A stretch of 63,470 nt of DNA, counting the filler, from Ministeria vibrans ATCC 50519 (taxonomy: Eukaryota > Protista > Filasterea), in NCBI GenBank assembly GCA_943704425.1. It is 11 parts of 11 records of this genome, joined end to end, with 100 filler letters (N's around TTAATTAATTAA, not from the genome) between each part and the next. Parts side by side here need not be neighbours in the genome. Positions count along the whole stretch, not along the records: positions 24,923 to 35,377 come from CALSCP010001638.1; 10 more parts are not named here. One strand, 5' to 3'. The notes under the pieces were generated by a model. It ran no database searches, was not told the DNA's origin, and worked only from the letters and a program-made list of their open reading frames with translations. Made by a program: the position numbers and the translations under genes. Shown piece by piece: positions 1 through 63,470 of the stretch (position 1 is its first letter; each line of letters starts with the position of its first letter).

Positions 1-55
<55 letters not shown>
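1..55. repeat. (GA/CT)n microsatellite; many similar, mostly intronic tracts (e.g. 9885-9961, 15625-15708, 20332-20421, 40464-40539, 48900-48994, 57418-57488, 63262-63370)
   Basis: Read directly. Confidence 0.95.
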
Positions 56-56
<1 letters not shown>

Positions 57-239
57 AATTCGAACTGGGTCTCATTGTTTGGCTTATAGAAACGCGTGAA
101 TCCTGATAATTTTCTGAGTTTCCCTCAGGCAATTCCCATTGAATAATTTAATCACTCCCCCAAACGTAAACAAAAGTATATAATATTTACATTCACTCTT
201 ACGCTGACTTTCTTGAATACACATTTTGAGTCGTTTGTT

Positions 240-2569
<2,330 letters not shown>

Positions 2570-2787
2570 GTCGAAACACAAACCTATGTTGAGAAACCTG
2601 ACGCCACCAATGTCCACTCCTTCACTGGATCACCCACCCCCCACAGTGCCAAATGTATCAACAAGCAGGAAATTGATTAATTTGTATTTTGTTAACATAA
2701 GTATTGTTGTTACTTTTTTAAGAACAATCCAATGACCAATAATTAATAATAATAATTATTATTAAACTTCTGTATTTCTTTCATAAG

Positions 2788-4007
2788 ATGCCTCGAAAGA
2801 GAGGCGGCCAGCTGCCTCGAAAACCCTACCCTGGCGCATCGTCGAGCTACGATGCCTACGAGAAGGAACAGCCGCGCGAAATGGCGCCAAACGCAAGCTT
2901 TGCTGACGCCGCAAAAACAGTGACAGACGAAGCAATGCGCGCCATTCTGACTGCATCCACCCACTACGAAGCACTATCAGTGTCTCCCACAGCCTCCACA
3001 GACGAAATAAAGTCTGCGTACAGAAAGGTAAGCGAAAAAATTAATCGTTCCGCTTTGATCGGGGTTTTGACTTGACGGATCGTTGTGCAGCTCGCCCTTC
3101 GCTATCACCCCGACAAGAACGCCAGTCCCGGCGCCAACGATGTGTTCAAGCGGCTTGCTCAAGCGTCCGCCGTGCTCGGCGACCAAGGGATGCGTGAGTC
3201 GTACGATGTCAGTCTCACGCGTCCCACGACTGTCTCAGGCGCCGATGCCTTTGTGTTTAAGGAGCGCGACTTTGAAGTGGATCCCGACGAGGAGGCCTTC
3301 TTCCTTGAGAACTTCTTCACCACCTACTGCGGTCATGGGGAAGCGCTGGACGCGTCGCAGCTCCTCGAGCAGAAGCTCCTGTCGCCTGTGGTGCGCGAAA
3401 TGTTTCGTGACTACGCCGAAGAGATTTACCTGTCGCAAAAGAGGGCCAAGAAAATCAAATGGGTTGCCATCACTGTCTTCATTGTCATGTAAGAAAACAG
3501 GAGAAAAATAGCAACACACACACACACAAAAAGAAACTAAACATGACAAGCGCTGTAGACTTGTGCTGTCGTTGTGGAGTGCAGCAGGTTCGCTTCGGCT
3601 GCGCTCTGCGCCGCGATTTCATCTCATTCTCGACAATCCCGATGGCTTCAAGGCGAGCCGTACCACCAAAGATACGCACGTGCCTTATTTTATTGCTGAG
3701 AAGCTTTCACTTGAACTTGACTCAAACATTATTCAACGAAATCTTCTCGAAAAAGACGTAAGACAAACCAAAACGTTTGTTGTTCTTATCATGTTCCTGC
3801 GTACAGGTGAATAAGGAGTACAAACGACTGCAGCGCAACTGTGCAGGCGAAAGGCAGGCACGTGAGGCAGCAATGACCTTGGCCAAGCGGCACCACGACG
3901 CCGTTGCCATGGCCGATGCCGTTGCCTTAGCAACGCACTCGTGCACTCGCTTCACTCCCACGACAACGAAGAAGACGAAACACAAGAAGAAAGGGGGTGG
4001 CACTTGA
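2788..4007 (+). CDS. J-domain membrane protein, DNAJB12/DNAJB14-like (J domain, TM helix, DUF1977-like tail), 4 exons
   Basis: THYEALSV...EIKSAYRK|LALRYHPDKN (HPD motif); TM WVAITVFIV; tail VPYFI...LEKDV..EY..LQRNC resembles DUF1977. Confidence 0.82.
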
Positions 4008-4078
4008 AAGATCGCTCCTTCTTTCTCGTTTTGAAGTTTGTGCATTACAAAATCAGCTTGTACTACTTATAATAATCA

Positions 4079-5354
4079 TCAAACACGGCCATGGCTGATG
4101 TCCCTCTGGCGCGCGAGCGACTCGAGTGAGTCGTACGCCACCAGTGACACCCACTCGGGCAGAATGGACGCAAGTTCAAAGAGCGACTCAATGTGTGTTG
4201 TCTGAATGGTGTAAATGTACGTGACGGTGCCGCGAGGGAACTTTTGGATGCGCGCACTGACATTCTGTGGGGTGAGGGGGAGACCACCGCTCTTGTCGGG
4301 TCCGTCCCAATTGAAAGCATTCTTGAAAGCCACCACAGACTCGGGTTGGGCTGCGGTGCCTCCGACAAACTCATATGTCTTGCTCTTGAGCGGACGCAGC
4401 ATGGGCAACACCCACGGGACTGAGTCAAGGAAGAAGGCTCGCACACCCGTCACATTGCGTTTGAGCGCCTCTGCGCTGAACCGTGGATAGTACGTGTCAA
4501 AGGCGGCATTCCACCGCAGTTCCCACTCCCAGTGCACCGATCCAAACGTGTCCATGGCTCGTCCCGCCCGGTTCATGTTCACAACATACGCATCTTGTTC
4601 AGCCGAAGGGAAGTGGGCAGGGCTAGAAGAAAAAGAAAGTGTGAAACCCAAAACAGAAGTGATATATGTATATAAAAAACAACTCGTCATGGGGTTTGGG
4701 TACTAGCTGTAGAGAGTGCCACTGGGAGGAAAGACAAAGTGGTCGAGACCGTTGGAGATGTGAGCATGGCGGTAGAACCATTGGATGAGGTCGGGCCAGA
4801 GGAAGAGCAGGTTGGGGGAGGTGGTCCAGGAGAGGGGAAAGCAGGTGTCGGGGTGGGCAGCACACTGCTGGGCACGGTAGCGCATGTGGTCGGCCCCCGT
4901 CGCACTGGCAATGTCAATGTTGTCCATATCGCCGTACACAATCGCCACGTACACCTTGGACGCGTTGTAGACGAGCGCCTCCGAGGGTACCTGCTTGAGG
5001 GGCGGGTTGAGGCTCTCGGGGTAGGCGTCGGCGGCACCCTCGCCCCAGAACGACAGGCCGTTGGTGCCACTCGTGGCAATTTGGCCAAGCACATTGACAC
5101 AGTCTGTCTCAGCCTCAAAGAGGTCTCCGCCAAACAACGGGTGTTGCGAGTTGTAGCCGTACACGCGAATGGGTCGGGGCCAATGCGACGCATCAATCAC
5201 TCGCTTCAACAGCGCCTTCTCCGGCGAAAACGGGATACAACCGTTCTCCAAGTACACCGTAAAGAGACGCTCGCGAAAAATGTAGTCGACAAGGTTCCCG
5301 GTGGAGAGGTCGGAGTATTTTTGAAAGCAAAGTCCCTAGTAAAATGATAACAAA

Positions 5355-5385
<31 letters not shown>

Positions 5386-5460
5386 AAATAATTATTATTA
5401 TTATTATTATTATTATTGTATTTTATTATTATTATAATTATTATTATTATTATTATTATA

Positions 5461-5506
<46 letters not shown>

Positions 5507-6179
5507 AATAATTATTTTATTATTATTATTATTATTATTATTATGATAGCTGTTAAAATATCATTATTATTGTGTTTTTGCACTCTCACGTTTGTGTCGG
5601 CCAAATATGAGTCGGCCGTTGCCTGAACAGCCTCCATTTGACTGGGAAACGAGAAGTTGTAGGCCACTGTGGCCGAGGGAAAGAGTGGCAACAACGAGAA
5701 GTCGAGTGGGAGCGTGTCAGAGCAAGCGCAAGTCGTAATCCAACTTGGACAAACAACAAACAAACGGTTAGTATGCGCAGAAAACGACGCAGTTTGCTCG
5801 TTCTCACCTGCCAATGAGCCCGGCGTCGCTCGCATTGCCTCCAATCACGTGCCAGTGGGTCAGTGCTTGTGTGAGAAAGTCGTGCGCCGTCACATTCACT
5901 TGGGCTGCCTCGGGTTTGAGTTCAGTCAGCCAAGCGAGGTCGCGACTGCCCATCACACCAAAGACAGACGCTAAAAGGGTCGATCGCGTCAAGCAAGTAC
6001 ATGGCTGCTGTCTACTAACGGGGTGAGGGCCCTCGGTTGGCCAGGCCAATCGCTGCTTGGGCGGCCATTCGCACCGGTTTGGATTCGTGCTCTAGATCGA
6101 CAACCGTCACCGATGAGGGCGATCCCGTTGATCCGGAAGCCACAAGGGCGACGAAGAGGGCGGTGTAAAGGAGGTACAT
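4079..6179 (-). CDS. Secreted GxGYxYP-family putative glycoside hydrolase, ~5 exons
   Basis: Signal peptide MYLLYTALFVALVASG; AAIGLANR, LVDYIF, YVAIVYGDMDN, PLSWTTSP and spliced PPSGTLYS|YP match the family pattern. Confidence 0.7.
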
Positions 6180-6618
6180 GGTAAAGAATGGGATAAATAA
6201 AATTAAAAGAATAATAATTAAGAAGAAATTATAAAAATAAATAGAGAATCGAGAGCTGTACTCAATGTCAAAACAAAACTATATACAAAAAACAAAGAGT
6301 AACACAGTACTTCCGACGTAGAATTCAAATAATAATAGTAAGACAATAATAAAAAGCACTAACTAGTAGCTCGCCCGTCTGCAAGTCACAAAACCACTAC
6401 AGACGACCAAACGCACACGACTACTAGTCTACTACATTACTGCTCTGCCAGACATGACAAAAAAAACATGATACGTGACTACACGACGCTAGCGGAGAGT
6501 CCCTCGCCAGAAAGGTGACTGAAAGCGAACACAATCAAAATATAAACAATCAAAATAATATTGAAACTAAGGAAAGAATTGCTGTACAACGTCGATATCA
6601 ATGACACGAAAAAAAAGG

Positions 6619-7250
6619 CTACAATTTTCTGTCGTCACAGGCCAGACAATGATGGACTTTGCCTCCCGGTTTGCGTTTGTCGTCTCCAATCTTCTTGTGA
6701 ATGGCCTTGGCGCCAAAGAAAATACCCGCAGTTGCGCCTCCAACAACAACCACGCCTCCAGCAATGGCAAAGGCGAGCGGACCGCCCGCCAAGCCGACGG
6801 CCCCAATGCTTTGGCTGATGGCAACTACACTTCCAGACGCCACCCCACCGCCACTGGCAATGGCAGATGCGGACATCATGGAGGCTGCAGTACTGCCCGC
6901 GACAATGCCAGTGGAAGAAAACCCGGCGGCAGCCACCGCTCCAGTCACAGCGATCGGCGCAGCAACGCCCCCAGCAGTGGCGCCAGCGCCCACAGTCGTC
7001 GCCAAGAGAATGGCTGAAGGCTTGGAGGACAGATCCGCGCCGACAACGGCCGCTTTCAGAGCCGCAATGCCCTTTTCCGTGTTAAACGACTCCCCACTGG
7101 CATTACGAATGATCGGTATAATGCTGAGATTGTTCTCAGAGAAGCGAGTGAGACGCTCCACTTTACAAATTTCGGGGCACGCCTGCTCGACAAGATAGCA
7201 ATCTAGAATATCAGCCCGGATCATCTTGGAAGGGACGCGGAACCATTCCA
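6619..7250 (-). CDS. ISG12/IFI27 (Ifi-6-16) family membrane protein with N-terminal extension, probably 5'-partial
   Basis: GFSSTGIVAGSTAASMMSASAIASGGGVASGSVVAISQSIGAVG is the ISG12 motif; frame stays open to the contig end. Confidence 0.88.
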
Positions 7251-7350
7251 NNNNNNNNNNNNNNNNNNNNNNNNNNNNNNNNNNNNNNNNNNNNTTAATT
7301 AATTAANNNNNNNNNNNNNNNNNNNNNNNNNNNNNNNNNNNNNNNNNNNN
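7251..7350. other. Artificial contig linker; same linker at 9707-9806, 20232-20331, 24823-24922, 35378-35477, 37927-38026, 55091-55190, 56623-56722, 59448-59547, 60753-60852
   Basis: Identical N44-TTAATTAATTAA-N44 six-frame-stop spacer repeated ten times; genes are cut at these points. Confidence 0.98.
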
Positions 7351-7716
7351 ACTTGGACGCGTCCTCATCTCGCATTGTGATGAAGAAGGTACGCGGTGCC
7401 TTGGCGTTCTCCTCCAGCAGCAAACGCAACGGCGGCTCGATAACGAACTGAGATCCGCGAGAAAGAAATGAGTGGCTGTGTGCTGCGCTAGCTGGGGATT
7501 ATTGGTTGTCTATCTTTCTTCTATTGATGAAGCTGGTGGTGGTGCTGCCGTCGCAGACGCAGCCGGTCCCAGTACTGATGGTGCGCAAGGAGGCAATGGG
7601 AGCGGCGGTCGCGACGAGCGTGGTGCCAGCAAAGAAGACTCTACTAGAAGAGACATCTTTTTTTTCTATTATTATTAATAATTAAATAATTATTCTTCTT
7701 CTATTATTTATTCAGA

Positions 7717-8619
7717 ATGCAGTCTCTGACGTACGACGCCAAAGTACATGTGTTGTCGTGGTGCACGCCTGCTGTGGCTCTCGTTTTGCGAACAGTGGAC
7801 AAGGATTGGTGCAATGTTGTGACACACAATGGTTTTGTGACCATTCTTCATGATGAGGGTACGGACGAGTCGGCAAAGGCCTTGGAGGTGTTGTTGCAGT
7901 TGCAAAAGCAGCCAGAAGCATGGCAAGGTGCGTGGCGAATGCTGTCGAAGCGGGTGGAAGCCTTGCTTTCGCGGGCTTCTCATTTCGGGCTTTTTCGTGT
8001 CGTCTCGATGCTGGTGCACTGCACGGACTCGTCGAGGTATTCATATGAGGACGCTCTCACGAGTGCTTGTGAGCGAGGGCGAGCGGATGCAGTTGCTGAG
8101 ATTTTGAGGTGGGAGACAGTTTTTGTTGGCGATGGCATTGTGCGAGGAATGTGTGACGCGGCTGAAAATGGTCATCAGGCCGTTGTCGAGCTTCTGCTGG
8201 AGCATCCACGTACAAAAATTGGCGCGGAAATGGTTTCCGAGGCATTCTGTGCATGTTGTCGAGGTGGGCACGTTGCAATAGTGAAGATGTTCCTCGAGCG
8301 TCATGACACAGATGACTTGAGTCTCCATGAAGGCTTCGAGGAGGCGTGCGCAGACGGTCATACTGGCGTAGTCAAGCTTCTGGTGGAGGAAAGTCGAGTG
8401 GATCCGACAGCCAACAACAATTACGCTATCGGTTGGGCGAGCGAACAGGGTCATACTGGCGTGGTCCAAATTCTATTGGAGAACAAGCGAGTAGACCCAA
8501 GTGCCAATGAAAACTACGCGATCATACGCGCGACTGAAAATGGTCACAGAGCTGTCGTTGACCTCCTTGTGGCGGACGGTCGAGCGGATGCCACTGGGAG
8601 TCGTCACCCGCCATGTTAA
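7717..8619 (+). CDS. Intronless ankyrin-repeat protein with possible N-terminal F-box
   Basis: Repeats such as VDPTANNNYAIGWASEQGHTGVVQILL; N-terminus MQSLTYDAKVHVLSWC...LRTVDKDW has F-box-like spacing. Confidence 0.85.
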   Translation: MQSLTYDAKVHVLSWCTPAVALVLRTVDKDWCNVVTHNGFVTILHDEGTDESAKALEVLLQLQKQPEAWQGAWRMLSKRVEALLSRASHFGLFRVVSMLVHCTDSSRYSYEDALTSACERGRADAVAEILRWETVFVGDGIVRGMCDAAENGHQAVVELLLEHPRTKIGAEMVSEAFCACCRGGHVAIVKMFLERHDTDDLSLHEGFEEACADGHTGVVKLLVEESRVDPTANNNYAIGWASEQGHTGVVQILLENKRVDPSANENYAIIRATENGHRAVVDLLVADGRADATGSRHPPC

Positions 8620-8764
8620 ATGTATGTATGTATGGTCTGTTGTGTGTGGGTATACTCGAGCTCAACATATTGTATTCGTATTACAGTTCAATAGTTCTCA
8701 CTCTCCCAGTCTCACAAGCGCATATTTTGAGTTTTTCTTCAACGTCTCCGCGGCGCGACGATGC

Positions 8765-8787
8765 GGGTTAGGGTTAGGGTTAGGGTT
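8765..8787 (+). repeat. Interstitial telomeric repeat (GGGTTA)3-GGGTT
   Basis: Perfect TTAGGG-type units read directly. Confidence 0.85.
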
Positions 8788-9706
8788 GGAGAGCACAACG
8801 GCCGCGCCTCAAGTCATTGGTATTTGCCTCAGTTTATGTGCGCCATGGGAGCAGACTGGTGGGACAGGCCGATGCAAGACGTGAGGCAGCTCAAGCGACG
8901 GTCGACGAGCTCGGAAATGCCTTGATGGAGTGGAAACTGGACGATTGCACTCTGCGGGACGACGCTGCGGTGATTGTGGCGGGTGATTTCAACGATGCCA
9001 AGGCACAAGATCGGCAATGTGGCAGCCGCGCTGGGCGGGCGGTGGACGCTGGTGAAGTTATTGATGCTTTTCGGAACGTTGCTCAGACTCGTCTGATTGA
9101 CGTGTACGAAACGTTGGTATTGGAGAAGCATAGAAGGAGTGAACAGACACAGCAACGTGCAAACCATGCTGGTGGCGTGCTTGTCTCGACGGAGGCGGTG
9201 AGTGGAGCGCACGAAATTAATTGCGAGGAAGTGTGCTACAACCCTGGGCGCACATGGAGGAGATTTGGTCGTGGGTATGAGCCAAAGGCGGGCGGACGAA
9301 GCGACGATGGCGCTGGTGGCTCAACTGCAACGGCGGCGGGGTGTCGCGAGCGTCACGATGGTGGCGAAGCGTACGAGTCAGGGAGTGATGATGACACGGA
9401 GAACCATGCGGGGCCACAGCGGACAGCTAGTGCACATGGTGCAGCATCGGCGCGATTAGATCGCATTCTTTCGTCTGTGGGCACTCGGTGGCGAGCGAGT
9501 GGGGTTCAACGGCTGCTACCAACCGACTCGGATCATGCAATTTTGTGTGCGTCGTTTCAAACGTCGGAGATTTGCGCGCGCCAAGCTGCACTCAGGGCGG
9601 ACCTCACCGACGCGGGCCGTGCGGTGCGTCCTCTTGAGAAAGAGGAGATGATGGCAAGGAAAGCTCTGTACCATGCCACTGGCTGCGTGCCGCGTATTCC
9701 CCGAGC
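8788..9706 (+). mobile_element. Non-LTR retrotransposon fragment: APE (EEP) endonuclease ORF, 5'-truncated, runs off the contig
   Basis: FASVY, VIVAGDFN, LIDVY, RLDRIL and SDH motifs in order; intronless; N-terminal NxxG/QE motifs absent. Confidence 0.72.
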
Positions 9707-9880
9707 NNNNNNNNNNNNNNNNNNNNNNNNNNNNNNNNNNNNNNNNNNNNTTAATTAATTAANNNNNNNNNNNNNNNNNNNNNNNNNNNNNNNNNNNNNN
9801 NNNNNNTCTCTCTCTATCACTTGTATCACTTGTTTCTCCCTCGTTTCTCTCTGTCACTCTTTGTTACTCCTCCTTTCTCC

Positions 9881-9965
<85 letters not shown>

Positions 9966-9994
9966 CGCGGAGAGATTGCGAGGGATCGGCATAC

Positions 9995-10911
9995 CTCACG
10001 CGACATGATGCGGGCCATTTCTTGGATAAGTGTGGCGTTTCCCGTGGCGGCCATTCCCGTCACTTGTGGGAAGAGTGTGGAGTTGTAAGAGGGACCGAGT
10101 GTCTTGCGGATGGAACGGATGCCATGAAGACCCTCGGTGTGGTACGAGTATGGGGGGATGCCCAGTCGCTCGATGCCGGGCGTCACACTGTTGTGCGTGG
10201 ACGTGAACGTGTTGGTGCTCAACTGCACAAGTAGAGAATGAATGCAGTCCGGCCAGTTGCGCTTCCGTTTGTGTTGGTACCTGCTGAATCTTCTCTTGCA
10301 GCGACAAACGCGACACGAGGTCCGCTACACGTTCCGTGACACTCTTGGAGATATCGCAAAACGGCAGATGGCTGCTGGTGTGCGCCAGACACGCGACATT
10401 TTGCGGCGTTGTCAAGCAGAGTGGCAGGGCCGATGCGCTGTCGGCCAGGATGACTTGCGTCCCCTCCACACGCCATGTTTGACGCGGACGTTCGCCGCAT
10501 GTGTACATATTAATAGTGCCATCTGGGTTGGCGGTGAGACAGCGAGACATCATGCGAGGATTCGACGTGATCGTTCCATTGGCGTTCAGATGGAATTGCT
10601 ACGATGCCAATGTAAACAGACAAAACGCCGGTGCACTGGGCGACACAATGCAGTACCTGGTTGTAGCTTTGCTTGGTTGTGCAGTGCCAAGCACGCACTT
10701 GGACCCCGTCGCTGGCGTTGCGCTCGGCAATGTCCATGCAGACGGTGGCGTCGAGACTGTTGTGGAGCGCACCCGATGCGGAAAAGGTCCACTGCTGCGG
10801 CCCATAGCCCGGTGCGCATTCAATGACCATGGCAGGAACACCGTCGGAAATTTTGGCACATGCCAATGGCACGAGGGCGAGACCGATCAAGAGGATGGTC
10901 AACAAGCGCAT
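9995..10911 (-). CDS. Secreted GH3 beta-xylosidase-like enzyme with N-terminal ricin-type lectin domain, 3'-partial
   Basis: Signal peptide MRLLTILLIGLAL; ricin QxW repeats (CMDI...VRAWHC...YNQ); LPFCD...RVADLVSRLSLQEK, RLGIPPY...EGLHG, TLFPQ...AAT. Confidence 0.9.
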
Positions 10912-11168
10912 CGTAATAAACAATAATAATAATAATAAAAATAATAGTAATAATAATTATTATAGTATTAGTTTATAATTATTTTGGTAGTCAACTATAT
11001 AGTCATTACACTCAAATGAATCATAATAATAAATAAGGGTTGCAACTGCGGTTTGGTTCTTTGAAAGATCAGTCCATGTTGCGGAGATAAAATCGCTTGC
11101 GAGTGTATTCAAAAGGCAAGAGAAAGAAAAAAAGTACCAAAAAAAAAGAAAATCCGGATTTACGCACA

Positions 11169-12867
11169 CTATTGCTGCTGCATAAAATTCCAGCCGGATG
11201 TCGACGACGCGGGAGTTCCCGTCATGAAGTAAGGGGAAGGTTGGGTAGGGGCGGAAAAGTAGGCGGAAGTAGGGGGGATCAGAGACTGCTGCTGGAGAGG
11301 GTCAAGAAGAGTGGGGACGGGGGAGGATGAGCACATGGGCTGCTGCTGCTGCGATTGCTGATGGAACTGCTGCTGCCATTGCTTTTGAAGCGCCTGCTGC
11401 TGCTGGTGGTGGTGAAAGAAGAGTTGTTGTTGGTGGATTTGCTGCTGAAGATGACGCCAGTCGCGGATGGCCGCTCGCTGTTGCTGTTGAGAGCGGGTGA
11501 GCTCAGGGGAGCGGGGTGGAGTGAGTGCATTGGCAGCGGCACTCAGAAGGGACAGACCGCCACAGTCGGCTGACGTGGTGAAGGAAGCGGTGGGTGCTGC
11601 GATTGGAGCAGCGAACGGAGGTGATGTGCTGCAAGACTGAGAGGGATCGTAGACTTGCGGTGTGAAGGAGGAGGGAGCAGAGCAGTGCGTGGGGGCCGAT
11701 TGAGAGGAAAAGGAGGAACAAGACGCCGATGACGACGGAAGAGTACCCCTCGTAAGCATGGGTGAATGGGAAAGGGGGAGGGGTGCGCTCGGGGACGAGG
11801 TGGTGGCGGACAGACCCGAAATGGCCATGGGACTCTGCTGGGTGGCCGAGGCGGACGGCGAGCGCATGTGTGACGGACGCGGACGCGAGGCAATCGTTGC
11901 CGATGCAGTGGCGGCGCGCTGACGCTTGGGCGGCCGGGAGACAAGCTGTTGTGATTGGCCGGGGGTAGGCGACAGCGGGGGCGTGAAGTCGGGATGAGGA
12001 TCAGAGAAGATCTTTCCGTCGGGGTTGATGTAGAGACAGAGACCCGCATCGGAGATGAGTCGCAGTGTACCGTACTCTTTGAGCGCCTCCTCTTCGTAGT
12101 AGCACACGATTCGGAATTGGTCCTCGGTCGACGAAAGAGTTTCCCAGATGTACTTTTTCTTGAGCATTGTCCATTGAGGTAACCCATCCGCCTGCGGTTG
12201 GGCATGCTGCTGCGGCTGCTGCGGCTGGTAAGAGCCAGCCGGGAGTGCAAGCGAGAGGGAGGACGAGGATGCGGACGAGGTCGCCGATGAAGAATGGGAG
12301 GTTGCGGTTGCGGTTGCGGCAGTGGGTGCAACTTCGCGGTAGACACGAACCAGACCGCCAGGATGGACATCGTCGGCCCATCTGCGACCGTCAGTCCATC
12401 GCTTCACACGGGATCTAAACCATACGCAGGTCAGCGTTTCTTTCTACAATCGCAGTTTGGCCTGATACACATAGCGTCTTTTTTTTTTTTTATCGCTTGA
12501 CGCAAAAAAATAAGAACAAGGGCAAGGTGTCGCAACGCAGTCACACACGCACCACGCCCCCCGCCCCACTACAGGGCTGCAAAACACCCTCGCACGCGCA
12601 AAAAAAGGAAGCCGAGGAGGCCGGGGGAAGGCACAGTGGGATGTGCCCATATTGAGGCGCTCTTTTCACAAAAAAACAGAAGAAAAAAAATAATAATGAC
12701 CGAAAGCGTTTTAAGAAGAAGAAAAAAAGGACGCTATGGGAATTGTGTCGCAACCAAGGCAACACGAGTCAGCATACCTGCCCAGATGGTAGACAAAGCC
12801 CTGTCCAGGGGCAATGGAGCGCTGGTCGTGGATGCTGAGGCGTCCAGCGAGGCGTACGTGGCCCGCC
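11169..12867 (-). CDS. Gti1/Pac2 (WOPR) domain transcription factor-like protein with Ser/Gln-rich tail; first exon not resolved
   Basis: Exon 12867-12778 spliced to 12414 gives RLSIHDQRSIAPGQGFVYHLGR|SRVKRWTDGRRW...RVYREV; second box LKKK...RIVCYY. Confidence 0.75.
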
Positions 12868-14054
12868 CTACACAGAGTTCAGCGTCAGAAAAAAATAAGG
12901 GAGAAAGTTCAAAAACTTCAGGTGAAATGTCGATGCGGATTGGGCGCAATTCCCAACGAACACCCACAGGGCATCTCTGTGAAGGCAGTGGCGCAAAGGA
13001 GTTGAGCAATCGCACGCGCGTAAAGGGCACAGAAAACTCCGCGGATCCTACGGTCATTGAGACGTGGGTGCATAGCCGATGTCGCGCGCTACGAGGCACA
13101 TCGCGCGTATCGCGGACCACCAAAGGGTACAGGGGCATTGCACGAGAGGGTGGGGCGCGCGAGGCGAGCGATTGGGGCGGGAATGGGTGCAAGCGGGCGT
13201 CAGTGCAAAGCGGTGTCGTTGCCGCGACAAATCCTGGTGGTACAGACGCGCAGGAAGCGAACCCCGCCGCAATTGGCCCCCTCTTCGCCGCCGAGTCACG
13301 CACACTGGCGTGCTACCATGCCTCCAGCGATACGTCGAGTTCAACGTTACGCCATCCTCACATCACGACGGGACAGTTTTTTTTTCTTTTTTTGTTAAGC
13401 AATATCGCAAGAATAAAAAAAGGTACCTGGCACAGGAGAAGACGGCCTTGGCTTGCGCATCGGTAGCAACAAAGCCCGAGAAACTGAACATTGATGTCAA
13501 CAACGGAGACCGGCTCGCAGAAATGACACAAATAAAACTGATCTCGAAAAAATTATTATTCGGTTTTCAACTTTCACGTTTTACCGTCATGTGATCGTGA
13601 GCGAAAGCGACTCGTACGGCGCCTCTCAGCTACTCTCCGAATCAATGGGTGAACTAGGAATCATTTGCTACATTGTCTATTGGCCGTGTTTGGCATTGAG
13701 CAAAACAAGCTGACAGTCAATGGATTGGCGCTGTCGCTGACTTGATCCGGCCGATAAAAATATTGGCCTGATTGATAATCAATCCGACGGGAGAAAGATA
13801 AGATTGCGCCTCAAAAAAAATTGCGCGCGCCAGACGAGCCGTAGACGCACCAAAGCCCGTGTTCGGACTCCAAAGGGCACTTGGAACGTTGGCTAGACCC
13901 AGCCGGACAGACGCGCGTCACAACGATGAGACTGGAGCGCAGTCAGCTTTTCAAAGAGCCAAGTCAAAAGTGCGAGGTTGAAAATTCAAAAAATTTAAAA
14001 AAAATCTAAATATGGTCGACGTGTCGGTTGTTTTGTCATTGATAAGCATTTTTT

Positions 14055-15374
14055 CTAGTATTTTTCAACAGTGTAACGATGCCCATCGATGAGGCCGCGT
14101 GGTAGCATCACAAAGTCATGGTTGGAGTCGCGTAGTGCAACACAGTCATCCTACAGAAAATGACGATTAGGCAGAACTTTTTTAGCGGGTCGGAAGCGGT
14201 TTTCGCTCTACCATTCTCCAATGAAATGCCTGTCGTATTGTGGCAAAACATTCCTCTTCAGTGACATCGTCAGATAACTTCACTGTGTGTATCGTCTCTG
14301 CAGCGGACTGAAAACAAAACACGTGGATTCCACATGACGTTATAATTTAGCTATAATTACTAGAGCAAAAAAGCGTGACTGACCTTTTCACACAGTTCGA
14401 TGCGACGGACGCTTGAAGAGTCGGGGAGAGCAGGGCGGGCGGGGAGGGGTCGAGAAGGACGGGAGAGGAGGATGACAGGGTCGACGCCCAAGTGGGGAGA
14501 GGAGGAAGAGAAGTGGGGACGCAGGAAGGGTGCAGGCGCAGCGCTGGTGGTAGGTTGAATGACGGTGGAGGGGGTAGAGGGAGTGGAGGGGCGTTTGGGG
14601 GGCGTCGCTCGTTTCTTGCGCGGCGGTGCAGCTGTGACAGTAGGGATAAAAGTGGAGGAGGAGGTGACGGAGAGGGAGCGCTTTCGAGAGGCAGAAGCGG
14701 GTGCCGAGGAAGACGACGAGCCGCGTTGGCTCTTAACTGCCATGCGTGCCACTGCAAAAAAAAAAATTCCCAAAACAGCCACACGCATACACCCAAAATC
14801 AGCATATACAGTATAATAATACGATGCACACGATTCGTACAGAGTTCGTTGACCACTGGCAAGTGGCCGTTTTCGCGTGCAGCATCGACTGCAAGTGAGC
14901 CATCCTTGGCTTTCACGTCCACTCTGGCCCCATTCTGCAAAAAGAACCCCCCCCGAGACGTTAATACAGAGGGTACACACTCGAGCACAGTGAAAACCTG
15001 AATGAGTGCGAGCACCAGCTCAAGATGCCCGTTGAAGCAGGCGACATGCAACGGTGTGTCTCCGTCCGCATCTGGCTGGTCCACATAGCAGTTCGCCTAA
15101 TACAACACACAAACAGATGCAGTGTGTCAGTAGACACAATACACTCGTGCAGAGCGGAAAAAAGAAAGACAGGAAAATAAAATAAAACACATGGGTAGAG
15201 AGAGAGAGGGAAACCTTGAGAAGGGGTACAACGGCACCCAAGACGCCATCTGACGCCGCCTCGTGCAGTGCATTCCATCCGCCGTTGTCCACTTGATTGA
15301 CATTCGCTCCCGACTCTACAAACTTCCCAATTGCATCTCCATCGCCCCATTTCGCTGCCCAGTGCAATACAGAC
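14055..15374 (-). CDS. Ankyrin-repeat protein with Ser/Pro linker and small C-terminal domain, 5'-partial
   Basis: SVLHWAAKWG, NALHEAA, DGDTPLHVACFNGH repeats; spliced tail ends ...GHRYTVEKY* at 14055. Confidence 0.82.
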
Positions 15375-15622
15375 CTACGTGATGAAAGGTACAAAAGTCG
15401 TCACTCACACACCACAAAGACACAAACGCACACAAACACACACGTATATAGACACGTATACACATACATTATCTATCCCTCTCTCTCTCTCTTAGGCTCC
15501 CACTCTCTTTCTCTGTCTCGGTCTCTCTGTCTCGGTCTCTCTGTCTCTGTCTCTGTCTCTGTCTCTGTCTCTGTCTCTGTCTCTGTCTCTGTCTCTCACT
15601 CTATCACTTTGTTTCTTCCCCC

Positions 15623-15710
<88 letters not shown>

Positions 15711-15740
15711 TTCTGACTCAATTTATTATTTCTGTTGCAG

Positions 15741-16254
15741 TTATCTATCGGAATCCACTGTACATTCGAGCGCACAGCAAGTCGGTGCTGCAAAAGTCAA
15801 TCTACAACGACTCGCTGTTTCTGTCGACGCATAGTGTGATGGACTATTCGCTTTTGGTGGGCATTGACGACACTAGCAATGAGATTGTGGTCGGCATTAT
15901 TGACTACATCCGCACTTTCACTTGGTATGAACACACACATTTGTGATACGAAATGTGATGTGTTCAACTTTGTGTTGTAGGGACAAACGACTGGAGATGT
16001 GGATCAAAGCGTCGAGTGAGAAGTTTCTATCGATTTCGGGTGCGGGCAGTGCCAAGGCACCCACTGTGCAGTCGCCGGAGCTGTACCGCAAGCGCTTTCT
16101 CGAGGCCATGGACACCTATTTCCTCATGGTATGCATTGTGTGAGAGTGTGTAAAAATGTGAGTGTGTGTTTCAATTGACTGACTTGCTGTGTAGGTGCCG
16201 GATCGCTGGACGGGGTTTGGTATGGCGACGAATGTTACACAGTCAAGCAAGTGA
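15741..16254 (+). CDS. PIKFYVE: PIKfyve/Fab1 PI(3)P 5-kinase, last three exons only
   Basis: NDSLFLS...VMDYSLLVG...VVGIIDYIRTFTW|DKRLE...PTVQSPELYRKRF..AM..YFLM|VPDRW. Confidence 0.93.
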
Positions 16255-17511
16255 GAGATGTAGTAGTAGTGTAAATATTTAGAAAAAAATGATTAATCCT
16301 TCAAGTTTCTACTTTTTTTTCACTCCCGCGCTCGTGAACGTCTTTGTGCCAAAAGCTTTTCAAATACAGTACGTGCTACGTTCAATGTTGTTCGATATGC
16401 GTACAGATGCGTCCACTCTCGTTTGATCCGCACCCTTCGCACAAAGAATTCGTGTACGATTTTCGTACGATTGAGTAGAAAGGAATAGAGACTATATACG
16501 CGCTGTGTGTACATTGAGTGTCACCTGTCCTTACAGGCGTATTTTCTGTTGTTTGATGCACATGCAATTGGGGGAACTTAGGGTGAATAGGGAGGAATGC
16601 ATGGAATGCAAGCTTGCGGTTTCTTAGGGAAATGTGACCCCAACGTGACCATTGAAACACACGCAGTTTGTGTACATTGAGTGTCGCCTGTCGTGCCTGT
16701 CTGGAAAAACAACCCAATGGCACAGGCGGCTCTTCTGCTTGCCCTTCGCTTGGGGGGGAACGCGGCCATTCTTGGTTTTTTTTTTCTTTCGTTCCGTTTC
16801 AAAGTTTTCTTCCCCTCCTCTTCCCCCCAAAGAGCCGGACATACCCAAAGACCCGTTCTGTATGTGTGACGACTGTGAGGGTGCGAGTGAGAAACTCTCA
16901 TGTCACTGACGTTGCGTGCTGCTTGTGTATTGGAAGTGTTGTGCACCTTGTGGGGTTTTCCTTTGAATTTCCTTTCCCCCTTCTTTGGAAGCCTAAGCTT
17001 CAAGCAACGTTTCCAACACGAAGCTTGTGAATTGCTCGTCCTGCTCTTCCCATTTCCTTCCCAACAACCTCATTTCCCTCCGATATATGATCCCTCCTTG
17101 ACTGACTCGTTCTATCGTAGACAACTTGACTTCCCTCGGAGATGAATCGACTCTTCCTTGTTGCCGTCGCAATGTCACTTGCGTCCCTGTCACACGCCCT
17201 TTTGACCGACTGTCGGTAACTATTTTTCCTGTAGCTTAGAACGTGGTTCTGGGCTGTTTGTGTTAACGCTATCGCTTTTCGTTTGTGATTTGATCGATGA
17301 TATAACTTGCCTAAATTTATGATAATTATGGAGAAGAAGATGATGATGACTGTGATGATGATTCTTTGTAAATGTTTCAGTTTTTTTATTTATTTTCTTC
17401 TCCCCATTCATTTTCTTCATCGTCCAAGCTCCCATCGCCCATACCGAACCCATGCAATAAGAATATTATTTATTTCTATGAAATAATCAATAATAATTGG
17501 TTTTTTCTTTA

Positions 17512-17852
17512 GATTTGAAGCGTACTGTCAGTCGACTGGAAGCGAGGAGGCGCGGGTTGTCGCACCTACGGGAAACGCCGACGGCGGAAGCAACTCCCGG
17601 GTGATCACTCTGGCGACCAACTTTTACTATGTGCGAGTGCACGCGTGGGCCATCACTGCCAATAGCGGCGATTCGAACCAAGTCAAACTGGACCAATTTA
17701 CTCTGTTCAATTTGACCCCGACGGCAGGTGGTTGCAACCCCCGAAACTTTGGCACCGATACGAGTGAGATCGTCCCTGGCCAAGTTTCGCAAGTCTATTC
17801 CTCTGGAACATGTGTGATTTTGTCGTACAAGGAGACCCATATTACCAATTAA
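17512..17852 (+). CDS. Hypothetical protein, terminal exon
   Basis: GC-rich coding-like ORF after a TTTAG acceptor; no recognised domain. Confidence 0.45.
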
Positions 17853-17932
17853 TGGCAACAAAGCGCGACCAAAATATGAATAAAGAGAACAAAAGATTTT
17901 CTTATAATATTTTTCTGCTCAATCTTTTGTCG

Positions 17933-18931
17933 ATGCTGAGTGCAACCGCCCTTCTCCTACTGCTGCTTGGCAACGCCTTGTCGACTAGCTCCTCGTCCTT
18001 CCAGGTCGTGCAGTATAGTGAACCGGATTGCTCGTTTGGCGGAGCTCAAACCTTTTTGTCCACGGCGCTCTTTCCCTCCACCAACGGCTCGTGCGTGACG
18101 ACACCCGCCTTGGACGATCCTCTATTGGCATACCACCTTGATGTGTCGGCCGATCCGACGACAAACACGTCGCGAGCGACCCTCGGCTTGGATTGCTGTG
18201 CGGACTGTCGCGATTGTTGCGCCGTGAACATGGTCAACGCACAGCTTGGTCGCTGCTACAACGTCACCACGTCCGGTGGTCGCGCGATGGGCATCCGCGT
18301 CATCCATGCGATTGGCTGCGTGTTTCTCGCAGGCAATGCCACGCGCCTCAAGGCGGGTGTCGATGCGGTGTGGCTGACGAGCGAAGACGCGTCCCCCAAT
18401 GCAACAGCCCGCCGCTCTGGCCCGGCTAGGATCGACACGGCCCGCTTTGAGTCTGACAAGGACGTATCGACCTGCCTTCTTGCGCCCAACAGCTTTCGAA
18501 ATGTGTATGCGCTTGAGCAAGATCCAACGGGAAACTGTTCACGACTGCCCGGGAGCGAGATCCACTCTCCCTGGGCCCTCAGGGGCTACTACTCCCTTCC
18601 AAGTGCGGGTGCGCTGGTTGTCAGCGACCACGCCAATTGCTCGTCGTCCAATGGTGCGATTGGCGTTGACGCGTGCGCTATTGTGGCCAACGTCAAAGGA
18701 GGTCGTCAAACGAGTGTTCTTGTGGAGCAGACGGCGACTTGTGCAAATGTGAATCCAGGCGGAGGCGGCGACCACGGGCGCAACGCCCTTGCTGCGATCA
18801 TTGCCGGCTCAACGGTCGCCGGAGTGTGTCTCATTTCTCTCGTGGTTATCCTAATGCGCTGTTCATCGTCATCCAGCAGCCGTAAAAAGGGTGATGGCGA
18901 CTTGGAAAACGAAGCTCTGTTGGTCAATTGA
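17933..18931 (+). CDS. Cys-rich single-pass type I membrane glycoprotein of unknown family
   Basis: Signal peptide MLSATALLLLLLG; many Cys and N-x-S/T sites; TM ALAAIIAG...LVVILM; tail ENEALL dileucine motif. Confidence 0.8.
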   Translation: MLSATALLLLLLGNALSTSSSSFQVVQYSEPDCSFGGAQTFLSTALFPSTNGSCVTTPALDDPLLAYHLDVSADPTTNTSRATLGLDCCADCRDCCAVNMVNAQLGRCYNVTTSGGRAMGIRVIHAIGCVFLAGNATRLKAGVDAVWLTSEDASPNATARRSGPARIDTARFESDKDVSTCLLAPNSFRNVYALEQDPTGNCSRLPGSEIHSPWALRGYYSLPSAGALVVSDHANCSSSNGAIGVDACAIVANVKGGRQTSVLVEQTATCANVNPGGGGDHGRNALAAIIAGSTVAGVCLISLVVILMRCSSSSSSRKKGDGDLENEALLVN

Positions 18932-18987
18932 AAATTAAAAGGAAACTGTGAAACAAACTGTAGTGAAGTATATTTTTCCTTTTTTAT

Positions 18988-20074
18988 TCATGGCGCATCG
19001 TTGGCAGTGCTGACGGTGGCAGCAAACCCATCGAGGCCGCCCAATTGCATGTCAGTAACGAGGTCACTGGTCTCGCCGACGACGTAGAGGCGAGGCAGGC
19101 CGTTGGCGGCAAGAGCGAGCCCGCGGACCTCGTCGATGGACGTCGTCTGGTACGCAATGGTGACGGGTGTGCTGGTGAGAGTAGCGTTGAACTGCACCAG
19201 AATTGCGTCGCGCGAGCCACTGTAGGTTGCTGTAAAGCCCGGCCCAGCCACATACCCGCCAACGTACACTTGAGAATTGCCAGGGCTGTACACAATGGAA
19301 TTTGGCGCATCTAACAAAGTAATTTATTAAGAATTAGTGAGAATTCAAATTCACTCGTATGAAAGCTTGAAATAAGCGACTCAATGTACCGTCGGCGACT
19401 GATCCAAACTGAGCGCCGTTTAGCTGCTCTCCAGTTGCATTGTACTGTGCGACAAAAATGTCCGTTGTAAAAGGAGTTGCCGAGTTTCGATTAGGCCCAA
19501 AGAGATCACGCGCGGTCGCACTAAGAATAAGAACAACAAAAGCAAGAGGGAAAGACAGAAACACGAAGACAAAAACAAATGAGAGCCAGAGAGCGAGCAA
19601 CAAAGAAAAGGATAGAACGTGCGTAGTACCCAGTAACATAAATATGGTCTTCTTCGCTATTGGCAGTGATGGAATAACAGGCGTCAAACGCACGATTAGT
19701 CGAAGCACTGAGAAGTACAAACCAGTCAGCAGAGGGACTGTCGAGAGGGAACTAAAAATATACAAAGATGGACAGAGTCAATGTGGTGATCAAGTAGCGC
19801 ACAATGTGCAAGGTCTTACTTTGGAGATGATGCAGGCTTTGTCTCCAGAAGGAGTGAGCGAGGAGTTGAAGTTGGCGTCAGCTTCTCCCGTCACATACAC
19901 ATACCCATTCTGGAGAGCGAGAGAGAGAAAAAAAAGAAGAAAAGAGAGAAAGGAATTAAGTACGGAGTGAGTTACTGCCCGTGTGTGAAACAGTGTTTTC
20001 GTACGGAAATGACAAGATCTAAATACTCTTCACTGTTCGAACCACTCTCTTCACTCAAACTAACCCATTGGAGG
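18988..20074 (-). CDS. SBBP-like beta-propeller repeat protein, 5'-partial, multi-exon
   Basis: Repeats GYVYVTG, DIFVAQYNATG...QFGS, VYVGGY...DAILVQFN, LYVVGET. Confidence 0.7.
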
Positions 20075-20149
20075 CTAAACCCCCCCCAGAAAAAAAGAAA
20101 AAAAAACAGAGTCAATCACTTGTAACAATTATCAGCACACACCCACACG

Positions 20150-20231
<82 letters not shown>

Positions 20232-20331
20232 NNNNNNNNNNNNNNNNNNNNNNNNNNNNNNNNNNNNNNNNNNNNTTAATTAATTAANNNNNNNNNNNNN
20301 NNNNNNNNNNNNNNNNNNNNNNNNNNNNNNN

Positions 20332-20426
<95 letters not shown>

Positions 20427-20431
20427 TTTAG

Positions 20432-20924
20432 TCAATTGGAGGCCATTGTACGCATCTCAGAGTCACTTGCAAAGATGCAACAGAATGTCAATGTCGAAGT
20501 GGAGCACGTCACAGAGGCCATTCGTCTCTTCAAAGTACACCTACACATTGGAATAGTATTGAATAACGTTTTTGTTCGTGTTCTTCACAGATGAGCACTC
20601 TGGACGCAGCCACCAACGGAGCCATTTCAAGTGTCACGGGCGCATCCAGCTCAGCCGATCCGGTATACTCTATTCGCTTTTCGTTCCTTTCTCCCTAAAC
20701 CCGTTGTTTTATTCAATTATGTGTAGGAGACATTGATGAAGATTGAGCGCCAGCTGCAGCGCCGTCTGCCCATTGGCTCGCAGGCGTCCGAGCACCTCAT
20801 CGTTGAAGACTTCAAGAAACAAGGCTTTGTGGAGAGCGCCATCCGTCACGCCATCTACATTCTTCTGCGTCGCGGTGAGCTCCAGCACCGCCAGCAACGC
20901 AAGCTCCTCCTCCGTGTCCACTAG
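20432..20924 (+). CDS. MCM5: DNA replication licensing factor MCM5, 3' exons
   Basis: QLEAIVRISESLAKM...EAIRLFK|MSTLDAA...IERQLQRRLPIGSQ...LRRGELQHRQQRKLLLR. Confidence 0.92.
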
Positions 20925-21230
20925 CGCTCCAATTCAATACACGCCTTATTTTTTTTATATATATTCGGTCACTTCCTAGTCTGCCTTTTGCACCATATGG
21001 CACAAGCTCCTCCTTCGCGTCCACTAGAGCTCCAATACACGCTTTGTTTTTTTGTTTTGTTTTTTGTTTTTTTCGGCTCTCTCTCTTTTGCACCGTATAG
21101 GGCCTTACACATTATTTACACGACCACACACACACCTCCTCCTCTTTTTTGTCTCTTCCTAGTCTGCATTCTTTCCTTTGTTATAAGAGGGGGGGTGGGT
21201 GTTCTTTTTTCAATGTAAATTTGTAACAAA

Positions 21231-22049
21231 TCACTTGCTGACGGACTCGCGGGTGCTCGAGATGCGGCGGCGCTTGTTGAGAGCGTCCTGGCGCTTGTCG
21301 CGCTGCTCCTTCTGTCGCTTGGCCAACAGCTTGGAGTAGTCGGCAGCCTGGCGCTTGTTCTTCTCGGCACGGTCGCGCTTATCCTGCATCAGCTTGCGCT
21401 TGCGCTGCAGAACCACGGGGGTCACAAGGCGCTAAAAAAACAAAAAAACACCCCCAAAATCGGAAGAAAAAAACGTTAAGACAGCGTACAACCAATAATA
21501 TATCTGATTTTGGCGTACCTGGATCTTGGGGGCCTTGGTCGAGGGCTTCTTGCCCTCCTTCTCAATGGTGCGGCGCACAACGTACTTGCGCACGTCGTCC
21601 TTCTTGGTGAGGTTGAAGAGCTTGCGGATGTTGTTTGCGCGCTTGGGGCCCAGACGGCGGGGCACCTGCTTGTCGGTGACGCCGGGAATGTCCTGCTCGC
21701 CCTTCTTCACGACGACAAGCGAGATGACGCTCAGGTTGCTGTCGACGATGCAGCCACGGACAGACTTGCGCTTGCGCTCGCCTGTGCGGCGCGGTCGGTA
21801 CGCCTTGCTGCCCTTCTTCAGCAGAAGACGGACACGGCCGTTGGTGAGCACACCCTGCACCATGGGGAATCCCTGCTTGTCGTTGCCGCCCGAAATGCGG
21901 AACACGTAGCCCTTGAAGTCGTCGCCGAGGCAGTCGCCCGACACCTCCTGCGAAATACGCTTCTCGTAGAAGGGGCGCACCTTCTTCTCGTCTTCGATCT
22001 CAATCGTCTTCTGACATCCCGTTGCCGGGTAGCTGATGTTGAGCTTCAT
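21231..22049 (-). CDS. RPS6: 40S ribosomal protein S6 (eS6), 2 coding exons
   Basis: [14 protein letters not shown]...[10 protein letters not shown]...KAPKIQ|RLVTP...RRRISS. Confidence 0.98.
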
Positions 22050-22994
22050 GGCGTCTACCAAGAGAGAGACAAGAAAAAAAAATTCAACGATGGAAAAAAA
22101 AAAGAAAAAAGAAAAAAAAGAACAGCTCGTCAAAGAACGAGCGGGTGCTACACACGGGTAAACGGTCGACCACACTCACGGCTGCCCCGGCAAACCCAAA
22201 TCGCCCCCGCAGACATGCGCTTTCTCGACACATGGAACGAACATGCTCAAAAAAAAAAAAAAAAAAAAAAAAAGGCATTGGAGAAAGACACAAAAACGCA
22301 TGTTGTAGGGTCGCGTGTGGGGTCGCGCGAATGCCCCGGTGCATGTGCAGCCCCCTCCGGCCCGGCGCCCCCGCCTGCGCGGCCAATGCGTCCCGTGCAC
22401 AGCACATCTCTTTTTTTCTTTTTCTGTGGGCACTCCTCACAGCCCCCTGCTCGTCACCATCCCCCCCCAACCCCCTCCACAATACTCCACTATCACATTC
22501 TTTCCACGTACCAAAGAACCGAAAAGCGCAGATAAAAAAGATCGAGCGATTTTTATTCAATTGAGAGTTTGAGACTCACAACTCACTCGCCAAACCGACT
22601 AAATCAATGTCTCTACGGTCCGCGAAGCTCGTCAGAGACTCAAAGGTCACAAAGGACAAAGGTATTATACTCCGCACCACTCACCAACGCTGTGAAAAAC
22701 GTTTATTTTTTTCTTTTTTGTTAAGGGGTTGTATTCGCTTTTATTGATCTGAGGAGTAGTACTCAAACTGGGTCTGAGCGGGTCAGCGCAAAGAGGCTAA
22801 CTCTGCTCAGTCCGCAGAGTGAGTGCTTCTTGCCAGGTGCCACCATGTGTCACGTCGTCTTTTTAACAAGACGACATTGAAGTGTGAATAGATAAGTATG
22901 AACTGATAAGGAAATACTTTTTTTTATCCTCCGTGCGACAACCCCCCGTGTCTTGCTCCCCCGCCTCCTCTGTCTCTCTCTCTTTCGCGCTGAG

Positions 22995-24612
22995 ATGGAC
23001 GACGGAGGCTTTGGCGATGGCCTGTCTATATCCACAATGGACTCGTCCACAGGGGCCGCCGAGGAGGACCAGGTCGCTGCGGACTCTGCGCCCGCTGTCG
23101 TCGAACGCGTCGTCGCCGCTGTCGCCGCTACGTCAAGCCCCGCGGCCGCCGCAGGGCCCCTCTCCGCCAGACGGCATGTTCAAGTCTCGGTGGAGCCCCC
23201 GTCGAGGACAGCGTCAAGCGCCGCACTGCCTCCTTCGACGAGCACGCCGTGTGAAAAGCGACCTGCCGACGAAGAGGGCATCGCCACCGAGACCCTCGCA
23301 ACACACGCCGTTGCCCTGCCCCCTGTTCGTCGAAGCGTTGACAGCCAGCGTGCAGAACAGAGCGTTGGGGCGCTTCTGAGCATCGACGCGCAGGAACTGC
23401 GTCGTCCTTCAGTTCTGTCCATGGTTTCCGATTCCTCGTCGGCCATGCCACGCTCCACCGGGCTGCGTTCGCCAGTCGCCTCTCAGTGGCGTCGCTCTGA
23501 CACTGCTAATGCAGTTGCCTTCTCGCCCGTCACCGCACCACAGCCAGCTTCGTCGCCAGACGCCATTGTCGCCGCACTCACCGCCCAGCGCCGTCTTACC
23601 CAGTCGCGCGCCCTTGCTCCCGCCTCCGACCTCTTCGACTTTGCACAATCTCCTCCACCGCCTGGTGAAACTCCGTCGCGTACTCATTCCTTCAGCGCCG
23701 ACGAAGTGCTTGTGCGCACCTCCATTGTTTCCGACCAGCAACAACAGCCTTCACAAAAACTGTCAATCACGCAAGCATCACACGCAGACGAAGCAGTATC
23801 CATTCCGAACTATATGACACGACGCAGATCCACGGTCGCCACCATTGGATCGGGCAGTGGCGGCGGTGGCAGTGTTGCTGGCACTGCTACCAACCCAGCC
23901 GCAGCAGGCAGTGGCTGCGGTACAGCACTCTCGACCTCCAAGACCAAAGCGAACCTCATCCGCGGCACCACATTTGCCAGCAACCTCAAGTCTAAAAGTA
24001 TCGACTCGTGGCAATGGGACATTTTCTCCAACCCACCCGAAGAGAACATCTTCATTGCACTCAACATGTTTGAAGATTACGGCATTCTCAAGGTAGCGAT
24101 GATAAAAGAGTTCCCCCGTCACTCTACCATCCCACTTTGCACGTTTGTTTTCTCTCTCTCTATGGTGCTTTGTTTCTTTCTTTCTCCCTCCTCTCTCTCT
24201 TTCTCTCTCTATCACTTTGTTTCTCTCTCTCTCTATCACTTTCTTTCTCCCTCCTCTCTCTCTTTCTCTCTCTATCACTTTGTTCCTCTCTCTCTATCAC
24301 TTTGTTTCTCTCTCTCACTCACTTTGTTTCTCTCTCTCTCTCTATTTGACCTTTGTATTTTTTCAGATGCTAAACATCAATGGCGACCAGTTTCTCGGGT
24401 TCATGCGAGATGTGCGTGCAGGCTACCACCCTAACCCATACCACAACTTTGACCATGGCTTCGACGTCATGCAGACGTGCTACACCTTTCTCAAGGGCAT
24501 GCATGCCGGTGAGGTCCTCACCAACATGGATGTCATGGTCCTCATGCTCTCCGCCGTCGCCCATGATCTCGACCATCCGGGCCTCACAAACGATTTTCTT
24601 GTCAAGGCGAAG
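22995..24612 (+). CDS. Class I cyclic-nucleotide phosphodiesterase, 3'-partial
   Basis: DSWQWDIF; NPYHNFDHGFDVMQ; HDLDHPGLTNDFL. Confidence 0.92.
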
Positions 24613-24765
24613 GTACTTTCTTCCCGCCTTCTCTCCTCCTTCCTACCTCTTAACAATCCATTCTTTTTTATCTCTCTCTCTCCCTCTATCACTTTGTTTC
24701 TCTCTCTTTCTATCACTTTGTTTCTCTCTCTTTCTATCACTTTGTTTCTCTTTCTTTCTATCAAT

Positions 24766-24822
<57 letters not shown>

Positions 24823-24985
24823 NNNNNNNNNNNNNNNNNNNNNNNNNNNNNNNNNNNNNNNNNNNNTTAATTAATTAANNNNNNNNNNNNNNNNNNNNNN
24901 NNNNNNNNNNNNNNNNNNNNNNTAATAATAATAATTATATATTTCTAATTTCAGTCTCGTTTCCTGAATAACTTTCTTTTTTGCT

Positions 24986-26194
24986 ATGGGAGCCGACGGT
25001 GGGACCATCCCGACACGGGATGAGCTTGTGAAGATGAAGGACAAAAGAAAAACGGTGAGTGAAAATAAACAATTTAAATAAGAAAAAGTTGACTGACTGA
25101 CTTGTTTTGTCTCATTGCTGATCTCTCGCTGTGTCTTTCTCCTAGATGGACAAGTCAGTTCGCAACGCGACGTTTTGGAGACACGACACGGTGACGTCGG
25201 GTCCGCTTGTAGAGCCTATTGGTGACGAAACGAGCGACACAGAAGAGACGACGTTTTCATTTTCCATTGTTAATTTTGCTCTCTCTCTCTCTCTATTTCT
25301 CTCTCTGGGTGGCCAGTTGCCTGCGAGCTGGGCCGGCTGTACAACCGAGAGACCATTCTGGAGCTGATGCTTGACCGCAGCAAGTACGGCGAGCAGGGAA
25401 ACGTCGCACAGCACATTCGTTCGATGAAGGACGTCGTTGCTTTGCGTCTGACGCCCAATCCGACGTACAGCGCAAGCAAGCAGGCGGCCGACGAGGCCAT
25501 TGCGCCCTTTGTGTGCCCCGTCTCCAACCTTGAGATGAGCGGCTTCTACCGCTTCGCCTTTCTCCCGTGTGGCTGTGTCTTCAGTGAGAAGGCACTGCGC
25601 GAAGTCACTGTGACCGCCTGTATGACGTGCGGGCGGCCGTACCAGCCCGACGACGTCACCGTCATCAACGGCTCCAAGGAGGAGCAAGAGCAGCTTCTGA
25701 ACAAACTGGTACGTGTAGCCGAGCGCACTGCTCAGAGCCACTTCGTCATTCTTCTCTTTCACCCTGTCTAGACTGCAAAACGTGCGGCAAAACAAGCGGC
25801 GAAGAAGGCGCGCAAAGCCGCCACTGCTCACTCCGCCTCCGCCACCACTACTACAACGACTTCTACCACCATTTCCACCACAGAAACAGACAAGACACGC
25901 GCAGGGCCTTCCTCAACCGCCACTCCTTCACCCAACACTTCCCAAGTCTCGAAATCCGTTCCTAAAAATCTCAAGCGCAAAAATGTCATTACCGGACCCG
26001 ACATTGCGCCCAGCGCCACCAAAATTCTTCGAACTGAACAACACTCAAGCACAAAGCAACCGTCAGTCTTACCCGCAATGGACGACGCGTCATCGAGTGT
26101 GTACAAGTCACTGTTTGAATCGGAAGCGCAGAAACGCACAAGAGAGAGTCAGAGGAGTTCTCTCTTTCAGAGAGGCGCAAATAAAATCGTATAA
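24986..26194 (+). CDS. RTF2: Replication termination factor 2, 4 exons
   Basis: MGADGGTIPTRDELVK; VACELGRLYN; FVCPVS..EMSG..RF...CGCVFSEKAL; C-terminal VYKSLF. Confidence 0.93.
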
Positions 26195-26358
26195 GAAAAA
26201 TTTTATGCGTGTGTGTGCAAAGCCCAATTCTTTAAATCTTATTAGTTTCGAGTGTAAAGCGAAGTAAAAAAAAAGAATATAATCGAGAACAGTAATAATT
26301 CTTTGTTTTATGATATACAAAAATTAATATTAATTAATATTGAAAGTATTATCAAGGG

Positions 26359-27939
26359 TCAAACTTGAGTACCAAGATGGGGCTGATCTGATGGCGATTG
26401 AGAAGCACTTTTCTGAAGGGAGTCAGAATGGGATTGAGGTGACAGCGAAATGACCCCTTTGGCAAGTTTAGAGCGTAATTCGCAAACGCGCGTAAAGTGC
26501 GGACCGAGTGAGAGTTTGTCTCGCAAAGAGACCTCAGCGGCATTTTCACTGTGATCTGTGTTGACATAGGATGGAAAGTGCGAAGAAGCTGGTTCGGACG
26601 GTGATTGAGATTGAGATGGAGTTGAGTTGAGAGAGAGAGCGGATTGGTTCCAGTTGAGGATCCACTGTTGGGCGTTTGAGAGGAGGGTAGGGTCAGCGGG
26701 AGAGTCGCAACTGGCAATAGCGTGGACTTCGTAGAGAGCGGAGCGCGCGGGAAAGCTGGAGGGAAAGTGAGCGGATTGATCGGCGATGGAACCACCCAAG
26801 TGCATAATTTCAAGAGTAGCCGTGTTTTCGGGCATGTGGTTGGCCCGGTGGGAGGCGATGAGGGAGGCGAGGGAGTCGGGGAGAGACGGGAGAAGGAGAG
26901 AGCGGGACCAGAGGTAGTGGCGCCCGGGCGAGTTGGCGGAGTCGTAGGCCGAGTAGAGATCAAGGGCGGTGATGGAGGAACGAGTGGTGAAAGAGTGGCT
27001 AGGATGGGATTCGAGGAAGGCGCAGGCGGAGACGATGGGGGCTTCGTCGTCGAAGACGTCGACGCGGGTGTTGCGGGGAGGAGACTGGACGGCGACGAGC
27101 AGCACCTTGTCGTGCAGGAAGAAGGCGAAGATGGAGAGAGAGGTGGATGCCGAGGCGCACACGCGGTTGTACATGGTGAGAAGGGAGATGCACCCGGCCG
27201 TGTCTGAGGCGGGAATGTCGAAGAAGAGCTCGGAGCGACGCAGGGCTGTCGAAGCGATGGGAGGCATGGGCAGTAAGGAGAGGCGCAGAAGACGAATCTC
27301 AAAGCGCACGACGACAACACCCAAGTTATGACCGGCGCCGCGGAGTGCACGTAGGATGCCATGGGTGTCGTTGTCGTCGGTGAGGTGGATGATTTTGTCA
27401 GAGGTGCCCAGCGCGACCCACACTGAGACGAGCTGGTCACAAGCGAGACCGAAACGCCGCGAAAGCCAGCCAATGCCGCCGCCAAGCGTCAGGCCGGCAA
27501 CACCCGTGTGCGAGACCAGGCCGGCAACGCACGCGAAGCCGTGGTCCTGCGCTGTGCGCTGTACATCGCTCCAAAGCGCACCGCCCGCCACAACGCACGT
27601 CTGTCCTTTGCGATCGACTGTAACTTCCCGCCGCAGCGACAAATCAACGCAGACGGCGCCGTCGTCGAGGCATTTCCCCGAGACGGAGTGGCCCCCGCCG
27701 CGCACCGTCACGCGCAGCTGCTCGCTGCGGCAGAATCGCAGTGTTTCCACCACTGCTTCGTCTGATCGCACCTCAACCACACAAGCCGGTCGTTTGTCCA
27801 CCGACGCGTTCCAGCACCGCCGTGCCCGATCGTACGCATCGCCATTGTCCTCCCCAATGACGTTGCCGCTGTCGCCAATCGCGCTGCGCAGTGCTTTGAG
27901 CTGAGAGGGTGTCATGAAAATATTGACATTATTCACCAT
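26359..27939 (-). CDS. Intronless FAD-linked oxidase (VAO/berberine-bridge family)
   Basis: RPACVV, VRGGGHS (covalent FAD His), TGVAGLTLGGGIGWLSRRFGLACD, ALRGAGHNLGVV, SYVN. Confidence 0.9.
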   Translation of the reverse strand: MVNNVNIFMTPSQLKALRSAIGDSGNVIGEDNGDAYDRARRCWNASVDKRPACVVEVRSDEAVVETLRFCRSEQLRVTVRGGGHSVSGKCLDDGAVCVDLSLRREVTVDRKGQTCVVAGGALWSDVQRTAQDHGFACVAGLVSHTGVAGLTLGGGIGWLSRRFGLACDQLVSVWVALGTSDKIIHLTDDNDTHGILRALRGAGHNLGVVVVRFEIRLLRLSLLPMPPIASTALRRSELFFDIPASDTAGCISLLTMYNRVCASASTSLSIFAFFLHDKVLLVAVQSPPRNTRVDVFDDEAPIVSACAFLESHPSHSFTTRSSITALDLYSAYDSANSPGRHYLWSRSLLLPSLPDSLASLIASHRANHMPENTATLEIMHLGGSIADQSAHFPSSFPARSALYEVHAIASCDSPADPTLLSNAQQWILNWNQSALSLNSTPSQSQSPSEPASSHFPSYVNTDHSENAAEVSLRDKLSLGPHFTRVCELRSKLAKGVISLSPQSHSDSLQKSASQSPSDQPHLGTQV

Positions 27940-28737
27940 TGTTTTTTAATTTTTTTGATTAAAATATGATCACACACTGATCACATAAGAGAAGATCTTT
28001 TCCCCTTCACTTAATCTTCTTGGCGGTGAGTTGGCGAATGGCGACTTGGCGCTAGACTGAGTAGCCTATGGAAGCAATAAGTATTGTATTCATTGTATTA
28101 TATATTCTTCTTCTTGAGTGAACTTCTTCATTTCTCATCCTATGTATTAATTATCATGTATTATTACGTCATCAGACTTTGTGGGACTTTTTTGTTTTCG
28201 AGAAGTGTATCCTTCCCCCCAAGGGAACAGATAGTCACAAGAAGTAAATCAAAGCCTACTCATTTGATTGAAGTCGAAGCACTTCTAAATAATAATAATA
28301 ATAAGAATAATAATTATTATTATTAATAATAATAGTTGAATATCATTCTTACAGAATAATTGATTTGGTTGACGGCATGATGCTCAAGGTTGAAACAATA
28401 CATATTGCAACGAGTTTGTGACTTTTTCTTTGTCATTTCTTAACTATTAGCTCGTGAAACGCTCAAAAATATAGTACTAATAATATTTTCGTTACAATTA
28501 TTAGTCTTTAAAATCCCAATCACAGGACATATAACAGATATAATATTACTTTACTCATACTCGATAAGTCAATCCGCCTCAATGGTTACTGCCAATGAAG
28601 CACACCATAAATATTAAAGAAAAAAATAATTATTATTAGAAGTTGACTTTTTTGGCGGTTGATTGTTGCAAGTCGAATAAGAAAACTGGATCAATCTGAC
28701 TATTCAATTATTTTTCTTACGTTTTCCGCAAAAATAC

Positions 28738-29516
28738 ATGAGAACGAAGATGAAGCGAGCAAGAATGTCACCTGTTCGTCGACCAGCTCCTGCGGAAAAG
28801 GCAAACACGGTCTCTTCAGCTGGCAAAGTGACCATTTACGCTCGCCCACAACCGACAACAACGTCTCTCGAGGAGATCATGTTCCCGTCCGACCAAGCGA
28901 CTGTGGTTCTTCAGTCTATTGATTCCAATACAATGATGGTGGGTGAACTTGTTGTGTCCTATTGTCAGAAGGACTGTTCTTTTTGGGTAATTATAACAAG
29001 GCGGAAAAATGCGGAGTTGACAAAACAATAATCCCCCCCCCCACCCCCCACCTCCCCCCGCAGGTGTCTGGAGCCTCCATTGACCATCGTGTGCCGCCGA
29101 CACAACAAAAGAAATCGTATGTCATTGTGTCAGCCTCCTCCTACGTTGGACCTAACGGAAGTGTGACGACGGAGCTTGATCTTGATGGCGAGGACAACGA
29201 TCTCCCTGAAACGCTGCGCGCTCTACAAAACCGAGTGACGGAACGCTCTGTCGGCGTTGCGACTCAACAACGTCGTCGAACTGAAGTAGGTGTTTTGCGT
29301 TGCGACTTTATCGAAAGCGTGAGTGCCTTCCTTGACGACGGCTACGAGTTGCACGGAGGATTAGTGTCAAACTTGTCTAATAGCAATCATTCAATCTACC
29401 ACCAAGCACTCACCTTCGACAGTGAAGTGCTCAGTGACGAGTGGGAGATGATCAATCGACGACTGTTTCAAGGAAATAAATCGCGAGCACCGTCGGTGAC
29501 GTCGACGAGCGCTTGA
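28738..29516 (+). CDS. Hypothetical protein, 2 exons, with C-terminal DUF1737-like segment
   Basis: Intron ~28940-29063; FIESVSAFLDDGYELHGG...YHQAL; N-terminus shared with the ORF at 38027-38229. Confidence 0.6.
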
Positions 29517-29927
29517 ATTGTTATTAATTATTCATGGATTATATTAATTTTAAGTTGAATTACTATTGTGCGTTTTTATTCATCAACAGACTAGAGTAGA
29601 TTTTTAATTGTTAATAATAGTAAAAGCATGAGACTATTGTCTATGAGCGCTACATTGTTTTGCGGTTAGTCTTTATCATTTTCTCAATTTCATTCTCTCA
29701 ATTTCATTCTCTTAATTTCATTCTCTCTTCTTCACATTAATTGGTCCACTCCGTAAATTAATTATGAATCCTTGTCTTCCATGCATTTCTCCACATAAAC
29801 CCTTTCAACCTCAGTGGGTTGAGTGCCGATTCACAATAATAATTCCAAATCTTGTTTTCATTTGTGGTTTGTTCTCGTTTCATTTATACAATAGTTAATC
29901 ATTAAAATCTCAGTGGCACTCTCTTCT

Positions 29928-30273
29928 TCATTTGGTCGACACCATAAAATCCTTCCGTCCCGTGTATTTCTCTGCAAAGGCCCGTCCGAGTGCAGTGGGT
30001 TGCGTAAATGCGACGGTTCTTCGTTCGCGCACAAAACTCCCAAACACAAAATTTTCGCGCGCACAGTCACACAATTCAGTCGCAATTCCGCTCTTCCGCG
30101 CTCCCTCGCACACCCAAATGAACTCAATGCTCAGCTGCACTTGGACATCACTCAACTTTGTGCTACACACAAAAAAGTTAATTGCAGGGTTTATCTAATA
30201 TAAAGCAAATTGGTTGCTCTAGTTCAAAACGATTTCAACATGAAATATTTTTCACCTTTGAGTTTTTTCTTCT

Positions 30274-30305
<32 letters not shown>

Positions 30306-31595
30306 TTTTTCTTCTTCTTCTTTAAACTGTGTCTCTCCCCCAAACCGATTTCCGCTCTCTCTTCGATCCACGATCGCACATCCCACAATTTGATTCGATC
30401 GAACATACAAAAATGCCTAAAAAGCACAGGGCGTGTAAACTATTCTTGTTTTTTCTATGTTTTTTATTACCTTTTGCGTCTCTGTAAATTCCATTGCAAG
30501 ATTTCCCAATGAATCAGCCATAAGCGACTGAACTTCCGTCAACTATAAAAGATGAAAAATGAAAAATTAAATTCATATTGTTTCTGTTTACGTTTTTACC
30601 TTTTGTCTCTCTTTCACTGTCATTGATTGGTCAAGCATCACAATACGATCCAACTCGGCAACCCCTTTCCCTTTCAGATTATACGATGATACAGTGCGCT
30701 TCTTCGCCCAATCACCTAAGCCAAACAGCGAAAGTAAAGCGAGTGCAAAAATAAGTTGAGTCATACGTTGAACGGGGAGTCCCAGTCGTTTTGATTCCCA
30801 CAGTCGATGGGCAGCTTTGTGTGCGTCTTCGTCCTCCTTTACATGGCGCCAGTACAGCTAGCGCAAAAAGGCAATAGTGGCGTGAGGAAGACAGATTGCG
30901 CGTGAGTGAGGGAGTGGAAAAGTGAGTGAGTGAGTGAGTGAGTAAACGAGTAAGCAAGTGTAAAAGTGAGTGAGTGAGTGGGTATGTGTGTGAGTGAGTC
31001 AATGAGGAATCAAGTGAGTGTGAGTGAGTAAAAAAAGGAAGCAAGTGAGTAAGAGAGTAAGCAAGTGAGTGAGAGAAGAGCAAGCGAGTGAGAAAGAGAG
31101 TAAACAAGCGAGTGAGTGAGTGAGTACTGTTTTGCATTCAGGACATTGAGCGCGTCCAATGTCCCTCTGACCCACATCCAAATAGGTTTGCGTGCCAGAC
31201 GACTTCTTTGGCGGCGACGACTTCTTGGCGGCACTTGCGGTCTTGGCCAGCACGCCTCGCAATGATCTGGGGGCGACGGGAACATAAGAATGAGACGGAG
31301 AGGAGAGATTCAAACTCAGTACCGAGTCAGATCGTTGTCAAACGTTTCTGTCGACTTCTTCCGCTCAAACAGCGGATGCAGCTTCAATTGCTTGCTCGGG
31401 TTCTGCGGGGACGGTGTACGTGTGTGGGATGCCGAGGACGACGACGCTCGTGCAGGCGAAGAAGGAGAGTGGGATCTGCAGTAAGACAAGTAAGAGACAT
31501 TGCTCCCGATCAATGTGTCCTCACTCGTCCTGCTCTGCGTCAACAGCGTCGCGCTTCCTCTTCCAAGACATTGGTGGGTCCTCTATCCTCAGCAT
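29928..31595 (-). CDS. ECO1: Cohesin acetyltransferase Eco1/ESCO, ~8 exons
   Basis: QTYLDVGQ...CPEC|LY......DEDAH...H zinc finger; IVGCAIV; IWV...RKSGIATEL.D..RENFVFG...AFTQPT..G..FA..Y. Confidence 0.88.
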
Positions 31596-32009
31596 GGGGC
31601 GAAATCAGACAAAAAAGAAGTGACTCTAGTCTATACTGAATTGAACTTTGGAGAATGATCACAGATTGGAAAGTTGCGCGCCAAAAATTCAAAAAATATT
31701 ATTATTATTGTTATTATTATTATAATCGGCGGAAGTATTGTGCTACTCTTTTGTCTTGTATATTATCTTGTTTATGAATTATGAGTTGTTTTGACATCGA
31801 GAACAGCTCTCTATACTCGATATTTTTTCAGCTGATTCTTTGTTTTTCACAACAAAAAATTGTTATAACTGTGCACTTTCGAAAAGAAAGAAGTCAAAGA
31901 TTAGAAAAACAAACTTTGCTGTCGCAGAGACATATAAGAAATCGATCGATAACATAATTATTGTACTGCTTTGATCTGTCTCTCTCGGCTCTTTTTCTTT
32001 CGGCTCTTT

Positions 32010-35000
32010 TCACTTCCCATCCCTGAACAGCAGAATGTCTCCGTCGTTGCGTGTGCCCAGCCACTCATCCCACATGCGCCCCACCACCATTGCCTGGTAC
32101 GTGTTCGCCGTGTCCATCTCCCGCAGTCTCTGCCGCAGTCCCACCGCAGTAATGTGCTCTTCTCCGTCGCGAAACGCCTCCAGTGTTGCGGGTTCCAGTG
32201 CGCGCAGTAGCAACTCAGTCAGACGAGTGTACTTGGAGACCATCACCACCTTTCCATCAGGTTTAGTCCATGGCACTTGCTCGTGCGACATGTAACTGCT
32301 CGTGTCCCCCAGTGAGCTGGCGAGAAGCTGGCGTGAGTACCCGTGCTGAGCGACTGGGCTCCCAAATGCCAGGTCATGCTCCGGCTTGAGCAGTGCGCCC
32401 GACCAGCAGAAATCGCACACAACCAGAATGTTGCACCCGGGCCACTGCACAGTGGCTGTCAACAAACCCTTCAAAGCATCGAGATTGAATCGCGAAAACG
32501 GACTGAAAATGTTCGGGGCAAACTCAGTCCGCTCGGCATCACTGAGCAGCAAACCGCCCTGACTGTCCTCCGCTCCGTGGCCCAGTAAGTGCACAATAAG
32601 CAGCGCGTCTCGTCCCACTCCTTCCCCCACATCTCTCACCAATCGACGTGTCGCTGCCCCAATCTCAAATGCAGTTACTTGGTCTCCTGCGCTCGTGTCC
32701 GTCACACTCTGCACGCTGAAGCCGCGTCCCTTCCACAGACTCTCCAGCGCACTTACACTCCGACGCACTCCAGGCAAGTCAGGAAAAGCCGCCAAATGAG
32801 CATTCGTCGTCGACTCGTAGCAACTCACGCCCACAATCAATGCCGCCGCGTGGACGTACCGACGTGACATTGTGAGACCTGGGCAAAATCCATGAGTTAT
32901 TGACAATAATGAGAGTCTAAAAGAAAATTGATTTTTTTTTTGTCTTTTCCTCGCTACTTACCGGCTCTTTTGGTCCACCACTCTTCGAGTTTCTCGTTGC
33001 ACACCCGCGGTTCCTTGCTGTGCAGCACCGCAGCCAGCGTACCTTCTTCTCGGTACACCTCGGGTGACGCAGCCACATCCAAAGGTCGGAACAGAGGCAG
33101 TGATGGTTTCATTGGACTCGCGGGCACAAGCACAGAAGCACCACGCCATCCCCACCGCAGACTCCGCGTCTGGTCACACACTCCCGTGCTCACCCGATGC
33201 AACGTCGCCACTACTCGCTCAGGTGGTCCCCCATCGTCAAACACCTCCACACGGATGAAATCCTCACCCACATTCAGACGCAGTCGCACAGGAGCACAAC
33301 CGCCCATCACAAGCTTATCTGTGCATCGCTGAGTCGCTCGGATCGCACACACTTTCATCGTCTCGCGCCACAGCGCCACCACAACCAGATGGAAGGTCGC
33401 CAGTGACACGGGAAGCACGGAGCGCGTGTCCTCTTCGTCTTTCACCACCTGGTACAGCATCACCTGTACTGGTGCGGTTGTCGCTTTCTCAACAAACGGT
33501 GCATGATCCGGCAGAAGCATCGGCACGAGCAAACGAGTGTTGTGTTGGAACACAAGACTCAGTCGCTCAAGTGCCGAAAAAAGCGACGGCCCGTCTGGGA
33601 CGTCCGCACCAGCCAGGAGCGGCTCGCCCTTCGCCTCACGCGCCGCCGCAGTCCACACGAGCCACAGCGCAACGTCAACAGGGAATCCCTCTTCCGAGAA
33701 ATGGCGTGCCTCGTCCAGCTCGGCAAACAGCTTCAACGTCTTTTTGTTGTCCAGTCGCCGTCCTGCCGCCTTCACCAGATCAAGCATGTCAAGTGCGCGA
33801 TCACTCGTCGCCCGCTTCCACTGTGCCATCACCACCGAGCACAGCAACTCAACAGCTGCAATCAGACGCGGCACATCAAACACAATCGTGTCCGAAGCAC
33901 TCACGCCTCGCGCACTCGAGTTCTCACGACACACCAACACATCCGCAGCCTCCTCAAGATATGGCACCAGTCCTGTACGGAGTGCGTGCTCGTCGGGAAC
34001 CAGCGACCCGACTGTGATGACCGGTGTGGTCTCACTCAAAACGATTCTCGGCAGATCAGCGACAGACGACAGCAGCTCAATGCGGCCCTTCCGCGACCAT
34101 CGACCAACCAGATCCTGTGCACACACATACTCCAGTGGCAATCGCCGACCACGCACTGCAGCACGCATCCCCTTGCTGAGGTCGCGCAGGCCAATGCCCT
34201 TTGCGCTGCCCACTTGAAAGAACGGAGTGCGACCAGACCCAGGCAGAATCAGGTGATTGCCCAACACCGGTCCCACAACGCGATCAATCTCATCAGAGAC
34301 AGTGCGCAGCAGCGAGGACGGCGCGGTGTCGTCGGGGAGCGTGTCGAGGTGGGTGCCCACAATAAGCACACGGAAGTACGACGAGAGCGTCTCCGGCACT
34401 TGGTGCGCAATCAGGTGAGCCCACTTGGACAGGTGCTCGTACTGTCGCCGTGCTTGTGTGGCGTCGTTCATGACGGACAGGTCAAAGACGAGGATGTAGG
34501 CCGACTCGGATCCCATAAAAAGCGCAGGCAGCGAGTCAAACATTGCTTCACCTGATGTAATAAAAAAGAAATCAGTGTCTATCCGAGGCACAGTGAAACT
34601 GTCAATTCTTTCTCACCGGCAAAGTCGAAAGTGTCAAGATCAATGTGCTGCTCACTCAGTTCGCCCTTGAGCAGGTCTTGGACCGCACTCATCGTGAGGG
34701 CACTGGCACTGGCAGTAGTCGCAATGGGAGTGGCAGGTGATGGTGTCATGGGCGTCGTGGTTGATGATGATGTTGTTGGCACAGGGTGAGCTGAAGCAAT
34801 CACTGCCGAGGGCCCACTCGACATACTCCCTGTAGTTTCACTCTCTCCGTCTCCGTCTCCTCCTCCTCCTCCTCCTCCTCCGTCCTCCTCCACCAACACC
34901 ACCTTCTTCTCTCCAATCATGCTCTTCAAACGGTACTCCTCCACCGGCACTGCCTCAAAGAAGCCCCCCTCCTTGTTGAACACCAGTCGCATGCGCTGAA

Positions 35001-35310
35001 ATCGTGTGGCAATCGACCGGGCTTCCTTCCCGGGCAATGAGTGTCCCTGCAGTGCCGCAAGCAGCGCCGTCTTGCCCGCCATCGTTGCACCCATAAACAA
35101 CACCTTCATCGACAGTGACTCAACCGACCCGCGACCCAGCGCCGACTTGAAGGCTGATCGGTGGAATGTGTTCCTGCAAGAAACACAAAAAGAGTGTGAT
35201 GTGACTGTGTTTGGGAGTGAGTGTGTGTGTCTCTTACGGATCGTGCAGTTCGAGCGTGTCAGTGACGGACCAATCAAATGTATCTGGCTCACAGTGAATG
35301 TGGAGTGTCT
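32010..35310 (-). CDS. Roco protein: Roc GTPase + COR + C-terminal caspase-family (C14) protease, 5'-partial
   Basis: G1 GATMAGKT, G3 DFAG|E, G4 VGTHLD; COR ...LLVPMLLP; in-frame phase-1 intron 32961-32879 joins to ALIVG...HLLGHG...DFCWSG. Confidence 0.82.
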
Positions 35311-35477
35311 GTCCGTCCAAAGAAAACTCAATCGATTTGGGAGCACTGAGAACAAAAGCGAAAATGAGTCAAACAAGNNNNNNNNNNNNNNNNNNNNNNN
35401 NNNNNNNNNNNNNNNNNNNNNTTAATTAATTAANNNNNNNNNNNNNNNNNNNNNNNNNNNNNNNNNNNNNNNNNNNN

Positions 35478-35591
<114 letters not shown>

Positions 35592-35743
35592 CGTCGTTTT
35601 TAATTATTTCGGTCTGATTGATTTGAGATGATTTTTATCGATTCTTTTGTAAAGAAAATTGGGACTGCAGTCAATGGGTGTCAGTTTTCATTTTTTGCTC
35701 TGGCGGTCTGCTCATTTTTTTTGTTTTCTTTTTCTGAATGTAT

Positions 35744-37258
35744 AGGGGCGCGTGGATATCTCCGTTTCTGCCTTTGGTTGCTCCAGCTGACAATACTCCC
35801 GTCAACTCGCACCAATTCTGCCGGTCGCTCATAAAGTACCTCAATGCGTATAACCTCGAACCTCTCAGACTGTGCGCAGAGCGAGTGGCGCGTCATGACT
35901 TTAGTGCCATCAAGCGTAACCAATCACAGGACACCTTATGAAGCAATCAAAGTTTAAACGCCGTATATTTAGATGCACGACTGGTTTGCTCTGTGCCCGG
36001 AAGTCATCAGAGTGAAAACGAGTGGGGGCATCGTCGTCTGCGCTGGCTGTTGCGTCGCGCCACCCCGTCCCCAAACATTGTTGGACAGTTCTCGAGCATT
36101 GGGACGCTTGGTCCGAAGGCAAAGTGGCTCACCGACGAGTTCCTTCTCTCTCTGTGTGGCGGTGATTTTGCAGCGGTACTTGTCACAAAGATTGAAAGGA
36201 GAGAAAAGAGGAAGAAAGAAACAAAGTGATAGATAGTGATTATATGTGAGTGTCTCTCTATGTGTGTGTGTGTATGTGTGAGTGCGTGTGTGTGAGTGTG
36301 TGTGTGTTGTGTGTGTGTGTAAGAGTGTTGATTTGCGAATTGTTTCAATCTGCCTATCATTTGATTCGCTTTGGGTGTGAGTGGGAGATTGAAATTTGTA
36401 TTTGCGTGTGGAAATTGAGAATTTTCCTCTTTTTGTTCAACTTTTCGTCTGGTATTCATCGAGGACTTTCCCACTTCTGTCTTTTTTTTTTTTTTTTTTT
36501 TTTTTTTTTNNNNNNNNNNAGGTGCCGACACGGTGGACTTTGTTGTAGGCGAGGGGTTCCATGCAGATGGGACATGGTCTTTCGGTGCACAGACGCGCAA
36601 CGCTCGACTGCGCCTCATCTTTCCGACCGTGGACAACATTCGGGAGTCGCTTGAAGGCTATGCTGGCGGTCGCTCTGTTCCCTATCAACAAAAAACACAC
36701 GTCAAGCAGGTTTGAGAGCGTAAAGTACTATAATTTGACCTCCAATGTTAAAAATTTCTCTTCTTTCAATTTTTTTTTGTATTCTTTTTTTTCTTCAATT
36801 TTTTCGTGGGATAGTCGTCTGAGATGCGTCAGTTGCGACTGTTTCATTCGTGGCAATGTGGGCAGAGCGGTCGAACGCGCACTGTTCCCCACATTAAGAC
36901 ATATGCCGGATACTCCTCTGCTGATGCGCTCAACTTTGCGTACGTGGGCAGTCACAACCTAAGTAAGGCAGCGTGGGGATCGGTAAACAAGGGCGACGGG
37001 GCGCTTTTTATTCGCTCTTTTGAGGTTGGTGTGGTGTTTGTCTCTGGTCCCAAATTGAAACTTGTGTACGCCCCGACGGGGAGGATGGACAAGGAGACCG
37101 AGCGAAGGAATGGAAAGGAGAAGGAGGCGGAATGCGACGTATTGGTTGTGCCTTTACCCTATGACCTTCCGCCGGTGGAATACACACGCGACGACGCTCC
37201 GTGGGTCTGCGACGTGCCGTATCGTGAACCCGATGCGTTGGGCGAAACTCAGCTGTAA
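35744..37258 (+). CDS. TDP1: Tyrosyl-DNA phosphodiesterase 1, 5'-partial, spans a 10-N gap at 36510-36519
   Basis: WGHRRL, GQFSSIGTLG, IFPTVDNIRESLEGYAGG, PHIKTY, SHNLSKAAWG, IRSFEVGV, PLPYDLP. Confidence 0.93.
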
Positions 37259-37320
37259 TAATAATAATAATTAATAATTAATATAATAGTAATAATAATA
37301 ATAATAAGAAGAAAAAGAAT

Positions 37321-37610
37321 ACAACCCATTTATTAATGATACAGTCACCACGCGAAGACACACCCAGACCGTTTTGCAAACTCAACCAAAACTCTAGAGG
37401 TAACATGGGAGAACAGTGGCAGGTCATAGTGCTGTGTCGACGCTATCCAGTGAGGCAAAATAATAATAATAATAATAGTGAAGCAACCCATTTTTAATGA
37501 TAGAGTAATATAATAATAATAATAGTTAGAAACAACCCATTTTAATGATACAGTAATAATAATAATAATAATAGTTAGAAACAACCCATTTTAATGATAC
37601 AGTAATAATA
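37321..37610. repeat. Four copies of CAACCCATTTT(A)ATGATACAGT, the last three in ~48-nt tandem units
   Basis: Copies at ~37322, 37484, 37533, 37581. Confidence 0.8.
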
Positions 37611-37827
37611 ATAATAATAATTAATAATAATAATAATAATAACTAAGTTATTGATTATATTTTTTAAGGGGTGTGTAGGTAGAAGAATAAAAAAAAAGTA
37701 ATTTTTCGAGCTGCTGCATAAATAACTTATAACTGCTGAAAGCAAAAAAAAAAGTAACTTTTCGAGCTGCTGCATAAAAATAAGTAACAACTTATAACTG
37801 CATGAAAGCAAAAAAAAAAAAAAAGAA

Positions 37828-37909
37828 TGGAGTCAGCAGGAATCGAACCCGCGACCTCGTCGATGCTAACGACGCGCTCTACCAAAGAAGCGTACTGAGC
37901 TATAACCCC
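37828..37909 (-). tRNA. tRNA-Ala(AGC) with enlarged D-loop
   Basis: GGGGTTA/TGACTCC acceptor stem with G3:U70; anticodon arm CGTCG-TTAGCAT-CGACG; T arm GCGGG-TTCGATT-CCTGC; downstream T-run terminator. Confidence 0.9.
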
Positions 37910-38026
37910 AATTCAGACCGAAATGANNNNNNNNNNNNNNNNNNNNNNNNNNNNNNNNNNNNNNNNNNNNTTAATTAATTAANNNNNNNNNNNNNNNNNN
38001 NNNNNNNNNNNNNNNNNNNNNNNNNN

Positions 38027-38229
38027 TCATCGATAGATTGCAGGATGATGGTCGGCGCATCGGCAGGGAAGAGGGTCATCTCGAGGGGCGTCGTGGTTGG
38101 CGGTGGAGGTGCATACACACTCAAAGTGCCCGCGACGCGACCAGCCGCCGTTTGAGAAACTCCACCAAACACTGCCTGAGGGATGTTTTGTTGTGCGAAC
38201 ATCGCCTTCGCGGACAAGGGTTTGGACAT
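38027..38229 (-). CDS. Hypothetical protein, paralog of the gene at 28738, 3'-partial
   Basis: GTLSVYAPPPPTTTPLEMTLFPADAPTIILQSID aligns with the 28738 ORF. Confidence 0.65.
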
Positions 38230-38486
38230 GGTTTGTTTAAAAAAGTATAAATATTGAACGAGACGAAAACGAGACTTTCCAATTTTTTATCAATCACAAA
38301 CGAAAAGCGACAACACAAACCGCTCAGAACCACTTTCTAAGCTACAGAAGCATCTTGAGAAGCCGGATACAGGTTGGCTGATGGGTTTGATCAATAATCT
38401 CTCAAATTTCCATAGTCATACACTTGTCGAAAACGAATTAATGATGAATTATTTTATTTATATAAATACATACATGAAATGACTGG

Positions 38487-39554
38487 TCAGAGGCGAAGAA
38501 AGCGGCCGAGACTCCAGTAGACAATGCGAGCCTTGTCACGCAGTCGGAATGGTGTGAGCCACAGCCACCAGCGAAGAGAAGGGAGTCCCGGAACACACGC
38601 CACTACATCAACCGCAGAGCGCTGCAGGAACAGCACAACGGGGGAGGAAGGAGCAAAATACAAAACATTAACACACACACACACATAATTAATAATGGTT
38701 AAGAGTGAAAAAGACAACACAAATCGTACGTCGAAGGTGAGGCTCTCGGTGCAGAGAGAGGCATCCTTTTGCTTTAGCGAGGGTGCTGTGGAGGTGGCTG
38801 CTTCCGTCTCAAGAGCTGAGCGTGCTCGCTCCTGCTCACGCAAATGACGCACGGAAGCCACAAGACGGCGTACGCTGTCGTCGACGTGCCGAGCAAGGTC
38901 TTGCACCTGACCTCGCACCACGGACAACTCTCGTTGTAAATCATGGATGTCTTGGCGTTGCTCCGCCAATGCTTCCGACTCGCAAGCGACTGTCGCCGCC
39001 GTTGTGATCTGCAACAAGAAGACGCGTGTAAGGGCTCGTTGCAAGTGGGCGGCTGGCAAGCGTACCTCGTTCCTCCAGAAGCGGAGCATGCGCAGACAAG
39101 GACGGACAAGCGAGGCAATGAGAAAGAATTCGACATGAAACACCTGCATAAACGCTCCATCACTGAGACGCTTCAGGAGCACCACGACTCCCGCCAGGGC
39201 GCATGGAACTACAAACGAAAGCACCAATGCCCAGCGCAAGTGGCCTCGCGCTGCGTTCGCGAGCTCTATGTTTCGCGCCGACCGTTGATACACATCGACG
39301 GTCGAAGCGTAGTAGCGCTCGAGCCGAGTGACAACCAAGAACGAAATGACGACCGTGAGGACAAGACAAGCAAGGTCGGTGCCCGTCTCGGTGCCGAGGA
39401 GAAGACTCAGCGCGGCCGGGAGAGACGCGAGCGCGAAAGCCTTCATCGAGTCATCCGCAACGGAGTTACGCTTTCGTCGCGACAAATCGCTCTCTTCGCC
39501 CATCTCACTCAGGCTTGTTGACACAACAGAGTCTCTTCGTCTCAAAGGACTCAT
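38487..39554 (-). CDS. Uncharacterised multi-pass membrane protein with C-terminal coiled coil (probably small introns)
   Basis: About four hydrophobic segments followed by heptads (IHDLQRELSVVRGQVQDL). Confidence 0.7.
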   Translation of the reverse strand: MSPLRRRDSVVSTSLSEMGEESDLSRRKRNSVADDSMKAFALASLPAALSLLLGTETGTDLACLVLTVVISFLVVTRLERYYASTVDVYQRSARNIELANAARGHLRWALVLSFVVPCALAGVVVLLKRLSDGAFMQVFHVEFFLIASLVRPCLRMLRFWRNEVRLPAAHLQRALTRVFLLQITTAATVACESEALAEQRQDIHDLQRELSVVRGQVQDLARHVDDSVRRLVASVRHLREQERARSALETEAATSTAPSLKQKDASLCTESLTFDVRFVLSFSLLTIINYVCVCVNVLYFAPSSPVVLFLQRSAVDVVACVPGLPSLRWWLWLTPFRLRDKARIVYWSLGRFLRL

Positions 39555-39797
39555 ATTATAAACAAAAAAGTAAACTGTAAAGTAATAAAAGTATCACTAA
39601 AGTTGTGTGTGTGACTCTGTGTGTGTGAAGTAGAGTAAAGAGTTCTCGAATTCCCGATCCGACAGCCGACTTACTATCGTTCTTACGAAAAAGACACCAG
39701 TAATATTTAAGTATTTACGAGGTGAGAGTCACAAAAGGACAGTTGACAAAGCCTGGTGTTTTATTTTGAATTTTGTGGAGAAAAGAAGAAAATAAGC

Positions 39798-40460
39798 TCA
39801 CATCATGGGACGGCCACGGCCACGGCCACGCTGACCGGCACCCTGGTCGTTCTGCGGAGCCTTAATGGTCTCGTCGACACTAAGAACCAAGCACGCAGCC
39901 TCGGTCGCCGCCGTGATGACATTGCACTTGAGCATGCTCGGTTCCCACACAAAGGCAGCCATGTTGTCCGCGACCGTCTCGTTGTACACATCCACACCCA
40001 TCCACGTGCCGCCTGTAAGGAAATCAGTAAGTCGAGAATGGGTTGTTTGTCAGTACACATTTCCACATACCTTCGACGTGCTTGTGGCGCAATTTGTTGA
40101 GGATGCTGTTGGGGTCGAAGCCGGCGTTGTCGCACAGCTGGCGCGGAATCACCTCAAGGGCCATGGCATACGCCTGGATCAGCAACTGCTGCTTGCCAGC
40201 AATCAGACGTGCTTGGTCGCGCAAGTGCTTGCTCAGCTCCATCTCAATGGCTCCGCCACCGGCCACCACCGCATCGTTCTTGACGGCACGTCGCACAATC
40301 ATGATAGCGTCATGCAGCGATCGCTCTGTCTCGGCAATGAACTGTTCTGCCCCACCACGCATAATGATCGTGCACGTCTTGGCGCCCGGACATCCCGTGA
40401 AGAAGTTGTATCGCTCTACGAAACAATTTTTATTGATTAGTAAGATTAAACATTGAGTTG

Positions 40461-40542
<82 letters not shown>

Positions 40543-42731
40543 GGAGAAAGAAACAAAGTAATAGAGAGAGAGAGAGAGAGACAGAGAGGAGGAAGAAAGA
40601 AACAAAGTGATAGAGAGAGAGTGATAGAGAGAGAGAGTGATAGAGAGAGAGGAGGAAGAAAGAAACAAAGTGATAGAAAGAGAGAGAAGAGAAAGAGAAA
40701 GACATAAAGTGATAGAAAGAGAGAGAGAGGAGAGAGGGGAAAAGAAACAAAGTAGAGAGAGGGACAAAGAAACAAAGCGAGAGAGAGATGAAGACACACA
40801 CATACATACATACATACATACACACACACTTACCGGCACCAATCTGGCGCTCCTCAAAAGCATCACATGAGCCAAGGACGTCGGGAGTGAGGCCGTTGAC
40901 AGACGACTGGACGGCTCCCCCACATGCCTTGACGGTGCGCTTGAGGTCCGAGTCGGGCACGCGTCCCGCACAGAAAATGTCGCGGTCCGCAAAGTACTGC
41001 GTTGCCACATCCCCAATCGGCAGCTTCGACAGCACCACCTTGGCACCGCTTGCCGCAATCTTGTCCAGTTTGTCGTACAGAATCTTCCACTCTGCATCCA
41101 CGATCGCTTGGTACTCCTGCAGGCAAGCCAGACAGTACGTCACAAGGTCAATTGTGTTTTCTTAAGTCTCTCAGCATTCAATCAGACTTACGGTCACATT
41201 CGACGTACGCACTTCGGCGTTGTCGCGCTCTGCCTTGATCTCAAGCTCGACATTGAGCATGACAATGCTGGGCTTGACATACGACTTGGGCTGCATCTCG
41301 AAGCCAGCGTACGCAAAGGTCCGCTTGAACGACACACCCGCCACCAGAAGTGAATCCTACACACCTCTCCATCAGCCCCCCAAACACCGTCGAGCGTCAG
41401 TGATGACACGTCGTGACTTACCTCAAGGGCACCACCCTGGACCTTCTTCATTCCAATGTTCGTCAACGGCATGCTCTCGTCGAGCATGAGCACCGCATCG
41501 ACCACCATCTTGCTGAAGAAACCCTTCTGGTGCGCAATCAGCTTGCTGCTCATCGCCGTCGCCGCACACTTGACCAACATCTCCCGTTGCTTCTCAGGCG
41601 ACTCGTGGCTAATCTTGACGGAGATTTCGTTGATGTACGACAGTGCAATGGAAGCGGCGTGTCTGTAGGCGCGCAGAATCACCTGCGGGTGCACACCATC
41701 CTCAATGAACGGCTTGGCCTCACGCAACAATTCACTCGCAACCAGAACCACTGTGGTAGTGCCGTCACCAACTTCGGCGTCCTATAAACATGCGAGGAAA
41801 AGAATGAAAACCGACACGCACAAAAACAAAGCACAAAGACACGACAAAGACACACCCAACAAAGAAACCACAAAGACTCACACGACAAAGACACCACAAA
41901 GACACATACGACAAAAACATCACAAAGACACATACCACAAAGATACACACTAAAAAGACACACGCATACACCACAAAGACATACATGCACACACAAAACA
42001 AAGGCACACTCAGACACCACACAAAGTAGTGATCATTCCTACCTGGCTCTGTGCAATATCCGACAGCGTGCGCGCCGCGGGATGGACCACATCAAGCAAC
42101 TTCATAATGGTGGCACCGTCGTTGGAGATGGTCGTCTCGCCTGCGAGAATGGAACAAAAAAAAAAAAAGCATGACAGTCATTTTGAGCGCATTCGCGAAG
42201 GAGCCCTTTGAATCACTTACGACCACGCACAATGAGCTTGTCCATACCACGCGGGCCCAAGGTAGTTCGAACGCGATCAGCGATACTCTGTGGGACACAG
42301 GGCAAGGGGCAGGAGGCGAGCGTGAGTGTCTGTTCGCTTGCCAATCCTTGACTCATACCTGACATGCGTTGATGTTGCTGATGAGCTGCGCCTTTCCTTG
42401 AGACGTGTCTGTTCCGTTGCGCAGCAGAATGATCTGCGGTTGCTGCACTCAGCAAAAGGGTCGAGGGGTCAGCAAGTGACGAGGGAAGCGAGACACGACA
42501 CAAAAAAAAAAAAAATCATCAGCGGTGTCATTTTGATGGTGATGGGCTTCATGGACAGCGGCGTTGACACCAGACCCATTCGAAAAGGCCTTGCTGACGC
42601 CGCGCCGACCCCGGTGGCAGGGTGCAAGGAACACTTTTCACGTGTGACAGGTGGCGAGCAAAAAAAAAGAGAAGCGAAACGCAAGCAACAGCGAATGCGA
42701 TTACCATTCCAGGGTGGCCTCCGCGCATCAT
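39798..42731 (-). CDS. CCT7: T-complex protein 1 subunit eta, multi-exon
   Basis: MMRGGHPGM|[27 protein letters not shown]; [10 protein letters not shown]; GDGTT; [16 protein letters not shown]; [10 protein letters not shown]; [12 protein letters not shown]. Confidence 0.97.
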
Positions 42732-43025
42732 CGTGAAAGGGTACAAGGCTTGAAGAAAAAGTGAAAGCAGAAAGGGGAAATATCAAGAAGGGAGCAAGCC
42801 CAAAGGTGAGTTGGTGATCACGACTCTTGTGAAACCAAGGAAGCGTCGAGAGACGAGGAATGCGGTGACTGGCCAAGTGGAGACTGCAAAGGGGTATACT
42901 GCTTGAGTTGTGTGACCTGGACGTGCTCTTTCGGGGACCTTGCACAACTTTCTTGCTAAATTGATTTTGAAATTGTTTTTCATTTTTATCATAATATTAA
43001 TTTTTTATTCGTTTCTTCTTGCTTG

Positions 43026-44399
43026 ATGACGGACACTTCGATCACTAGAATAGCAGTGTTGGGTGACTCTGGCGTTGGAAAAACCAGCTTGTTGAGCGTT
43101 CTTTGTCATAAGTATGTGAAGAGCAGTTGTTGAGCCCTTTCTTACTGACGCACTCGCTGTGCAGGGCCGTGCTGAAGTCACCCTCATGGACCGTGGGCTG
43201 TGCCATTGAAGTACTGGTGAGGCGAGTGGCGCCAACACTGTCGTGGCATCCTTCTTTTCTCGTTTTCCTTCTCACCTCCCTCTCCCTCCCTCTCCCTCCC
43301 TCTCTCTCCCTCGTACAGCTTCACGGTGACTCCTGCATTGAACTTCGCGACGTTGGCGGTGGAAAGGCGCAGCATCGCCGGTCGCGGGCCATTTTCTACA
43401 AAGACGTGCACGGTAAGGGAAGGGCGCGAGGCCAAAGCGACCGCGGTTGATGCTGCTGCTCCAACGCACTCTCTCGTAGCACTCATTCTTGTGCACGACC
43501 TGACCAACCGCAAATCATGCGATAACCTTCGAAAGTGGGTGGCCGAGTTTCTCGCAAGTAAAGAGCCGACGGGCGTCACGACAGTGTCTTCATCGAGGTA
43601 TCCCTTCCAAGTCGGTCCCCTTTTCCCCTTCTCATCTCTTCTCTCTTCTGCTTCTTTCTCTTTCTGGAAGTCGTTTAAAATCACGCACCAGCTCAAGCGA
43701 AAGCGTCCCCGACTCGATGATGTCAACCTTAAACCCCACGCCCGGCACCATCAGCACGAGCACCAGTGAGTTGCCGCTCTCGAGTGTCCCAATGCTCATC
43801 ATTGGCACCAAATGCGACCTTGTGTCTCCCGCGGATTTGCGCGAGCGTCGTGTGCCCATCGCCGACAGCGCCAACGCCGACTCCATCTTTGTGGTGCGTG
43901 TCATTCTTTTTTCATTATTTCAACATGCTCCGTGCTTTTTTTCTTTTATGTGTGCATCTTAGTTTGTGGGTTTTTACACCTTTGTTCTTTTCTCACTCAT
44001 TTTCTTGAAATGTGTTCTTCCTCTTTCCTTTTGACTCCACACCTTCTTGTTTTATCTCTTCGCTATCTCTTCGCGTGACCCCTCTTGTGTTACGTAGAGC
44101 TGTATGGACCCTCTGGCGTTCTCGGCGGGCACAGGCAAGCGCATTGAGCGGTTCCTCGAGCGTGCAGTGGAGTCGCAGGTAAGGCAGCGCAGGTGATGCA
44201 AGTACGGTCGACTAACGCGCACTCTGGCAAGTCAAGCGTGCCAGCAGCCGTGGGCGCTGGTAAGCACCGATTCAACGCCCTCCACGTCCTCGATCACGAC
44301 CATGCACTTCGCCCCCTTGTCTCGTCCAGTCCTGTCAAGTCCCGCCCCTCTTCTGCTCTCTCCCGTCCCCTCTTTCCCCGCAAACCACACGTCACTTGA
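43026..44399 (+). CDS. RABL3: Rab-like protein 3, multi-exon
   Basis: LGDSGVGKTSL; PSWTVGCAIEV; ELRDVGG; ILVHDLTNRKS..NL.KW; IIGTKCD. Confidence 0.9.
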
Positions 44400-44575
44400 C
44401 CCTTGAACACCAACTTCTCTCTCAGTGTTGAGTTTTCAGTGTGTCACCTTGTAGTATTCAATGTAGAAAAAAAAAGTGTAACGTAATGTTAATTATTATT
44501 TTTGTTAATAAAAAAATGGGGTGTACTACATCTCTCCTCTTGGGATATCCCCTTCGTTCGTCCGGCTCACCGAGG

Positions 44576-46268
44576 TTAAGACGACTTCAGCGTGACGTGT
44601 GCCGGTACTACCAGATTGATCACATTCGCCGTGACATTCACTCCAGGTAGTTTGGGAATGACCTTTTCGTACGTTGTGCTGTGGTATCCATTCGCTGCTC
44701 GGCGGAACACGGAGAAAAAACTACATTGATACACAAAACATAGTTCAAAACGTGTACAATGTGAAAGAGTGCACATTTGCCTCACTGCATCTTACACAAA
44801 CACATACCTTCCAATGCATTGGTCAACGGCCGTGATGGTGCAGTTGGGCGGAAAGAAGGGCACTATCTGTTGCCATGTCCACTCCTTCTGCTGCAACACA
44901 TAAGGCATCTCAAAATCCATCATGGCGCGCAGCCGACTCGACCCGTGGCCCTTCTCGTGTGTCAGGTCAATGCCCGAGACCGCACTAATCGCCGTCAGCT
45001 GCCACATCGCATCCGAACAGAACTCGGTGTACGAGAAGGACTTTGTGCGCGCCAGCTCGGCTGGCAACTCACCCTCTTCCGTAATCTGTGTGTCAATGCG
45101 CTTCATCATGGCATCGCGCGCAATCAGCGCAGCCAGATCCACATTGCCCGAGTACAGCGCACATCCCGACAGCAACACATCGTACCACACCCCGTGGTTG
45201 TTCGTTTCTGCACTCTCCTTTGCACCAAATGGCGAGGTTGCCACCCAGTGGGTAAAGTCGGCGAACCAAGCGCGCAACGCAACGTCTTTATCGCTTGTCC
45301 ACGACTCAGACTCGCTGAGCAGCGCAATTGCATCAAGCATGACAGGCCAGTGGTGCACGTCAATCATGGCACCGTTCGAGCCATTGGATACACCTGCCAT
45401 TCAAGGAAGCATCAAATTTTAATAACAATTATTTACAATAATACAATACTCATAATGACATAAAAGAGCAACAATAATAGTAATTAAATAATAAGCGGAA
45501 ATATTGTGAGACAAATAACAGTATACCAACATAATTGTGTAAATAGGAAAAAATTAAGCTTATAACAAAAGAGAAGCTGTGACAGTAATACGCATTAATA
45601 CTATCTACCTGGTATGAAATGACCAAACTCCAAATTGGGTGCCATGGCCGTCTTCTCGTCGAGAAACCACGTCGTTAACAAGTCACTCGCATGTCTGGCG
45701 TACTTTTCCTCGCCAGAGAAGTAGTACCCAATTCCGAGTGAAATGACTGCCTCCGTCAGGTTCACGAGCGCATCATGATCGAACAAGTGCATCGCAGGAT
45801 TCGTCTGCCCGTCGTGCTGTTGCCACGGCAGCCCCGTCTTTTCGTCACAGTCGCTATCGTTCCGCACCGTCTCGCTGGGCGGCGGTGCGTTGCACGGCCA
45901 GTAGTACTTGTCCAGACTCATGTAGAAATGCTGAGACCGCAACCAACAACAACACCAATCAAAACAAACACACTCATGTCCGTCGCAACGACACGCCTCA
46001 CCTTGTTGCCGTTGGGCGGTGTATACGGCTTGTCCATAACACTGTTCAACGGCAGCCCTAGCGCGGCGTCTGCCGACGCGACAGCGACTTCCAAGCTGGC
46101 GGAAAGGACGGGCGAAGGGTTGCCGCGGCGAATCTCCGCCTGCACCGCCGCAATGTCCGTCGCATTCCAGATTTTAGTGTCTGGCAGTAAGGTGTGCCGC
46201 ACCGTCTCGGACGCAGCGCAGCATCCAACCAAAAGCAGAGTTGTAACGAAACTGGTTTCCAAACGCAT
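44576..46268 (-). CDS. Secreted alginate lyase (PL5-like), 4 exons
   Basis: Signal peptide; HFYMSL..YYWP, DGQTNP, WFLD..TAMAPNL, NNHGVWYD, QI...G..P.EL.RT.S..Y. Confidence 0.88.
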
Positions 46269-46557
46269 TTGAGCGGAGATTCCGAGTCACAAACGAGTCT
46301 CTTCGATAGCCAGGTACAAGGCAGTGCCGCAATGGGGGCTGCTCGCCGACGTTACTGGTGCGGGGAGTGCAGAGAAACGAAAATAAGTGAAAACTGAAAC
46401 GTTTCAAGTTTTTTTCGTTTCTCCCTCTGCGATTTTACATTTTATTAGCGACTGTCGCTGAATCGATTGTGGTGTAAACTGCGTTGTGAACTTACAATGA
46501 CGATTATTTTTATTGTTAAAAAATTGTTAATAATTAGAATAATTATGATAATAATTA

Positions 46558-51316
<4,759 letters not shown>

Positions 51317-51893
51317 GTAGTCACGAACATGAACTTGAGAGCGAAAATTTGTGCAAGAGTTAAAATTGGAAAAATCAAAAAAAAAATACAATTATTTTAG
51401 CTTTCTTCTTATTATTATAAGTATGTGTGCTGCTCTAAGTGCTCTTTGTTTTGTATATTGTCTATCTGTCTTGTAACTCTTGTTTTGACATTGAGTACAG
51501 CTCTTGATTATCTATTAATTATTCTTCTTCTTATTAATATTTCCATGACGAATCTTCGACGAATCCCCGACCGACACACACACACGTAAAATGCACCACC
51601 GAGTCCGCTGCCGTCTCACCCCCCCAGATTTTCTCAGGGTGACAGGGTGTCAGGGTCTGCGCTTCTCGCACAAACTCCTCGCGACTCACTGCCGTCGCGT
51701 TTATGTTGCGTGAAGCCAGTAAGTACCTCGCCGCTCAGCGACTCCCACACGAAAGAGAGTTTCTGTCAGAGTCCAAGTTTTTGAACGGGCATACGCCACA
51801 CAACATGTATCTTGTTGTTGATTCACAATCACAATTATATTTGCATCAGCTGTTTTATTAATATTTTTTCGTTTCGGCGGTTAAATTCGATTT

Positions 51894-52239
51894 TCAACCG
51901 ACATTCACCTCAACTTGCGTGTCAGCATACATAAACATGACATTGTCGGGAACAGTGAGCGTTCCATGCAACCTAGGGTTCTCCTGTACCATGAGAGTGT
52001 GCAAGAGGGGACACTTGAGCAGCGACTGAGGCACTTCTCCGTCAAGATCATTAGACTCCAGCTGAAGCTGCTCAATCCATGCAAGCTGGGCCAGCGACTC
52101 TGGAATCTCCCCAGTCAGTTGATTGTCATACAAGTCAAGGGTGCGCAATTTTTCCCATGCCGTTCCCATGTATGACGGAATCGAGCCTGTCAGCCAATTC
52201 GCGTCAACCCACCTAAAATGTAGAAAATAATCAGAAAAA

Positions 52240-52319
<80 letters not shown>

Positions 52320-53776
52320 AAATTAATTATAATGTTTAAGTATATTGTATCACGTCTTCATGTACGAGCGCATACCATTTTTCAATATTGACCAGAGCAG
52401 AGAGGTCAGGTAGAGTTCCGTTGAGCGATGTGTGTTTACAGATGTAAATCTAAATATCAACACTAAGCAACAACAAATTCCAATCACTACATCAGAACTG
52501 TCCTTACATCTTCGTCAAAGTGAACACGTGCTCTGCTCTTAAAAGAGGGCCGACAGTCCCGCGCTAGTGATGAATCACTAGGTAGACAAGCCTGCATACC
52601 CATCTCAAAGGCGACGAACGACCGCAATTGAGTGAGACGAGCAAAGGAGGGCGGCAATGGACCGGGAAGAGTCGCGCCTGAGATGTCCAGCCGGATGAGG
52701 TTGACATTATTGTACGTAACGCACTCTGGAAATCTTCTTGCAGCAAGGCCAGGCCCAATGCGTAGGAATCGAAGAGAATGCATGCGACAAATTTCGGGGA
52801 GGATAAACTGATCGATACTGAGTGCCGAGCTCTTCAAAATCCCCACCTCAAGCATCAGAGCCTTCAAGTTGGGCGCCTGGCCAAGCTTGGGGATAGGATT
52901 CGACGAAGAGACGGAGATGGTGACGGAACGCAACGCCTTCAGACGCGAAAGAGTGGGTGGTAATTGAACACCTTGGCTACAGAGGAGGAGAAATCTTTCG
53001 AGATGTCTCAAATTTCCAAGTGATTGAGGCAACTGGATGGGCGACCTTGCCGCTTGGAAGTCTGCGCCGAAGTATATGACGATGGCCGTGATGTGAACCC
53101 GGCCGCGAGCATTGATGAGACGGCACTCGACAATGTCAGTGCAGCTGCATGGAGCCAGGTCACAATTTTCCCACAACAAATTTTGTTGCAGCTGAAGAGC
53201 ATGATAGAGGTCTTGAAACGCCAGGATGTCGTTCGGGGCGAGTGATCCAAGCGATTCTTGGGCTTGGTTTTTAGTTAAAGCTTCAATGGGCAAAAGGGAG
53301 GCCATCTCTCGATTATTGTACGAGTCCCAGCTCCGCGTTTGAAAAACTTTTTCAACAGAGGCGAGAAAATTTTGGTGCGGACTTGAAACCCCATTGAGAA
53401 AGGCTCTCTGGTACTCGTCAACAAGGTCTATTTTCTGCGGACACCCATTGCTGCATAGGCACGACGAGCGTGGGTCCGAGCACTTTCGTTGGGCCTCCAC
53501 GATGCACGTTTCTGCGAATCTGAAGTCGTCCGTCCGACACACGTCTTCTCCACGCTTCTCTTTGTACCTTCTCAAGATGGTATCAGCCTCAAGGAAGATA
53601 CCAATGCCTGATTCCTCGCTCAAATATCCGTCGTTGTCGTGAACGGAAGGGAGAGAATTTTGGGTGTTCTTTGAGTTCAACCATTGTGGTCCTTCAGCGG
53701 AGGTAGTCGCTGCACTGGTCATGACAATCAATGTAACAGACACCATCAGCAGAAATCTAAGACAGAGTGGAATCAT
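51894..53776 (-). CDS. Secreted leucine-rich repeat protein (plant-type LxxNxLxGxIP repeats)
   Basis: Signal peptide MIPLCLRFLLMV; LDLYDNQLTGEIP, LQLESNDLDGEVP. Confidence 0.85.
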
Positions 53777-54507
53777 TCTTTGACGCTTCAGCAGAAAAAA
53801 AGGTGAAAATTGAAAAAAATTAATCCATATATGGAAATTTCAGAACCCACAAAGAATCCACAAACTCACAAACTTTTTTTTCTCTTATAGTAAGTTGCTT
53901 TTTTCCTAATGTTGCCTGACGCCTGTTGGCTGTAAGCTGTCTGGGTGTGTTCACTGTGTTGGCGGGGGTTAGACCATGGCGACGGAGGTTTTGTGGACTT
54001 TAAAAGAAAAAGAATTTATAAAAAATAAATTATGATGATAATTCTTCAACAATTGCGCGTACGTGAAATCGCCTTCAAATTTCTGCCTGCTATGTGGCGC
54101 ATTGGATGAAGAAGTTGTGTGTGTCTGTTGGCGGAGGTCGGCGGGGGATGGCGCGCGGGAGATATATCCTCGTTTTCATCACAAGAATAAACGAAAACCC
54201 CTTCCTTTGCGAGCGTTGCGAGCGGGTTTTTTTTTTAGGCTTGGTCCCTGTCCGCTGTATATTCCACGCCTAACTTGGCAATGATTGTGCACACTACCAT
54301 CTAAGATTGTGTTGGCGTACTTAGCTTGACCGCGGAGAAGCTTGCTTTTCCTTTGATTTGGACTTTTTATTTCTTTCCGTTTTCTTTCCCCTTTCTTTCC
54401 TCGACGTTTTTTTTTCTCTACTCCGAGCTTGTCGCCTCCAAATCCGCGCTGCGCTTGTCTCTATGTAATTATTGCAGTTTGGCTTGTTGCAGTTGTGCTG
54501 CTGTCGA

Positions 54508-55090
54508 ATGAATTGGCGCGGTTATTTTTCGAATTTTTTTCATTCTTTTTTCAGTGATTTTCATTGTGCTCCTCGTCGCCACTACCATCACCGGTACGTT
54601 TGGGGAGGATGCTTCGGTCTTCAACGACAATGGCAATCTCGTCCTGGCGCCTGCCGGCAACCAGTCGGTCATTATCAATGGCGGCCTTCTCGTCAACGGC
54701 TCCAAAGCCCTCCTGCTCTCGGCGACCGCCGCGTGCCATCCTAGCACCGCCTCAGTTGAAATGGGCGACGGCATCATTTGCCTTCACAACGAAACCATGT
54801 CCGCAGAGTGGATCCGGAGCCTCCGTCGAGAGAACACTGAGGTCTGTGTTCCTCTTTTTTTTTTTTTCTTTTTTGTAACGCTCTCTCCCTTCTCTTTGCG
54901 TGTAGCTACGTACACGTCTCGACGCTGTCGAACGCTCGTTGACCTCTCTCAGCGCCTTGGTGGTTGCGCTGTCTCCTGGCCGGCCCACGGAGACAGTGCC
55001 TACACCAACAGCTATGCCAACTCCCACCGCAAATGCCCCTCCTGTGTGCGCCTACGACGGCTGGTCCAGCTGGTCACTCTGTACGGAGGC
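54508..55090 (+). CDS. Secreted protein with start of a thrombospondin type-1 repeat, 3'-partial
   Basis: MNWR|VIFIVLLV signal peptide; NGNLVL...VIING; CAYDGWSSWSLCTE at the contig end. Confidence 0.7.
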
Positions 55091-55212
55091 NNNNNNNNNN
55101 NNNNNNNNNNNNNNNNNNNNNNNNNNNNNNNNNNTTAATTAATTAANNNNNNNNNNNNNNNNNNNNNNNNNNNNNNNNNNNNNNNNNNNNTTTTTTTCCG
55201 TTGAATGTGTAG

Positions 55213-55416
55213 TCTCGTGGATTCAAGCGCGGCTCTCGCCGTGCTCTGAGGTCGGTGCACCACGCCGTCTCGGGCAACAGCTACCGACCGGAGCTGCTCA
55301 GTGCGGCGCTGGCACGCACTGCGGCGCTCATCAGCACGCACAAGAAGAAGGTGGTCCAGCGCGAGACTCCCCGCACACGCCGCCTCGCCATCAAGAAGAA
55401 GGTCGCCGACGAGTAA
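55213..55416 (+). CDS. RPL28: 60S ribosomal protein L28 (eL28), last exon
   Basis: RRALRSV...YRPELLSAALARTAALI followed by a basic tail. Confidence 0.8.
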   Translation, partial: SRGFKRGSRRALRSVHHAVSGNSYRPELLSAALARTAALISTHKKKVVQRETPRTRRLAIKKKVADE

Positions 55417-55631
55417 TCCTTCTTTTTGTTCGTTTCTTGTTCTCTGAGTACATCCCCACACACATCACCCCCCTTTGTAGCCACAACATGCGTTCGATTT
55501 GTACATAGTGTGTGTGTGTATTATGTTTCCTTTTTGTTGTAGTTGTCGTTGTTGGGTGTTGTCTTTCTCTCCATTAGTTGATTGAGATCTGGTCGACTGC
55601 ACTAGCAAGCTGATCGGCAGTCGGCGGAGCA

Positions 55632-56589
55632 CTAGGGGATCCAGTGGTAGTGGCCGTCTGAGCAACGAAGAGAGTGAGTTGAGTGAGGTGCAGAGTGAGG
55701 TGCTGTTAGTGTACCGTCTGTGGCTGGGCCAAGAGAGGGAAGGGCATCCCACCCTGCTGCTGTGGGTGTGGCTGTTGGGGGTGGACACGGTGGTGGTGCA
55801 TCATGGCATAGTGGTGTCTCGTCTGCTGATCCTGCTCCCCCATCTCCATTATCGGATACTAACAAGAGACAGTATCGAGAGCGTGTTGAGTGTGACAGTG
55901 AATGAATAAATATGTGAGTACGTTGAGGGGGTGTTGGTGCTGCATGTATAGATCGTGTTGAAAGGGAGGTGCACCTGAGGGTGGATAAAATCCACCGGGA
56001 AAGGGCAGAAACGGACCCTGTTGGTAGGGGAAGTACATGGCTACAAAACGGTACATGGTACATGAATAGTGGGTTGAGTGACTCCGTCCACACTGTCATC
56101 GATATATCTATCATACGGGGCATGTGTGGCTGCTGCTGCTGCTGTTGTTGTTGCTGCTGCTGCTGGTGTCGCTGCTGTTGCTGCTGCTGTGGCTGCTGCG
56201 GATGGAGATGAAGATGCGGGTGCTGCTGCTGCTGCTGCTGCTGAGCATGTGCGACAGCAGCCGCCGCAGCCGCCGCCATGGCAAAAGGATCGTCATAGTA
56301 CGGCGGCACACCCCCGCCATTGTACTGCTGTTGTTGCTGCTGCTGCACCCCCCGCCGACCACCACCACCCCGTACATAGCCTCCTCCTCCTCCTCCTCCT
56401 CCTCCTCCCGACGATGACAGTTTCCGCATTGCCTGTCCCACATTCATCTGCTTCCCCAAATACCTAAACACACACACGCAGTTTTAGTGCACTTTTCTCT
56501 CCCGCTCTTCTTGTTTGGCTTACGTCACATTGCCCTTCTCTCGCACCATTCGCGCTTCTTCTTCCGTCGCAAACGTCAAAAATCCATAC
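55632..56589 (-). CDS. Boule/DAZ-like RRM RNA-binding protein with Gln/Pro/Tyr-rich tail, 5'-partial; 3' end approximate
   Basis: Spliced (G)YGFLTFATEEEARMVREKGNVT|YLGKQMNVGQAMRK. Confidence 0.65.
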
Positions 56590-56722
56590 CTGAACACACA
56601 CACCCAAAAAAAAAAAAAAAAANNNNNNNNNNNNNNNNNNNNNNNNNNNNNNNNNNNNNNNNNNNNTTAATTAATTAANNNNNNNNNNNNNNNNNNNNNN
56701 NNNNNNNNNNNNNNNNNNNNNN

Positions 56723-56850
56723 AGAGAGAGAGAAACAAAGTGATAGAGAGAGAGAAACAAAGTGATAGAGAGAGAGAAACAAAGTGATAGAGAGAGAGAA
56801 ACAAAGTGATAGAGAGAGAGAAACAAAGTGATAGAGAGAACAAAGTGATA
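56723..56850. repeat. Tandem array of the 22-nt unit GAGAGAGAGAAACAAAGTGATA
   Basis: About six units read directly; the same core is dispersed in many introns. Confidence 0.9.
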
Positions 56851-56968
56851 GAAAAACAACGTGATAGGAGAAAGAAAACAATCACAATAGAGGAGGAGAG
56901 TAAAAAACAGAAACAAAACGAGAATAGTTTAGAAGGGGTGCATTGGCAACATAGGTGGGCTGTCTCAC

Positions 56969-57415
56969 CGGCAAGTGACCGGGCCTCCTCTGCCGACACA
57001 ACTGGTGTTTTCAAATCGCACTTGGTACCCACTAGAATCGACAGCTGGTCGCGTTTACGCCAGGTCGCATGCTAGAAGAGGTGTAAGGAAGAGAGAGGGA
57101 AGACAAGGCAGACGCACCGATTCGACGCACGGAATGGAGCAGGAGCGAATGTGTTCAAACGACTCACGCGACGTCACGTCGTAGACGTATAGTACAGCAT
57201 CAATGCTTCGCAGGTAGCTGGAAGGGGGAGGGGGGGCGCAATGGAAGAGGAGGAGTGGTCAGAGGCGCCAGACCAAAATAACGACGACTTACACTGATAT
57301 CAAGTTTTCGATTTTCTCCTTGCTTATATCCCAGATTTCCAGTAGCGCGGACACGTCTTTGTAGATATCCTACGTATGAAAATGCCGACAACGAGGTGGT
57401 CAGCCAGGCGCCAAG

Positions 57416-57492
<77 letters not shown>

Positions 57493-57697
57493 AAAGTACC
57501 AAATGCGACGTGATTTCCGCACCAGACGTCGGCGTTGTCTTGATAGGAGGCGGGTGGTTCTTCAGTCTCAAGACGACCGATGTCTTGCCTGAGCTGTCGC
57601 GGCCAAGGACGGCCACTACGAGGAGAGCATCAGCACACACAACGGGAGACGAAGCCATACCGCGGAAGGACACGTCGAAATCACGAGCACTTGCCAT
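56969..57697 (-). CDS. Divergent Rab/Ras-like small GTPase, 3'-partial
   Basis: VLGRDSSGKTS, PTSG, EIWD, LYVYDVTSRESF, LVGTKCDL. Confidence 0.75.
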
Positions 57698-57896
57698 GCC
57701 CGCAGGAAAGCTACACGAGGTGCCTACAGTTCAACAAAGGCAAAATTATAATGAATATTCCCATAATTGCCTGTAATAAAAAAACTCCGAAAAAATGTTT
57801 ACAAACCGCATTGAGTTTCACATAGTTTCCAATTCACACAAATTTCAACAATTCAAATTCCTCGCACACAATAGACAGTTCACTCTCTTGTATGCA

Positions 57897-59243
57897 ATGA
57901 GGCTCTTGTGGTGCGTCGTGGCAACGGCGCTGCTGCTGTCGGTTGCGCCGGTGGGGGTGCGGAGCGTCGAATCTGACGATCCCTTTTCGATGTTTGAAGC
58001 GGACGAGTACGACGACGAACGGGCTGCGCCTCAAGGGAGCAGTCGCACGCGCGACATTGGGAAACGGGGTGGACAACAAAGTGGCGAGGAGGAAGGTGAC
58101 GAGGACGAAACGTATGCGTTTGATTTTGGCGAAGAGGAAGAAGAGTATTACGATGACGAGGAAGAGGAGGAGCCTGTGAAGCGAGGCTCGCGTGCGCCTG
58201 TGCCTTCACGACGCGGCAGCGACGGTGGCCAGGACGACGATGAAGAGGGCGAAGAAGACTTTGCATTTTCGTTTGGCGACGACGATGACGAGGTGGACGA
58301 GGAGGAGGAGCAGGAGGAGCAGGAGGGCTCACAAGCGACAAGTCGATTGGCGGGGCGCGGTAGGCGCGACGGGGAAGAGGAGGAGGAGGAGGAGGAGGAG
58401 GAGTACGCGTTTCCATTTGAGGACGACGAAGCCGACGACGAGGGAGGCGAGTCAACGGAGAGCAAGACAAAGAAGAATGAGGTACTCGATTCGATGTTTG
58501 ACGACGTTGGAGGGGAGGAGGAGGATGGCGATAGTTCAATGGACGACATGTTTGAGCTTGAGGACGACGAAGAAGAAGAGGGTGATGGGCAGACACGTCA
58601 ACGCGGGCGGGGATTGTCGTCACGCGACGATAACGGCAATGACGACGATGAGATGGAACGGAGACGAGCGGCGCAAGAGATGGAGGAGGAGGAGGAGGAG
58701 GATTACCAACGTCAGGGAGGCTACCAAGGCACCAATGGACGCTTCAAGGGCAAGTGTCCGGCAGGTTGCGAGTGTTTGACGGACGACGACATTGGTTGTG
58801 CCGTGTCTGTTTCGTGCGTGGGTCTCAGTGCGATGCCTACCAGCTACGATCCGCGCATCGACTGCGTCTCCATCGAGTCGTCTCCCAAACTGCGTCATCT
58901 TTCGCTTGAGGAGAAGCGTGCGGGCTTTCGTGCCCTTCCAACGGCACTGCGCTACCTGTCGCTCTTCCAGGCGCGCCTACACCCGTTGCCAGACGATGCA
59001 CTGTCACACTTGGTCAACGTGCGCTTCCTCAATCTCGAGGGTAACAATCTGGTGACACTACCCGAGACTTTGTTTGATGGATTGACCAAACTGAAGACAA
59101 TGTACCTGACGGGTGCACACTTTCTGCCTCATGAGGAGGGCTACCGCCTGAACAAGGATTCGGAGAACCGCATTCGCTCACTGCACGAGAATCAGTTTAA
59201 AGATCTCACAAACCTGCAAGTCCTTCTCATTCATCACAACCAG
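57897..59243 (+). CDS. Secreted LRR protein with long acidic N-terminal region and LRRNT cap, 3'-partial
   Basis: Signal peptide MRLLWCVV; Asp/Glu-rich tract; KCPAGCEC...VSC; LNLEGNNLVTLPETLFDGLTKL. Confidence 0.87.
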
Positions 59244-59365
59244 TAAGTAGCATTCGACGTCACAATCGATTTATTATTATAATTTATTATTATTAATTAT
59301 TATATGTTTTGTTTTGACATTGAATACAGCTCTCGATTCTCTATTATTTTATTTTCTTATTATTA

Positions 59366-59447
<82 letters not shown>

Positions 59448-59547
59448 NNNNNNNNNNNNNNNNNNNNNNNNNNNNNNNNNNNNNNNNNNNNTTAATTAAT
59501 TAANNNNNNNNNNNNNNNNNNNNNNNNNNNNNNNNNNNNNNNNNNNN

Positions 59548-60370
59548 CGGTGTAGACGGCAGCGGTGGCACCAACACGGCCGTGGGCAGTGGCACGCGAC
59601 TTGAGGTGACGGTGGATACGACCGACGGGGAACTACAAGGAGACATTCGCGGTAAGATGTAAGATGAAGAGATATGACCGGCCGAAACATCAACAACAAC
59701 ACCACACGCCCACGGCAAGGATGAATTCCAATGGGCACGAATGAATTGACACAAGTACACTTCAAGTATTGTTAGGGTAACTAAAACGGACTCGACGTGA
59801 CGCACAATGTCCAAACGGATTTTTTGTATTTCGCGCCAAATACGAAAATGGACAATACACACCTGTGATGCCCACACAATCGACACCAGGCAATGATTAC
59901 GTTTGCCACATAGCAAAGACGACAGAAGCAGCGACCCACACGAAACGGGAGGTCGAGAAGAGTCGATTGCGAAAAAACCGTTACAAAACAAAAAAAAAGA
60001 AAAGCAACGCGAGGGCGCACCACGGCCCGACAAGAGCAGGTTTTTCGATTTTTTCAACGAATTCGGCATATACAAGCCTTGATCTAACTCCAGACGCAAC
60101 AATCAAAACGCGAAAAAGACGCAGTAGCGCAGGATTCGCGAAAACAACAGAAAGTCAAGAAAAAAAAAACGTTTTTTCCTTGGGATTCTCACTACGTACC
60201 TGAAGTCCGGCCTTCTGCGAACGCGAAGTAGGCTGGGCCTTATCCTTGGTCTTGGCTCCGGTCTTGGCTCCCTTTGACGACTACAAGAAGAGGATCGAGA
60301 AACGTTGAGTTTCGCTTCTCTTCTTTTCGCGCCCCAATCAGTCAAAGAAAAATCATGCACCACGTACCAT
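59548..60370 (-). CDS. H2AZ: Histone H2A.Z, 3'-partial (exons 60370-60368, 60280-60200, 59632-59548)
   Basis: M|SSKGAK...TSRSQKAGLQ|FPVGRIHRHLKSRATAHGRVGATAAVYT; absent from the ORF track. Confidence 0.95.
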
Positions 60371-60707
60371 GATGTGTGGACGTAAAGTATTTGGTTGTTT
60401 GATGAATAAAACTGAAAATTGAAATTCTGATTTCTGAATGAGAATTTTTGAGATATGAGAAATCTGATCTTTGAATAATGATTGAGTCTTCGATGATCAT
60501 TCCCTTTTTTCTTTTGGCAGTGCACATTTCATAAAATACAGTGTGTTTCCACTGCGATCCTCTTAAAAGTTGAATTATGATAGCTCTGAAGTTTTCTTTT
60601 TCTCGACGTTTTCTTTTTGGTTGGATGGAGAATTGAAAATCCTCCGTTGGGGTTGGGGGGGGGGGTTGGTTGTATTACATATACACGAAAAGATTGCTCT
60701 TTCCAAT

Positions 60708-60752
60708 TTAGGCCTTCTCGCCCTCCTTGGCCTTGGCCTTCTTGAGGAGCGA
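60708..60752 (-). CDS. C-terminal fragment SLLKKAKAKEGEKA*, possibly the end of an upstream H2A/H2A.Z copy
   Basis: Strongly codon-biased basic tail ending in TAA at the contig edge. Confidence 0.45.
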   Translation of the reverse strand, partial: SLLKKAKAKEGEKA

Positions 60753-60852
60753 NNNNNNNNNNNNNNNNNNNNNNNNNNNNNNNNNNNNNNNNNNNNTTAA
60801 TTAATTAANNNNNNNNNNNNNNNNNNNNNNNNNNNNNNNNNNNNNNNNNNNN

Positions 60853-61158
60853 GCTTCTTGGGCACACGGCGCTTTTGAATGTCTCGCAGGAACACCTGAC
60901 GAATAAATCGTCCCATGACGTCTCTCTGTAGATCAACCTCTCAACTTGAGATGCAAATCATGCCTACCTGGACACCTCCGACGGATGCTTCGCCAAGAAG
61001 CTTGCTGAACTTCTTTGCATTGGCGTCAGGCTGAGCTTCGCCAGAATCTTTCCAATGCGCAAAATGTTTAGTGTCAAAAGTTCGAACTCTGCTTTGATTT
61101 ACCAGACGCCTTGTGTTCGTACGCAGCGGCACCACTGCGCTTACTCAACCGATTCATG
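60853..61158 (-). CDS. Hypothetical protein, 5' exons (Arg-rich, possible mitochondrial presequence)
   Basis: Coding-like segments bounded by GT-AG sites; no domain recognised. Confidence 0.4.
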
Positions 61159-61399
61159 CCAGAAGTGATAAACTTTTAAATTTTATTGTTCGGTCATTTA
61201 TCTAATTATCTCATTATCTGTTATCATTACGACGAGTTTGTTTTATGGATCGTGATACTGAGTTACACTCAAAGTGAACTCAACCGAACACTCAACACTC
61301 AACAGTCGAAATTTCAAATTTCAAATTATTTAGTGCTCTGTACGCGAAGTAGCTCCCATACACTGATTAGACCGATTTGTGTGGCTGAGATCGCTTGAT

Positions 61400-63470
<2,071 letters not shown>

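Follow-up and report, generated by a model that had tools for sequence, protein, structure and literature searches.

The window, a 63,470-nucleotide stretch of DNA joined from 11 parts of the Ministeria vibrans ATCC 50519 assembly (GCA_943704425.1), carries on its minus strand a gene that enters from beyond the end of one part (24923–35377, CALSCP010001638.1) and runs to a TGA stop at 32010–32012. The domain order of its product is a predicted WD40 beta-propeller of seven to eight blades, encoded upstream of the piece, followed by a Roc GTPase, a COR-A/COR-B module and a caspase-like cysteine protease. The full protein is predicted to be about 1,300–1,400 residues long, and at least 1,040 of these residues are encoded within the piece. 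A search of the piece against Rfam gave no match.

Three minus-strand ORFs (34579–35376, 32954–34591 and 32010–32906) are present as set out in a preliminary description of this DNA, which joined them through two phase-1 GT..AG introns. Both introns are borne out, since 34552–34616 (65 nt) and 32879–32961 (83 nt, GTAAG..CAG) are exactly absent from transcript contigs of three studies (X1, X5 and X9). The match on the shorter side of these joints spans 61–220 nt, i.e., 105–220 nt for the first and 61–80 nt for the second. A third intron, 35174–35237 (64 nt, GT..AG, phase 2), is likewise skipped in three X1 contigs and in X5 and X9, so that 34579–35376 stands as an ORF but not as the single exon it had been taken for. 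The run type of X1, X5 and X9 is given as RNA by guess only, and the exact removal of the introns argues for cDNA. Because contigs from three studies skip the introns exactly, the three ORFs are one nuclear, spliced gene, established by direct splicing evidence and not by a chance pattern. Prokaryote-style gene callers do divide the gene into three ORFs, with a stop codon after each exon, as would be expected if separate GTPase and caspase genes lay side by side or if the assembly had brought them together. This reading is contradicted by spliced contigs bridging every junction; the same domain order on seven independent scaffolds, and a copy of window positions 31929–33029 at 99.7% identity in L008, also speak against it and leave it a practically negligible probability.

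The most 5′ exon within the piece, exon 0 (35238–35345, 108 nt, phase 2 at both ends), is joined to exon 1 at 35173/35238 and is preceded by an acceptor AG at 35347–35346. Transcripts of X1, X5 and X9 have loose ends at 35345 and extend 5′ beyond the splice acceptor at 35345/35346, off the piece, as had been anticipated for an N-terminal sensor cut by the piece end. Exon 0 encodes the last, degenerate WD40-like blade, which has no Pfam match when searched alone and has its homologue, in paralogs L001 and L004, in the blade that immediately precedes Roc. The 30-mer at the loose end of the transcripts recurs unchanged at the 3′ end of a WD40 exon of L004 (241–270), and WD40 repeats above the Pfam cut-off precede the Roc exon in L001 (seven) and, in greater number, in L003. 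In the paralogs, a 126-nt exon corresponds to one WD40 repeat. It is from these 30 nt and from the paralogs that the missing N-terminus of the window gene is predicted to be a WD40 propeller.

Exon 1 (34617–35173) is assigned by its sequence motifs to the N-terminal half of Roc. It includes the P-loop GATMAGKT (35068–35091) after strand 1, the invariant switch-I Thr, an insert of low complexity (Gly/Ser/Thr/Pro) whose length varies, at about 34678–34911, and the D-F-A of the G3 motif (34618–34626). The intron at 34552–34616 interrupts the Gly codon of this DFAG motif, and splicing joins G 34617 to GT 34551–34550 to give DFA-G-EAMF. The C-terminal half of Roc, encoded by the first part of exon 2 (34139–34551), provides switch II, the Roc-type G4 motif THLD (34343–34354) and the G5 motif SAK (34199–34207). 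All the motifs from G1 to G5 are present and kept in paralogs, the P-loop and DFA being invariant in the paralog alignment A3. Matches of exon 1 to Pfam are weak, to Roc, Arf and EutP; the 12.9 bits scored against Pfam Roc (PF08477, gathering cut-off 27) come from the exon alone, in an intron-split domain with a long insert, and Roc profile scores are lower bounds because all searches were run exon by exon. The best PDB sequence matches of exon 1 are small-GTPase P-loops, including that of the C. tepidum Roco, while six of the seven best matches of the Roc part of exon 2 are to LRRK2 Roc, weak (E 0.11) and in register through VGTHLD. The structural alignment is also in register, with model residue 1 opposite LRRK2 residue 1397; the Roc half in exon 2 is modelled as a cut half-domain, and poorly so (pLDDT <50). 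Altogether, motifs, weak sequence matches to LRRK2 and structural matches support a Roc-type Ras-like GTPase domain with G1–G5; the preliminary description had named G1, G3 and G4.

The remainder of exon 2 (32962–34138) is assigned to COR by its predicted fold, with COR-A at about 33512–34138 and COR-B at about 32963–33481. No match to exon 2, COR included, was found in Pfam or NCBIfam. The AF2 model has a pLDDT of 70–97 across residues 140–510, and VIA-align superposes 277 of 299 residues on the COR-only chain 3dpt_B of the Chlorobium Roco (Z 13.1), the next unrelated fold scoring Z 6.8. Roco proteins are the only ones among the best 19 Foldseek matches listed, and in the ESM Atlas the closest clusters belong without exception to COR-A, Roc or COR-B. 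The full COR that had been proposed is thus confirmed at the level of the predicted fold, complete and directly after Roc.

Splicing of the next intron joins G 32962 to GT 32878–32877, giving KRA-G-LTMSRR, and leads into exon 3 (32010–32878). Exon 3 encodes a caspase-haemoglobinase fold of peptidase family C14 (clan CD), a predicted protease. It matches Pfam PF00656 above the cut-off (25.6 bits against 21.4; E 1.2e-5) and NCBIfam caspase_w_EACC1 (E 6.6e-8), and PF00656 is also annotated for paralogs P0013, P0014, P0016 and P0018. The model aligns with metacaspase 4 (Z 14.7), MALT1 (14.4) and caspase-9 (13.9), GSU0716 also being among the matches at Z 13–14.7, and the best Foldseek matches are MALT1, caspases and metacaspase 9. 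The predicted catalytic pair, which aligns with the H and C of metacaspase 4, consists of His100 (32577–32579, in LLGHG) and Cys157 (32406–32408, in DFCWSG). These two motifs were named in the preliminary description together with GATMAGKT, DFAG, THLD and PGVRRSV, and all six are found in the sequence. The label "bacterial-type" given there to the protease has weak support, and no bacterial relative was detected by sequence. The statement that the usual metacaspase specificity Asp is missing at PGVRRSV agrees with the profile alignment, in which Ser stands opposite the first metacaspase S1 Asp (C-x-N-D motif after strand 1) in all paralogs covering the position. For this reason, the domain is not to be filed as a canonical metacaspase of type I or II, and its P1 preference might be unlike that of metacaspases.

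The absence of the first S1 Asp, together with c-FLIP and Raptor among the structural matches, could also be taken to mean that the caspase-like domain serves as an inactive, pseudo-protease scaffold of the c-FLIP/Raptor kind, and the protein as a WD40-Roc-COR adaptor only. This is very unlikely, as nine paralogs with identities of 48–100% all keep His100, Cys157, the glycines around them and the Asp at the second position before the Cys. A predicted C14 protease with its His/Cys pair conserved is the preferred assignment.

At least seven distinct paralogs occur in one sample, and all of those on contigs long enough to show it share one domain order. The paralogs are fast-diverging and their effector exons are mosaic, with an apparent effector swap in L004, and the kind of effector is identical in all those seen. 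HMMER searches with exon 2 against 1.84 billion representatives gave five matches, all within the family or spurious, and word-indexed and profile searches with this exon returned paralogs only. No relative was found by a caspase-alignment pattern scan of bacterial and archaeal genomes, nor by an exon 2 pattern scan of JGI metagenome contigs. Sequence comparison thus shows a multi-copy family that, in the searches made, was not found outside the lineage. Multi-copy families of the same domain order are the usual pattern for immune-type receptors.

Several known systems share part of this layout. In bacteria, computational work has described LRR-AP-GTPase(Roc)-COR proteins with C-terminal caspase, TIR or trypsin effectors as predicted counter-invader systems (Kaur et al. 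2021, PMC8195603). Like the Roc-COR-caspase proteins in that study, the M. vibrans protein has a repeat sensor followed by Roc, COR and a C-terminal effector, and there are several paralogs per genome. It is not a member of this prokaryotic AP-GTPase-COR group, as its sensor is WD40 and not LRR and its host is eukaryotic (spliceosomal introns, neighbour genes such as Rtf2), and no bacterial sequence relative was detected. In eukaryotes, the LRR-ROC-COR proteins of Ectocarpus are candidate immune receptors, and a SAR "group 3" has a C-terminal peptidase (PMC3341825, PMC11378527); the C-terminal peptidase domains of brown-algal and other SAR Rocos belong to InterPro IPR009003 (PMC11378527). The present family resembles these multi-copy eukaryotic Rocos, proposed as immune receptors and in some cases bearing a C-terminal peptidase. 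In both, the exons encoding the sensor repeats are of equal length, divisible by three, and therefore suited to exon shuffling. In contrast to the LRR sensor and IPR009003 peptidase of the SAR genes, the window gene has WD40 and a C14 caspase-like domain, and no sequence relationship was detected; IPR009003 is the serine-protease PA clan, not C14 caspases. A literature search of incomplete coverage found no eukaryotic Roc-COR-C14 protein. The novelty of the architecture had been overstated, as bacterial Roc-COR-caspase proteins (PMC8195603) and SAR peptidase Rocos (PMC11378527) were already described.

Other likenesses bear on the switch and on what it controls. For Roc and COR, the best matches in both sequence and structure are LRRK2 and LRRK1, which share the THLD G4 and FM..Y..DLS and also have WD40; they carry a kinase after COR and a C-terminal WD40, whereas the window protein has its WD40 at the N-terminus and a protease where they have the kinase. 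In the case of DAPK1 and of invertebrate and placozoan Roc-COR proteins with Death, CARD or TIR domains (all three kinds occur in Trichoplax Rocos), a Roc-COR switch is likewise coupled to cell-death machinery, and the nearest language-model neighbours include Roc-COR-Death clusters. Proteins of this type recruit their effectors via adaptor domains, whereas in the window protein switch and protease are parts of one chain. A WD40 sensor is also combined with an NTPase switch and a caspase-family protease in the Apaf-1 apoptosome and in bacterial and fungal caspase-STAND-WD40 proteins. In these, the switch is a ring-forming STAND AAA+ ATPase and the effector or CARD is N-terminal, whereas the window protein uses a Ras-like GTPase with COR and has its protease at the C-terminus; no profile or fold match to a STAND (NB-ARC or NACHT) AAA+ core was found in the exons.

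On the strength of these analogies, the gene probably encodes a GTPase-controlled WD40-Roc-COR-protease, ligand-gated and acting in cell death or defence. The WD40 propeller would bind a trigger, such as a foreign or damage-related molecule, and binding would alter both the nucleotide state of the Roc-COR switch and its COR-mediated self-association. The C-terminal protease domains, brought together or released, may then cut host or invader proteins, leading to cell death or defence. Overall, the protein would be a one-chain counterpart of the apoptosome, built on a GTPase and not on a STAND ATPase. We infer this course of events from analogy with Roco proteins and proximity-activated proteases; since metacaspases need no dimerisation, proximity activation is an assumption.

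The same architecture might serve a non-lethal signalling protease like the paracaspase MALT1, one that, under GTPase control, would act on trafficking, the cytoskeleton or transcription by limited cleavage of a small number of substrates. This alternative is possible and a good deal less likely than not. MALT1 is among the closest structural matches of exon 3, the data presented here do not tie the gene to death or infection, and eukaryotic Rocos such as LRRK2 work in signalling and trafficking (PMC6337361). However, at least seven fast-diverging paralogs with mosaic effector exons are more typical of conflict genes, and the bacterial Roc-COR-caspase proteins are read as conflict systems (PMC8195603). 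A bolder version of the death-or-defence reading, which we regard as rather improbable, is that the family forms germline-diversified, one-chain "GTPase apoptosomes", whose diversity as receptors against viruses would arise from exon-per-repeat WD40 sensors and swappable caspase exons.

On this bolder reading, and if its P1 preference is indeed unlike that of metacaspases, the protease could explain part of the unexplained "caspase-like" activities in plankton cell death. With regard to how cell death and immunity evolved, M. vibrans is an example of a eukaryote with the layout predicted for bacterial conflict systems (sensor repeats, Roc-COR, caspase effector), here with a WD40 propeller as the sensor and in an expanded, mosaic family of the kind seen among immune receptors. 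In the Roco field, where the switch mechanism is debated in LRRK2 research, a protease placed on Roc-COR would offer an enzymatic read-out that is simple. Brown-algal Rocos often escape detection by Pfam COR (18/111) (PMC11378527). In the present family, Pfam Roc and COR barely detect the proteins, and Pfam-based Roco counts would therefore miss them; the diversity of protist Rocos may thus be underestimated.

The gene lies in the piece at 24923-35377 and takes in three minus-strand open reading frames (34579-35376, 32954-34591 and 32010-32906), which the preliminary description had joined through two introns, at 34552-34616 and 32879-32961. On inspection of the sequence, both introns have GT..AG ends and are in phase 1; the former splits the Gly codon of the DFAG motif, and the junction across the latter reads ...KRA-G-LTMSRR. 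When contigs from four public sequencing runs were compared with 32010-35377, both introns were borne out: 34552-34616 (65 nt) and 32879-32961 (83 nt) are skipped exactly in contigs of each of three runs from separate studies (X1, X5 and X9), the shorter arm of the splice joints matching over 61-220 bases. The same three runs skip a third intron that had been missed (35174-35237, 64 nt, phase 2). The coordinates of the three reading frames are correct, but the first is not a single exon, being made of an exon at 35238-35345 (exon 0), the intron, and an exon at 34617-35173 (exon 1). In all three runs, the match stops at 35345, directly after an AG, and other sequence follows; therefore, at least one more exon lies outside the piece. 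These runs are presumed to be RNA, and the precise loss of three GT..AG introns looks like cDNA. A polyA marine metatranscriptome (X16) provides two contigs that are 95-99% alike between 33099 and 33503. A second joint, found in X1 and X9 at 32879-32969, skips 89 nt, with six different letters (GAGTCG) inserted; a paralog's junction between exons 2 and 3 is a more probable source than alternative splicing.

Two genes among the neighbours fit a eukaryotic nuclear genome: on the minus strand, an FAD_binding_4 oxidoreductase at 26362-27939 (E 8.7e-27), and on the plus strand, a fragment of an Rtf2 RING-finger gene at 25367-25768 (E 8e-36). Intergenic DNA at about 30210-30512 and 30712-31137 contains a long tract of Ts and a stretch of TCAC/TCACTCAC-like repeats, which show up as poly-Phe and THSL-repeat pseudo-ORFs.

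Each protein search used one exon as query, and Roc, being split by intron 34552-34616, was searched in halves. Exon 1 encodes strand 1, the P-loop GATMAGKT, an invariant Thr at the switch-I position and DFA, while exon 2 (32962-34551) encodes the remainder of G3, followed by VGTHLD (G4) and GSAK (G5). THxD is the Roc version of the NKxD motif. Pfam Roc gives 12.9 bits with exon 1 alone, below its cut-off of 27. A family profile of exon 2 returned seven weak matches from all PDB sequences, six of them to LRRK2 Roc (best E 0.11) and in register with exon 2 over the stretch FM..Y..DLS through VGTHLD. Between strands 2 and 3, Roc is interrupted by some 60-90 residues of low-complexity Gly/Ser/Thr/Pro sequence (34678-34911, minus strand, exon 1), an insert that varies in length and sequence in the paralog alignment (A3); transcripts show 3-nt indels within it at 34737 and 34762.

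The full COR of the preliminary description is not recovered by domain profiles, exon 2 having no match in Pfam or NCBIfam. The Pfam COR model also misses most brown-algal Rocos, with a detection in 18 of 111 (PMC11378527). The AlphaFold2 model of exon 2, built from 12 family sequences, is confident at residues 140-510 and poor in the cut Roc half. The best 19 Foldseek matches listed from the PDB are all Roco proteins (LRRK1, LRRK2 and C. tepidum Roco), including the COR-only chain 3dpt_B. This chain also ranks first among 48,161 chains in VIA-align, an independent search (Z 13.1, 277/299 residues, model 138-529), ahead of 3dpu_B (Z 12.4), further Rocos near Z 8 and the first unrelated fold at Z 6.8. 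In LRRK2 chains, residue 1397 pairs with model residue 1, a register consistent with a Roc domain interrupted right after G3. ESM Atlas neighbours of exon 2 are exclusively COR-A, Roc or COR-B clusters (score 0.97). Because three methods agree, Roc-COR is regarded as established.

Exon 3 (32010-32878) exceeds the Pfam Peptidase_C14 cut-off (25.6 bits vs 21.4), matches CHAT weakly in Pfam, and matches the NCBIfam EACC1-associated caspase model at E 6.6e-8. A structure model from nine paralogs (pLDDT 73.6) retrieves MALT1, caspases 4, 6 and 7, metacaspase 9 and the bacterial homologue GSU0716 in Foldseek. VIA-align Z values are tied (metacaspase 4, 14.7; MALT1, 14.4; caspase-9, 13.9; GSU0716, 13.7), and no subfamily is therefore assigned. 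In language-model space, every one of the nearest clusters is Peptidase_C14, bacterial ones first, which weakly supports the "bacterial-type" caspase proposed earlier. The LLGHG His, the DFCxSG Cys and an Asp two residues before the Cys do not vary among nine sequences that are 48-100% identical. As had been noted, one acidic S1 residue is absent: in the profile alignment, a Ser stands opposite the Asp of the C-V-N-D motif of Arabidopsis metacaspase 4.

A HMMER search of 1.84 billion representatives returned family members only. Their contigs led to seven related scaffolds (L001-L007), six of which come from one sample that also carries the window's own gene (L008, 99.7% identity). With exon peptides, tblastn finds the last blade, Roc half, Roc-COR and caspase, in this same order, on each scaffold long enough. 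The family numbers at least seven paralogs at 51-95% identity. L004:296-2706 matches 35377-32957 at 94.6% DNA identity, from the piece end to 5 nt beyond the intron-2 donor; from there similarity collapses, the intron being unalignable and the caspase exon (L004:2787-3593) 55% identical in protein, as distant as any other paralog. The break reflects a swapped effector exon or gene conversion among paralogs, or else the metagenome scaffold is chimeric. In L005:2794-3212, the WW..G|GTAAG donor is kept and exon 2 is 74% identical; the remaining 400 nt hold no caspase exon, an opposite-strand gene being called there, and the C-terminus may be truncated or different.

WD40 repeats lie upstream: in L001 seven pieces exceed the Pfam WD40 cut-off, as do others in L003. 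From GT/AG and frame, they are predicted to occur one per exon (L001:684-1723, L002:1398-1890, L003:1402-2246 and L004:148-270), in exons of mostly 126 nt with phase 2 at both ends throughout; transcripts confirm this layout for exon 0 and the junction at 35345 only. The N-terminal sensor described as cut off by the contig end is indeed continued in transcripts: the 30 bases with which they proceed beyond 35345 coincide exactly with the 3' end of a WD40 exon in L004. Given these upstream repeats and this continuation, the full protein thus reads seven to eight WD40 repeats, Roc, COR and caspase, in roughly 1,300-1,400 residues.

Bacterial LRR-AP-GTPase-COR proteins, interpreted as counter-invader systems, carry at least 24 domains at the C-terminal position, including caspase (Kaur et al., PMC8195603), and in a small brown-algal ROCO group, which other SAR organisms share, the C-terminus bears a peptidase (InterPro IPR009003; PMC11378527). 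In view of these precedents, the general design is already known, and the novelty claimed for it is narrower. Trichoplax Rocos carry CARD, death and TIR domains, and a protease is absent from the 2019 Roco review (PMC6337361); a literature search of incomplete coverage found no description of a eukaryotic Roc-COR-C14 protein. What is new here is that the sensor is WD40, that a eukaryote uses a C14 effector and that the sequence family is lineage-restricted.

Proximity activates initiator caspases and MALT1. Repeats N-terminal to Roc-COR serve Roco proteins as interaction modules, and COR serves as a dimerisation device (PMC6337361). As the most economical reading, we infer that a ligand-sensing propeller would set which nucleotide Roc-COR binds and how it oligomerises, which in turn would govern the protease. 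The main rival to a role in death or defence is a MALT1-like signalling role. A conflict role in death or defence would be favoured over housekeeping signalling because the family has at least seven paralogs at 51-95% identity, strictly conserved catalytic residues and one repeat per exon. In brown algae, LRR-ROCO candidate receptors are expanded and their repeat exons shuffled (PMC3341825). As reported for those LRR exons, phase-2 WD40 exons would let repeats be gained, lost or shuffled with the reading frame intact.
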